The notes beneath the pieces are model-generated. The model was not told where the DNA came from and did not search any database. It saw nothing but the letters and a program-made list of their open reading frames with translations. From positions 1-48,872 of the forward strand of contig NZ_BFBX01000005.1 in NCBI RefSeq assembly GCF_003851045.1: a stretch of 48,872 bases of DNA, given 5' to 3'. This DNA comes from Paenibacillus sp. 598K (GTDB lineage: Bacteria; Bacillota; Bacilli; Paenibacillales; Paenibacillaceae). Made by a program: the position numbers and the translations under genes. Every line of letters begins with the position of its first letter. Position 1 is the stretch's first letter. Shown here piece after piece: positions 1-48,872 of this stretch.

Positions 1-828
1 TCACTTTGCTCCAGAAGGAGTAATTACCCAAGAATCCCCCACCTCAACCGGTTACGGCAGGTGGCGGGAGTGTTCAAGGCGTTGTTGGCTGTTTTTGCTT
101 ACTTCCCAGGACTGGGACGGCGGCAGTATGGAAAACGTGCGGTGGCTCGGCAATTGGTACGGCTATGAGCATCCGAGCGGCACGACGACGATCCAGTTGA
201 ACGCCAAGGGGGACATCCTCGAGCTGATCGATGACAGGGCATGCGATACTACACCAATGGCTTCGAAGGCTTTAACTATGAGAAGACGCCGGACGGCAAG
301 TTCAAGCTGACCGAGGTTGGGCAGACGGCCTTCCAGAACAATACGCCGGTGCCGGACGAATACGGGGGCGGCGGCTACCAGGACGGGCAGAGCAAGATCA
401 ACAGCATGATCATGAGCGACTTCGTCTATGATCCGGATACAGGAGAGTTCTACAACAACAACTACTGGAGCTCGACCATCGAGGCCAACAAGACGGCGCT
501 GACGACGGCGTGGCAGGAAGCCTACGGGGCGACCAATCCAACGGACTACTATATCAAAAACAACATGATCGACATCGTCCCGAATATCAACACAAGCCTT
601 GGCAGCGACTCGTCCGATGTTAAAAACAAACGCAGCCAGGTGTCCGATTATGTGAAGAACACGTCCTGGAAAATGATTTTCGCCAAAAACGAGGCGGAAT
701 ACAAGCAGCTCTGGGATAAAATGAAAACCGATGTCGTCGGACTCGGCTGGAACGAGGTCGTCGCTGCCGACAAGGCCAAGGCGGAAAAAATCGTCAAGCT
801 GCGGACGGAAGCGATGGCTAATCAATAA
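1..828 (+). pseudogene. Extracellular solute-binding protein (LplA-like ABC transporter SBP), C-terminal part. Reading frame switches from frame 2 (open from position 2) to frame 1 (stop at 166-168, ORF from 241) near 232-241. Probable 1-nt indel or pseudogene.
   Basis: Frame 2 reads ...NVRWLGNWYGYEHPSGTTTIQLNAKGDILELIDDRA and is open to the window edge. Frame 1 then reads MRYYTNGFEGFNYEKTPDGK...WNEVVAADKAKAEKIVKLRTEAMANQ, which is typical of large sugar SBPs. The gene is truncated by the window start. Confidence 0.5.
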
Positions 829-841
829 CGGCGGCAGTATT

Positions 842-1633
842 TCAAGAACCGTCTGACGCCATCCTCGTAAGCGGCCTTTGCAGCTGGAAGCTTCGCGGCG
901 TACTGCCTGTCACTTTTTTGAATTGCCGGCAGAAGTGCTCGACATGCTGATAGCCGCACTGGAAGGCGATCTCGGCGATGCTCTGGGAGCCGTGCAACAG
1001 ATACTCCTTGGCGAGCCGGATGCGGCAGTTGATGACATCCTCCATGCACGAGATGCCGAACGTTTTTTTGTAGAGGATTTGCAGATAGCCCGGGCTCAGC
1101 CGGAGGACATCGGCCATTTTTGGCACGCTCCACGGCTCGCCCGGGTTGTTCTGGATTGCGATGCGCAGCTTCAGCAGGTTGTAGTATTGGGCAGAGAAGC
1201 CCTCGTAGAAGTAGGCTTCGAGCAGCTTGTTGAACAGAGTGCGGAGCAGACAGTTGATGGAGGAGTCGCGGTAATCCCGATTGAAGTTATGCTCGACGAC
1301 CAGCAGCTCGAACAACTTGTGACAGTAGTCCGGGTCATCGAGGGCAAAGGGCGTGCCGAAGGGCAAGGATGTTTTGGTCACGTAAGCGTCATCGGAGTCA
1401 AAGCGAATCCAGTTGTTGACGAAGCTGTCGGCACAGGCGCGATAATAGATTTTCTGATAGGCCGGATACAGGACGGCGCTGTGGGCGGGGTACTGCTTGA
1501 GGGTACCATCGACCGAAAATAGCGCTGGGGTTTTCGTCATGACGAGCAGCCAGCAGCGATGACCTTGAGGCATATCAAAAACAAAATTACTCGCATGCGT
1601 GGCATCGCATTCAACGTAGTAAATCTGATTCAT
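842..1633 (-). CDS. AraC-family transcriptional regulator (N-terminal cupin/sugar-binding domain plus C-terminal HTH)
   Basis: C-terminus reads ...MADVLRLSPGYLQILYKKTFGISCMEDVINCRIRLAKEYLLHGSQSIAEIAFQCGYQHVEHFCRQFKKVTGSTPRSF, an AraC-type HTH. ATG at 1633 with a GAGGTGG RBS. Confidence 0.85.
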   Translation of the reverse strand: MNQIYYVECDATHASNFVFDMPQGHRCWLLVMTKTPALFSVDGTLKQYPAHSAVLYPAYQKIYYRACADSFVNNWIRFDSDDAYVTKTSLPFGTPFALDDPDYCHKLFELLVVEHNFNRDYRDSSINCLLRTLFNKLLEAYFYEGFSAQYYNLLKLRIAIQNNPGEPWSVPKMADVLRLSPGYLQILYKKTFGISCMEDVINCRIRLAKEYLLHGSQSIAEIAFQCGYQHVEHFCRQFKKVTGSTPRSFQLQRPLTRMASDGS

Positions 1634-1811
1634 TCCACCTCAATCTCCTCTCGCTCTATCATCTCCTCTATCATACCCAAATACTAGGCGATCGTACAGA
1701 ATGAGTAAATAGGTTTGCCAAGCGTGGACAGCCCGGCGGGCTTTGCGCTACTATGGAGGAAGAGAATGGAGGCTTCCATTCATCACGAGATACCCAGGAG
1801 GTAGTTAATTC

Positions 1812-2411
1812 ATGAGTTCAGACCAAGATGCGATTGCTCAAGTCCGCCCGACGTCGTATGACATCGACCCGATACATATTCAGCGCTGGTCGCCGCGCGC
1901 TTTTTTGGAGCAGGAGGTTCCGGAGGACAAGCTGCTCAGCGTGCTGGAGGCCGCTCGGTTTGCGCCTTCCGCTTTTAATTTCCAGCCTTGGCGGTTTATC
2001 GTCGCCCGTACGCCGGAGGACCGGGAGACGTTCCGCTCGTTCCTGGTCGAGTTCAACCAGGTCTGGTGCGAGAAGGTGCCGGTCCTTATCCTGATCGTCT
2101 CGCAGAGTACCTCGGAGAAGGGCGCCAATCTGACCCACGCCTTCGACGCGGGAGCGGCTTGGGGCGCGCTTGCTTACGAGGCCGTTCGTCAGGGCCTGGT
2201 CACGCATGCGATGACCGGATTCGACTTCGATAAGGCGCGCCAACTGCTCAACGTACCGGAGGAGTTCACGATCCAGGCGGCAGTCGCTCTGGGCTATCAA
2301 GGCGACAAGTCATCCTTGCCGCAAGCGATGGCCGATCGCGAAGGCCCGTCCCCTCGCCGTCCGCTCGACCAGTCCGTATTCGAGGGCAGCTTCGGCGCAG
2401 CGCTTCGCTAG
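1812..2411 (+). CDS. Nitroreductase-family protein
   Basis: Contains the motifs FNFQPWRFIVARTPEDRETF and GALAYEAVRQGLVTHAMTGFD. AGGAGG RBS lies 7 nt upstream of the ATG. Confidence 0.85.
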   Translation: MSSDQDAIAQVRPTSYDIDPIHIQRWSPRAFLEQEVPEDKLLSVLEAARFAPSAFNFQPWRFIVARTPEDRETFRSFLVEFNQVWCEKVPVLILIVSQSTSEKGANLTHAFDAGAAWGALAYEAVRQGLVTHAMTGFDFDKARQLLNVPEEFTIQAAVALGYQGDKSSLPQAMADREGPSPRRPLDQSVFEGSFGAALR

Positions 2412-2630
2412 TTGGACAGCGGCTTTGCCGATGTAACTGCAAGGTTACTATGTTCCTGGCATTTGCGTAATTGCGATTGACGACTCGTCCGATAGGATAC
2501 GCTAAGGGAGCCACTATGATCGCCAATACGAGAAGTTCAAGCGGATCTATCCTGCCATGGCCCCATTGTTCGCCGAATAAATCGGGGCGCAACGCGGGAC
2601 GCTATGCAGTACCGTCGTATTTGCCAAAGA

Positions 2631-2690
2631 GAAGAGCGAGACAACGGCGCGATATGCGCGTCGTCTCGCTCTTTGCCTTTTCAGATACCG
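2631..2690 (+). terminator. Rho-independent terminator-like hairpin (9-bp stem GAGCGAGAC/GTCTCGCTC, then TTTGCCTTTT)
   Basis: Perfect inverted repeat followed by a T-run inside the 400-bp nitroreductase-ABC permease gap. It invalidates the overlapping 85-aa ORF 2471..2728. Confidence 0.45.
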
Positions 2691-2816
2691 AAGACATTAC
2701 GGCTTACTATGTAATTGACTGCGGCTAAATAACCATGCTATGATCATTATAGACTGACGGTCGGTCAATGGATAAACAGACAAACAAAGAGGCGTCTACT
2801 TACGAGGGGGAACCTA

Positions 2817-5135
2817 ATGTACCGCAGAATTATCCGCCGCGACATCGCGCGGAACAAGCTGATCACGCTAACTATGACGCTTTTCGTCGCGGCGGCTGCG
2901 CTGTTGGTGGCGCTGGCTGCGCTGCTCATCGTCCATCTGGCGGGCTCCATCGATACGCTGATGACGCAAGCCCGTACGCCGCATATGACGCAGATGCATG
3001 CCGGCGAGCTGGACGCGGCGAGACTCGCCTCGTTTGCCGAGCAGAGCGAGCATGTCGAGCAATACCAAGCGGTCGAATTCGTCAACATCGATGGCGCGCG
3101 CATCCGCATCGGCGAGCAGACGCTGGCTGGCTCGGTGCAGGACAACGGCTTTGTCAAGCAAAATGAAAGCTTCGACTATCTGCTCGACCTCGATGGTCAG
3201 GTGATTCAGCCTCGCGACGGCGAGGTCTATATCCCGATCGGCTACTGGAGAGACGGCACGGCCAAGCTGGGCGACACCGTGACCGTGGAGGACAAGACCT
3301 TCACCGTATCCGGCTTCCTGCGCGATTCGCAGATGAACTCGCCGCTCGCCTCCTCCAAGCGACTATTGGTCAGCGACCAGGCGTTTTCCGAGCTGCGCCC
3401 GCTGGGCAGCATCGAATATTTGATCGAGTTCCGCTTGCGGGACCTGTCTACCTTAACGGCGTTCCAGACCGAATACACAGATGCGGGACTGGAGGCCAAC
3501 GGCCCGGCGCTCACCTATCCGCTCTTCCGGATGCTCAATGCGATCTCCGACGGCATGATGATCGGCGTGCTGTTGCTCGTCAGCCTGCTCGTCGTCGTCA
3601 TCGCCTTGCTCTGCATCCGCTTCACGCTGCTGGCGAAACTCGAGGACGACTACAGGGAGATCGGCGCGATGAAGGCGCTCGGCATGCGCGTAGCCGATAT
3701 CAAGAAGCTCTATCTGGCCAAGTATGCGGCGATCGCTGCCGCAGGCAGCGCGCTCGGCTTCGCCGCCGCTTGCGCGCTCCGGGGCGCGCTGCTGGACAAT
3801 ATCCGGCTCTACATGGGCGAGAGCGGGAACGGTACGCTTGCCTTGCTGATCGGCGCTCTGGGCGCGCTCCTGGTGCTGCTGGCGATCCTTGGCTATGTAA
3901 GCGGCGTGCTGCGCTATATCCGGCGCATCCCGGCGGCGGAGGCGCTCCGCTACGGGGTGTCGCAGTCGGACAAGGTCGGAGCCCGGCGCCTGCGGCTCAG
4001 CCGCAACCGGCTGCTGCCGGTGAACCTGTTCCTCGGCATCCAGGATGTGCTCTCGCGCAAGAGGCTGTATGCGACGATGCTGACGGTGCTCATCCTCGCC
4101 TCCTTTATCATGATCGTCCCGCATAACCTGCATCATACGATTTCGCAACGCAGCTTCAGCGGCTATATGGGGATCGGCGCTTACGATCTGCGTCTCGATC
4201 TTCAGCAAAGCTCCGACATCGCCGAGCGGGCGAGAGCGATCGCCGACAAGATGGCCGCCGACCCCGATATCTTGCGCTATACGGTGCTGACAACCAAGAG
4301 CTTCCAGGTGAAGACGGCAGAGGGTACGACCCAGACGATGCGGATCGAGCTCGGCGATCAAGGGGCGTTCCCCGTGCAATACAGCAAGGGGGACTCGCCT
4401 CAGACGCCGGACAAGATCGCGTTGTCGGCGCTTCAGGCTGAGGAGCTGAAGGTGACGGTCGGCGACCCGCTGGTGCTGGCAAGCGACGCGGGAGATGTCC
4501 GCCTGGAGGTTAGCGGCATCTACTCGGACATCACCCATGGCGGCAAGACGGCCAAGGCGTCGTTCGCTGACGACTCGGGGGACATCGTATGGGCGGTCGT
4601 CTATGCCGAGCTGACGGCTTCGGCCGATGCGGCCGCCAAGGCCGCAGCCTACAGCGACAGCTTCGGCTATGCCAAGGTGTCCGATATCGAGGCGTTCATC
4701 GACCAGACCTTCGGCTCTACGATCCGCGCGGTTGGTCAGGCGTCGCAGGGCGCGATTGCGGTCGCACTGTTAATCGCGCTGCTCGTGACATTGCTGTTCA
4801 TCAAGCTGCTGCTGGCCAAGGACCGTTATGCGATTGCCGTCATGCAGGCGTTTGGCTTTACCGGCCGCGACATCAAGCTGCAATACATTACCCGGTCCTT
4901 ATTCGTCCTGCTGCTTGGCCTGTTTGTCGGCACGCTGCTGGCCAACACGCTCGGCGAGCGGCTGGCTGGCGCGGTGATCGCTTCGTTCGGTGCGTCGTCC
5001 TTCGAGTTCGCGATCGATCCGCTATCCGCCTATGTGATCTATCCGGCCCTGATGGGCTGCGCAGTCGGGCTGGCGACGCTCATCGGCACCTCGGGCGCGG
5101 GCCGCATCATACTATCTGAACATATAAAGGAGTAG
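2817..5135 (+). CDS. ABC transporter permease, FtsX/MacB-like, with two permease modules (772 aa)
   Basis: N-terminal TM helix, a large extracytoplasmic domain and a 3-4 TM bundle, all repeated twice. GAGGGGG RBS. The partner ATPase starts 4 nt downstream. Confidence 0.85.
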   Translation: MYRRIIRRDIARNKLITLTMTLFVAAAALLVALAALLIVHLAGSIDTLMTQARTPHMTQMHAGELDAARLASFAEQSEHVEQYQAVEFVNIDGARIRIGEQTLAGSVQDNGFVKQNESFDYLLDLDGQVIQPRDGEVYIPIGYWRDGTAKLGDTVTVEDKTFTVSGFLRDSQMNSPLASSKRLLVSDQAFSELRPLGSIEYLIEFRLRDLSTLTAFQTEYTDAGLEANGPALTYPLFRMLNAISDGMMIGVLLLVSLLVVVIALLCIRFTLLAKLEDDYREIGAMKALGMRVADIKKLYLAKYAAIAAAGSALGFAAACALRGALLDNIRLYMGESGNGTLALLIGALGALLVLLAILGYVSGVLRYIRRIPAAEALRYGVSQSDKVGARRLRLSRNRLLPVNLFLGIQDVLSRKRLYATMLTVLILASFIMIVPHNLHHTISQRSFSGYMGIGAYDLRLDLQQSSDIAERARAIADKMAADPDILRYTVLTTKSFQVKTAEGTTQTMRIELGDQGAFPVQYSKGDSPQTPDKIALSALQAEELKVTVGDPLVLASDAGDVRLEVSGIYSDITHGGKTAKASFADDSGDIVWAVVYAELTASADAAAKAAAYSDSFGYAKVSDIEAFIDQTFGSTIRAVGQASQGAIAVALLIALLVTLLFIKLLLAKDRYAIAVMQAFGFTGRDIKLQYITRSLFVLLLGLFVGTLLANTLGERLAGAVIASFGASSFEFAIDPLSAYVIYPALMGCAVGLATLIGTSGAGRIILSEHIKE

Positions 5136-5138
5136 CCT

Positions 5139-5897
5139 ATGAACAAGATTATAGTGGGAGATCAGATCGTCAAGCGCTACGGCACTGGCGGAGAGTCACG
5201 TCAGGTGCTCGACCGCGTCTCGGTCGAGATCGGCAAGGGAGAGTTCGTGGCGGTGATGGGGCCGTCCGGTTCGGGCAAGTCGACGCTGATGTTTTGTCTG
5301 AGCGGGATGGATGCGATCGACGAAGGCGTGGTGCTGTATAACGGCAAGCCGTTGTCGCAGATGGGGGAGGTCGAGCTGGCCGACCTGCGCAGGAGACGGA
5401 TGGGCTTCGTCTTCCAGCAGCCGACCCTGCTGCGCAATCTCAATGTGCTCGACAACATCCTGCTGCCGTCGCTGCGCGACAACCGCAAGCGTGTCGCCGA
5501 GCTCACGGACAAGGCCCGCTCACTGATGAAGCGAGTGGGCATCGCCGGTCTGGAGTCGCGCGAGATTACGCAGGTGTCGGGCGGCCAGCTGCAGCGGGTA
5601 GGCATCTGCCGGGCTTTGATGGGAGACCCCGACATCATCTTCGGCGACGAGCCGACCGGCGCGCTCAACTCGGCCTCCGCTCAGGAGATGATGGAGCTGT
5701 TCACCGCGATCCATGCGGAGGGTACAGCGATCATGCTCGTCACCCATGATGCGCAGGTAGCGGCGCGGGCGGAGCGCGTCCTGTTCATGCGCGACGGCGC
5801 GATCGTCAGCGAGCTGCTGCTCTCGCGATACCGGCAGGAGGAGGCCGCAGCCCGTGTCAGCCGCATCACGGAGCGGATGACCTCGCTTGGGGTGTAG
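5139..5897 (+). CDS. ABC transporter ATP-binding protein (MacB/LolD-type)
   Basis: Walker A GPSGSGKST, Q-loop, signature LSGGQLQRVGICRAL, Walker B IIFGDEPTGALN and an H-loop. Confidence 0.9.
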   Translation: MNKIIVGDQIVKRYGTGGESRQVLDRVSVEIGKGEFVAVMGPSGSGKSTLMFCLSGMDAIDEGVVLYNGKPLSQMGEVELADLRRRRMGFVFQQPTLLRNLNVLDNILLPSLRDNRKRVAELTDKARSLMKRVGIAGLESREITQVSGGQLQRVGICRALMGDPDIIFGDEPTGALNSASAQEMMELFTAIHAEGTAIMLVTHDAQVAARAERVLFMRDGAIVSELLLSRYRQEEAAARVSRITERMTSLGV

Positions 5898-5906
5898 TTG
5901 CTGGCA

Positions 5907-6740
5907 TTAAGAGGTGCGCTCCTCTGTAGCGTCCGGACTCGCTTCTTCGGCATAGCGAGCCAGCGCCTTGGCCGAGGACTCCCGCATCCGGTGGATCAGA
6001 TAGTCGCCCTCGATGACGCGTACCCGCCTGCCGAGGAAACGGAGCTTGGAGAGCAGATACTCGATCTCGTCGCCGAGCAGCGAGACGCGCACGTGGTAGA
6101 TGTCTCCAGCGCTGTCGTAGTCGACCGTCTTCTCGAAGCTGGAGAAGGCGTACAGGATCCGCGAGAGCTCGGCGTTGTACATCGGTACGATCTCGATGAG
6201 CGCCTCGGTGCGGCGGGCGGCGATCGCCTCGACGATCCGCGCTTGGGCGCGCTCGGCGGTACGCGGGTCTAGCGGCTCTGCGGCGAAGGAGCGGATCTTC
6301 TGCAGCCGCGTGCTCATGAGCGACGGTTGGCGCAGACGATACCAGAGCAGGTACCACTCGCGCTTCACCATCGAGTATTCCAGCTTGTAGGGCAGTCCGG
6401 GGTGATCGGTATACTCGCGGTCGTCCCGGACCGCATAGGTGAGGCGCACCCCTTGGCGCTCGGCGATCAGACGCCGCAGCGGTCGCAGATGCGGATGGTA
6501 CACCTGCCGCTCGCGGGAGCGCGCCTTCTCGATGAGATGGCGGGAGACATCGAGCTCTTCCTCAGGGGCGAGCACCGCGCGCAGCTTGGCCAGCGTATCG
6601 GGCGCGAACGCTTCGGTAGCAGCCGGATGCGCCAGCATCGTCTTCAGCCAGGCCCGCTCATGCGAGGTGACGGTGAAGGTGCCGGCGTCCTCCAGACGCG
6701 TCATGATCTGGTGGTTGAATATTTTTTCAAACAGATTCAT
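5907..6740 (-). CDS. WYL-domain protein without HTH (WYL plus WCX-like C-terminal domain). Partner of the upstream regulator.
   Basis: ...DHPGLPYKLEYSMVKREWYLLWYRLRQ... is a WYL signature, and the C-terminus reads RVRVIEGDYLIHRMRESS. The start overlaps the upstream gene by 14 nt, which suggests translational coupling. Confidence 0.6.
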   Translation of the reverse strand: MNLFEKIFNHQIMTRLEDAGTFTVTSHERAWLKTMLAHPAATEAFAPDTLAKLRAVLAPEEELDVSRHLIEKARSRERQVYHPHLRPLRRLIAERQGVRLTYAVRDDREYTDHPGLPYKLEYSMVKREWYLLWYRLRQPSLMSTRLQKIRSFAAEPLDPRTAERAQARIVEAIAARRTEALIEIVPMYNAELSRILYAFSSFEKTVDYDSAGDIYHVRVSLLGDEIEYLLSKLRFLGRRVRVIEGDYLIHRMRESSAKALARYAEEASPDATEERTS

Positions 6741-8052
6741 AGGTCGATTGTATCTCCTTCCATTCCGCGATCATCTCTCTCCGCAGCTGCAGCGGCTCCA
6801 ACACCTCGCAGCTCGAGCCGAAGCTCCGCAGCCACGGCCTGATCTCCGTCGTGCCATTGACAGTAATCTCGTAGACGAACGCCTCTTCATCCTCCTCGAC
6901 GATCTGCCCCCACTGTCCCTGCAGCAGCACCCGCTCCTTGACGAAGTTCCGCTCCAGGCCCGGATGGTAGAAGCGGGCGCGCACGGTGACCGGCTTGCCG
7001 GTGTCGATGAGCCAGCTATACCGCATCTTCTCCGCCAGCTCCGCTTGCTTGTCCTCGTACGATGCCGCGTCCACGGCATCCTCCAGCTCGATCTGAGTCA
7101 GTCCCTCCAGCCTGTACTTGCGTATGCCCTCTCGGCCATGCGAGAGCAGGTACCAGCGTCCGTACTGATGGTCGTACACCAGCTTGAGCGGCAGCGCCCG
7201 CTGCTGCTTGCCCTCCGTCTCCCGCTCGAACAGCGGATTCGTGTTGCGCGAGGCGTAGCTGCGCTCGGACTTCGGCGAGAAGTACAGGAAGCGCACCCGA
7301 AGCCGCCGCTCTATCGCGTGCAGCAGCGTGAACAGATGCGCCTCGTCGAGCACCCGCGAGTGGTAGTGATACTTGTACAGGAATGGCTCCAGCTCATGCG
7401 TCTGCGCTTGCCCGCGCAGCAGATGCTTTTTGAGACTGTCGCGCAGCAGGTAGCCCTGGACCGAGGGGAGCTGCGTATTGGCCATCACATCGATATAGTC
7501 GTACAGGTCGAGCAGCTCCTCGGGCGACAGCGACTGGATCAGATCGTCGTTGACCCGATAGCGATAAGGGCGCGCCCCGCTCTCCCGGCGGATGACGCCG
7601 ACGCTCTCCAGATACTTCAGGTCGCTGCGGATCGTCTTCTCGTCCGGCATCGGCATCTCCTCGGTCGTCGCATTCTCGCCTTCGGGCGGGCTGCAGCAGA
7701 TGTCCAGCAGCTCCATCACCGTCAAGGCTTGCCCGTCCATCGCCGACAGCAGCAGCGAGAGCCGGTAGCTCTCGGACGCCTTGACCGACTTGGCGCGGAA
7801 CAGGAACAGCAGCAGCGGGTCGGCCGAATCGTAGTAGTTGTAGCGGATCGCCTCCGACCATTCCCGGCTCTGCTCTTGCGTCAGATGCTGATGCATCGAG
7901 CCCAGCACCTCCTTGAGCCGACGGATCGTCTTGTCGAACGTATGGACGGAGATGCCGAGCCGCTCGGCGAACTGCGTCCGCGTGAACGCCCCGCTCGTCA
8001 GCGCCAGCATCCGCAGGATCTGGATTTCCTTGTCGAAGCTTTCCTTGGCCAC
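6727..8052 (-). CDS. HTH-WYL-WCX transcriptional regulator (PafB/PafC/BrxR/CapW-like architecture). GTG start at 8052.
   Basis: N-terminal HTH (TRTQFAERLGISVHTFDKTIRRL), a second wHTH, then WYL (YDHQYGRWYLLSHGREGIRKYRLEGL) and a C-terminal WCX-like domain. AAGGAGG RBS 8 nt upstream of the GTG. Confidence 0.7.
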   Translation of the reverse strand: MAKESFDKEIQILRMLALTSGAFTRTQFAERLGISVHTFDKTIRRLKEVLGSMHQHLTQEQSREWSEAIRYNYYDSADPLLLFLFRAKSVKASESYRLSLLLSAMDGQALTVMELLDICCSPPEGENATTEEMPMPDEKTIRSDLKYLESVGVIRRESGARPYRYRVNDDLIQSLSPEELLDLYDYIDVMANTQLPSVQGYLLRDSLKKHLLRGQAQTHELEPFLYKYHYHSRVLDEAHLFTLLHAIERRLRVRFLYFSPKSERSYASRNTNPLFERETEGKQQRALPLKLVYDHQYGRWYLLSHGREGIRKYRLEGLTQIELEDAVDAASYEDKQAELAEKMRYSWLIDTGKPVTVRARFYHPGLERNFVKERVLLQGQWGQIVEEDEEAFVYEITVNGTTEIRPWLRSFGSSCEVLEPLQLRREMIAEWKEIQSTYESV

Positions 8053-8659
8053 GCGTCATCCTCCTTCAGGGGGCGATATGTACACAGTCTTTTTTTCATT
8101 GTAACAGGAGTCGTCATACTTCTGCCATGTTCGGATCGGTCGAGATGCGCGATGATAGATGCTGTAAGGCGCCGGTGCGGCGCTTTGCCATCATTACAAG
8201 CGCTTATGCGGCGGTCGTAACGAGGCGAGGATGTCAGACATCCTGCAGTGCCGGGCCTGGTAGGCTGCGGTATCCTGTACGGCTGGACCGGTAAGTGCAG
8301 GCGGGGTTCGATTCCCCAATCGCTTAGGGAGCGATCTATGGTATAGAGCTACTCGACTGCAAATCGAGCGATGCAACAACTCACAAGGGACCTGAGGATG
8401 GAATCCCGGGCGGCAAGGGCGTGCAGGCACGTCCTAGTACAAGCGCGCTGCCGACCGGCTATGCAATCTGCGGATACCGACGGGCGGGAAGCGGGAGCAA
8501 GACAGGAGAGAGACGAGGCGGGGGGATGGTCGAAGTCGGGCCGCGCCTCGCTCGGACCTCCTCTGCGAAGCTCTGGCGGACGCTCGTCTCAAGCGAGATT
8601 CCGCCGCTCCGGCAGGGGGATTCCGATCCGATGGCACGTATGAACAGGGGGAGTATGAC

Positions 8660-9775
8660 ATGTACAACAAGATCATCATCCAAGCCGACCAACGCGGTCT
8701 GCTGATGCATAAAGGAAGCTATGAGAAAAAGCTGATGCCAGGCACCTATCGCTATGCGCCTTGGTCGGAGCGGACCGTAGTCGTCATGAATACGTCGAAG
8801 CCATTCGTCGTCGAGGGCAAGGAGGTCCAGGTATTCCTGCAAGACAAGGCGCTGGCCAGCGAGCTCGACGTCGTCCGCGTCGCCGACCATGAGTATGTCC
8901 TGCACTACGAGGACGGCCAGTTCGCAGGGCTGCTGAAGCCTGGCGTTCATGCCTTCTGGAATGTGCTGAAGAAGCATACGTTCGTCCATGCCGATACGCG
9001 AAACCCCGAGCTGCCTGCCGAGGTGAGCCGGGCGGTCGTCGCCAAGCTGGGCGTCTACGTGCAGTCGCACGAGGTCGGCAGCGGCGAGGTCGGGTTCCTG
9101 TACTACGATCATGTGCTGCAGCGCCAGCTGTCGCCAGGCAAGTACAGCTACTGGAAGGGACCGGTGACGGTCGCGGTCCGCACGGTCGAGCTGCGCCAGC
9201 AGCAGATGGAGCTGATCGGGCAGGAGATCATGACTGAGGACAAGGTGACGCTGCGGCTTAACTTCGTCTGCCAGTACCGGATCGCAGAGCCGGAGCGCAT
9301 CCTGGAGATGAAGTCGCATGAGGAGCAGATCCACATCCTGCTGCAGCTCGCGCTGCGCGAGTATGTCGGCACGCTGCGGCTCGACGACTTGCTGAAGCGC
9401 AAGGAGGAGGCGGCATCGTTCGTCCTCTCCCGACTGCGGGAGCGGGAGGCGGAGCTGGGCATCCAGTTCCTGAATGCTGGCGTGAAGGACATCATCCTGC
9501 CCGGCGAGATGAAGGCGATCCTCAACACGGTGTTGATGGCGGAGAAAAAGGCGCAGGCCAACCTCATCACGCGCCGCGAGGAGACGGCCTCGACCCGGAG
9601 CCTGCTCAACACGGCCAAGCTGATGGACGAGAACCGCACGCTGTACCGGCTCAAGGAGCTGGAGTTCCTCGAAAAAATCTCCGAGAACATCGGCTCACTC
9701 TCGGTATCCGGCGGCGGCGATCTGCTCGAGCGGCTGACCGGGCTGCTTGGCGAGAGCCGGGGAGCGGAGCGATAG
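8660..9775 (+). CDS. SPFH/band-7 (stomatin/slipin-like) domain protein with an atypical soluble N-terminus
   Basis: SPFH core reads TEDKVTLRLNFVCQYRIAEPERI...IILPGEMKAILNTVLMAEKKAQANLITRREETA. No TM helix. The N-terminal 180 aa carry three PG-x-[YH]-x-[YF]-W repeats. Confidence 0.75.
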   Translation: MYNKIIIQADQRGLLMHKGSYEKKLMPGTYRYAPWSERTVVVMNTSKPFVVEGKEVQVFLQDKALASELDVVRVADHEYVLHYEDGQFAGLLKPGVHAFWNVLKKHTFVHADTRNPELPAEVSRAVVAKLGVYVQSHEVGSGEVGFLYYDHVLQRQLSPGKYSYWKGPVTVAVRTVELRQQQMELIGQEIMTEDKVTLRLNFVCQYRIAEPERILEMKSHEEQIHILLQLALREYVGTLRLDDLLKRKEEAASFVLSRLREREAELGIQFLNAGVKDIILPGEMKAILNTVLMAEKKAQANLITRREETASTRSLLNTAKLMDENRTLYRLKELEFLEKISENIGSLSVSGGGDLLERLTGLLGESRGAER

Positions 9776-9955
9776 CCATTGAAGCGTCTGTGGGAGGACG
9801 AGAAGACGAAGATGCAGAAGGTGCGGAGGGCTGGACATAAAGGGCCCGAAGGGGGCGGGCTTCCCAGGTGAAACCGCTGGGCAACTGACCGCCTCTTCGG
9901 AGCAGCGTCGGATGAGCGAAATAGAGGAACAAAGGCGCACTGGAGGGGGATAGGT

Positions 9956-10783
9956 ATGAAGAAGAGTGAACAAGAGGAGCGGGAAGCGAGCGTAATCCAG
10001 GTAGATCGGCATGCGGACATCGTTGCGGCGCTGGAGCGTATCGAGCGCGAGGAACGAGTCCGCATTCTGTACGCCTGCGAGTCGGGCAGTCGCGCCTGGG
10101 GCTTCCCGTCGAAGGACAGCGACTACGACGTCCGTTTTCTCTATGTACGGCGCCCCGACGACTATCTGTCGATTTTCGAGCGGCGCGATGTGATCGAGCA
10201 GCCGATCAGCGAGCTGCTGGACATCAACGGCTGGGACCTGCGCAAGGCGCTGCTGCTGTTCCGCAAGTCGAACCCGCCCTTGCTCGAATGGCTGCAATCG
10301 CCGATTATCTATCGTGAGAACGGGGCGGTTGCCGATCAGATTCGAGCGCTGGCTGCGGGCGCCTTCTCCGCTCGCGCCTGCACGTACCACTACCTGCACA
10401 TGGCTCGGGGCAACTACCGCGAGTATTTGCAGTGCGAGCGCGTCAAGATCAAAAAATACTTCTACGTCCTGCGCCCGATCCTGGCCTGCGAATGGATCGA
10501 TCGCTACCGGACAATGCCGCCGCTCGCCTTCGAAGCGCTGGTCGAGGCGATGGTACCGCAAGGCAGCGAACTGAGACGCACGATAGACGAGCTGCTGGCG
10601 CGCAAGAAGGCCGGAGACGAGCTGGACATTGAGCCGCGGATCGCAGTGTTGAATGACTATCTCGATGAGCAGTTGGCCCTGTATGATCAGCGGGCGGCGG
10701 AGCTGCCGACCTCAGGCGAGGGAGTGGACGAACGGCTGGATGCCTTGTTCCGATCGGCGCTGCGAGAAGCTTGGGAGAGCTAG
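9956..10783 (+). CDS. Pol-beta-superfamily nucleotidyltransferase (RlaP/YcgL-like, PF10127-type)
   Basis: The motif GSRAWGFPSKDSDYDVRFLYV is the nucleotidyltransferase hG[GS]...D.D active-site region. The C-terminus is helical. Assigned from memory of B. subtilis YcgL-like proteins. Confidence 0.65.
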   Translation: MKKSEQEEREASVIQVDRHADIVAALERIEREERVRILYACESGSRAWGFPSKDSDYDVRFLYVRRPDDYLSIFERRDVIEQPISELLDINGWDLRKALLLFRKSNPPLLEWLQSPIIYRENGAVADQIRALAAGAFSARACTYHYLHMARGNYREYLQCERVKIKKYFYVLRPILACEWIDRYRTMPPLAFEALVEAMVPQGSELRRTIDELLARKKAGDELDIEPRIAVLNDYLDEQLALYDQRAAELPTSGEGVDERLDALFRSALREAWES

Positions 10784-11388
10784 AGGTGACTTGGCAGACC
10801 GTGCTGATACATTGTAAGACTATTCGTATGCTGGCGCAGTACTGCGATCGTCTGTGGGTGGGGCTGTGCGTAGATGGTCGGATAGTCGAATTCGCCGTAC
10901 GCCTCCCTGATCGGAAATGCGAGACGTTCCTCGGTTAACGAGAATTCGGCACAGATGCCGGGCTTGTTGCCGCGCGCGTCCAGACGTATCCATTTGTTTA
11001 GGGAAGCGATATAGACAGCATTCAGGGCATGGATGCAGTAGCCGGTGTCCGGCTCATCTCCAAGCGTCAGCCGCTGATAGCAGAACCCGGCGGGGATCGC
11101 AGCTCTCCTCAGGATGGCGCAGAGCAGGTTGGACTTGGCATAGCAGATGCCTTCTCCGAACTCCAGCACCTCCGAAGCCGCGCATGTTACCCGAGTGCTC
11201 TGGATATCCCAGGCATGAGAGATGTTATCGCGGACCCATTCATAGGCGTGACGGATATATTCCTCCTGGCTCCGGGAGGCGGTCGTCAGCCTTTCGACCA
11301 GCTCGCCGATCCGAGGGTCGCTGTAGTCGACCTCCGTCGTTTCTTCCAGATAGTCCTGCAGATTGTCAGACTCGCAGATGAGTTGCAT
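10780..11388 (-). CDS. Transglutaminase-like cysteine-peptidase superfamily protein (202 aa). Start placed at the internal ATG 11388 with an AAAGGAG RBS.
   Basis: GEGICYAKSNLLCAILRRAAIPAGFCYQRL...H...D is a transglutaminase-like core. The longer ORF in the track (to 11535) runs through the tandem repeats and lacks an RBS. Confidence 0.65.
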   Translation of the reverse strand: MQLICESDNLQDYLEETTEVDYSDPRIGELVERLTTASRSQEEYIRHAYEWVRDNISHAWDIQSTRVTCAASEVLEFGEGICYAKSNLLCAILRRAAIPAGFCYQRLTLGDEPDTGYCIHALNAVYIASLNKWIRLDARGNKPGICAEFSLTEERLAFPIREAYGEFDYPTIYAQPHPQTIAVLRQHTNSLTMYQHGLPSHL

Positions 11389-11492
11389 AGGTGAGGCTCC
11401 TTTCGTGGATTGAGATTGAATTAATATACTATAAAACGAATTTTTATTCAATTCTAGATCGGCGACTCCATCTCCAACCTGTAATACCGCCC

Positions 11493-11648
11493 GGCGCGCC
11501 ACTGTAACTCTAGTTTGTAGAGTTATTCGGTCCACGGCCCGCCTGGCGCGCCACTGTAACTCTAGTTTGTAGAGTTAATCGGTCCACGGCCCGCCCGACG
11601 CGCCGCTGCAACTCTAGTTTGTAGAGTTATTCGGCCCACGGCCCGCTC
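11493..11648. repeat. 3 tandem copies of a ~52-bp unit, each containing the palindrome TAACTCTA-gtttg-TAGAGTTA
   Basis: Direct reading gives GGCGCGCCACTGTAACTCTAGTTTGTAGAGTTATTCGGTCCACGGCCCGCC x3 with a few substitutions. The array lies upstream of the AT-rich promoter region of the 10780..11388 gene. Confidence 0.85.
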
Positions 11649-11695
11649 GCTCGCACCAATAGCGCGCTCGATCGATGGGTGGCGATCGAAAAAGA

Positions 11696-11721
11696 ACCGC
11701 AACGCCAATTGGCGTTGCGGT
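11696..11721 (-). terminator. Rho-independent terminator for the methyltransferase gene
   Basis: Perfect hairpin CCGCAACGCCAATTGGCGTTGCGG. On the minus strand it is followed by TTCTTTTTC. Confidence 0.6.
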
Positions 11722-11742
11722 CCTGACTTGAAATATAAGTTC

Positions 11743-12492
11743 CTACCGTTTCGCGATAATACCGAAACGGTCTGCGGTAGTGCGGATGCCGCGGTTGGTG
11801 CGATGCGTCTCGATGTAGCGCTCGAGTATCCGCAGGTCGTCCGTTTCGCGGCCGAAGTCTGGGATGATCGGTGTATGCGTCAGCAGGAAGATCAGATCGT
11901 CGACGGTCTCATAATACTCCGTGACCGTGTAGTCGAACGCACGGATATCCCGGAAGCCCGCTGCCTCCAGCTCGGCGCAGCATCGCGCCTGGAGGGCGCC
12001 GGGCTGCTCGCCCCAGCTCTGGCCGCGTCCGAACGCTTCCTTGAGCTGGTGCTTGTCGCCTTCGCCGACCTGCTGCGTCACGAAGACGCCGTCGGCTGTC
12101 AGCACGCGGGCGATCTCCTCCGCATGCCACTCGGAATGGCGGGAGGAGACGAGGTCGAACAGGCCGTCCGGGAAGACGAGCCGCTCCGCCTCCATCTGCA
12201 GGAAGCGCGCGTGCGCGTGACCAGCGCGGGCGGCGTTGCGCTTCGCCGTCTCGATCATCTCGGACGAGCGGTCGATGCCGATGAGCAGACGCACCGTCCC
12301 GGCGATCGAGAGCGCTGCCTCGCCGCCGCCGGTGCCGATGTCCAGCAGTAGTGATGCAGGCGTAGCGTGCGCGGCCACTTCGTGGTACATCTCCCAGGGC
12401 GCGCCTTCGGTTACGCACTTCACTCGGCTGAAGTCCCAGCCGTTCGTGCGGCCGATCGCATTATAGAAGGTTTTGTAGTCAAAGTTGTTCAT
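11743..12492 (-). CDS. Class I SAM-dependent methyltransferase
   Basis: Motif I reads LLDIGTGGGEAALSIA, with acidic motif II and FDLVSS downstream. GAAAGGTG RBS. Confidence 0.85.
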   Translation of the reverse strand: MNNFDYKTFYNAIGRTNGWDFSRVKCVTEGAPWEMYHEVAAHATPASLLLDIGTGGGEAALSIAGTVRLLIGIDRSSEMIETAKRNAARAGHAHARFLQMEAERLVFPDGLFDLVSSRHSEWHAEEIARVLTADGVFVTQQVGEGDKHQLKEAFGRGQSWGEQPGALQARCCAELEAAGFRDIRAFDYTVTEYYETVDDLIFLLTHTPIIPDFGRETDDLRILERYIETHRTNRGIRTTADRFGIIAKR

Positions 12493-12723
12493 AGGATATC
12501 ACCTTTCCCGTGTTAGAGGTAGCAGACTAGACTGTGCTGTCGCAAATAGCTTACAATTCGTATAAGGGAAAAAGAGCAGACGTTCCCCTTGGTGGCGGGC
12601 ACGCTTTTTTTTGGAGCTTCAAGCGTAAGCCCAGCCCGAACTAGCTACTTCGAACAAAACGGTGTAACACACCTGTCACCTCGGCGGAAAGATTAGCATC
12701 AGTATAGTCCAAACCATCGCGGA

Positions 12724-14076
12724 GTGACAAGATCACAAGGGAAAGGCGGGCGTATCGTGGATGTCGTAAGCCAGTTGAGGATATTGAAGCAAATCTATAG
12801 CGAGAGCACAACATGGGATGAGGAGATGGGGGTGTCGGTGCATCGAATACCGTCAACCGTCACAGCACAGGAGCTGCAGGCGCTGGAGCAGGCGGGGCAT
12901 GCGCCGAACAACTGGGTCTATCCTGCGCATGACGAGACGTTGGCCGAGCTGAAGCGGCTCGTCGAGCGGTGGACGCTCGCCGAGGCTGCGGATGCCTTCG
13001 TCGCCTCACTCTGGTCGGCGCCGATGATCTGGCGCGCGCTGCTGCCGGGCAAGCTGCTGGCGGAGGCGATGCCTGAGCATGCGTACGAGCCGTATCCAAG
13101 CTCAGCCACCTGCCAAATCTGCGGCTTGGCGGACGGGGGTGGCGTCGACGCCAGTCTTCAGTGGTACTTCCGCATGATCGAGTCGACGCCGCTCGACGGC
13201 AACCCGCACGGGTACGTGCTGGCGCTGCGCGAGCTGGCGGCTGCCGGTCAGGTGCCGCAGCCGACAGCGTCGGACCGCTATGCGCTGCGTCGCCTGCTGA
13301 CGATACTGAGAGAGCTGCCGCCCAAGACGCGTTATAGCAAGATCGATCCGCTCCTCAAGAAGGAAGCGCTGCTGCCCGTACGCGACAAATATCCCTATCG
13401 CGGCCTGCTCGAGACGCTTGGTCTGATCGGCGTCCTCGACACGGAGGCGTACCCGGGACTGGCGACGACCTTCCTGCCGTACCGCAAGCGGGACGAACGT
13501 CCCAATACGAGGGTGGAAATCCAGGCCCCGCTCGCATGGTGGGACTCCTCGGTCGGCATCAATGAGCGTACGCTGGCACAGTTGTTCGGGGCCTACGACT
13601 TGACCGAGGTCTCGGCGTCGGACAAGCCCGAGCCCGTCCCCGCGCTGGCAGAGACGGTGACCGGAGCGCTGGCCAGCAGGAAGGCGCCGCGCGCCGCTAC
13701 GCCCAAGGCATCCCCGGACGCAGGCAAGGGGCCGGTGGAGGCGGGGGATGTGTATGCGGTGCGCATCCGCGAGGGCGCATGGGTGACCGTCTACTGCCAT
13801 GAAGTCAAGGACAATCGGGCCCGCGTCGAATACATGGACGGCATCTATGCAGATATGCCGTCCAAGGCAGAGCTGAGCCAGACATTCCGTCCGCGACGAG
13901 ACGGCAGATGGCAGTGCCGCTCGGCGTCGATCGACTCGACGAGTTGGGTCCGGCGTATCGCTCGAGGGATCGCTTGTCCGCAGTCAGAGCTGCCGGAGCC
14001 GGATCGCTTCCCCTTCCATGGCGCCAAGGATTTGGCGCATATGGCCAACTGGTGCTTTCCCGAGTTGAAATCCTGA
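12724..14076 (+). CDS. Hypothetical protein (about 440-450 aa). The start is ambiguous: GTG at 12724 or GTG at 12757.
   Basis: Long ORF with coding-like composition and no recognisable motif. Contains CQICGLADGGG. Confidence 0.5.
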   Translation: MTRSQGKGGRIVDVVSQLRILKQIYSESTTWDEEMGVSVHRIPSTVTAQELQALEQAGHAPNNWVYPAHDETLAELKRLVERWTLAEAADAFVASLWSAPMIWRALLPGKLLAEAMPEHAYEPYPSSATCQICGLADGGGVDASLQWYFRMIESTPLDGNPHGYVLALRELAAAGQVPQPTASDRYALRRLLTILRELPPKTRYSKIDPLLKKEALLPVRDKYPYRGLLETLGLIGVLDTEAYPGLATTFLPYRKRDERPNTRVEIQAPLAWWDSSVGINERTLAQLFGAYDLTEVSASDKPEPVPALAETVTGALASRKAPRAATPKASPDAGKGPVEAGDVYAVRIREGAWVTVYCHEVKDNRARVEYMDGIYADMPSKAELSQTFRPRRDGRWQCRSASIDSTSWVRRIARGIACPQSELPEPDRFPFHGAKDLAHMANWCFPELKS

Positions 14077-14079
14077 GGC

Positions 14080-15102
14080 TTAGGCCAGAATAGCCGCCTT
14101 CTTCTCATCGATCTCCCAGGCCAGCGTTTCGCCAGCCAGGTACCGGCTTAGCTCATCGGCCATATACATGCCCATCCGGGCAATCTCGTTGCCCATGCTG
14201 CCCGCGATATGAGGCGTCAGCACGACATTAGGCATCGTGTACAGCGGCGAGTCGTCGACCGGAGGTTCGGGGTAGGTCACATCGAGGATCGCAAATAAGT
14301 CGGGGCGCTCTTGCAGCGCCTCGATCATCTCCGGCTCGCGGATGATCGCGCCGCGTGCCGTGTTCAGGAACGTGGCCCCAGGCTTCATGCGGCGGAAATG
14401 CTCTCCGGTTATCATACCCACCGTCTCGTCCAGCCAGGGCGCATGGAGGGATACGACGTCGGAGCGTTCGAACAGCTCGTCGAGCGAGCACAGCTGCACG
14501 CCCAGGGCCTCGGCCTGTTCGCGAGTCGCGAACGGATCGTAGGTGATGACGTTCATATCGTAAGCCTGGAGCCGCTGGCACACTTGCCGGGCGATCATGC
14601 CCAGCGAGATCAGGCCAACGGTGCTGCCAAAGGTGCCTACGACAGGGACATCCGGCTGCGCAGAGCGGTTCGTATTGCGGCCCTGATAGGCGCGGGACAG
14701 CCGCCAGCCGTTCTTGAGCGCAAAGACGATCTGCGACACGGTGTACTCCGCGACAGGAATCGCGTTGGCTGCGTAGGCGCTGGTCAAGCGGATGCCGCGT
14801 TTCCAGAACGCCTCCGTGACCATGCCTTTGACCGAGCCTGCGCCATAGAACACCATTTTCAGATGTGGAGCCGCTTTCAAAAATGCCTCATCCAGCTTGG
14901 GCGCACCCCAGCCCGAAAACAACACCTCCACATCCTCCAGCACATCCAGTGATTCCGCGATCGATTCAGGCGTATAGGCTTGGGGAATCATGTGCACCCG
15001 CTGCTCTATCTTTTGGCGAACGCGCTCGGGGTAAATACTGGGGTATGCTTCCTCACTCAGAATATAGATTCCTTTATGCACGATAAGTCCTCCCGCTTCC
15101 AT
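14080..15102 (-). CDS. D-isomer-specific 2-hydroxyacid dehydrogenase family protein (NAD-binding)
   Basis: GTFGSTVGLISLGMIARQV is the GxGxxG Rossmann motif, and ...LTPHIAGSM is the catalytic His region. Start set at the internal ATG 15102 (MEAGGLIVHKG...). The track's 77-aa N-terminal extension is Arg-rich non-coding-like sequence. Confidence 0.85.
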   Translation of the reverse strand: MEAGGLIVHKGIYILSEEAYPSIYPERVRQKIEQRVHMIPQAYTPESIAESLDVLEDVEVLFSGWGAPKLDEAFLKAAPHLKMVFYGAGSVKGMVTEAFWKRGIRLTSAYAANAIPVAEYTVSQIVFALKNGWRLSRAYQGRNTNRSAQPDVPVVGTFGSTVGLISLGMIARQVCQRLQAYDMNVITYDPFATREQAEALGVQLCSLDELFERSDVVSLHAPWLDETVGMITGEHFRRMKPGATFLNTARGAIIREPEMIEALQERPDLFAILDVTYPEPPVDDSPLYTMPNVVLTPHIAGSMGNEIARMGMYMADELSRYLAGETLAWEIDEKKAAILA

Positions 15103-15244
15103 GAAGTCATGTCCATCCCGCCTATTATATAACGAACTGAACCCGGCCGTCAGTATCATAAAGCGAGAAGGCTCACGCACATCAAAATGTAAAAGCTCCC
15201 GCACGGGGAGCTTATGAGATTTATGGTAAAGCCCTCTTTTCTTC

Positions 15245-17512
15245 TTAGCCCTCGCCCCCCGAGAACAGCTTGCGGTATTGGATCGGCGTATGGCCGGTCT
15301 CCTTTTTGAAGCGGCGAATGAAGCTTGGCGCATCGTGATAGCCGACGCGCTGGATGATATCCTTGAGCGGATCGCTTGTTGTGGTCAAGTCGGTGATGAC
15401 GGCGGCCATCCGCTTCTTCCAGATGTACTGAACGAAGTTGATGCCGACCGTCTCCTTGAACGAACGGCTGAAGTAGGACATCGAGATCGAATACTTGTAC
15501 GAGATCTCCTCCAGGCTGAGCGTATGGTCCATATAGTGTTCGTCGATATACGTGATGATCTGGTCCATCAGGGAGTGCGCTTCCTTCTCTTCCTTCCACT
15601 CTACCTGGTCGCACACATGGCCGACCAGCTGCAGGCAATGCCGGTACAGCTCATCCAGCGAGGCGAAGCTGTCCGGCGCGGGCAGCTTGGCTCCGACATG
15701 GGCGACGCCGGCCTCCAGCGCGGTTTTGACGATTGTGTTGATCAGGTCCAGACTCATGTAGCGGACGAACTTGACCGACAACCCGGGCTGCTGCAAATAA
15801 TCGACTGCCTCGCGCACCGTCTGCTCCGCGACCTCCCGATTGCCTAGCTTCAGACTCTGATCGAGCGTCAGCAGCACGTTTTTGGGCAGCCAGCACGCCT
15901 CGTCGCCGGAGGCCGACAGCTTGCTGAAGTACGAGATCGTGCCGCCCGGAGCGAGCCGCGTCTCGTAAGCCGAGCAAGCCTCGATGAACGACTGGTTGAG
16001 TCGATCCGGCGAGTCGTAGCAAGCGCCGACGCCGATAACGGGATGGAGCTGGTAGATGTCGTGCAGATGATCGTGCGCCGCCTGGACGATGCCGTGCAGC
16101 TGGCGCTGCTCCTCCATCCCCGGCAGCGCGTTGAAGCTGGCGATCAGCGCGATCTGATCGGGTCGGGGCAGCTCCACGCTATAGATACGCGCCTCGTACT
16201 CCGGGAATTCCACCTCGAACAGCAGCTGCTGCATGGTCTGCCATTCGATCGCAGGCTCGGGCGCAGCGTCGCCGTCCTTGCGCCCGATCAGCATGACGAA
16301 GTGGCGGCTGCGCTCGAAGCTCAGGTCGAGCGTCTGCAGCAGCTTGGCCGGCAGCCGACTGACGTTGCCGTGACGCAATAGCATGAGCAGCAGATGGTTG
16401 CGAGCGTACGGCTCCTGCAGATCGACGCGATCGCCGTACTCCTCCAGCGCCGAGCGGATGCGCTCCAGCTCATTGCCCGGTGCGGGGGCATCCGAGGTCG
16501 GCTGCTCTGCTTTGAACCGGGTATTGGCGTATTCGAGCAAGCTGAAGATCGGATGATACTGACGACGCGCGAGCAGCAGGGCAAAGACGCCCCCGAGCAC
16601 GACGACCGCCGAGAAGAGCAGGATGATGACGCTGCGGATGTGCAGCACATTGCCGAAAAACTGAGCGCTCGGCATCAGCGTCACATATTGCCAGCCGTTC
16701 TGACTCGAGCGGACCGAGACGACCGAATGATCGACGCCGCTCAGCTTCAGATTATGGATGCCGGGCGTAAGCCCCACCAGCCCTTGCAGCTCGTCGGCGG
16801 TCAGCGGCGCCTCCCGATTGCTCTTGGACGCCAGGATCTGGCCCTCCGGACTGACGATGTAGGAGGAGCCCTGGTAGTTGCCAAGGATCGTATCGATGAG
16901 CCCGGTCAGCTCGGACTCCCGGATGACGTACATCAGGGTGCCGTGCGGGGTCGGGCTGTTCGGCGTGATCGGCATCAGATAGGCCAGCATCGATTGGTCG
17001 AAGCCTGGTTTGCGGTTGAACAGGTCGGCCGGACGCATCGTCGCATGCTGCAGCCCATTGAGATCGCCTACGATCGCATCGGCGCTCCAGTTGCGGAATT
17101 TGAACGTCTCGGCGAACACCTCCAGACTGTTCATGCCCTCCGTCGAGAAGATCTTCGTATCGCCGCGATAATACAGATACATCTCCTCGATGATTGGACT
17201 GGTCGCCTTGTACAGCTTCAGCGCCTCATTGGCATCGAGGACGAAGTACGGGTCGTTCACCCGATAACGTGCCAGCCGCTCGTCATAAGCCGCATAGGAG
17301 GAGATGTTGCCGAGCTGCTTCATATGACTATTGACGATCGTCTCGGCCTGCGTCAGCTGATTCAGATGCGACTGCTCGATCTCGGCGCGCAGATTGGTCA
17401 CGGCGTTGCGATAGATGAGCAATGTTAGACAGATGAGAGGTATGAGCAAGATGAGCAGATAAGATGACATATATCGCAGGAAGAGCCTGGATTTGAAATA
17501 GTTCAGCTTCAT
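15245..17512 (-). CDS. Membrane-anchored AraC-family regulator (two TM helices flanking an extracytoplasmic sensor domain, C-terminal AraC HTH), 755 aa
   Basis: TM helices near the N-terminus and around residue 290. C-terminal ...EEISYKYSISMSYFSRSFKETVGINFVQYIWKKRMAAVITDL...IIQRVGYHDAPSFIRRFKKETGHTPIQYRK. GGGGGT RBS. Divergent from the lplBCA-like operon. Confidence 0.85.
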   Translation of the reverse strand: MKLNYFKSRLFLRYMSSYLLILLIPLICLTLLIYRNAVTNLRAEIEQSHLNQLTQAETIVNSHMKQLGNISSYAAYDERLARYRVNDPYFVLDANEALKLYKATSPIIEEMYLYYRGDTKIFSTEGMNSLEVFAETFKFRNWSADAIVGDLNGLQHATMRPADLFNRKPGFDQSMLAYLMPITPNSPTPHGTLMYVIRESELTGLIDTILGNYQGSSYIVSPEGQILASKSNREAPLTADELQGLVGLTPGIHNLKLSGVDHSVVSVRSSQNGWQYVTLMPSAQFFGNVLHIRSVIILLFSAVVVLGGVFALLLARRQYHPIFSLLEYANTRFKAEQPTSDAPAPGNELERIRSALEEYGDRVDLQEPYARNHLLLMLLRHGNVSRLPAKLLQTLDLSFERSRHFVMLIGRKDGDAAPEPAIEWQTMQQLLFEVEFPEYEARIYSVELPRPDQIALIASFNALPGMEEQRQLHGIVQAAHDHLHDIYQLHPVIGVGACYDSPDRLNQSFIEACSAYETRLAPGGTISYFSKLSASGDEACWLPKNVLLTLDQSLKLGNREVAEQTVREAVDYLQQPGLSVKFVRYMSLDLINTIVKTALEAGVAHVGAKLPAPDSFASLDELYRHCLQLVGHVCDQVEWKEEKEAHSLMDQIITYIDEHYMDHTLSLEEISYKYSISMSYFSRSFKETVGINFVQYIWKKRMAAVITDLTTTSDPLKDIIQRVGYHDAPSFIRRFKKETGHTPIQYRKLFSGGEG

Positions 17513-17949
17513 ACTTACCCCCTGGAGTTTGCAATAATTTTCAATGTATGCGTTTTAGAAGATATGTGGTTTATGACCCTAACCGTACACTATTTTCCTT
17601 GAAATGAGAAGCTTCGCCGATATGCCTTTTTTTACTTTGCCTCCTCCAGCCCCATTCTGTCAAGTCAAGCAAGCCCAGTCGCGCCAGCGATGAAGGCGCT
17701 ATCTTGAGCTGTTTTCTCCAACCATGCCAGATCCTTATACCCCCATTCCCTGGTCAAAAAAAACATAGTCCGCATGACAACCCGCCGCTGGCCGATGTCT
17801 TGTGTCCGCGAAATCGTAAGGTAATCTAACATATCCGACCATGCCAGAATCCCCGTCTTTAGCGACCTGAGCCAAAATGACATGTTTACCGTCCGCTCCC
17901 CCTTTTATAGACTGTGGGTAATCACCAAGAGGGGAAAGGAGAGGGTCCT

Positions 17950-18927
17950 ATGACAGAAGGCAGCAGCACTCCTACGTTCGACGCGTCCGTTGCGCCGACA
18001 GGACAGCAGACAGGGCGCAGGAGAGGCAGGACGCTCCATAAGATCGTCCGCAACTGGCGTTTGTACGTATTTATGGCGCCGGCATTGCTGACGGTGTTAA
18101 TTTTCAACTATTTGCCGATGTACGGGATTCAGATTGCCTTCAAAAACTACATTCCCGCCTTCGGGATGGCAGACAGTCCATGGGTCGGTCTGGATCATTT
18201 CATTCGCTTCTTCAACTCGTATTACTTTTGGGACTTGCTCTGGAACACGCTCAGCATCAGCTTGTACGGTCTTGCAGTAGGCTTCCCGCTGCCGATCCTG
18301 CTGGCGCTGGCCTTCAATGAAGTGCGCGTCGGCTTCTTCAAGAAGACGGTGCAGACCGTCACGTATGCGCCGCACTTCATCTCAACGGTCGTCATGGCGG
18401 GGATGATCATCACGTTCCTCAGCCCGTCCTCGGGGATGCTCGTCAATCTGCTGGAGGCGCTCGGCATCTCGCCGCCGAACTTCCTCACCGATCCGCGCTG
18501 GTTCAAGACGATGTACGTCTTCTCGGATGTGTGGCAGGCGACGGGCTGGGGCACGATCATCTATCTGGCAGCGCTCTCGGCGGTCGATCCCGGCTTGCAC
18601 GAGGCTGCGATCCTGGACGGAGCGTCGCGGATGCAACGGATCCGGCATATTAACATCCCGGTCATCATCCCGACGATCACGATCCTGATGATCCTCAACG
18701 TCGGCAGTCTGCTCAGCGTCGGTTACGAGAAGATCCTGCTGCTGCAAAATCCGCTCAACATGTCGTCCTCGGACGTCATCGCCACCTTCGTCTACCGGAT
18801 CGGTCTGCTGGAGGCGCAGTACAGCTACTCTACAGCGGTCGGTCTGTTCAACTCGGTCGTCAATGCGATCCTGCTGATCGTCATCAATCAGGTCGTACGG
18901 CGGACGAGCGAGAACAGTCTTTGGTAG
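17950..18927 (+). CDS. Sugar ABC transporter permease (LplB-like, MalF-type)
   Basis: Six TM segments and the EAA-like motif DGASRMQRIRHINIPVIIPT. ATG 17950 with a GGAGAGGG RBS. The track start at 17914 lacks an RBS. Confidence 0.85.
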   Translation: MTEGSSTPTFDASVAPTGQQTGRRRGRTLHKIVRNWRLYVFMAPALLTVLIFNYLPMYGIQIAFKNYIPAFGMADSPWVGLDHFIRFFNSYYFWDLLWNTLSISLYGLAVGFPLPILLALAFNEVRVGFFKKTVQTVTYAPHFISTVVMAGMIITFLSPSSGMLVNLLEALGISPPNFLTDPRWFKTMYVFSDVWQATGWGTIIYLAALSAVDPGLHEAAILDGASRMQRIRHINIPVIIPTITILMILNVGSLLSVGYEKILLLQNPLNMSSSDVIATFVYRIGLLEAQYSYSTAVGLFNSVVNAILLIVINQVVRRTSENSLW

Positions 18928-18952
18928 GACAACGAAGAAAGGAGTGAAGCCC

Positions 18953-19858
18953 ATGGTATCGGCAATCAAGGAAACAAAGAGCGACAAGGTGTTCCTGGCG
19001 TGCGTCTATGTCGTGCTCACGCTGGCGCTCGCCGTCGTCGCCTATCCGCTCATCTATATTATCAGCGCCTCGATCAGCAATCCGAACGTCGTCGCCTCCG
19101 GCGAGATGTGGCTGCTGCCCAAGGAGATCACGCTCGAAGGGTACAAGCGGGTGTTCGACGATCCGGCGATCTGGAACGGCTACCTCAATACGATCATCTA
19201 CACAGCGGTCGGCACCGCGGTTAACCTCGCCGTCACCTTGCCTGCTGCCTACGCGATGAGTCGGCGCGACATGGTCGGCCGCAATCTGTTTATGATGCTG
19301 TTTATGGTGACGATGTTCTTCAGCGGCGGCCTCGTGCCGACCTATCTGATCGTCAAGAGCCTTGGGCTCGTCAACAGCATGTGGGCGCTCATCCTGCCGG
19401 GGGCGACGTCGGTGTGGAATCTGATCGTCTGCCGCACCTTCTTCCAGTCGACGATGTCCAAGGACCTGCAGGAAGCGGCAGAGATCGACGGCTGCAGCGA
19501 CTTCCGGCTATTCTTCCAGATCGTGCTGCCGCTCTCGACGGCGCTGATCGCGGTCATGGCGCTGTTTTTCGGGGTCGGCCACTGGAACAACTACTTCTCC
19601 GCGATGATCTATCTGAGCGATCAGGCCAAGTATCCGCTGCAATTGGTGCTTCGTCAGATCCTCGTGCTGCAGCAGATGTCGGCGCAGTCGGGAGCGATCA
19701 ATGCAGAGACGGCGACCTCGCTCAACAACAAAGCCGAGGTGGCGGCGCTCGTCAAATACGCCGTGATCATCGTCTCGACGCTGCCGGTTATCGCGCTCTA
19801 TCCGTTCCTGCAGCGCTATTTTGTCCAAGGTGTCATGATCGGTTCCGTCAAGGGCTGA
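18953..19858 (+). CDS. Sugar ABC transporter permease (LplC-like, MalG-type)
   Basis: TM topology and the motif EAAEIDGCSDFRLFFQIVLPLS. ATG 18953 lies 8 nt after GAAAGGAG. Confidence 0.85.
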   Translation: MVSAIKETKSDKVFLACVYVVLTLALAVVAYPLIYIISASISNPNVVASGEMWLLPKEITLEGYKRVFDDPAIWNGYLNTIIYTAVGTAVNLAVTLPAAYAMSRRDMVGRNLFMMLFMVTMFFSGGLVPTYLIVKSLGLVNSMWALILPGATSVWNLIVCRTFFQSTMSKDLQEAAEIDGCSDFRLFFQIVLPLSTALIAVMALFFGVGHWNNYFSAMIYLSDQAKYPLQLVLRQILVLQQMSAQSGAINAETATSLNNKAEVAALVKYAVIIVSTLPVIALYPFLQRYFVQGVMIGSVKG

Positions 19859-19927
19859 TCTTGCCATAGCATGCTCGCGATGTCGCGGGACCTACAAATG
19901 GGTTATGATGAAAGGGGAGGATTGTCT

Positions 19928-21544
19928 ATGAAGAAAAGGCACAAGAAGGGGACCATCGCGGTGTCAGCCTTGATGGCGATGGCGATGCTGACAGCGGCTT
20001 GTTCATCTGACAAAGGGGGGAGCGAGACGCCTGCTGCGGGAGGCGGCGATGGAGCTGCCAGCGTCAGCCGCGAGGGCTTCCCGATCGTCGAGGAGCAGAT
20101 CACGCTCAAGATGATGGCGCCCAGCGCCGAGATGGCCAACTGGAGCACGATGCCGACGGTGCAGGCGATGGAGGAGCTGTCCAATATCAAGGTGGAGTTC
20201 GAGACGGCGCCGATCGATAGCTTCCCGACCAAAAAAAATCTGACCTTCGCCGGCGGCGAGCTGCCGGACATGCTATACGCCGCCGATCTGACGCCAGCCG
20301 AGCAGGTCAACTACGGCAGCCAAGGACTGCTGCTGCCGCTCGAGGACTTGATCGACAACTATGCGCCGAACCTGAAGGCGGTGCTCGACGCCAATCCGGA
20401 TGTCCGCAAGTCGATCACGACGACGGATGGCCATATCTACGCGCTGCCTTTCATCGATACGACCGCCGTATGGTATCGCGGCCCGATGTGGTACAACGGC
20501 AAGTTCCTGGAGGCGCTGGGCGTCAGCGAGCCCAAGACGACCGAAGAGCTGTACACATACCTGAAGCGGGTCAAGGAAGAGGATCCGAACGGCAACGGCG
20601 AGGCGGACGAGATCCCGCTCACCTCAGTCAAGCTCGACGATCTGCGCATGTTCTTCCTCGGCTTCTGGGGCATCTACAATGAGGTGTACTATGCCGACAA
20701 GGAAGGCGTCGTCCATTATACGCCGCAGGAGGAGGGCTATCGGGGCTATCTGACCTTCCTGAACAAGCTGTGGCAGGAGGAGCTGCTCGATCACGAGACG
20801 TTCTCGCAGACCGACGACATGAAGAAGGCGAAGGGCGCCAAAAACCAGATCGCGCTCTTCAGCGACTACCATCCGTACTTCACGCTCGGCGGCGAGCCGC
20901 GGACGACCGATCCGCTCATGACGCCCGTTAGCAGCGAGATCGCCGGTACGCCGGTCTACGGCAAGCACCCGGGCATCTCGTCCAACGGCAACTTCGCGAT
21001 CACGGCGACCAACAAGCATCCGGAAGCGACGATGCGCTGGATCGACTACCAATACAGCTATGAAGGCGCGACGCTCTGGACGCAAGGGCCGGAGGGGCTG
21101 ATGTGGGAGTACGAGGACGAGGCCAACAAGGTGAAGCGCTACAAGGAGGTGCCGGGCGGCGGCGACCGTGAGGAGTACCGCGCCACCTTGACGCCGAACT
21201 ACGGCATCGTCACCCCGGGCGTCAACATCCCTGAGCTGACGAACGGTCTGCGCTCCGAGCTCGACGACTGGATCCGGGAGGAGAACGAGGCGAAGCTGGT
21301 GCCGATCGCCAAGTCCCCGTTCCCGCGCGTCTATCTCGACAACGAGCGGCAGACCGAGGTGTCGGCGCTCATGTCCGATCTCGATACGTATGTGAAGCAG
21401 ATGGAAGCCCGCTTCGTCACCGGCGCGGAGCCGCTGGCCAACTGGGATGCGTACGTCGCTCAATTGAAAAAGATGGGCAGCGACCGAATTGTCGAGATTT
21501 ACCAAGAGGCTTACGACCAGTGGGATAGCGAGAACGCCAGCTAA
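19928..21544 (+). CDS. Extracellular solute-binding lipoprotein (LplA-like) for a sugar or oligosaccharide ABC transporter
   Basis: Lipoprotein signal MKKRHKKGTIAVSALMAMAMLTAAC with lipobox LTAAC. About 540 aa, SBP size class. AAGGGGAGG RBS. Confidence 0.85.
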   Translation: MKKRHKKGTIAVSALMAMAMLTAACSSDKGGSETPAAGGGDGAASVSREGFPIVEEQITLKMMAPSAEMANWSTMPTVQAMEELSNIKVEFETAPIDSFPTKKNLTFAGGELPDMLYAADLTPAEQVNYGSQGLLLPLEDLIDNYAPNLKAVLDANPDVRKSITTTDGHIYALPFIDTTAVWYRGPMWYNGKFLEALGVSEPKTTEELYTYLKRVKEEDPNGNGEADEIPLTSVKLDDLRMFFLGFWGIYNEVYYADKEGVVHYTPQEEGYRGYLTFLNKLWQEELLDHETFSQTDDMKKAKGAKNQIALFSDYHPYFTLGGEPRTTDPLMTPVSSEIAGTPVYGKHPGISSNGNFAITATNKHPEATMRWIDYQYSYEGATLWTQGPEGLMWEYEDEANKVKRYKEVPGGGDREEYRATLTPNYGIVTPGVNIPELTNGLRSELDDWIREENEAKLVPIAKSPFPRVYLDNERQTEVSALMSDLDTYVKQMEARFVTGAEPLANWDAYVAQLKKMGSDRIVEIYQEAYDQWDSENAS

Positions 21545-21557
21545 ATAGCAAGCAGCA

Positions 21558-21606
21558 CAGGCGGCTGTTTCCCTGCCGGGATCGGCGGGGAACAGCCGCT
21601 TTTTTC
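21558..21606 (+). terminator. Rho-independent terminator or attenuator after the SBP gene
   Basis: GGCGGCTGTTTCCC...GGGGAACAGCCGC followed by TTTTTT. Confidence 0.65.
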
Positions 21607-21676
21607 TCGCAGCAATCACTACCGGTTGGTACAACTGCGGGTTCGAATCATGCCATCTTTAAAAGGAGGAATTGTT

Positions 21677-23047
21677 GTGGGAGAAGCTCAGGAGCCCGTC
21701 GTCCACGAGGGCGTGCATAATTACAGCAGCGAGCAGGATTGGGTCGAGCCGCAGGAGCCGCTGCTGCGGGATCGGCTGGAATGGTTTAAGGACCAGAAGC
21801 TGGGCCTGATGATGCACTGGGGGCCTTACTCCCAGCTCGGCGTCGTCGAATCGTGGGCACTCAGCGACGGCGATGCCGACTGGGCGCGCGATTGCATCGA
21901 CTGGGGCGTCGAGGGCGAGGAGCTGAAGCGCGAATACTTCGATCTGAACCGCACGTTTAACCCGATCCGCTTTCAGCCGCAGCGTTGGGCGGAGCTGGCG
22001 GCCGAGGGCGGCTTCAAGTATCTGAACTTTACGACCAAGCATCATGACGGCTTCTGCATGTGGGATACCCATACGACCGACTACCGGATCACCGGCCCTG
22101 AGACGCCCTTCCACCGGCACAAGTATGCAGATATTTGCCGCGAGCTGTTCGACGCGTTCCGCGAGCAGGGGCTGGCGATCTCGGCGTACTTCTCCAAGGC
22201 TGACTGGCATACCCCATCCTACTGGGCGCCGGGCATGGAGCGCGGCAGCCAGATGTGGCGCGGCCCGTCGTACGATCCGCAGCGCTACCCGTGGCTGTGG
22301 GAGCAGTTCGTCCAGTTCACCCACAGGCAGATCATGGAGCTGATGACCCGCTACGGCCGCATCGATATGCTATGGCTCGACGCCGGATGGGTCAACGCGG
22401 CGCAAGGTCAGGATATCCGGCTCGGCGAGGTGGTCGAGCAGGCGCGCCGCGTGCAGCCGTGGCTGCTGACAGCGGACCGGACGGTCGGCGGTCCTTACGA
22501 GAATCTGATCACCCCCGAGCAGACGTTGCCGGAGCGGCCGCTGTATGTGCCGTGGGAGAGCTGCATTACGATGGGCACCTCGTTCTCCTTCAATTATGAC
22601 GATCGCTACAAGTCGGTCCGCCAGCTCGTGCATCTGCTCGTCGAGATCGTCGCCAAGGGCGGCAATCTGGCGCTGAATGTCGGCCCGCAGCCGGACGGTC
22701 GTCTGCCAGCCCCGGCGATCGAGCGGATGAAAGGACTAGGCAAATGGCTTAGCGTCAATGGCGAAGCGATCTACGGGACGCGGGTGTGGGAGCCATATGC
22801 AGCAGGCGCCGTCCGCTTCACCCGCAAGGGCGAGGTCGGCTATGCGATCGTCTTGTGTCAGGAGGACGAGCGGCTGCAGGAGGAGCTGGTCCTGCCGCTT
22901 GCGACAGAGCCGACAGCCGTCGATCTCATCGGCAGCGCGGACGATCTCGAGGTGCGGCGCTGCGAGGACGGCTATGCAGTGCGTCTGCCCGAGGCGGTGC
23001 GAGTCGGCGAGATGCCGGAGGCGCTGGCCTTCCGTATCCGGAGATAG
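21677..23047 (+). CDS. GH29 alpha-L-fucosidase, cytoplasmic (no signal peptide)
   Basis: GLMMHWGPYSQLGV, FTTKHHDGFCMWDT and WHTPSYWAPG are GH29 hallmarks. GTG 21677 lies 7 nt after AAAGGAGG. An alternative ATG is at 21650. Confidence 0.8.
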   Translation: MGEAQEPVVHEGVHNYSSEQDWVEPQEPLLRDRLEWFKDQKLGLMMHWGPYSQLGVVESWALSDGDADWARDCIDWGVEGEELKREYFDLNRTFNPIRFQPQRWAELAAEGGFKYLNFTTKHHDGFCMWDTHTTDYRITGPETPFHRHKYADICRELFDAFREQGLAISAYFSKADWHTPSYWAPGMERGSQMWRGPSYDPQRYPWLWEQFVQFTHRQIMELMTRYGRIDMLWLDAGWVNAAQGQDIRLGEVVEQARRVQPWLLTADRTVGGPYENLITPEQTLPERPLYVPWESCITMGTSFSFNYDDRYKSVRQLVHLLVEIVAKGGNLALNVGPQPDGRLPAPAIERMKGLGKWLSVNGEAIYGTRVWEPYAAGAVRFTRKGEVGYAIVLCQEDERLQEELVLPLATEPTAVDLIGSADDLEVRRCEDGYAVRLPEAVRVGEMPEALAFRIRR

Positions 23048-23085
23048 CCGGGGAGTATGAGGACAAAGGATGGGAGGAAGAGACG

Positions 23086-24201
23086 ATGATGTGGAGCGCA
23101 GTACCGGAGCCTAGCATTGACTACGCGCCGAAAAGCTATCGCTGCCTGCGAGCCGAGGGGCCGCTCGAGCTGGACGGCCGACTGGACAAGCCGTTCTGGG
23201 CGCATGCGCCCTGGACCGAGGATTTCGTCGATATCGAGGGCGACCTGCGGCCGCTGCCGTCGAAGCGGACGCGAGTGAAGATGCTGTGGGACGACGAGTA
23301 TTTTTACATTGGCGCTGAGCTGGAGGAGGATGAGATCTGGGCGACGTTGACGGAGCGGGATTCGGTCATCTTCTATGACAATGACTTCGAGATCTTCATC
23401 GATCCCGACGGCGATACGCATCAGTATTACGAGTTCGAGATCAACGCGCTGAATACCGTCTGGGATCTGCTGCTCGTGACGCCGTATCGGGACGGCGGTC
23501 CGCCGGTCAACGGCTGGGATATCCAGGGGTTGCGGACGGCCGTCCATATCGACGGGGAGCTGAACAACCCTGCAGCGGCCAATCGGCGCTGGAGCGTCGA
23601 GGTGGCGATGCCGTGGCGCGCGCTCCAGGAATGCGCCCCGGACAAGCGGCCGCCGCTTGCCGGAGAGTTCTGGCGGGTTAACTTCTCGCGTGTGCAGTGG
23701 CGGGTCGAGGTGCAGGACGGTCAATATCGCAAGCAGGTGAATCCGGCTACCGGACGGCCGTATCCCGAGGATAACTGGGTCTGGTCGCCGCAGGGCGTCG
23801 TCAACATGCACTATCCCGAGCTGTGGGGCTATGTCGTCTTCAGCGACTCGGCAATGGCGACTGCTCCGACGGCTGCGGGAACGTCCGGTGATGAGAGAGC
23901 GGAAGACGCGGACACGACGACGCCCGTCAGCGGACCGCTACAGGCGGATGTCTTCGTATTGCCGCCGGACGAGCGGATCAAGTGGCTGCTGCGTCGGCTC
24001 TACTACAGACAGCGCAACTACTATGCCGAGCATGGACGATTCTCCGACGAGCTGGCGCTGTTGGCCCGTGGCGAGCGGGAGCTGGAGGAGCTGGCGCCTC
24101 GGATCGAGATCGGCAGCGGCCTGTTCCGTATCTCGGCGACATCGGCAGACGGCACGGCTGTCTACTGGATTCGCGAGGACGGCAAATTGTGGAGGGAGTG
24201 A
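23086..24201 (+). CDS. Carbohydrate-binding (CBM9-like/DOMON-like) domain protein, cytoplasmic
   Basis: YYEFEINALNTVWDLLL...WSVEVAMPW resembles CBM9-like sugar-binding modules. Assigned from memory with low-moderate certainty. GGGAGGAAGAG RBS. Confidence 0.5.
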   Translation: MMWSAVPEPSIDYAPKSYRCLRAEGPLELDGRLDKPFWAHAPWTEDFVDIEGDLRPLPSKRTRVKMLWDDEYFYIGAELEEDEIWATLTERDSVIFYDNDFEIFIDPDGDTHQYYEFEINALNTVWDLLLVTPYRDGGPPVNGWDIQGLRTAVHIDGELNNPAAANRRWSVEVAMPWRALQECAPDKRPPLAGEFWRVNFSRVQWRVEVQDGQYRKQVNPATGRPYPEDNWVWSPQGVVNMHYPELWGYVVFSDSAMATAPTAAGTSGDERAEDADTTTPVSGPLQADVFVLPPDERIKWLLRRLYYRQRNYYAEHGRFSDELALLARGERELEELAPRIEIGSGLFRISATSADGTAVYWIREDGKLWRE

Positions 24202-24206
24202 GACGG

Positions 24207-27200
24207 ATGAGCGCGCAGCAGACGATATTGTCGCTCGGCGAGGTTGAGCTTGGCGAGCTGGAGCGCAAGTACGAGCGCAGACGGGAGCTGGCGGGACATC
24301 GCGCAGGCCCGCTGTTCGGCGTGCTGGCGCAGGATCTGACGAACGAAGAAAGGGTCGCCTTGAAGTTCCTGTACGCCAATATGCCGGTATGCGATCTGGC
24401 GGATCATGACGGCGAGCTGTTCCTGACCCATATCCGGCAGGCGCTCGCGACGCGTAAGACAGCGCCCTGGGGGGCGAAAGTGCCGGATCGGCTGTTCCTG
24501 TATTATGTGCTGCCGATGCGGATCAACACGGAGAATCTGGAGGATTACCAAGCGATCCTGCACCGCGAGCTGGCGGCGCGGACGTCCAGGCTGACGATGG
24601 CCGAGGCGATCCTGGAGACCAACTACTGGTGCCACGAGAAAGCGACCTACATCGGCAGCGATCTGCGGACGCTGTCGCCGCTCGGCATGCTCCGCAACGC
24701 TCGCGGCCGCTGCGGCGAAGAGTCGACGCTTGCTGTGGCTGCGCTGCGCAGCATCGGCATCCCGGCCCGGCAGTGTTATACGCCGCGCTGGGCGCACTGC
24801 GACGACAATCACGCCTGGGTCGAGGCGTGGGCGGACGGGGAGTGGCATTATATCGGCGCCTGCGAGCCGGAGGCGGTGCTCGACGAGGGCTGGTTCAGCG
24901 CGCCGGCTCGCCGGGCGATGCTCGTCCATACGCGGGTGCCGTCCGGGTATGTCGGTCCCGAGCCGGTCACCGTGGCCGACCAGTGGCATACGGAGCTTAA
25001 TCTGCTGGACCTGTACGCCCCGGTCCGCACGCTGCGCGTGACTGTGCTGGACGCCGAGGGCTCGCGGGCGGCTGGGGCCGAGGTGCAGTTCCAGCTCTAC
25101 AACTACGCCGAGCTGTTCCCACTGGCGACGATCCGTACGGATGCGAGCGGAGAGGCGCTGTTCCGTACTGGTTACGGCGATCTGATCGTTCGCGCCGTGC
25201 GAGACGGCTATTGGGACGAGCAGTCGATCGCGGCGGATGTGCAGGAGTTGACGCTCACCCTTCGGCATAGCGGGCAGCCGGAGGGGACGGCGACGTTCGA
25301 TATGACGCCGCCTCCGGAGCGACCGGGCGAGCCGCGCGAGCCGCTCGCGGAGGAGCAGCTGGCTCGGCATCGCGAACGTGTCGCCGAGGGCGAGCGGCTC
25401 CGCCAGGCGTACGAGGCGAGCTTCCTCGGCGAGTCGCAAGCCCGCGAGCTGGCTGAGTCGCTCGATTTGCCGCCGGAGCGCGTATGGGCCGTGCTGGAGA
25501 CGGCGCGAGGCAATGCCCGAGAGCTCGCGGCGTTCCTGCGCGAGCGCAGTCCGCAGCATGGGCTGTGGCCCTTGCGGCTGCTAGAGACGCTGAACCCCAA
25601 GGATCTGACCGATACCGCTCGGGCGACGCTGGACGACTATCTGCAAGGCGGGCTGCGCTGGCTGGAGCGGGCAGTGTCAGCGTCTGCGTCTGAGATGCCG
25701 GAATCTGCACAGCCCGAGTCAGGGGAGCAGCAGCCTGCGATGCCGGGACCTGCGAGGTCCGAGTCCGGACCGCCGCAGCCTACGGTGTCGGCATCCAGTG
25801 GCGGGGGAGACGACTCGCCGGGCGGTCCGTCTGCTCGAGGTGAGCGAGGTGGCGTCATCGGGACCGACGATAAGGCGCAACAGGGACCGGGACAGGGCCA
25901 GGCGAGCGTCGTCCTGAATCCCGAGACACCCGCCGCGCAGCAGGACGCCTCGCCGGACTCGCCGGACGCGTCCACGCAGGCGGAGGAGGAGCGACTGCTG
26001 TGCTATGTGCTCTGTCCGCGCGTCCACTTCGAGATGCTCGCGCCTTACAAGGCTGAGCTGATGGCAGCCTTCTCGCCGGAGGAGGTCGAGGCCTTCCGCG
26101 CCTCGCCGTCGCTAGTGGCGGAGCGGCTCGCCAGAGACTGGACGATTACGCGAGAGCCGATGCATATGCAGGGCAAGGCGACGCCACTCGGCACCTTTCG
26201 CTTGCGGGCAGGGGACCGCCTCTCGGTCGATATCCTGCTCGTCGCCTTGCTGCGGAGCTTGGGCATCGCGGCCAGACTGCATCCGGCCACCCAGCATCCC
26301 GAATATTGGCAGGACGGCCAGTGGCGGGACGCGAGGGAGGCAGAGTCCGGCGGTCCAGTCCGTGGCGCTGCTGGCGGAGCCGAAGTCAGCTGTGCGGGGC
26401 GCAGTGCGGCTGATGGAGCCGAACTCGGCAGTGCGGAGCACGGCGATAATGACCTGACCGAGGGCAACGATGCAGAGCTCGATGAGGCTGATCTAGCCGG
26501 AGTCAGCGGTGATGATCGCGAGTCCTGCGAAGAGGTAGCTGCTCCGGCTAGTGTCTCGCATCGCGGCACGCTGCGGCTGCTGCGACGCGAGGTGTCCGGC
26601 GAGGGAGGGAGCGATACGCAGCTCGCCTATCGCGACAATTTCTCCTTTGGCCGGCTGGAGGACGGCTTCTATCGGACGCTGCAGTATCCGTTTGGCGAGA
26701 AGGATGTGTATGCTCGGCCGTTCGAGCTGGAGCCCGGCGATTACCGCCTTATCACCGGCGTCCGGCTGCAGGGCGGCGAGGTGCTCGGCCGCTTCCACTA
26801 CTTCCGCATCGCGTCTGGTCGGGAGACGGTGCTGACCCCTGAGCTTCGCCAGCCCGCGCTCACCTATCCTGCGCTCGGGGCGGCCGATGCCGAGAGCGTA
26901 TTGCATCGCTGGGATGAGCCCGGACCTGGCGTCCGCTTAGCAGAGCTCGCCGGCAGCAAGGGCGCGGTCGTGGCCTGGATCGACCCGCGGCGCGAGCCGT
27001 CGCGTCATCTGCTGCGCGAGAGCGGCGAGCTGCGGTCGGACTATGAGGCGGCTGGACTGCCGCTCTTGCTCATCGTGCCGGAGGGGGAGGAGGGCGCTGG
27101 CTTTGATCCCGAGGCGCATCCCGACCTGCCTGGCGTTGCGTTGCTGATGCGCGACCCGGATGGCGCGGCGCAACGTCGGATGACGGAGCGCGCGCATCCT

Positions 27201-27326
27201 GGCGAGACCGGCCATCCCTACTTGTATGTAGTGGACGGCGAGCTCGCGGTACGCTATGCGCAGTCGGGCTACAAGCCCGGCAGCGTCCGAGAGGCATTGC
27301 ACGTATTGCAGGCCGTCCGCGGCTGA
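24207..27326 (+). CDS. Large transglutaminase-like (PNGase-fold) domain protein, 1039 aa, with a central Pro/Ser/Gly-rich linker
   Basis: GRCGEESTLAVAALRSIGIPARQCYTPRWAHCDDNHAWVEAWADGEWHYIGACEPE is a Cys-His-Asp transglutaminase-like core. The low-complexity segment spans residues ~480-620. No signal peptide. GGAGGGAG RBS. Confidence 0.7.
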   Translation: MSAQQTILSLGEVELGELERKYERRRELAGHRAGPLFGVLAQDLTNEERVALKFLYANMPVCDLADHDGELFLTHIRQALATRKTAPWGAKVPDRLFLYYVLPMRINTENLEDYQAILHRELAARTSRLTMAEAILETNYWCHEKATYIGSDLRTLSPLGMLRNARGRCGEESTLAVAALRSIGIPARQCYTPRWAHCDDNHAWVEAWADGEWHYIGACEPEAVLDEGWFSAPARRAMLVHTRVPSGYVGPEPVTVADQWHTELNLLDLYAPVRTLRVTVLDAEGSRAAGAEVQFQLYNYAELFPLATIRTDASGEALFRTGYGDLIVRAVRDGYWDEQSIAADVQELTLTLRHSGQPEGTATFDMTPPPERPGEPREPLAEEQLARHRERVAEGERLRQAYEASFLGESQARELAESLDLPPERVWAVLETARGNARELAAFLRERSPQHGLWPLRLLETLNPKDLTDTARATLDDYLQGGLRWLERAVSASASEMPESAQPESGEQQPAMPGPARSESGPPQPTVSASSGGGDDSPGGPSARGERGGVIGTDDKAQQGPGQGQASVVLNPETPAAQQDASPDSPDASTQAEEERLLCYVLCPRVHFEMLAPYKAELMAAFSPEEVEAFRASPSLVAERLARDWTITREPMHMQGKATPLGTFRLRAGDRLSVDILLVALLRSLGIAARLHPATQHPEYWQDGQWRDAREAESGGPVRGAAGGAEVSCAGRSAADGAELGSAEHGDNDLTEGNDAELDEADLAGVSGDDRESCEEVAAPASVSHRGTLRLLRREVSGEGGSDTQLAYRDNFSFGRLEDGFYRTLQYPFGEKDVYARPFELEPGDYRLITGVRLQGGEVLGRFHYFRIASGRETVLTPELRQPALTYPALGAADAESVLHRWDEPGPGVRLAELAGSKGAVVAWIDPRREPSRHLLRESGELRSDYEAAGLPLLLIVPEGEEGAGFDPEAHPDLPGVALLMRDPDGAAQRRMTERAHPGETGHPYLYVVDGELAVRYAQSGYKPGSVREALHVLQAVRG

Positions 27327-27338
27327 TCTAACGAATGG

Positions 27339-27407
27339 ACAGACGGCTGGCTCCTCGTAACGCAGATCGAGACGTTATTTCAGGAGCTCACTATTACATG
27401 CCAGCCG
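27339..27407 (+). promoter_or_regulatory. Long intergenic stem-loop: 12-bp perfect outer stem (CAGACGGCTGGC/GCCAGCCGTCTG) with a nested 6-bp stem and no U-tract
   Basis: Inverted repeats read directly between the transglutaminase-like gene and the GH18 gene. Possibly an RNA processing or regulatory element. Confidence 0.4.
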
Positions 27408-27432
27408 TCTGAAGAGAGGAGCGCGAAGCGCA

Positions 27433-28470
27433 ATGAAACCCGACTACAAGACGATCGGCTACGTCGGCGACAAAGACCTGCCCGTAATGACGCAAGCGGA
27501 TCTGCTGAAGCTGACGCATATTAATATTGCATTCGGCCATGTCCGAGATGACGAGATTGTCACCGATCATTTGGCCCATCTTGGCCGCCTCAGCCATCTT
27601 AGAGCATGGCACCCGGAGGTGACGATCCTGCTGTCCGTCGGCGGATGGAGCGCCGGGGGATTCTCCGAGGCGGCATCGACGGCAGAGGGCCGACAAGCGA
27701 TGGCGCGCTCGGCCGTCCGCGCGATCGAAGAGCATGGGCTCGACGGCATTGATTTGGACTGGGAGTACCCTTGCTACGCCGCTGCAGGCATCGCTGCCAG
27801 CCCTGACGACCGCGCCAATTTTACGTTGCTGCTGCGCGATATCCGGGAGGCGCTGGATGCCAAGGGATCAGCGGATGGACGACACTATCTGCTGACGATC
27901 GCAGCAGGCGCAGACCAGTATTATATCGATGGCACGGAGATGGGCGAGGCGCAGCGGTACCTCGATTATGTGCAGCTCATGACCTACGACATGCGTGGCG
28001 GCTTCCAGACGCTCACTGGCCATCATACCAATCTGTATGCATCGACCGGCGACCTGTTCCGCATCTCGACTGACGCTTCGGTTCGACTGTTCGAGCAGGC
28101 GGGCGTCCCTCGAGAGAAGATCGTCATCGGCGCAGCCTTTTACTCGCGGATGTGGCGGGAGGTGCCGGGCGTCCAGGCGGGGCTGCATCAGATGGCTGGC
28201 ACGAGCGGCGGCTACGGACCGCACTATGACGAGCTGGCAACCGACTATATCGACCGCAACGGCTACGTCAGACACTGGGATGAAGAGGCCAAGTCGCCTT
28301 ACCTGTTCAACGGCAGCACCTTCATCTCGTACGATGACGAAAAGTCGATCGCAGAGAAGTGCGATTACATCCGACGCGAGGGGCTGCTTGGCCTCATGTT
28401 CTGGGAGTATGGCTGCGACCGCTCGGGGGTGCTGCTGGAGGCGATTCGCAAGGGACTGCATACTTCGTAA
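27433..28470 (+). CDS. GH18 glycoside hydrolase (chitinase/endo-beta-N-acetylglucosaminidase-like), cytoplasmic
   Basis: Catalytic motif DGIDLDWEYP (DxxDxDxE) and LSVGGW. No signal peptide. Confidence 0.85.
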   Translation: MKPDYKTIGYVGDKDLPVMTQADLLKLTHINIAFGHVRDDEIVTDHLAHLGRLSHLRAWHPEVTILLSVGGWSAGGFSEAASTAEGRQAMARSAVRAIEEHGLDGIDLDWEYPCYAAAGIAASPDDRANFTLLLRDIREALDAKGSADGRHYLLTIAAGADQYYIDGTEMGEAQRYLDYVQLMTYDMRGGFQTLTGHHTNLYASTGDLFRISTDASVRLFEQAGVPREKIVIGAAFYSRMWREVPGVQAGLHQMAGTSGGYGPHYDELATDYIDRNGYVRHWDEEAKSPYLFNGSTFISYDDEKSIAEKCDYIRREGLLGLMFWEYGCDRSGVLLEAIRKGLHTS

Positions 28471-28559
28471 AAGGGAAGAAAGCTCCATAGGCCGCAGCCA
28501 GCGATCGTGTTAGAATAAATCTAACAACTAATGCGCCAACTGCGGAGGAGAACAGAGCA

Positions 28560-30116
28560 TTGAGCCCATCAGAAGTGTGGATACCTGTCGTGTTTTATTG
28601 GCTGCCAATGCTTATTTTCTTCTATATGGGATTGGATGTGTTGCTGCGCAATCCAAAAAAGCTGGAGCATATTTTGGTCAGCTTGACGATTTTGTGCTAT
28701 TTCCTGTTATTCCTTGAAGAATACATCCGCTATATGCTGCCGATCGAGTACAGTCCGGCGCTTGCGGCGCTATGGTTTGCCAATGTCGGTATCGCCATCC
28801 CGGGGCTAGGCTTTCATCTGCTTGCCAAGCTGATCGGGCTGGACAAGCGGCTGCCGCGTCCATGGTATCCTTACATTTTTCATGTGCTGCTGCTGGCGAT
28901 CCCGGCAAGCTTCCTTAGTCGCGGCGAGCTGATCTCGGCGCAGGAGTTCGTCGCGGTCGGCGTCTGGAAGTGGCCAGTGGCCAACGCGGCCTATTACGGC
29001 ACGCTTACGGCAAGCCTGTCGCTGAGCCTGATCTCGATCGTGCTGCTACGCATCGCCCGCAAGCGCAACAATCGATATGCTCTCAAGGAGCATAACGGGA
29101 TTTTCACTCTACTGGAGTATGGCAGCATCATTACGTTTAGTTGGGTCGTGCTCTTCGGTTATTTCCAGCTGGGCGAGTTCGTGCCGCCGTATCCATACCT
29201 GTATGCGGGATTGATCTGGTGTTTCGTGTTGCGTCTGGCGATGCAGCGATACGAGTTTCTTAATTATAATGGTCACCGTTATGAGAAGCTGTTCCAGATG
29301 AATCCGCAGCCGATCCTGCTGGTCGCCTCGACAGGTAAGATCAAGGAAGCCAATCCGAGCGCCCGGCAGTTGTTCTACCAAGTGGATCTAGTCTCCGCGA
29401 CACTTCACACGCTGGGCGGCGAGGCGTTGCATTACCAACTGCTGCAGCGGAAGGACATCCACGAGCAGGAGATGACGCTGCGCAATGGCGACCGCTCCAT
29501 CGAGGCGCTCGTCAGCGGAGATTATGTAACCGTTAACGATGAACCGCATGCGATCCTGATCGTCCATGATATTGGCGCGCGCAATGAATCGCTGCGACGA
29601 ATCGCGCACATGGCGTATCACGATCCGCTGACAGACCTGCCGAACCGCAGACAGTTCTACGACAAGCTGAATCATGCTATCGAGACGGCTGACGATCGCG
29701 AGCTAGCTGTCATGGTCATCGACCTCGACGACTTCAAGCGGGTCAACGACCGTTACGGTCATGAAGCGGGAGATCTCGTGCTGCGGCGCGTGGCGGCTAT
29801 CCTACGGGAGACGGTGGGCGAGGCGGGCACGGCGGCGCGCATCGGCGGCGATGAGTTCGTGCTCTTCTTCGTCCGGGCTCAGGGATGTCCTGAGGCCGAG
29901 GCTGTGATCGAACGGATCGAAGGCGCTGCGACATCTACGGTGCTGGAGTATGGCGGCGAGCGCCTGCAGATCCGCATGAGCATCGGCATGAGCCGCTACC
30001 CTGCCGACGGCGCGACCCCAGACGAGCTGCTCAAGCATGCCGACCATACGATGTATACCTTCAAGCAAGGCCGCAAGCGCGACGCTGCCGTGGCGGAGGA
30101 GCAGGAGCGGGCTTGA
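28560..30116 (+). CDS. Membrane sensor diguanylate cyclase (multi-TM N-terminus, PAS-like domain, GGDEF). TTG start.
   Basis: RQFYDKLNHA...VMVIDLDDFKRVNDRYGHEAGDLVLRRVA...ARIGGDEFVLFF is a GGDEF active site. Five to seven N-terminal TM helices. GGAGGAG RBS before the TTG. Confidence 0.8.
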   Translation: MSPSEVWIPVVFYWLPMLIFFYMGLDVLLRNPKKLEHILVSLTILCYFLLFLEEYIRYMLPIEYSPALAALWFANVGIAIPGLGFHLLAKLIGLDKRLPRPWYPYIFHVLLLAIPASFLSRGELISAQEFVAVGVWKWPVANAAYYGTLTASLSLSLISIVLLRIARKRNNRYALKEHNGIFTLLEYGSIITFSWVVLFGYFQLGEFVPPYPYLYAGLIWCFVLRLAMQRYEFLNYNGHRYEKLFQMNPQPILLVASTGKIKEANPSARQLFYQVDLVSATLHTLGGEALHYQLLQRKDIHEQEMTLRNGDRSIEALVSGDYVTVNDEPHAILIVHDIGARNESLRRIAHMAYHDPLTDLPNRRQFYDKLNHAIETADDRELAVMVIDLDDFKRVNDRYGHEAGDLVLRRVAAILRETVGEAGTAARIGGDEFVLFFVRAQGCPEAEAVIERIEGAATSTVLEYGGERLQIRMSIGMSRYPADGATPDELLKHADHTMYTFKQGRKRDAAVAEEQERA

Positions 30117-30123
30117 GGCGGGA

Positions 30124-30588
30124 GTGTCATCGCGACAAATCGCACAAAATGTCCCGCATGCGGCGCCGTAGCCGGGAGATGTGCGAAATATCGCACAAAA
30201 TGTGCCACATACGGCGCCGTGGCCGGGAGATGTGCGAAATATCGCACAAAATGTCCCGCATGCGGCGTCTTGGCCGGGAGATGTGCGAAATATCGCACAA
30301 AATGCCCCGCATGCGGCGTCTTGGCCGGGAGATGTGCGAAATATCGCATAAAATGTCTCGCGTGCGGCGCCGTAGCCGGGAGATGTGCGAAATATCGCAC
30401 AAAATGTGCCACATGCGGCGCCGTGGCCGGGAGATGTGCGAAATATCGCACAAAATGTCCCGCATGCGGCGCTTTGGCGGAGAGATGTGCGAAATATCGC
30501 ATAAAATGTCTCGCGTGCGGCGTCTTGGCCGGGAGATGCGCGAAATATCGCACAAAATGCCCCGCATGCCGTTCATGCGATAGGCCAT
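30124..30588. repeat. Tandem array of about 9.5 copies of a 51-bp unit (GTGCGAAATATCGCACAAAATGTCCCGCATGCGGCGCCGTAGCCGGGAGAT). Each unit has the hairpin GTGCGA-aata-TCGCAC plus a second variable GC-rich hairpin.
   Basis: Exact 51-bp periodicity read directly from the sequence. Variation is confined to about 10 positions in the second hairpin. The all-frame ORFs 30113..30583, 30219..30590, 30127..30588 and 29996..30598 are periodicity artefacts (51 = 17 codons). Confidence 0.9.
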
Positions 30589-30593
30589 AGCGC

Positions 30594-30652
30594 GACAAAG
30601 GAGCTGCCCTCAGTCATCCAACGATGACTAAGTGAGCAGCTCCTTTTCCATT
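30594..30652 (+). terminator. Rho-independent terminator (11-bp stem AAAGGAGCTGC/GCAGCTCCTTT with a structured loop, then TTTTCCATTTT)
   Basis: It lies immediately after the 51-bp array. This implies the array is transcribed as the 3' UTR of the GGDEF gene. Confidence 0.5.
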
Positions 30653-30727
30653 TTAGCAACGGATATATATAGCAATGTGTCAGAGGTTGCGCACCAGTCG
30701 CCCACCAGCCGTCACCGGGCCTTCTTG

Positions 30728-30933
30728 CCGCGCTATACCGCAGCTTGCCGCCACCGCGCCTTGTTCCGTGCTATACCGCAGCTTCCCGCCACCGGGCCCG
30801 CTAACCTACACCGCCGCTTGCCGCCACCGCGCCTCGTTTCCGCGCTACATCGCAGCTTCCTGCCACCGTGCCGATTCCGCGCGACACCACCGCGCACCCT
30901 TCCGCGCTACGCCGCCGCAGCTCCTCACCTCGC
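30728..30933. repeat. Five to six degenerate GC-rich ~36-bp direct repeats (CCGCGCTATACCGCAGCTTGCCGCCACCGCGCC-like)
   Basis: Read directly. Located between the terminator and the 3' end of the GH92 gene. Confidence 0.6.
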
Positions 30934-33126
30934 TTAACGCTTCGTCAGCGAGAAAGGCAGCTCCTCGGCGCTGTAGCTCCGGTAAGTCGGAGCCAGACCG
31001 AGGCGGAAGTCAAGCGAGCGTCCAGCCATCAGGTCCTCATGCGTTACATACAGCTTGGTATAAGTCTCGCCGTCCTGCGCCACATGGCTGACGAAGTTCG
31101 ACTGCGAGTTGTTGTTGTCGGTCGTGATGCGCAGCTGATTGCCATTTGCCAGCTCGATCGTGACGCTGTCCAGCAACGGGATGCCCAGCACATACTGATC
31201 GGTGCCCGGGCAGACCGGATAGAAGCCCATCGCGCTAAACACGTACCAGCCTGCCATACTGCCGTTGTCCTCGTCGCCGGGGAAGCCGTCGAAGCCGCTG
31301 TTGAACAGATGTGTCATGATCTGCTTGATGACGACCTGCGACGACGCCGGCTGCCCGACATAGTTGAACAGATACGGGAGGTGGAAGCTTGGCTGATTGG
31401 AGATCGCCACCTGGCCAAAGTCGACCGCCGCCATCTCGCTCATCTCGTGGATCTCGAAGCCGTAGCCTCGCACATCGAAGTCCGGCGCCTTGTTGCACAG
31501 CTCGGTTAGCTTCTCGAAGAAACGCTCATCCGAGCCGTACGCCTCGATCAAGCCCTGGAAGTCATGGTAGACGGCAAAGCCGTTCTGCCAGGCGCTGCCC
31601 TCCGCATAGTCGAGTCCCCAAGCGGTGTCGTCGAAGTTCGGGCGGAACTCACCGTCCTTATCCTTGGCCCGCATGAAGCCGAGCTCGGCGTCGAAGATGT
31701 TGCGGTAATTGCGCGAGCTCTGCCGGTACTGCTCGGCCAGCTCCGGTTTGTCCTGCTGCTCCGCCACCTGACTGATGCAGAAGTCGCTGTACGCGTAGTC
31801 CAGTGTATGGTTGACGCTCTCGTGATGATCGAGCGGCACATAGCCGTGCGCGAGATAGTCTGTGGTGCCTTGACGACCGTAGCCTTGGACCTCGCTCTGC
31901 GTAGTTGCGGCCTTGATCATCGCCTCCAGCAGCTCCGGCATCAGATGCGGTGCGATCCCTTTGACGGCAGCATCGGCGATGACGGCATCGATCAGTGTCC
32001 CCGGCATGATGCCACGCTCGTCGGGAGAGAGCCATTTCGGCAGGAAGCCCGTCTCGCGGTAAGAGTTGAGGAAGCCCTCCAGCATCTCTGCATACTCGTC
32101 CGGCGCGATCAGCGAGTAGAGCGGGTAGACGGTCTTGTACGTGTCCCAGAAGCCGTTGCTCGTATAGAGGATGCCCGGCTTGACGGCCTTGGCCGTCGTG
32201 TCGTAGTGGATCGGCGAGTTGTGCTCGTCCAGCTCATAGAACTTCTGCGGGAACAGGAACATCCGATACAGACACGTGTAAAAGGTCCGCAGTTGCTCCT
32301 CATCGCGGTGCGTCACCTGGATCTTGTTCAGGTAATGATTCCAACGCTCGGCCGCTTGCACCTTCAGCTCCTCGAAGGTTGGCGTCAACTCGCGACTATA
32401 GTTCAGCCGGGCTTGCTCGAAGCTGATATAGGAGGTTGCCAGCTTGGCTTGGAGCGTCCCTCGCTCGCAGCCAACGAAGCGGATGACCAGATGCTGATTG
32501 TCCCCCTCCAGCTCAGTGGCTGTCGTGAAGTTGCCTTTGTCGTCATAGACGCCGGATGCGGCGGCATCGATCTCGCGGTCGAAGGTGAGTACGGCGTAGA
32601 TGCCGAATTTGTCGTCGCGGCAGCCGGCGAAGTTGTTGAAGAAGCCGCTAAGTGTGCGATTCTCAACGTCCAGCGTCAGCTTGCTTTTCTGCTTGCTATT
32701 GATGACCAGACCTGCCTGCTGAGCGGAATTGTAGCGGATCTGCAGCGCCGCGCCGTAGCAGGTTGGCGTCAGCTCGGAGACGATGTTGTACCGCTGCTGT
32801 TTGACCCGCACGTAGTGCGGCTTGAACACCGCTTCCTCCGGCCGATAGGAGCTCTGGCAGGTGAATACGATGCCTCGCACCTTGGTATCGGCGATTGGGG
32901 TCATCAGGAAGGTGGCGAAGTCGCCCATCCACGGACTCGGCTGATGCGTCAGACGGAAGCCCTGGAATATCCGGTCATTCGGGTTGAAAAACCAGTTGCC
33001 CTCGTTTTCGGTCTGAACGGCAAAGTGGTTCATGCCAAACGGCACAGCTGTGTAAGGCAACGTATTGCCGTTGGAGTACGTGTACTTGTTGTTGGTTCCT
33101 TGACGGGTATCGATGTAATGCAGCAT
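30934..33126 (-). CDS. GH92 alpha-1,2-mannosidase-like glycoside hydrolase, cytoplasmic (730 aa)
   Basis: N-terminus MLHYIDTRQGTNNKYTYSNGNTLPYTAVPFGMNHFAVQT and an overall length of about 740 aa are typical of GH92. Start at ATG 33126, 8 nt after AAAGGAG. The track start at 33165 has no RBS. Confidence 0.85.
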   Translation of the reverse strand: MLHYIDTRQGTNNKYTYSNGNTLPYTAVPFGMNHFAVQTENEGNWFFNPNDRIFQGFRLTHQPSPWMGDFATFLMTPIADTKVRGIVFTCQSSYRPEEAVFKPHYVRVKQQRYNIVSELTPTCYGAALQIRYNSAQQAGLVINSKQKSKLTLDVENRTLSGFFNNFAGCRDDKFGIYAVLTFDREIDAAASGVYDDKGNFTTATELEGDNQHLVIRFVGCERGTLQAKLATSYISFEQARLNYSRELTPTFEELKVQAAERWNHYLNKIQVTHRDEEQLRTFYTCLYRMFLFPQKFYELDEHNSPIHYDTTAKAVKPGILYTSNGFWDTYKTVYPLYSLIAPDEYAEMLEGFLNSYRETGFLPKWLSPDERGIMPGTLIDAVIADAAVKGIAPHLMPELLEAMIKAATTQSEVQGYGRQGTTDYLAHGYVPLDHHESVNHTLDYAYSDFCISQVAEQQDKPELAEQYRQSSRNYRNIFDAELGFMRAKDKDGEFRPNFDDTAWGLDYAEGSAWQNGFAVYHDFQGLIEAYGSDERFFEKLTELCNKAPDFDVRGYGFEIHEMSEMAAVDFGQVAISNQPSFHLPYLFNYVGQPASSQVVIKQIMTHLFNSGFDGFPGDEDNGSMAGWYVFSAMGFYPVCPGTDQYVLGIPLLDSVTIELANGNQLRITTDNNNSQSNFVSHVAQDGETYTKLYVTHEDLMAGRSLDFRLGLAPTYRSYSAEELPFSLTKR

Positions 33127-33166
33127 GGGATGCGCTCCTTTTGGATAGTTTTCAATACAAAGCAAC

Positions 33167-34291
33167 TTATAATGTACGGACCGAACCGCGTTCGACGAGC
33201 TTCACGGGGACGACGGCGGCGGGCTGGGTCAGATGCGGGTTGCGAATCTGTCGCAGCAGCGTCTCTGCGGCCAGGTAGCCGATCCGGGCGAAGTCCTGCG
33301 CCATCGTCGTCAGCCCAGGTGCGATATACTCGGCCAACTGGATGTCGTCGAAGCCGATGACCGACAGATCATCCGGTACGCTCAGACCGATCGACTGGGC
33401 GGCGCGAATGCACTCGATCGCAGTCAGGTCATTGGTCGCGACGATGGCCGTGATCCCCTGCTCCTGCAGCAGCCGGATCGCGCGGACGAAGAGTAGTGCT
33501 TCCTCGCCCTCGGCCACCCGGTCCGCCTCATTGAGTCGGAACAGCTCGATCGCCTCAAGGCTTGGCACCGCATGCTCGTGCATCGCCTTCAGATAACCCC
33601 AGTAACGCTCGCGCTCCGTATAAAAGCTGGCGGGCTCGTTGGTGGACAAGAAGGCGATCCGGCGATGGCCGCGCGCGATCAGATGGGCAGTCGCCTCGTA
33701 TGCGCCGCCCAGATTATCGGATACGACGGCAGGGAAGGGGAGACCTTCCAGCTGCTTGTCCAGGAGGACCACCGGGTATCGCCGCAGCGCATACTGATAG
33801 AGCAGATCGAGATCGGCGTTGCTTACCGGATAGAAGATCAGACCCTGATGCTTGCCGAGCAGCGCGTGCTCCAGCAGTCGGCGCTGGCTCGCAGGAGAGC
33901 TCGCCTGGATATGGAGCGTGTGCCCGGACGCGTCGAGACGTTCCTGGATGCCTTGTCCATAGTCGCCGAGACCAGGATTATGGCTGAATGGCAGCATCAG
34001 CAGCACCTCGTTGCCGATTCCTCCGGAGCCTGCGCCAGCGCTTGGACCCGTCCCGTCAGATGCAGCTCGCAGCTCACGCTCGCTGACGAAGCTGCCTTTG
34101 CCGCGGATGCGGTAGATCAGTCCTTCGTTTTCCAGCTCGCTTAGCGCGCGCTTCGACGTGATCCGGCTGACGCCGAATTGCTGCGACAGCTCGGCCTCCG
34201 TCGGCACCTGATCGCCGCTTTTCAGCTCGCCGGAGGCGATCTGCTTTCTTAGCGCTTGGACGATTTGTTGATACAGCGGGAGCTCTGTCAT
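33167..34291 (-). CDS. GntR-HTH plus LacI/PBP1-type sugar-binding domain regulator (AraR-like architecture)
   Basis: N-terminal YQQIVQALRKQIASGELKSGDQVPTEAELSQQFGVSRITSKRALSELENEGLIYRIRGKGSFV is a GntR wHTH. The C-terminal periplasmic-binding-fold domain reads ...AIVATNDLTAIECIRAAQSIGLSVPDDLSVIGFDD. Confidence 0.8.
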   Translation of the reverse strand: MTELPLYQQIVQALRKQIASGELKSGDQVPTEAELSQQFGVSRITSKRALSELENEGLIYRIRGKGSFVSERELRAASDGTGPSAGAGSGGIGNEVLLMLPFSHNPGLGDYGQGIQERLDASGHTLHIQASSPASQRRLLEHALLGKHQGLIFYPVSNADLDLLYQYALRRYPVVLLDKQLEGLPFPAVVSDNLGGAYEATAHLIARGHRRIAFLSTNEPASFYTERERYWGYLKAMHEHAVPSLEAIELFRLNEADRVAEGEEALLFVRAIRLLQEQGITAIVATNDLTAIECIRAAQSIGLSVPDDLSVIGFDDIQLAEYIAPGLTTMAQDFARIGYLAAETLLRQIRNPHLTQPAAVVPVKLVERGSVRTL

Positions 34292-34537
34292 ATGGATAAC
34301 ACCTCACACCAAAGAATATATCATATCTGTATTTGGTATATCAAATAAAAGATGACTGGCTGGATTTCTGTGACTCGTTGCTTGGAGGCTGCGATAAAGG
34401 GAGGAGCGATTAGCTAGTCATGGAGTGGAAAGTCAAGCAGCAGAAGCAGCATCAGTAGCATCAGCAGCAGAAGAAGAAGAGAGGATTATTGCGTATCGGA
34501 TGAGTATTGAGGTGATTGCGAGGTGGAACGAATGTAA

Positions 34538-34575
34538 AAACAGGACTGCCGGAGAAGTTCCGGCAGTCCTGGTGG
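34538..34575 (-). terminator. Rho-independent terminator (12-bp perfect stem CAGGACTGCCGG/CCGGCAGTCCTG, U-tract on the minus strand)
   Basis: On the minus strand it is followed by TTTTTACATT. It lies about 320 nt downstream of the Gfo/Idh/MocA gene end. Confidence 0.55.
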
Positions 34576-34589
34576 CTCGTTGGTTAGTC

Positions 34590-34860
34590 TAACGGTCACA
34601 TTTGCAGCTTGGAAGCAAAAATGGCGTGCTTTCGATTTTTAACGGACAAATGTGCGCCTTAGAGAGCAAAAGTGAAGGTGGATCGACGGGTTTGGGCGGC
34701 TAAGCGACAATTATGACCGTTACCTGAGAAGAGTGGCGGAAGCAGCCTGTAACGGGTAAATATGTCCGTTAGAAGTAGCGTGGAGCATCGCCATCTCTGG
34801 TCCGTGGTAATCGCCGCCCTAAGCGCCAACTGAGCAGCGACGTCCCGATCCGGCTCGGCC
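34590..34860. repeat. Five imperfect direct repeats, TAA(C/G)CG-N3-4-AA(A/T)T..., at 50-70 bp spacing in an ORF-free 3' region
   Basis: Units at about 34590, 34640, 34701, 34750 and 34820. Some form inverted pairs (TAACGG...CCGTTA). Confidence 0.4.
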
Positions 34861-34892
34861 CATCCGAGCGCCCGCCCTCCGCGTCCAGCTCT

Positions 34893-35903
34893 CTACAGCG
34901 TCACCGTCTCGCCGCCCTGATCGGCGGAGCGGACCTCGGCCTCGATGATCTCCAGCGAGCCGACGGCGCTCTCCGGGGTGCAGATCGCGACCGGCGTGCC
35001 GGCGCTCACCGAGGAGAGGAAGTACTTGATCTGACGGTAGTAGCCCATATCCGGCGACAGCTCGGCGGTATAGCCGGGCTCATCGTTCGGATGCACCTTG
35101 ACGACGCCTTGCTCGAAGACGAGATTGCCGCGCTCGAAGTTAACCCGATACGACATCGAGAAGCCAAAGTCGCCCTCCAGCGTCCAGTCGGCCTGGGCGT
35201 TGATCGCCTTGCCGTCCGGATAGATGTAGTTAGTGGAGACGGCATCGTAAGCGCTGCCCGGGATGACGTTGCGAGCAATCGAGGACACCTTGGCCGGCTT
35301 GCCGAACAGCCAGTGGATCATGTCGGTGTCATGGATGTGCATGTCGAGCATGCAGCCGCCGCTCTTGCTGCCGTCGAGGAACCAGCCCTTCGGCGCGCCT
35401 GAGCCGCGGAAGAAATAACCCGCCGTTGCTTCGCCAAAGGTTTTGTCCTCGACATAGGACTTGAGCAGCTCATAGGCTGGCCAGAAGCGCAGGCATTGGC
35501 CGATCATCAGCGTCTTGCCGGTCCGCTCGGCTGTCTCGACCATACGTCGGCCGTCGGCTGCGTTGCCGGCGACCGGCTTCTCGCAGAGCACATGATAGCC
35601 GCGCTCGAGCAGCGAGCAGGTCAGGTCGGCATGGAGATACGTAGGCAGCGTGATGTCCACGACATCGAGCTCCTCTGCGGCCAGCATCGTCTCGATGTCG
35701 TCATAGAGACGGTATGTGCTCAGATCGTACACCTCTTGGCCGGTGTCGATATTACCTGACGCCTTGCCTTCCTTGAGCTCGTCGATGAGCTTGTCGCAGA
35801 TGGCGACGAGCTCGACCGGCTCGCCTTCCTTCATCAGTCGTACATAGTTGTCGAAGTGCATCCGGCCCATAAAGCCGAATCCGATCAAGCCTACCTTAAG
35901 CAT
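34893..35903 (-). CDS. Gfo/Idh/MocA-family NAD(P)-dependent oxidoreductase
   Basis: MLKVGLIGFGFMGRMHFDNY is the Rossmann motif, and ...EKPVAGNAADGRRM is the family EKP motif. AAGGGAGG RBS. Confidence 0.9.
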   Translation of the reverse strand: MLKVGLIGFGFMGRMHFDNYVRLMKEGEPVELVAICDKLIDELKEGKASGNIDTGQEVYDLSTYRLYDDIETMLAAEELDVVDITLPTYLHADLTCSLLERGYHVLCEKPVAGNAADGRRMVETAERTGKTLMIGQCLRFWPAYELLKSYVEDKTFGEATAGYFFRGSGAPKGWFLDGSKSGGCMLDMHIHDTDMIHWLFGKPAKVSSIARNVIPGSAYDAVSTNYIYPDGKAINAQADWTLEGDFGFSMSYRVNFERGNLVFEQGVVKVHPNDEPGYTAELSPDMGYYRQIKYFLSSVSAGTPVAICTPESAVGSLEIIEAEVRSADQGGETVTL

Positions 35904-36023
35904 GAGAGAGCCTCCCTTAGTCTGTAAGTAATGGAATGAGTGAGCAAGTGACGGAGCGCCGCCGATCCCGCATCCGCGAGCCTACCCGACGCGCAGGTCC
36001 GGCCGAAGCCCGCATCTACGACG

Positions 36024-36878
36024 CTACTCGGCGCGCCGTGTCCGTCCGAGGATCGCATCCATAGCGCTCGACGTGTTGTAGATAATCTGCTCGCTATGAT
36101 GCGTGTACGGCGGGATCATCTCAGCTGTGACATAGCTGTCGTAGCCGATGCCACGCAGCGCGGTCATGACGGCGGGGTAGTCGACATCGCCGGCCAGCAG
36201 ATCGACGAAGCCGTGCAGTCCGCCGGCCTGGCGACGATAATCCTTGAAGTGCACCCGCTTGATCCGCTCGCCGAGGATACGGATCCACTGCTCGGGATAG
36301 CCGTTGTGCAGCGTGTTGCCGACATCGAAGTACGAGCCGACATACGGCGATTGGTGTGCGTCGAGGAAGTTGCGCATCTCCAGCGGCGTCAGCAGGAATT
36401 TGTTCCATACATTCTCGATGGCGATCGAGACGCCGGCCTTCTCCGCGTAGGGCACGAGCGAGCCGATCGCTTCCAACGCGCGGTCATAAGCGACCTCGTA
36501 ATCGACCACCTCGCTGCCCGGGATGAAGTCGACGCCGACGGCGCCGGGGATGACCAGGATGGCATCGACGCCAAGCGCGGCTGCTGCTTCCAGCTGCTTT
36601 TTGCACACATCGACAGCTTTGGTCCGCTTCGCCGCGTCCTCGCTCGTCATTGCATAATCCCAGTACAGACCGGTCGCCAGCCCTGCCAGCTCCAGCTGCG
36701 CATCCTCCAGACGCGCCTTGATGTCGGCCAGCTCCTTATCGGACGATTGCAGACTGAGCTCGCCGGTTTCGTTCAGTGACAGCTCAATGCCGTCAAAGCC
36801 GGCTTTTTTGGCCGTTGCGATCGCAGATGCGATCGTTGTTCCTTCTCCGAATGACCAGATATTGATTCCTTTTTTCAT
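36024..36878 (-). CDS. Sugar phosphate isomerase/epimerase (xylose-isomerase-like TIM barrel)
   Basis: MKKGINIWSFGEG...AGFDGIELSLNE...IAIENVWNKFL is typical of the AP-endonuclease-2/xylose-isomerase-like fold. AAAGGAGG RBS. Confidence 0.85.
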   Translation of the reverse strand: MKKGINIWSFGEGTTIASAIATAKKAGFDGIELSLNETGELSLQSSDKELADIKARLEDAQLELAGLATGLYWDYAMTSEDAAKRTKAVDVCKKQLEAAAALGVDAILVIPGAVGVDFIPGSEVVDYEVAYDRALEAIGSLVPYAEKAGVSIAIENVWNKFLLTPLEMRNFLDAHQSPYVGSYFDVGNTLHNGYPEQWIRILGERIKRVHFKDYRRQAGGLHGFVDLLAGDVDYPAVMTALRGIGYDSYVTAEMIPPYTHHSEQIIYNTSSAMDAILGRTRRAE

Positions 36879-37052
36879 GCGAGGAAGCCTCCTTTTCCGC
36901 TATGCGGAGGGGTTATTTTGACCATATCCGTGACTTGTGTCGATTTGGTGAATGGGGTAATATAGCTATAATTGTAGAGGATAATGGCGTAGATTGATTT
37001 AGCGGGATAAGAGAATAGTTGGACGAATCCGTGATGGCGGGAGTTGGTGAGG

Positions 37053-37958
37053 ATGAGCGAGCGCGAGACAGTCTATCCGCTTCGCCGCCCGGCCCAGCAA
37101 CGCGAGTGGCGACCAAGCATCCATTATGCGCAGATTCAACGGATGCCGACAGGCGTGCTGGAGCGGCGGCGGTTGTATGATTTCGAGCTGCTGTATGTCA
37201 GTCAGGGAGAGGCGGCGACGACGATCTACGGGGAGCGGCACCCTTTGGAGGCCGGGCAGCTGATCTTTTTGCCCTCGGGCGTTTATCATCAGAATGAAGC
37301 GATATCGGCGCCGTATACGAAGTTTATGGGCATTCATTTTGATTTTTTTGATGAGCTGGACATACAGACGGAGGCGGATATGGTCGTGCGGGAGGAGGAG
37401 GTGCAGCCGGAGAAGTTCGCGCGGGAGCCGTGGACCGAGGGGCTGCCGTTATTCTCCAGTATAACCGTCGTTACGCCGCCTCTGCCTTGCGTGCAGCTGA
37501 TGGAGCAACTGGTCGAGGAGTTCACGATGCGCTCGCCCGGCTATGAGGTGGCTTGTCAGGGGCTGATGCAGCAGATCCTCATCCAGTTGCTGCGGATGGC
37601 GATGACCGAGCAGCTGCAGCGGACCTCGGAGCATAGCGCGCGGCTCATGGAGCTGATGGCGCAGATCGAGGCGAGGCCGGAGGGCGGTTGGACAGGGGAG
37701 GTGCTGGCGCAGAGGCTGGATCTGAGCAGGGATCATGCGGCCAAGCTGTTCCGGCAGGCGGCCGGCGCGCCGCTGACGGTATATGTGCAGCAGGTACGCC
37801 ATCGCGAGGCGCGCAAGCTGCTGCGGGAGTCGGACTGGCCGATCGAGCGGATCGGCGAGGCGGTAGGCTATCAGGATATCCATTACTTCAGCCGACTGTT
37901 CCGCCGGCTCGAGGGCATCTCGCCGCGCGAATACCGCAAGCTGTCGCGGATACTGTAG
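37053..37958 (+). CDS. AraC-family transcriptional regulator (cupin plus HTH), divergent from the oxidoreductase/isomerase operon
   Basis: C-terminus reads ...LAQRLDLSRDHAAKLFRQAAGAPLTVYVQQVRHREARKLLRESDWPIERIGEAVGYQDIHYFSRLFRRLEGISPREYRK. ATG 37053 follows GGTGAGG. Confidence 0.85.
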   Translation: MSERETVYPLRRPAQQREWRPSIHYAQIQRMPTGVLERRRLYDFELLYVSQGEAATTIYGERHPLEAGQLIFLPSGVYHQNEAISAPYTKFMGIHFDFFDELDIQTEADMVVREEEVQPEKFAREPWTEGLPLFSSITVVTPPLPCVQLMEQLVEEFTMRSPGYEVACQGLMQQILIQLLRMAMTEQLQRTSEHSARLMELMAQIEARPEGGWTGEVLAQRLDLSRDHAAKLFRQAAGAPLTVYVQQVRHREARKLLRESDWPIERIGEAVGYQDIHYFSRLFRRLEGISPREYRKLSRIL

Positions 37959-38013
37959 CAGCCCATGGCAGTGTCGGGCACTTGTGAAGGTGAAGAAGCT
38001 TGGCTCAACACAA

Positions 38014-38052
38014 TAAGCCGCCACCAGCGCGATAAGCAGGTGGCGGCTTATT
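38014..38052. terminator. Bidirectional terminator-like hairpin (11-bp stem AAGCCGCCACC/GGTGGCGGCTT) between convergent genes
   Basis: Read directly. Weak U-tracts on both sides. Confidence 0.45.
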
Positions 38053-38154
38053 GCCGCGCAGAGCAAGAAAAAGCAGCTTTTCTCTATTCGGAAGGATGAA
38101 GCTTGGCAGTGCGCGCTATCTGTGCCTGCGACTGTTCTCCAGCACAAGCTCCAA

Positions 38155-39132
38155 TCAGCTCAGCTTCGACCAGTCTCCGGCTTGCGGCAGATAGCGTTCC
38201 ATGATGCGGCGATGCTCTGCCAGCACAGCGGCGAGAGTCCCCGCGCTCAGGCTTCCTGCACCCGGGATCGAGGTGCGGAACCGCAGCTCTCCGTCCTCGG
38301 CGTCGAGCTCGAATGCGCCGCCGGGTCCGTCATAATTCAGATTCATCAGCTGCACGGCGACCGCTGCATGCGCGCTCGTCGGCACGAGCTCGGGGAAGAC
38401 GGAGTAGACGCTGCACCAGTCGCTCTCGCTTATATGGATCAGCATCCGCCAGCTCCCGATCTCGGTACGGATATCGAGCCGCACGACGTCCGAGGCGAAC
38501 ACCTCGTAGCGCAGGTTCAACTGTTGCAGCAGCCGCTCTAGCAGCATAGTCTGCGCCCCGCTGTAGCTGGCGACTCCCGATGTCTCGTCTCTTGCATCGT
38601 CCGGCTTCCGATGACCTGTGTGATCCTCAGGTTGCGCCGCGGCTTTCTCCGACTGGAGCCAGGCCGTCTGCAAGCCATGGCGGACGACGCCTTCGCTAGC
38701 CAAGGCGTCCGGCAATGGGATCTGCTGCATCAGCTCCAGCGCCAGCCAGCACTCCGACTGGCGGAGGAAGGTGTGCTCCGTCGCTCCCGGGAGCAGGGCC
38801 GCGAGGATGGTCTGGCTGTCTCCGCCGCTGCTGGCGATGCGCCGGGCATAGCTCTGGCGTAGCCTGGCGCGGATGACGACAGGCTCATCCAGATCGAAGC
38901 TCGGCTCGGCATTCACCAGATCGGTGAACAGGTGGAACCGCTCGTCGGCGATCCATGCTTCGACCAGGTGTCCCTCAGCCTCAAAGGTAATCTCGCACCG
39001 GACGGCGGTTCTGTGATCAGCCGCCTCCCAGACTAGCCGGGTCAGCTCTACCGGCAATGCTTCGCCCTCGAGCGACAAGAAGCTTAAGGGATAGCGGGTT
39101 CGGATTGCATTAGCGTCTTCGCGTGCGGGCAT
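38155..39132 (-). CDS. Hypothetical protein (~325 aa), possibly a tandem YbjN-like/chaperone-like fold (very tentative)
   Basis: ATG 39132 follows GGAGAGGAGAGG. The track start at 39138 is a TTG two codons upstream. No diagnostic motif. Confidence 0.5.
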   Translation of the reverse strand: MPAREDANAIRTRYPLSFLSLEGEALPVELTRLVWEAADHRTAVRCEITFEAEGHLVEAWIADERFHLFTDLVNAEPSFDLDEPVVIRARLRQSYARRIASSGGDSQTILAALLPGATEHTFLRQSECWLALELMQQIPLPDALASEGVVRHGLQTAWLQSEKAAAQPEDHTGHRKPDDARDETSGVASYSGAQTMLLERLLQQLNLRYEVFASDVVRLDIRTEIGSWRMLIHISESDWCSVYSVFPELVPTSAHAAVAVQLMNLNYDGPGGAFELDAEDGELRFRTSIPGAGSLSAGTLAAVLAEHRRIMERYLPQAGDWSKLS

Positions 39133-39459
39133 TCGCAACCTCTCCTCTCCGATGTTCTCTCATTGCAAGCCACTGTTGGCTTTCGATCACCCCAACATCA
39201 GCCTGATCCGCCTATTGGCGTATTATACCTGTTTCGTACCTGTTTCGTACCATACCGTTTGGGCGCTTCTCCGTAATGCAGTGCGGGTGCATCGACATTA
39301 GGCGGACTTTGCACATGTGGAGCGTGTGCGGTTGGTAGGGCGTATTGTTACTAGTAGTTGTCCTGGACTGCGCAAGATGTCAGCATCCGCTCAAAGCATT
39401 CGATGTGTAGAGAGTCAAGTCGGCGCCAGTCGCTGTTGTAGCGGAGGGACAGAAACGTA

Positions 39460-39660
39460 GCAGGCATAGGAACATAGGTAACCTTATTTGGTGTAAAAAC
39501 GGGGATTTCGCCGATTTTAGGAACCTCAGTATCGTTATTTTGGCTTAATGAGGTCAAAACGGGCAGTTGGAGGGGAAATAACGATACTTATGTTCCTCTG
39601 GCCCCGCAATTAGACGGTTTTGAGCGAAATAGCGATACTCATGTTCCCAACGCTCGCGGT
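39460..39660. repeat. Cluster of a ~16-nt motif (CGATACTyATGTTCC, with AAATAACGATAC) present four times in both orientations, forming a ~19-bp imperfect inverted repeat pair 35 nt apart
   Basis: Copies at 39467 (reverse complement), 39509 (reverse complement), 39571 and 39624. Also GTTGTAGCGGA x2 (39433, 39659) and TACCTGTTTCG x2 (39225). Confidence 0.6.
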
Positions 39661-39741
39661 TGTAGCGGAAACGATGCGTCGAATCGCCAGAGTAGGGGAG
39701 GAGCCGCAGCGCTGGACCCACCGCTTCCGTACCCCCATCGC

Positions 39742-40040
39742 CCGCGCACCCGTCAGCCATGCGACGGCTCTCGTCAGCGTGGCGCGGCGCCCCGCGAAGC
39801 CGCAGTTCGCACCCACGGTGCCAGAGCGCCCCCTAGGCGTCCGCGCACCCGTCAGCCGTGCGACGGCTCTCGTCAGCGTGGCGCAGCGCCCCGCGAAGCC
39901 GCAGTCCGCGCCCACGGTGCCAGAGCGCCCCCATCGTCCGGCGCACCCGTCAGCCGTGCGACGGCTCTCGTCAGCATGGCGCAGCGCCCCGCGGAGCCGT
40001 AGACCGCGCCCACAATGCCAGAGCGCCCCCTGTGCGTCCG
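39742..40040. repeat. 3 tandem copies of a ~99-bp GC-rich unit
   Basis: CGCGCACCCGTCAGCCrTGCGACGGCTCTCGTCAGCGTGGCGCrGCGCCCCGCGAAGCCGCAGTyCGCrCCCACGGTGCCAGAGCGCCCCC... with periods of 99, 99 and 98 nt. The ORFs 39620..40057(+) and 39610..39915(-) are artefacts. Confidence 0.85.
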
Positions 40041-40107
40041 CTAGGTCAACGCCTTAGGCGCACGGCCGCTGCGCGCTACATGCTTGCGCTCCGTGGTGTC
40101 AGATCGA

Positions 40108-42948
40108 CTAGGTCTTCTCGATGCCGACGAGCCCGCCCTTGAGGCCGTAAGCGCCGTTTTCCTTGCTGAGGGCCAGCTTGCCGAGGCGCTTCGATTTCTC
40201 GATGGCGAGCGTCATGATGCCCGCTTCGATCTCAAGCCCCTTCGTCTGGCCGATCTCCAGCGACACCTCCCATTTGCTGAACTTGCCAGCGTCGTCCTTC
40301 TCTGCGCTAATATTGAGGGAGAAGTCCATCGTGCTGCTCAACGCAATCTTGTTGGACAGCTCGTCTGCGTCCAGCTCCTCGCTCGTGAACCAGCTGCGCA
40401 TCTGCTCCTGGATCTCGTCCTGATCCTGCAACTGCGAGGCGAAGCTCTCGCCCCAGGCGTCGAACTCCGGCACCAGGAAGAGCGTATCCGTCCCGATATC
40501 CGCAGCGGTGCCGGCATAGCTGGCGCCTTTTTTGTCCTTCATCGTATTCTGGACCGCGCCGACAGAGTTTTTCACAAGGCCGGAGATCGGCGCGACCAGC
40601 TTGGCCAGCGTCTTCGCCCATTCCGTCGTTTCCTCGCCGTACTGGAAGGGGAGGCCGGCCTCGACGGCGATCTCGACCTCCTTGAGCGTGCCGTCCATCC
40701 AGGCGAGCTCCAGCGCGATCCCGAAGTCGACGCCGGTGCCGGCGATCTCCAGCGACAGCGCGCTCTCGAACTCGAGGGTGCGGCGTTTGGAGCCGGAGAG
40801 CAAGGCGGTCGCCTTCTCGGCCAGCTTGGCCAGATCGGTCGAGTCGCCGAATGACCCGGCTTTATCCGTCACAGCGTCCTTGTCGTAGCGATTGAGCCGC
40901 TTGTGGCCGAGCGCCGCCTCCGCTTCGAACACACCCGCATTAACCTCGGCGGCGACTTGGCTGGTCAAGCCGACGTCGACGTGATTGTCCTCGTTGCTCA
41001 TCTCCTGTTGCTCGATCATCGCCGCCCACAGCTCGGCCTCCTCGAGCTTGCTCTTACCGGACTTGCCGCCATGGCCCCACAGCGAGTCGGCCGCTCCTGC
41101 GGAGAACTTGCGCATCTGTCGATACATCCCGTACGACATCAGGTTGACGGCGCTGTGCGAGTTGCTGCCCTGCGCTGCGAGGAAAAATCCGACCGACGCG
41201 TTCACGTCGAGACCAAAGCCGCCGAAGCCGCCGCCGATGCTCACTTGCGATTCCAGCGACAGCTCGCCTTCCTCCTTTTCCGCCTCCGCGCCGAGCGAGA
41301 TCAGGAAGTACGCGCCCGCCTGGATCGGAATCTTCAGCTCGAACTCGAGCGAGGCCGAATCGCCAGCCGCAGGCACGGCCAGATCGATGATTTTGGCGAC
41401 CTTGGCGAAGCCTTTGTTGAGCGAGTCTTCCTCGATCACATATTTGATCGCCTTGCCGGCGATATCGTCGGCCGTCACCTGCTGGCCGACCTGGGTGATC
41501 AGCTCGGAGCGCTTGATCAGATCCGGTCCGGCGCCCGTTTCCTTGTCGCCCTTCGTCACCTTGCGCGCTTCCGATTCGGCTTTTGGCATGATGATTTTGT
41601 AGAGCTCGGCCGCCTTGGCCTGCGCCCCGGTTTTGGAGGCTTTGGCGATCTTGTCTCCGGCGTCGGCATGACTTCTCGCTACGCTGTAGGCTGACGTCTG
41701 CGCCGCTTCCTTAAGCTGCTTGGTCGTCGGCTCCTGCGGCAGCAGCTGCGTGAGGATGCTGTCCGCGTGCGTGCCCATCACTTTGTCGACCGAGCTCTTG
41801 GAGGTGCTATGCGATTCAGCCTTGGCCAGCATGCCATAGTATTGCTTTCCTACGTTGCTCTTGCCGCTGGTGAGGCTGTTGCTGTCCAGTTGATTGTCGA
41901 TGTCGGTCCGGGCCTGCGTGCGTCCGGCTTCCTTGAGACTGTCGCGGAAGGCGTTGAGCTCGTCCGACCTGCGGAAGGCGCTGCGCCCGACGCCAAGCTT
42001 GAGCAGCACGACCTGACGGATCGGGTCGGCCAGACTGGCTTTATAGACCTGATCGATGACCGTGGCGTCGAACAGACTGTTCTCCAGTCGGCTTCGCTTG
42101 CCCGCTTCATCTGTTCCCAGCGTCTTGATATCGACATGGACGGAGAGGGCGCCGAGATCGTTTTGCATATCCTGCAGGATCGATTGCTTGCCGGCAGTCA
42201 GCGTCGCCTCGCCGATCTGCCGGGCTTCGCCGACCGTTTGCTTTTCGGCGCTTTTATCCGCTTCCTTGAGCTGCTTGCTCAGCTCGACGCCGGGCTTTGG
42301 AGCGACCATGGCGAAGCCTTCCTTGGCTTTGGTTTGCAGCTTTTCCTTTTGCGTATCGCCGAGCCTGGGAGTTGCGGTGCTCCCCGCATATTTTTTGAGC
42401 GTTTCGCCGAGTACATTTTGCGAGTCGACGAGTTGCTCCGCATACGACTTGGCATCCTTTTTTTGCTGGTCAGTGACGCTGCCTGTATTCTCCACTTGCT
42501 GTTGGACGGCACTAATGGCCGCTTGTCGCAAGCTGTTGCGTAACGCCGCCGTCTGCTTGTCCTTGGCTAGGAAAGTCGTCAGCTCGGTGGCTGTCGTACT
42601 TTGGAGCCCGGTGAAATACTTGTCGGCGAGCCGATTGGCGGTCGCATCCTTCTGCAGGTCAAGCTCGCCTTGCCGGATCTCCTCCTTGGACGGACCGCTC
42701 GGAGGCGGCGATCCGCTTCCGCTGGACTGCTGGCTGCGCGCGAGGTTGCGATTGCCGAGCGAGCGCTGCAGCGTGTTGCGCAGATCAAGAGGGGTGGGAG
42801 ATTGCGTGCCCTGAACGGGCGGCGATGTCGGGGTCTGCGTTGCAGTCTGCTGGGGAGCTTGCGTTTGGGTCTGCGTTTGCGCGGCAGTCTGTCGGTCTTG
42901 ATCGGAGGGTTTCTTTTTGCCGGTAAAGAGGGACGGGAAGGGAGCCAT
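40108..42948 (-). CDS. Large hypothetical protein (946 aa). It has a low-complexity Q/T/P-rich N-terminus, the leader motif TLQRSLGNRNLAR, and a Lys/Ala/Glu-rich body with a Gly-rich segment (GGGFGGFGLDVNASVGFFLAAQG).
   Basis: ATG 42948 (MAPFPSLFTGKKKP). No signal peptide or TM helix. It shares the leader motif with the divergent gene at 43180. Candidate injection-system cargo (inference). Confidence 0.6.
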   Translation of the reverse strand: MAPFPSLFTGKKKPSDQDRQTAAQTQTQTQAPQQTATQTPTSPPVQGTQSPTPLDLRNTLQRSLGNRNLARSQQSSGSGSPPPSGPSKEEIRQGELDLQKDATANRLADKYFTGLQSTTATELTTFLAKDKQTAALRNSLRQAAISAVQQQVENTGSVTDQQKKDAKSYAEQLVDSQNVLGETLKKYAGSTATPRLGDTQKEKLQTKAKEGFAMVAPKPGVELSKQLKEADKSAEKQTVGEARQIGEATLTAGKQSILQDMQNDLGALSVHVDIKTLGTDEAGKRSRLENSLFDATVIDQVYKASLADPIRQVVLLKLGVGRSAFRRSDELNAFRDSLKEAGRTQARTDIDNQLDSNSLTSGKSNVGKQYYGMLAKAESHSTSKSSVDKVMGTHADSILTQLLPQEPTTKQLKEAAQTSAYSVARSHADAGDKIAKASKTGAQAKAAELYKIIMPKAESEARKVTKGDKETGAGPDLIKRSELITQVGQQVTADDIAGKAIKYVIEEDSLNKGFAKVAKIIDLAVPAAGDSASLEFELKIPIQAGAYFLISLGAEAEKEEGELSLESQVSIGGGFGGFGLDVNASVGFFLAAQGSNSHSAVNLMSYGMYRQMRKFSAGAADSLWGHGGKSGKSKLEEAELWAAMIEQQEMSNEDNHVDVGLTSQVAAEVNAGVFEAEAALGHKRLNRYDKDAVTDKAGSFGDSTDLAKLAEKATALLSGSKRRTLEFESALSLEIAGTGVDFGIALELAWMDGTLKEVEIAVEAGLPFQYGEETTEWAKTLAKLVAPISGLVKNSVGAVQNTMKDKKGASYAGTAADIGTDTLFLVPEFDAWGESFASQLQDQDEIQEQMRSWFTSEELDADELSNKIALSSTMDFSLNISAEKDDAGKFSKWEVSLEIGQTKGLEIEAGIMTLAIEKSKRLGKLALSKENGAYGLKGGLVGIEKT

Positions 42949-43179
42949 GCACTGTCCTCCTTAAAGAGAGTATCGAATGTTAGAATCTGATCTGATTATA
43001 CATGACGCTTTCTTCCCTGTGTGACATTTTTTTGCGTGTGTCGCAATCGTTCGACATTTTTTTTATACATTTTGCAGGTAAAAGGGAGGAAGGTGTAGAA
43101 ATAAACAAAATTCCAGTATTTGAATCGGAACAGAGTGAAAGCAGCGGCGGGTCGAGGGCTGCAACGGGGAGGGCGAGGA
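42949..43179. promoter_or_regulatory. AT-rich divergent promoter region with the direct repeat GACATTTTTTT x2
   Basis: The 230-bp gap between divergent genes has the lowest GC content in the window. Repeats at 43021 and 43053. Confidence 0.4.
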
Positions 43180-44595
43180 ATGGCACGTAAATATGGCAAG
43201 CTGCCTCCGCTTGACTCGCATCCCGAGAAGCTGGACGAGGAGAAGACGCGACGTCCGGCGGCCAACCGCGAAGCGCCGCCGCTGGAGGAAGGGTCTCAGA
43301 CGCTGCAGCGATCGGTCGGCAACTCGGCGATCCGTCGGCTCGCCCGGACGGTAGCTGTCTCCGGCTCCGGCCCGCTGCTGCCCCGCGAGCCCAAGTATGC
43401 GCGATATGCCCGCTGGCTGCTGGCGCATGTAGAGGCGGACGGACGCCAGGAGCTGCTGCGCCGCTTTTACGCGCTGACGATGCCGCAGAAGCGGGCCGCC
43501 CTGGTCAATACAGTCGGCCGTCCGGCGCTGCAGAGCGAGCAGTACACGCTGGATCTGGACGACTTCGACCGCCAGGTAACCGCTGTCAAGCATGTACAGC
43601 TGCGACATGGCGAGTCGGAGAAGGAAGCGGACGAAAGCGAGCGGGGAGCGTTCCAGACGAAGGCAAGCCTCACCCCGGCCGGTCTGCTGCACCCGTACCG
43701 CGAACTCCTGTTGTGGCTCAACTACAAGGCCGTCAAGCAGGGCCAGGCCGCGCTGATGCTGCGGTTTGGCCGGCTGTCCGTCCCCCGCAAGCAGCTCGCG
43801 TTGCATCGGATGATGCGATTCCGCAGTATCACTGTCGATGCCTTCACCCGTCAGATGACGCTGCCGGTACTCGAGCGCGAGTGGGTCGACTGGGAGACGG
43901 TACGCGCGTCGATGGCGATGGCGGAGCGCGTGAAGGCCGAGGGCGGCCGGAGCGAGGCTGAAACTGGCGGAGAGCGCACAGACGGCGGAGATACAGCAGC
44001 CGACGAGCTGCTGGAGGGACTAGACGCCGGAGGACTGCCGACTGCGCTGCTATCGCTACTGGGGCTTGCGGACTCGGACGCCGGGACTGTAGGGATGGAC
44101 GATCGCAAGGGCGCTCGCGCCTCGGAGGAGCCTGCGACGGGTCAGGCTCAGGAGCGCCAGCCGTCGCCCGGAGCATCCAGGTCGGAGGCGATCAAGCCAG
44201 ACGCAGGCGGGGTGGCGCTGCTCGCCGGCAGGACCGCGGACTACTGGACGAGGCTGCTGCTAGGCGGCAAGGGCGCGCAGCCGCTCGCCGCCATCGCCGA
44301 GCGCTGTCGCAGCGGCGGCTTGGACAGGGAGGCAGTCGTCGACCGCTATCTCAACCTCGCGACCGCTCCTCCGGCAGGGCGGCGCAAGCAGCGCGACAAG
44401 CGGTTGCAGGCGTCGGGCTTCCGGACGGCGGCGGATTGCTTCGCCTTCCTCATCAGGGGCTTCGCCGCCTTCCTGATCCGGGGAGCGAAGGAGGGCAAGG
44501 ACAAGAGCTGCCGTCAGGCGCTCAAGCAATGGGACATCCCGGATGGCGCCGACGAGACGAAGGCGCAGGCGGCGATACTTGCAAGGCTCGGCTAG
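43180..44595 (+). CDS. Hypothetical protein (471 aa) with the N-terminal leader motif TLQRSVGNSAIRRLA. The C-terminal domain is Arg/Ala-rich and matches no known family.
   Basis: ATG 43180 lies 6 nt after GGGGAGGG. The motif sits at residues 41-55. The track start at GTG 43120 lacks an RBS. Confidence 0.55.
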   Translation: MARKYGKLPPLDSHPEKLDEEKTRRPAANREAPPLEEGSQTLQRSVGNSAIRRLARTVAVSGSGPLLPREPKYARYARWLLAHVEADGRQELLRRFYALTMPQKRAALVNTVGRPALQSEQYTLDLDDFDRQVTAVKHVQLRHGESEKEADESERGAFQTKASLTPAGLLHPYRELLLWLNYKAVKQGQAALMLRFGRLSVPRKQLALHRMMRFRSITVDAFTRQMTLPVLEREWVDWETVRASMAMAERVKAEGGRSEAETGGERTDGGDTAADELLEGLDAGGLPTALLSLLGLADSDAGTVGMDDRKGARASEEPATGQAQERQPSPGASRSEAIKPDAGGVALLAGRTADYWTRLLLGGKGAQPLAAIAERCRSGGLDREAVVDRYLNLATAPPAGRRKQRDKRLQASGFRTAADCFAFLIRGFAAFLIRGAKEGKDKSCRQALKQWDIPDGADETKAQAAILARLG

Positions 44596-44609
44596 CGGAT
44601 CGGCTAGGC

Positions 44610-47600
44610 GTGAATCTAGAGGCAGGATGGAGCGGCAGCGTGGCAGCACAATTACAGGCTTTTTTTAATCTCAGATACGAAGACCGCCGCAAAATCCTCG
44701 TCATGGGCCTTGTGTTCCTGCTGGCAGGCATCTCGGAGATGGTCAACTATACCGCTTATATGGGCATCTTCAACAGCAGGGTAGGCACGCAGTATTTGCC
44801 GATCATGTACATGATCGAGGCGCTTTTGCTGCCGCTCGAGGGCTGGGCGCTCGCCTATCTGTCGCAGCGCATCCCCAAGAAGCGCCTGATGATTACGCTC
44901 TACCTGTCCTTCGTCTCGATCGGTCTGATCGGCGGAGCGCTGCTGCTCCTCTTCCGCTGGACCGGCGCGGAGTGGACGTTCTTCTATTTCTTGCTGTTCC
45001 TGGGCTCCAGCTTTGTCGTCCGGCAGCAGACGCTGCTCATGTGGGCCACCGCCTTTGATCTGTGCCCGACCCAGCAGGCGAAGCGGGTCATGCCCGTCTT
45101 CGTGCTGCTGGCGATCATCGGCGGCATCGTCGCCGGCGTGCTCTCCCGGTTGCTGGCGCCGCTGCTCGGCGCAGAGCTGCTGTACCTGCTCGGGGCGATT
45201 ATCCTGTTGCTCGGCTTCCCTAACTTCCGCAGCGCGCTTCGCCAGTATTTGCTGCCCTCGGATATCGCGGACGAGGAGGGGGGAGAGGAGCTGGGCGCGG
45301 TCGGCCGTTCGATGAAGCTGATGCTGAGATCGCCCTTCCTGCTGGTCGTGCTCGGAGTGATGACCTTGATGCCGGCTGTGTATTATGTGATGGAATATCA
45401 ATACTTTACAGCCGCTCAGGCCGTGTTCCTCACGGAGGAGGAGTTGACAGCGTTCTATGGGCTGATGGTCATTGTGCTGTTTTGCGGCGCATTCGTCCTG
45501 CAGCTGTTCTCCGCGAGGCTGATGGCCTGGCTGGGCGCCAGCAACATGGTGCTCGGCATGACGGTCGTATTTCTCCTCTGCTTTGCGCTGGCGGCCCCGC
45601 TGGTGGGCTCATCCGGAGCGCTGTTCGCCGTATCGTTTGGCTATTGCCTCACCTATCTCCTTCTTTATTATTTCGCAGAACCAAGCTTTCAGCTGTTTTT
45701 CAAAATGTATCCCCAGCAGCAGCGGGACGGGCTGCGATTCACCGCCCAGAGCGTGTCGGCCTCGGCCGGCATCCTGCTCGGCTCCGGCGTCTCCCTGCTG
45801 CACTCCCGATTGGGCTGGAGTCTACCGGCCCAGGCGACGGTCGGACTGGCGATGGCAGCGCTGCTCGTCGCGCTAGCCTGGTCAATCCGCCGACTGTATA
45901 TGCAGCAGCTGTTGCATTACCTGCACGCGGCCGGAGGTTCGCTCAAGAACCGGTATCAGGACTTCGTCGAGTCGCTGCGCAGTCAGGATGCGAAGCGGGC
46001 GCTGATCGCCCGACTGGAGCAATCTGAGCCGCCGATCCAACGGATCACGCTGGAATGGCTGGCCGAAGCGCCGGACGCGGCCGCCTCAGAGGCGCTGCTG
46101 CGGTTCGCCGGGCGCCATCAGGGCGACGTATTGGCCATGGCGCTGACAGCGATCCATGCCGACGGCTGGCGCGAGATGGCGGCAGGCCGCGTCCGCGAGT
46201 GGGTGCAGGATGCGAGCGAGACGGTGCGGGCAGTCGCAGCGCGTCAGGCGATCGCCTCCGGGCGTCCGGACCGCGCGGAGTGGCTGCAGCTCGCATATCG
46301 CGATCCGGCGCTGCCGGTGCGACTGGAGGCGCTGCGCGTCTGGGAGAGCCAGGAGGAGGTGGAGCGGGAGCTGCGCGAGCTGCTGCAGCAAGGCGGCGAA
46401 GCGGCGCTCGCAGCTTGCCGGATGATCGGCGAGCGACGGCTCGCCTCGATGCTCTACGATGTCATGCTATGCATGCTGGAGCCTGCGATGGCGCTCAAGT
46501 ACGAGGCAGTGCGGACGATCGGCCGGATCGGCGACAGCGACATCGTCACCAGTCTGATGGACATGCTCGTCGGCGCGGATCGCGAGATGAGCCGGATCAT
46601 CGAGGAGGCGCTGCAGGAGGCGGGTGAGGTAACGGGCCTGACGCGCTTCCTTGACTCGCCCAATGAAGACATCTGGCGCGCCGCCGTCTTGACGGTCAAT
46701 GCGATCGGCGCCGATCGGGAGATCGCCGAGCTGGTCGTCCCGGCCTGTATCCGCAAGCTGATGGAGCTGTGCGCGGGCAACCGTATACTCGAGCTGATCG
46801 AGGAGGCGGGCCAGCCGGCGTGGACGGAGCTGGCGCGGCAGCGGCGCAACGAGGTGAACCGGATGCTGCTCGACACGATCTGGACCGTCATGGTCCGCTA
46901 CGGCGACGAGCGCTCGATCCCGCAGCTGCGGCGCGCGATCGAGGAGGGCGCCGAGGAGGCGCGCGACCACGGGCTGGAGATCCTCTCCGAGGGGATGGAT
47001 CACCCCCGCCTGGCGGGTGCGCTGCTCCTCTACTATCAGAGCATTCAGCACGGCGCCGCCAAGCGGACGGAGACGCACGCAGCGATCGAGAGCAGTCCCG
47101 AGCTTGCGGCGACGATGCCGACAGATCCATGGCTGCAGGCGATTCTCGTCAAGGCGAGCGCCAGGGAAGGAGAGGCGGAGTTGGCACAGACCTGGGAATA
47201 TTTGAGCGCGCTCGACAAAATCGTATTTCTGAAGCAAGTCCCGTTGTTCCACGAAATCTCGGTCGAGGAGCTCGGGCGCATCGCAAGCATCGCCGAGGAG
47301 CAGTCGTACGCGGAGGGCGAGTACCTGCTGCGTCAGGGCGAGCGCAGCAGCTCGCTCGTCATGATCGTCGACGGCGAGGTCGAGATGAGCGGGGTGGGCG
47401 ATGCCGGCGTAGAGGGCAGCCTGGCGAGACTGGGGCCGAAGATGACGTTTGGCGAGGCGGGACTGTTCGATGACCAGCCCTCGGCGGTCTCGGCGCAGGC
47501 GGTCCTGGGCGAGGTGCGGGTGCTGGCGATCGCGGGCGAGGAAGCGGCCAAGCTGGTGCGGCTCTATCCCGATATCGGCGTTGGTCTGCTCCGCTCCGTC

Positions 47601-47648
47601 AGCCAGCGCCTGCGCAGTCTGGAGCGGATGCTGCTGAAGCTGAGCTAG
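44610..47648 (+). CDS. Fusion protein: TLC-family (ATP/ADP-translocase-like, Npt) 12-TM transporter, HEAT-repeat region and C-terminal cyclic-nucleotide-binding (CAP-type) domain
   Basis: N-terminus FFNLRYEDRRKILVMGLVFLLAGISEMVNYTAYMG plus WATAFDLCPTQQAKRVMPVF match the TLC motifs FNYSILRD and FANEIT..EAKRFYP. Residues ~560-900 are HEAT-like (EALLRFAGRHQGDVLAMALTAIHADG...). The cNMP-binding domain reads FLKQVPLFHEISVEELGRIASIAEEQSYAEGEYLLRQGERSSSLVMIVDGEVEM...FGEAGLFDDQP. The start is uncertain: GTG 44610 or 44640, or ATG 44703. Confidence 0.75.
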   Translation: MNLEAGWSGSVAAQLQAFFNLRYEDRRKILVMGLVFLLAGISEMVNYTAYMGIFNSRVGTQYLPIMYMIEALLLPLEGWALAYLSQRIPKKRLMITLYLSFVSIGLIGGALLLLFRWTGAEWTFFYFLLFLGSSFVVRQQTLLMWATAFDLCPTQQAKRVMPVFVLLAIIGGIVAGVLSRLLAPLLGAELLYLLGAIILLLGFPNFRSALRQYLLPSDIADEEGGEELGAVGRSMKLMLRSPFLLVVLGVMTLMPAVYYVMEYQYFTAAQAVFLTEEELTAFYGLMVIVLFCGAFVLQLFSARLMAWLGASNMVLGMTVVFLLCFALAAPLVGSSGALFAVSFGYCLTYLLLYYFAEPSFQLFFKMYPQQQRDGLRFTAQSVSASAGILLGSGVSLLHSRLGWSLPAQATVGLAMAALLVALAWSIRRLYMQQLLHYLHAAGGSLKNRYQDFVESLRSQDAKRALIARLEQSEPPIQRITLEWLAEAPDAAASEALLRFAGRHQGDVLAMALTAIHADGWREMAAGRVREWVQDASETVRAVAARQAIASGRPDRAEWLQLAYRDPALPVRLEALRVWESQEEVERELRELLQQGGEAALAACRMIGERRLASMLYDVMLCMLEPAMALKYEAVRTIGRIGDSDIVTSLMDMLVGADREMSRIIEEALQEAGEVTGLTRFLDSPNEDIWRAAVLTVNAIGADREIAELVVPACIRKLMELCAGNRILELIEEAGQPAWTELARQRRNEVNRMLLDTIWTVMVRYGDERSIPQLRRAIEEGAEEARDHGLEILSEGMDHPRLAGALLLYYQSIQHGAAKRTETHAAIESSPELAATMPTDPWLQAILVKASAREGEAELAQTWEYLSALDKIVFLKQVPLFHEISVEELGRIASIAEEQSYAEGEYLLRQGERSSSLVMIVDGEVEMSGVGDAGVEGSLARLGPKMTFGEAGLFDDQPSAVSAQAVLGEVRVLAIAGEEAAKLVRLYPDIGVGLLRSVSQRLRSLERMLLKLS

Positions 47649-47922
47649 AGCTTGTGCAGCCTGTGGGCGCAGGAACAGGCGGGACAAAAAAATATGTGAC
47701 ATAGCTATACTCACGAATGAGGAGTATGCCGATAACCGTAGTGTACTCTCTCTCACGGGATCTCTCTCGCTTCAAAATGTCGAATGATGTCCCGATTTTT
47801 ACTGTTGAGGGGCCTTTGTCCTACGACTGTCCTGCCCAAAGAACGATCCCGTGACCGTAGGCATAGTTTTGAGGGCAGCCTGATGTATCGGGATCATCTG
47901 AATTCGGGAGAGTGAACTTGGA

Positions 47923-48872
47923 ATGACTTATACGCAAGAAGCTTCTCCTTATCAGAATGGGGCGGAGTATCTGTTCGATGAGTGGGTCCGGCTCGATGTC
48001 GTGCTGGAGATCGAGATGCAGCGGATGATGCAGGGCGCGCAAGAGCTGGATCAAGATAGCGGCGCATTCCGCGGCATGTATCTGTCCGATGCCGAGGCCA
48101 AAGCGCTCCTCGACGAGGACGAGCCGTACCTGCAGCTGACAACGGAGCAGGCCTATCTGCTGGACCAGCTCGAGGCGCGCATCCGGCATAATCTGGCTGC
48201 GACCTCCGGGGAGCGGCTGCCGCTGCTGCGTCTGCAGCAGGCGCTCGGGCTGAACGAGCAGGAGATACGGCTGCTGCTGGCAGCGCTTGCGCCCCATGCC
48301 AATCGCAAATACATACGATTATACGGATATCTGCAAGACGACATGTCCAGCCAGCATCTGTCGCTCGATCTGGCGCTGCGCATCACCAGCCGCAGTCCGG
48401 TAGAGCGAAGGGAACTGCTGAAGCGCTGGACGGATGACCACGGCTCGCTCCGCTCGCTGTTTGCGGATGGATCGGCAGCACATGCCCGCAAGGACGTATC
48501 GATGCTGACGGCGCCGCTCACGCTGAGGCCGCGCGTCGTCCACCTCCTGCTGGACCTGCCGTGGCGAGCGCGGGACACGCTCCGCGGACTGGCTCACTAC
48601 ACGCTGGACAGTCATCGCCAGCTGGAGCAGCCGCTCATCCAGACCGAGCTGCGCCGACGTCTGTCGGACTACGCGCGCGAGCGGGCAGCGTACCCCGTGC
48701 ACTGGAACCTGCACGGTCCCACAGGCAGCGGCAAGACGTTCCAGGCCAGACATCTGTGCGCCGACCTCGGCCTGGGGCTGCTGGAATGGGAGCTCGGTCA
48801 GGCTGCGCAGGAGCCGGAGGCGCTGCGCGGCGAGCTGGCGCAGCTGCTGCTCGAGGCGCGGCTGCAGGAGGC
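47923..48872 (+). CDS. AAA+ ATPase, 5' part (runs off the window). The N-terminal domain resembles the Afp15/Pvc15-type ATPase of extracellular contractile injection systems.
   Basis: GMYLSDAEAKALLDEDEPY and LGLNEQEIRLLLAALAPHANRKYIRLYGYLQDDMSSQHLSLDLALRI match the conserved N-domain pattern recalled for CIS ATPases (GL.ISDAEVD.LL and LLLaLAPELD.RYERLYGYLqDDvTRR.pTVgLALEL). Walker A reads NLHGPTGSGKT. GGGAGAG RBS. Confidence 0.65.
   Translation, partial: MTYTQEASPYQNGAEYLFDEWVRLDVVLEIEMQRMMQGAQELDQDSGAFRGMYLSDAEAKALLDEDEPYLQLTTEQAYLLDQLEARIRHNLAATSGERLPLLRLQQALGLNEQEIRLLLAALAPHANRKYIRLYGYLQDDMSSQHLSLDLALRITSRSPVERRELLKRWTDDHGSLRSLFADGSAAHARKDVSMLTAPLTLRPRVVHLLLDLPWRARDTLRGLAHYTLDSHRQLEQPLIQTELRRRLSDYARERAAYPVHWNLHGPTGSGKTFQARHLCADLGLGLLEWELGQAAQEPEALRGELAQLLLEARLQE

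Follow-up and report, generated by a model that had tools for sequence, protein, structure and literature searches.

A Probable CIS-Type AAA+ ATPase Gene and Its Upstream Neighbors in Paenibacillus sp. 598K

The ATPase Gene and Its Family

The window, by which we mean the whole stretch of 48,872 nucleotides from Paenibacillus sp. 598K that was analyzed, ends inside the 5' part of an AAA+ ATPase gene on the plus strand (47923..48872), of which it covers the N domain and the beginning of the first ATPase domain (D1). The reading frame starts with the ATG at 47923 and remains open through the last base at 48872, giving 316 codons, and alignment shows the start site to be kept in orthologs: MTYTQEASPYQNG in the window corresponds to MTQTQEASPYPNL in Paenibacillus daejeonensis. 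An open ATPase gene at the window end had been predicted together with several conserved blocks, and all of these are present in the translation: LSDAEAKALL at residues 54–63 (nt 48082–48111, plus strand), the hallmark block LLLAALAPHANRKYIRLYGYLQDD at residues 117–140 (nt 48271–48342, plus strand), and LSLDLAL at residues 146–152 (nt 48358–48378, plus strand). The Walker A motif of D1, GPTGSGKT, is canonical in form and occupies residues 265–272 (nt 48715–48738, plus strand); the position of about 290 originally quoted for it is some 20 residues too far.

Residues 4–212 (nt 47932–48558) match the Pfam family PF22977 ("winged helix domain, variant") with an E-value of 1.8e-28 and 100 bits, against a cutoff of 27. 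As a reference we used Afp15 of the Serratia entomophila antifeeding prophage (plasmid pADAP, WP_010895817.1, fetched by accession), in which Pfam identifies PF22977 (E 6.6e-20) and PF00004; the ATPase of an eCIS on a Nostoc plasmid also carries PF22977 (E 2.1e-62), and the architecture of PF22977 plus AAA is common to pADAP Afp15, the Nostoc protein, and the orthologs of P. daejeonensis and Paenibacillus sp. 1P07SE. The pADAP Afp15 itself was not recovered when plasmids were searched by tblastn with the fragment. Aligned directly, the fragment and Afp15 residues 48–153 are 31% identical (pairwise E 3e-5), over exactly the LLxxLxPxxxxxYxxLxxxxQ block that had been quoted for the family, and for the 1P07SE ortholog, itself 66% identical to the fragment, a collinear alignment with Afp15 extends across 636 columns (about 600 residues) at 30% identity (E 1e-66).

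When 1.84 billion cluster representatives were searched exhaustively with phmmer, 1546 matched at E ≤ 1e-3, 228 of which reach E ≤ 1e-10; among the 150 best matches listed, 97 are full-length proteins (at least 650 aa) matched in their N-terminal part. The best match outside the query's own clade is just 37% identical. We aligned the window fragment with ten relatives (Bacillota, Chloroflexota, Cyanobacteriota, Actinomycetota, Pseudomonadota, and a Methanosaeta MAG). In the hallmark block, nine of the ten keep the core Y-x-[RKE]-[ILV]-Y-[GSA]-Y-L-Q-[DS]-D, which is divergent in Afp15 alone (YYELFSWIQGG). A PDB sequence search with the fragment gave no match at E ≤ 1; a solved structure of a PF22977-type N domain thus appears to be absent from the PDB, as judged by this search.

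The protein could in principle belong to a different clade of generic AAA+ or P-loop ATPases (for example ESX EccA, SpoVK/CbbX, FtsH, or ClpX), with no relation to a tail-like machine and a motif likeness that is coincidental. Such a reading would draw on the shortness of the P-loop stretch visible in the window, which scores 17.7 bits with Pfam AAA, below the cutoff of 21.2, and on a PDB search with a full-length ortholog, in which the matches are solely generic D2 domains of the p97/Cdc48/VAT type, although this likeness is expected of a classic-clade AAA protein. It is contradicted by the presence of PF22977 in the fragment as in Afp15, by the collinearity of the ortholog with Afp15 over its full length, by an NCBIfam search in which no named ATPase family scored above E 0.018 for the fragment, and by the finding that every flanked relative is a contractile injection system (CIS) locus; we give it next to no credence. 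The same PF22977, Afp15, and NCBIfam results contradict a grouping with a ClpX, FtsH, or ESX EccA-type clade, the outcome that the original prediction had named as speaking against itself.

The assignment to the Afp15/Pvc15 family made in that prediction is therefore borne out by the PF22977 match, the direct alignment with Afp15, the collinear ortholog, and the CIS-linked relatives. The fragment is a member of this family, its relatives are syntenic, and such a marker ATPase is recognizable from its N-terminal 316 residues alone. We estimate at about 0.88 the probability that the gene beginning with the ORF at 47923 encodes the AAA+ ATPase dedicated to a phage-tail-like CIS (Afp15/Pvc15/Alg15 family).

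The P-loop in the window belongs to D1, the first ATPase domain, which is usually degenerate in this family: a GxxxxGK[ST] motif occurs in the D1 region of only 8 of the 97 full-length representatives from the 150 best phmmer matches listed. The canonical form is also kept in the four Paenibacillus-type relatives described below (L001, L002, L015, and L016), whereas Afp15 has GMPGSARA at this position and in Pvc15 Arg replaces the Walker A Lys (PMC11495950). In Pvc15, the N domain is described as winged-helix-like, D1 as deficient in catalysis, and D2 as active (PMC11495950). The canonical AAA module of the orthologs is D2, at about residues 505–630 and hence past the window edge; in P. daejeonensis and 1P07SE it matches PF00004 with an E-value of 1e-33. 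At the aligned D1 Walker B position, which lies past the 316 residues covered by the window, these two orthologs have no acidic pair. The combination of a canonical Walker A with a Walker B position without the acidic pair in orthologs suggests that D1 may bind nucleotide without hydrolyzing it.

In a scan of a genome collection the fragment was found to be 74% identical to its P. daejeonensis ortholog and 66% identical to that of 1P07SE. Substitutions relative to the P. daejeonensis gene number 62, 46, and 150 at codon positions 1, 2, and 3, a bias that indicates a real ATPase gene under purifying selection. A much closer relative, L012, has 299 of the 316 residues identical and is 92% identical at the nucleotide level; its frame has no stop over at least 559 codons, a length that spans D1 and takes in the D2 Walker A motif GPPGTGKT, and the encoded protein (95% identical) reaches this motif and VSKYIGETEKNL.

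CIS Genes around Related ATPases

The genome-collection scan yielded two Paenibacillus orthologs, those of P. daejeonensis (L001) and Paenibacillus sp. 1P07SE (L002), and five distant loci. CIS structural genes are present in all nine related loci with enough flanking sequence (L001, L002, L005, L006, L007, L008, L010, L015, and L016), and on two short contigs, L003 and L004, a DUF4157 gene lies directly downstream of the ATPase gene. In P. daejeonensis and 1P07SE the ATPase (722 aa) is followed by a Pvc16_N cap gene, a sheath gene, a gp19-type tube gene, a gene for a protein of 125–131 aa, a second tube gene, and a long ORF, which in 1P07SE encodes 1406 aa and has no Pfam match to DUF4157. 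One common order after the ATPase is found in the four Paenibacillus-type loci L001, L002, L015, and L016, with a long ORF of 1200–1400 aa; L015 and L016 reach further and add a CIS_tube/LysM gene (tube initiator) and a Phage_GPD gene (spike), and L016 alone extends as far as Phage_base_V. The locus on the Nostoc plasmid carries annotated VgrG/Pvc8, gp25, baseplate, and DUF4157 proteins, and further distant CIS-linked homologs were found on a Paraburkholderia replicon, in a second Nostoc, in a Chloroflexota MAG, and in Streptomyces.

The window itself contains no structural CIS genes detectable by tblastn with Afp1–16, the Nostoc eCIS proteins, and Paenibacillus eCIS proteins as queries. It aligns with the P. 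daejeonensis locus on both sides of the ATPase start, over 40109–47649 and 47902–48872. The closest relatives, L012–L014, share the gene order of the window, and their contigs end within the ATPase as well, at residues 530–559; metagenome contigs gave no exact match to a 41-mer of the ATPase gene chosen close to the window end. A word-indexed protein search with the 316-aa fragment found no match, and one with a joined query (middle region of the L001 ATPase, Pvc16, tube, 125-aa protein, and second tube) recovered just five ATPases, none of them from 598K. The original prediction placed the structural genes past the window edge, and tail-like genes do lie downstream of the ATPase in the syntenic relatives L001, L002, L015, and L016. 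On the basis of synteny, 598K should have its cap (Pvc16), sheath, tube, tube initiator, spike, and baseplate genes adjoining the window edge.

The Upstream Module

The ATPase had been taken to mark the likely edge of the locus. This is refuted by the genes upstream of it, which are conserved alongside the ATPase even in L016, where the ATPase is 40% identical, and which reach back to about 38–40 kb in the window; conservation among the relatives identifies about 8–10 kb upstream of the ATPase as a lineage module. The neighbor of the ATPase gene on this side encodes a membrane protein of 1002 aa (44640..47648, plus strand) with, according to Pfam, an MFS-like transmembrane region, HEAT repeats, and a C-terminal cyclic-nucleotide-binding domain (MFS-HEAT-cNMP protein); it is a conserved upstream neighbor and is still 55% identical in the distant L016. 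It is preceded by a gene for a conserved protein of 471 aa (43180..44595, plus strand; 100% identical to PA598K_00498), a candidate cargo or accessory protein whose N-terminus is hydrophilic and contains an LQRSVGNSAIRRLA motif at about residue 42. A further cargo candidate is encoded on the minus strand (40108..42948): a conserved protein of 946 aa whose hydrophilic N-terminus is rich in Q, T, and P and contains an LQRSLGNRNLAR motif at about residue 60. The L016 counterparts of the 946-aa and 471-aa proteins are 35% and 33% identical, respectively.

Directly downstream of the 946-aa gene lies a gene for a YbjN/CesT-like protein of 327 aa (38155..39138, minus strand; Pfam YbjN E 7.8e-8, CesT E 0.007), a fold family resembling secretion chaperones. 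This gene is conserved in L012–L014 and is probably where the conserved module ends on its left side; ordinary genes for sugar utilization and regulation occupy the window left of about 38 kb. At the corresponding position L016 has a gene for 326 aa, of which the L016 sequence covers the last 43 nt and which is a putative counterpart by position and size.

Among the products of 24 window genes, none has a more hydrophilic N-terminus than the 946-aa and 471-aa proteins (mean hydropathy −1.29 and −1.42), and both of these have an aromatic residue within their first eight residues. A hydrophilic N-terminus and an early aromatic residue agree with the way eCIS signal peptides have been described (PMC11297309). 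Near residues 40–60 both proteins share the motif (L/M)Q(R)xxGNxxxxR, referred to here as the LQRxxGN motif, which in a six-frame search of the window ORFs of at least 80 codons occurs just twice, in these two adjacent genes. It persists in the L016 counterparts of both proteins, and in L003–L005, which are Methanosaeta and Chloroflexota loci, it directly precedes DUF4157 in cargo-like genes adjoining the ATPase. Pfam detects no domain in either the 946-aa or the 471-aa protein, neither DUF4157 nor a toxin domain; an AlphaFold model of the 471-aa protein built with six sequences has a mean pLDDT of 46, and a Foldseek search with it against the PDB returned nothing at E ≤ 0.001. It should be noted that both proteins are unusually conserved for effectors, given the 33–35% identity to L016 and the long invariant blocks among the Paenibacillus relatives. 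We accordingly designate them as cargo candidates only. The published work consulted reports no conserved loading sequence across systems, a point on which this pair of conserved candidates for a cargo or accessory role, with their short N-terminal motif, has a bearing.

In L001, L002, L015, and L016, a trio of genes encoding a HATPase_c_2 kinase, a STAS protein, and a GAF-SpoIIE phosphatase is located between the membrane protein and the ATPase. The window has at this place an intergenic region of 274 bp (47649..47922) containing a remnant of the phosphatase gene: 59 nt at 47682–47740 correspond to its 3' end, with 73–75% identity to L001 and L002. The short gap and the 3'-end remnant indicate that the trio was deleted in the 598K lineage, and it is also missing in L012–L014. 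By comparison with the relatives that keep it, the 598K lineage has evidently lost this partner-switching trio, with some remodeling of the locus. Scans of the region upstream of the ATPase found no sigma-70-like promoter, no terminator, and no Rfam match. A purine-rich GGGAGAG lies about 12 nt 5' of the ATPase ATG at 47923.

A deletion of 2.3 kb next to the ATPase gene in the 598K lineage, together with close relatives whose assemblies break inside the same gene, might be taken as signs of a decaying remnant, or of a prophage tail or R-type tailocin, with the ATPase a functionless leftover. We consider this very improbable: the distribution of substitutions over codon positions argues for purifying selection, the frame of the 92%-identical relative is open over its known 559 or more codons, and in the loci examined an Afp15-type ATPase with a Pvc16 cap is always accompanied by CIS structural genes, whereas the examined stretches of the syntenic loci contain no capsid, portal, or terminase genes. 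Three identities of the ORF were accordingly rejected on the grounds of the PF22977/Afp15 match, the CIS linkage, and the purifying selection: a pseudogene, part of a prophage tail or tailocin, and a generic AAA+ ATPase from some other clade.

Cargo Loading and Relation to Known Systems

By analogy with Pvc15 and Alg15, a hexamer of the 598K ATPase would recognize disordered hydrophilic N-terminal loading sequences on cargo proteins, with an N-terminal domain of the winged-helix type, D1 as a nucleotide-binding domain, and D2 as a catalytic domain of the classic AAA clade; it would load the cargo and not form part of the finished particle. In the PVC system, payloads tagged with a signal peptide are loaded via the ATPase activity of the Pvc15 D2 domain (PMC11495950), and in the Algoriphagus machipongonensis AlgoCIS the loading of cargo through its disordered N-terminal loading sequence requires Alg15, which purified particles lack (bioRxiv 10.64898/2026.05.27.728243). 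On the strength of these experiments with homologs, the loading mechanism in 598K should be the same. The upstream companions, that is, the two cargo-like proteins with the LQRxxGN motif, the YbjN-like protein with its chaperone-type fold, and the MFS-HEAT-cNMP protein, belong to the same lineage-specific locus.

The likeness to Afp15 and Pvc15 extends from the arrangement of a PF22977 N domain, D1, and a classic AAA D2 within about 700 residues to the genomic linkage with genes for a Pvc16/Afp16 cap, a sheath, and a gp19-type tube, both of which are seen here via the Paenibacillus-type relatives. The loci are arranged differently: the ATPase and cap genes of afp and pvc stand at the 3' end, after the tape-measure gene, whereas in the Paenibacillus-type loci both open the structural operon. 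The two groups also differ in the D1 Walker A motif given above, GPTGSGKT in 598K, and in their hosts, as the host here is a Gram-positive spore-former, unlike those of afp and pvc. The comparison with Alg15 is one by description. It has the same proposed role, that of an AAA+ ATPase for cargo with a disordered N-terminus that is often followed by DUF4157 (bioRxiv 10.64898/2026.05.27.728243), and a point of likeness is found in the cargo-like neighbors in 598K, with their hydrophilic N-termini and a motif that precedes DUF4157 in other loci. Conversely, AlgoCIS cargo often carries DUF4157 and both cargo candidates in 598K are without it, and the catalytic Walker B residue of Alg15 is quoted as E292, which, again by description, suggests a different domain layout.

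The original prediction had also regarded a Paenibacillus locus as under-explored. This needs correction, as Paenibacillus eCIS are already included in published catalogues: EAT8, a validated toxin, is from P. jilunlii (PMC8213781), and chimeric PVC particles have been used to test a fiber of Paenibacillus sp. URHA0014, in a study that also reports the eBAP3 anchor in Bacillota (PMC12923769). The ATPase thus flags a CIS locus in Paenibacillus sp. 598K, but since the catalogues cover this genus the finding is routine, and the protein is an ordinary new example of an already catalogued Paenibacillus system. The points specific to this lineage are modest: the conserved upstream module, the loss of the trio, and the canonical P-loop of D1. 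Of more use than the ATPase call itself is the upstream module, in which a cNMP-binding membrane protein and, in relatives, a partner-switching trio represent a possible regulatory input for a Gram-positive CIS.

Actinobacterial CIS, namely the Streptomyces CISSc and the tme-type system of S. davawensis, show the same order of ATPase, sheath, tube, conserved 125-aa protein, and long ORF, as seen in the Streptomyces locus L007. This raises the possibility that the same ATPase family serves in Paenibacillus a machine that remains intracellular, as does the Streptomyces CIS, and that stress-triggered firing at the cell's own membrane leads to cell death or affects development, with the MFS-HEAT-cNMP protein as a membrane adaptor or sensor in a role analogous to that of CisA. 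The CIS of Streptomyces coelicolor is cytoplasmic and requires the membrane protein CisA to fire (PMC12237407); in addition to the shared gene order, which matches L007 from the ATPase through sheath, tube, and 125-aa gene onward, a large membrane protein with a cNMP sensor is kept directly upstream of the ATPase, with the 55% identity in L016 mentioned above, and a stress-type trio (HATPase_c_2, STAS, and GAF-PP2C) is also there in most relatives. Opposed to this are the tail-fiber genes with the eBAP3 anchor that are reported for Bacillota and Actinobacteriota and have been argued to mean extracellular action, and the redirection of PVC particles to THP-1 cells by a Paenibacillus fiber (PMC12923769). 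We regard intracellular action as unlikely, though with an appreciable probability.

The upstream module is the Paenibacillus lineage's own, comprising the two motif-bearing proteins, the MFS-HEAT-cNMP protein, and the partner-switching trio; tblastn against the Streptomyces locus L007 found no 474-aa protein, MFS-HEAT-cNMP protein, or trio. Speculatively, and in our estimate improbably as a whole, this Firmicute CIS lineage might carry an undescribed control-and-cargo module, in which two DUF4157-less proteins would be addressed to the ATPase by (L/M)Q(R)xxGNxxxxR and accompanied by a partner with a chaperone fold, a cNMP-sensing MFS-HEAT protein, and in most members an RsbW/RsbV/RsbU-like trio. 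Such a module would link particle assembly or firing with stress or second-messenger signaling, perhaps at the membrane of the producer as CisA does, and 598K and its close relatives would be natural deletion variants without the partner-switching layer. The long ORF of the relatives, which in 1P07SE is the 1406-aa frame lacking a Pfam DUF4157 match, follows the tube genes and occupies the position of the tape-measure-related effector Tme of actinobacterial CIS (PMC11126660).

The interval between the membrane protein gene and the ATPase gene

The ATPase gene of the window (start at 47923, + strand) belongs to a contractile injection system (CIS) lineage in which a gene for a 1002-aa protein, here at 44640–47648 (+ strand), always lies directly 5' of either the ATPase gene or a partner-switching trio. 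This protein combines an MFS-like transmembrane region and HEAT repeats with a C-terminal cyclic-nucleotide-binding domain, and may act as a sensor or membrane adaptor. The trio, consisting of a HATPase_c_2 kinase, a STAS protein and a GAF-SpoIIE phosphatase, is encoded between the two genes in P. daejeonensis (L001), Paenibacillus sp. 1P07SE (L002) and two further syntenic loci (L015 and the more distant L016). In the window, the two genes are separated by only 274 bp (47649–47922), within which we found a 59-nt remnant of the 3' end of the GAF-SpoIIE phosphatase gene (47682–47740). The short gap and the remnant, given the presence of the trio in relatives, indicate that the 598K lineage underwent a 2.3-kb deletion at this position; the deletion is common to the closest relatives, three metagenome contigs with 92% nucleotide identity (L012–L014).

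The D1 Walker A motif of the ATPase

A canonical Walker A (GxxxxGKT) of the first ATPase domain (D1) is located at 48715–48738 and is likewise kept in L001, L002, L015, and L016, whereas this position is degenerate in Afp15 of the Serratia entomophila antifeeding prophage and Pvc15 of the Photorhabdus virulence cassette. Across the family, the canonical motif occurs in only 8 of 97 full-length representatives. It should be noted that the contigs of three independent metagenome assemblies of a close relative all stop partway through the ATPase coding sequence, within the strongly conserved D2 (at residues 559, 545, and 530 in L012, L013, and L014, respectively); strain mixtures could account for these shared breaks, as could another AAA stretch of near-identical sequence in the genomes concerned.

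Motif-bearing proteins and a chaperone-like neighbor

Two divergently transcribed genes encode proteins of unknown function, of 946 aa (40108–42948, − strand) and 471 aa (43180–44595, + strand), both with strongly hydrophilic N-termini and the motif (L/M)Q(R)xxGNxxxxR. In loci from Methanosaeta and Chloroflexota, cargo-like genes adjoining the ATPase gene carry this motif ahead of DUF4157. Both window proteins are kept next to CIS genes at identities down to 33–35%. The 946-aa gene is adjoined on its downstream side by a gene (38155–39138, − strand) for a 327-aa YbjN/CesT-like protein, of a secretion-chaperone-like fold family, which is kept in L012–L014; in L016, a gene of equal length, available only as its last 43 nt, occupies this position and is a candidate counterpart.

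Structural genes and a conserved small protein

No CIS structural genes were found by tblastn in the whole window, of which positions 1–38000 hold ordinary gene content: an FtsX-type permease, a 2-hydroxyacid dehydrogenase, AraC and GntR regulators, a solute-binding protein, an alpha-L-fucosidase, GH92, a GGDEF protein, and a 1114-aa transglutaminase-like protein. Elsewhere, a gene for a 125–131-aa protein without a Pfam match (15686–16063 in L001, 15441–15836 in L002) directly follows the first tube gene of each of the six loci compared, namely L001, L002 and the distant CIS loci L005, L006, L007 (Streptomyces), and L010; in four (L001, L002, L006, and L010), it precedes a second tube gene. 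Its product is ~57% identical among Bacillota, Chloroflexota, Cyanobacteriota, Actinomycetota, and Pseudomonadota, and is thus better conserved than the tube proteins.
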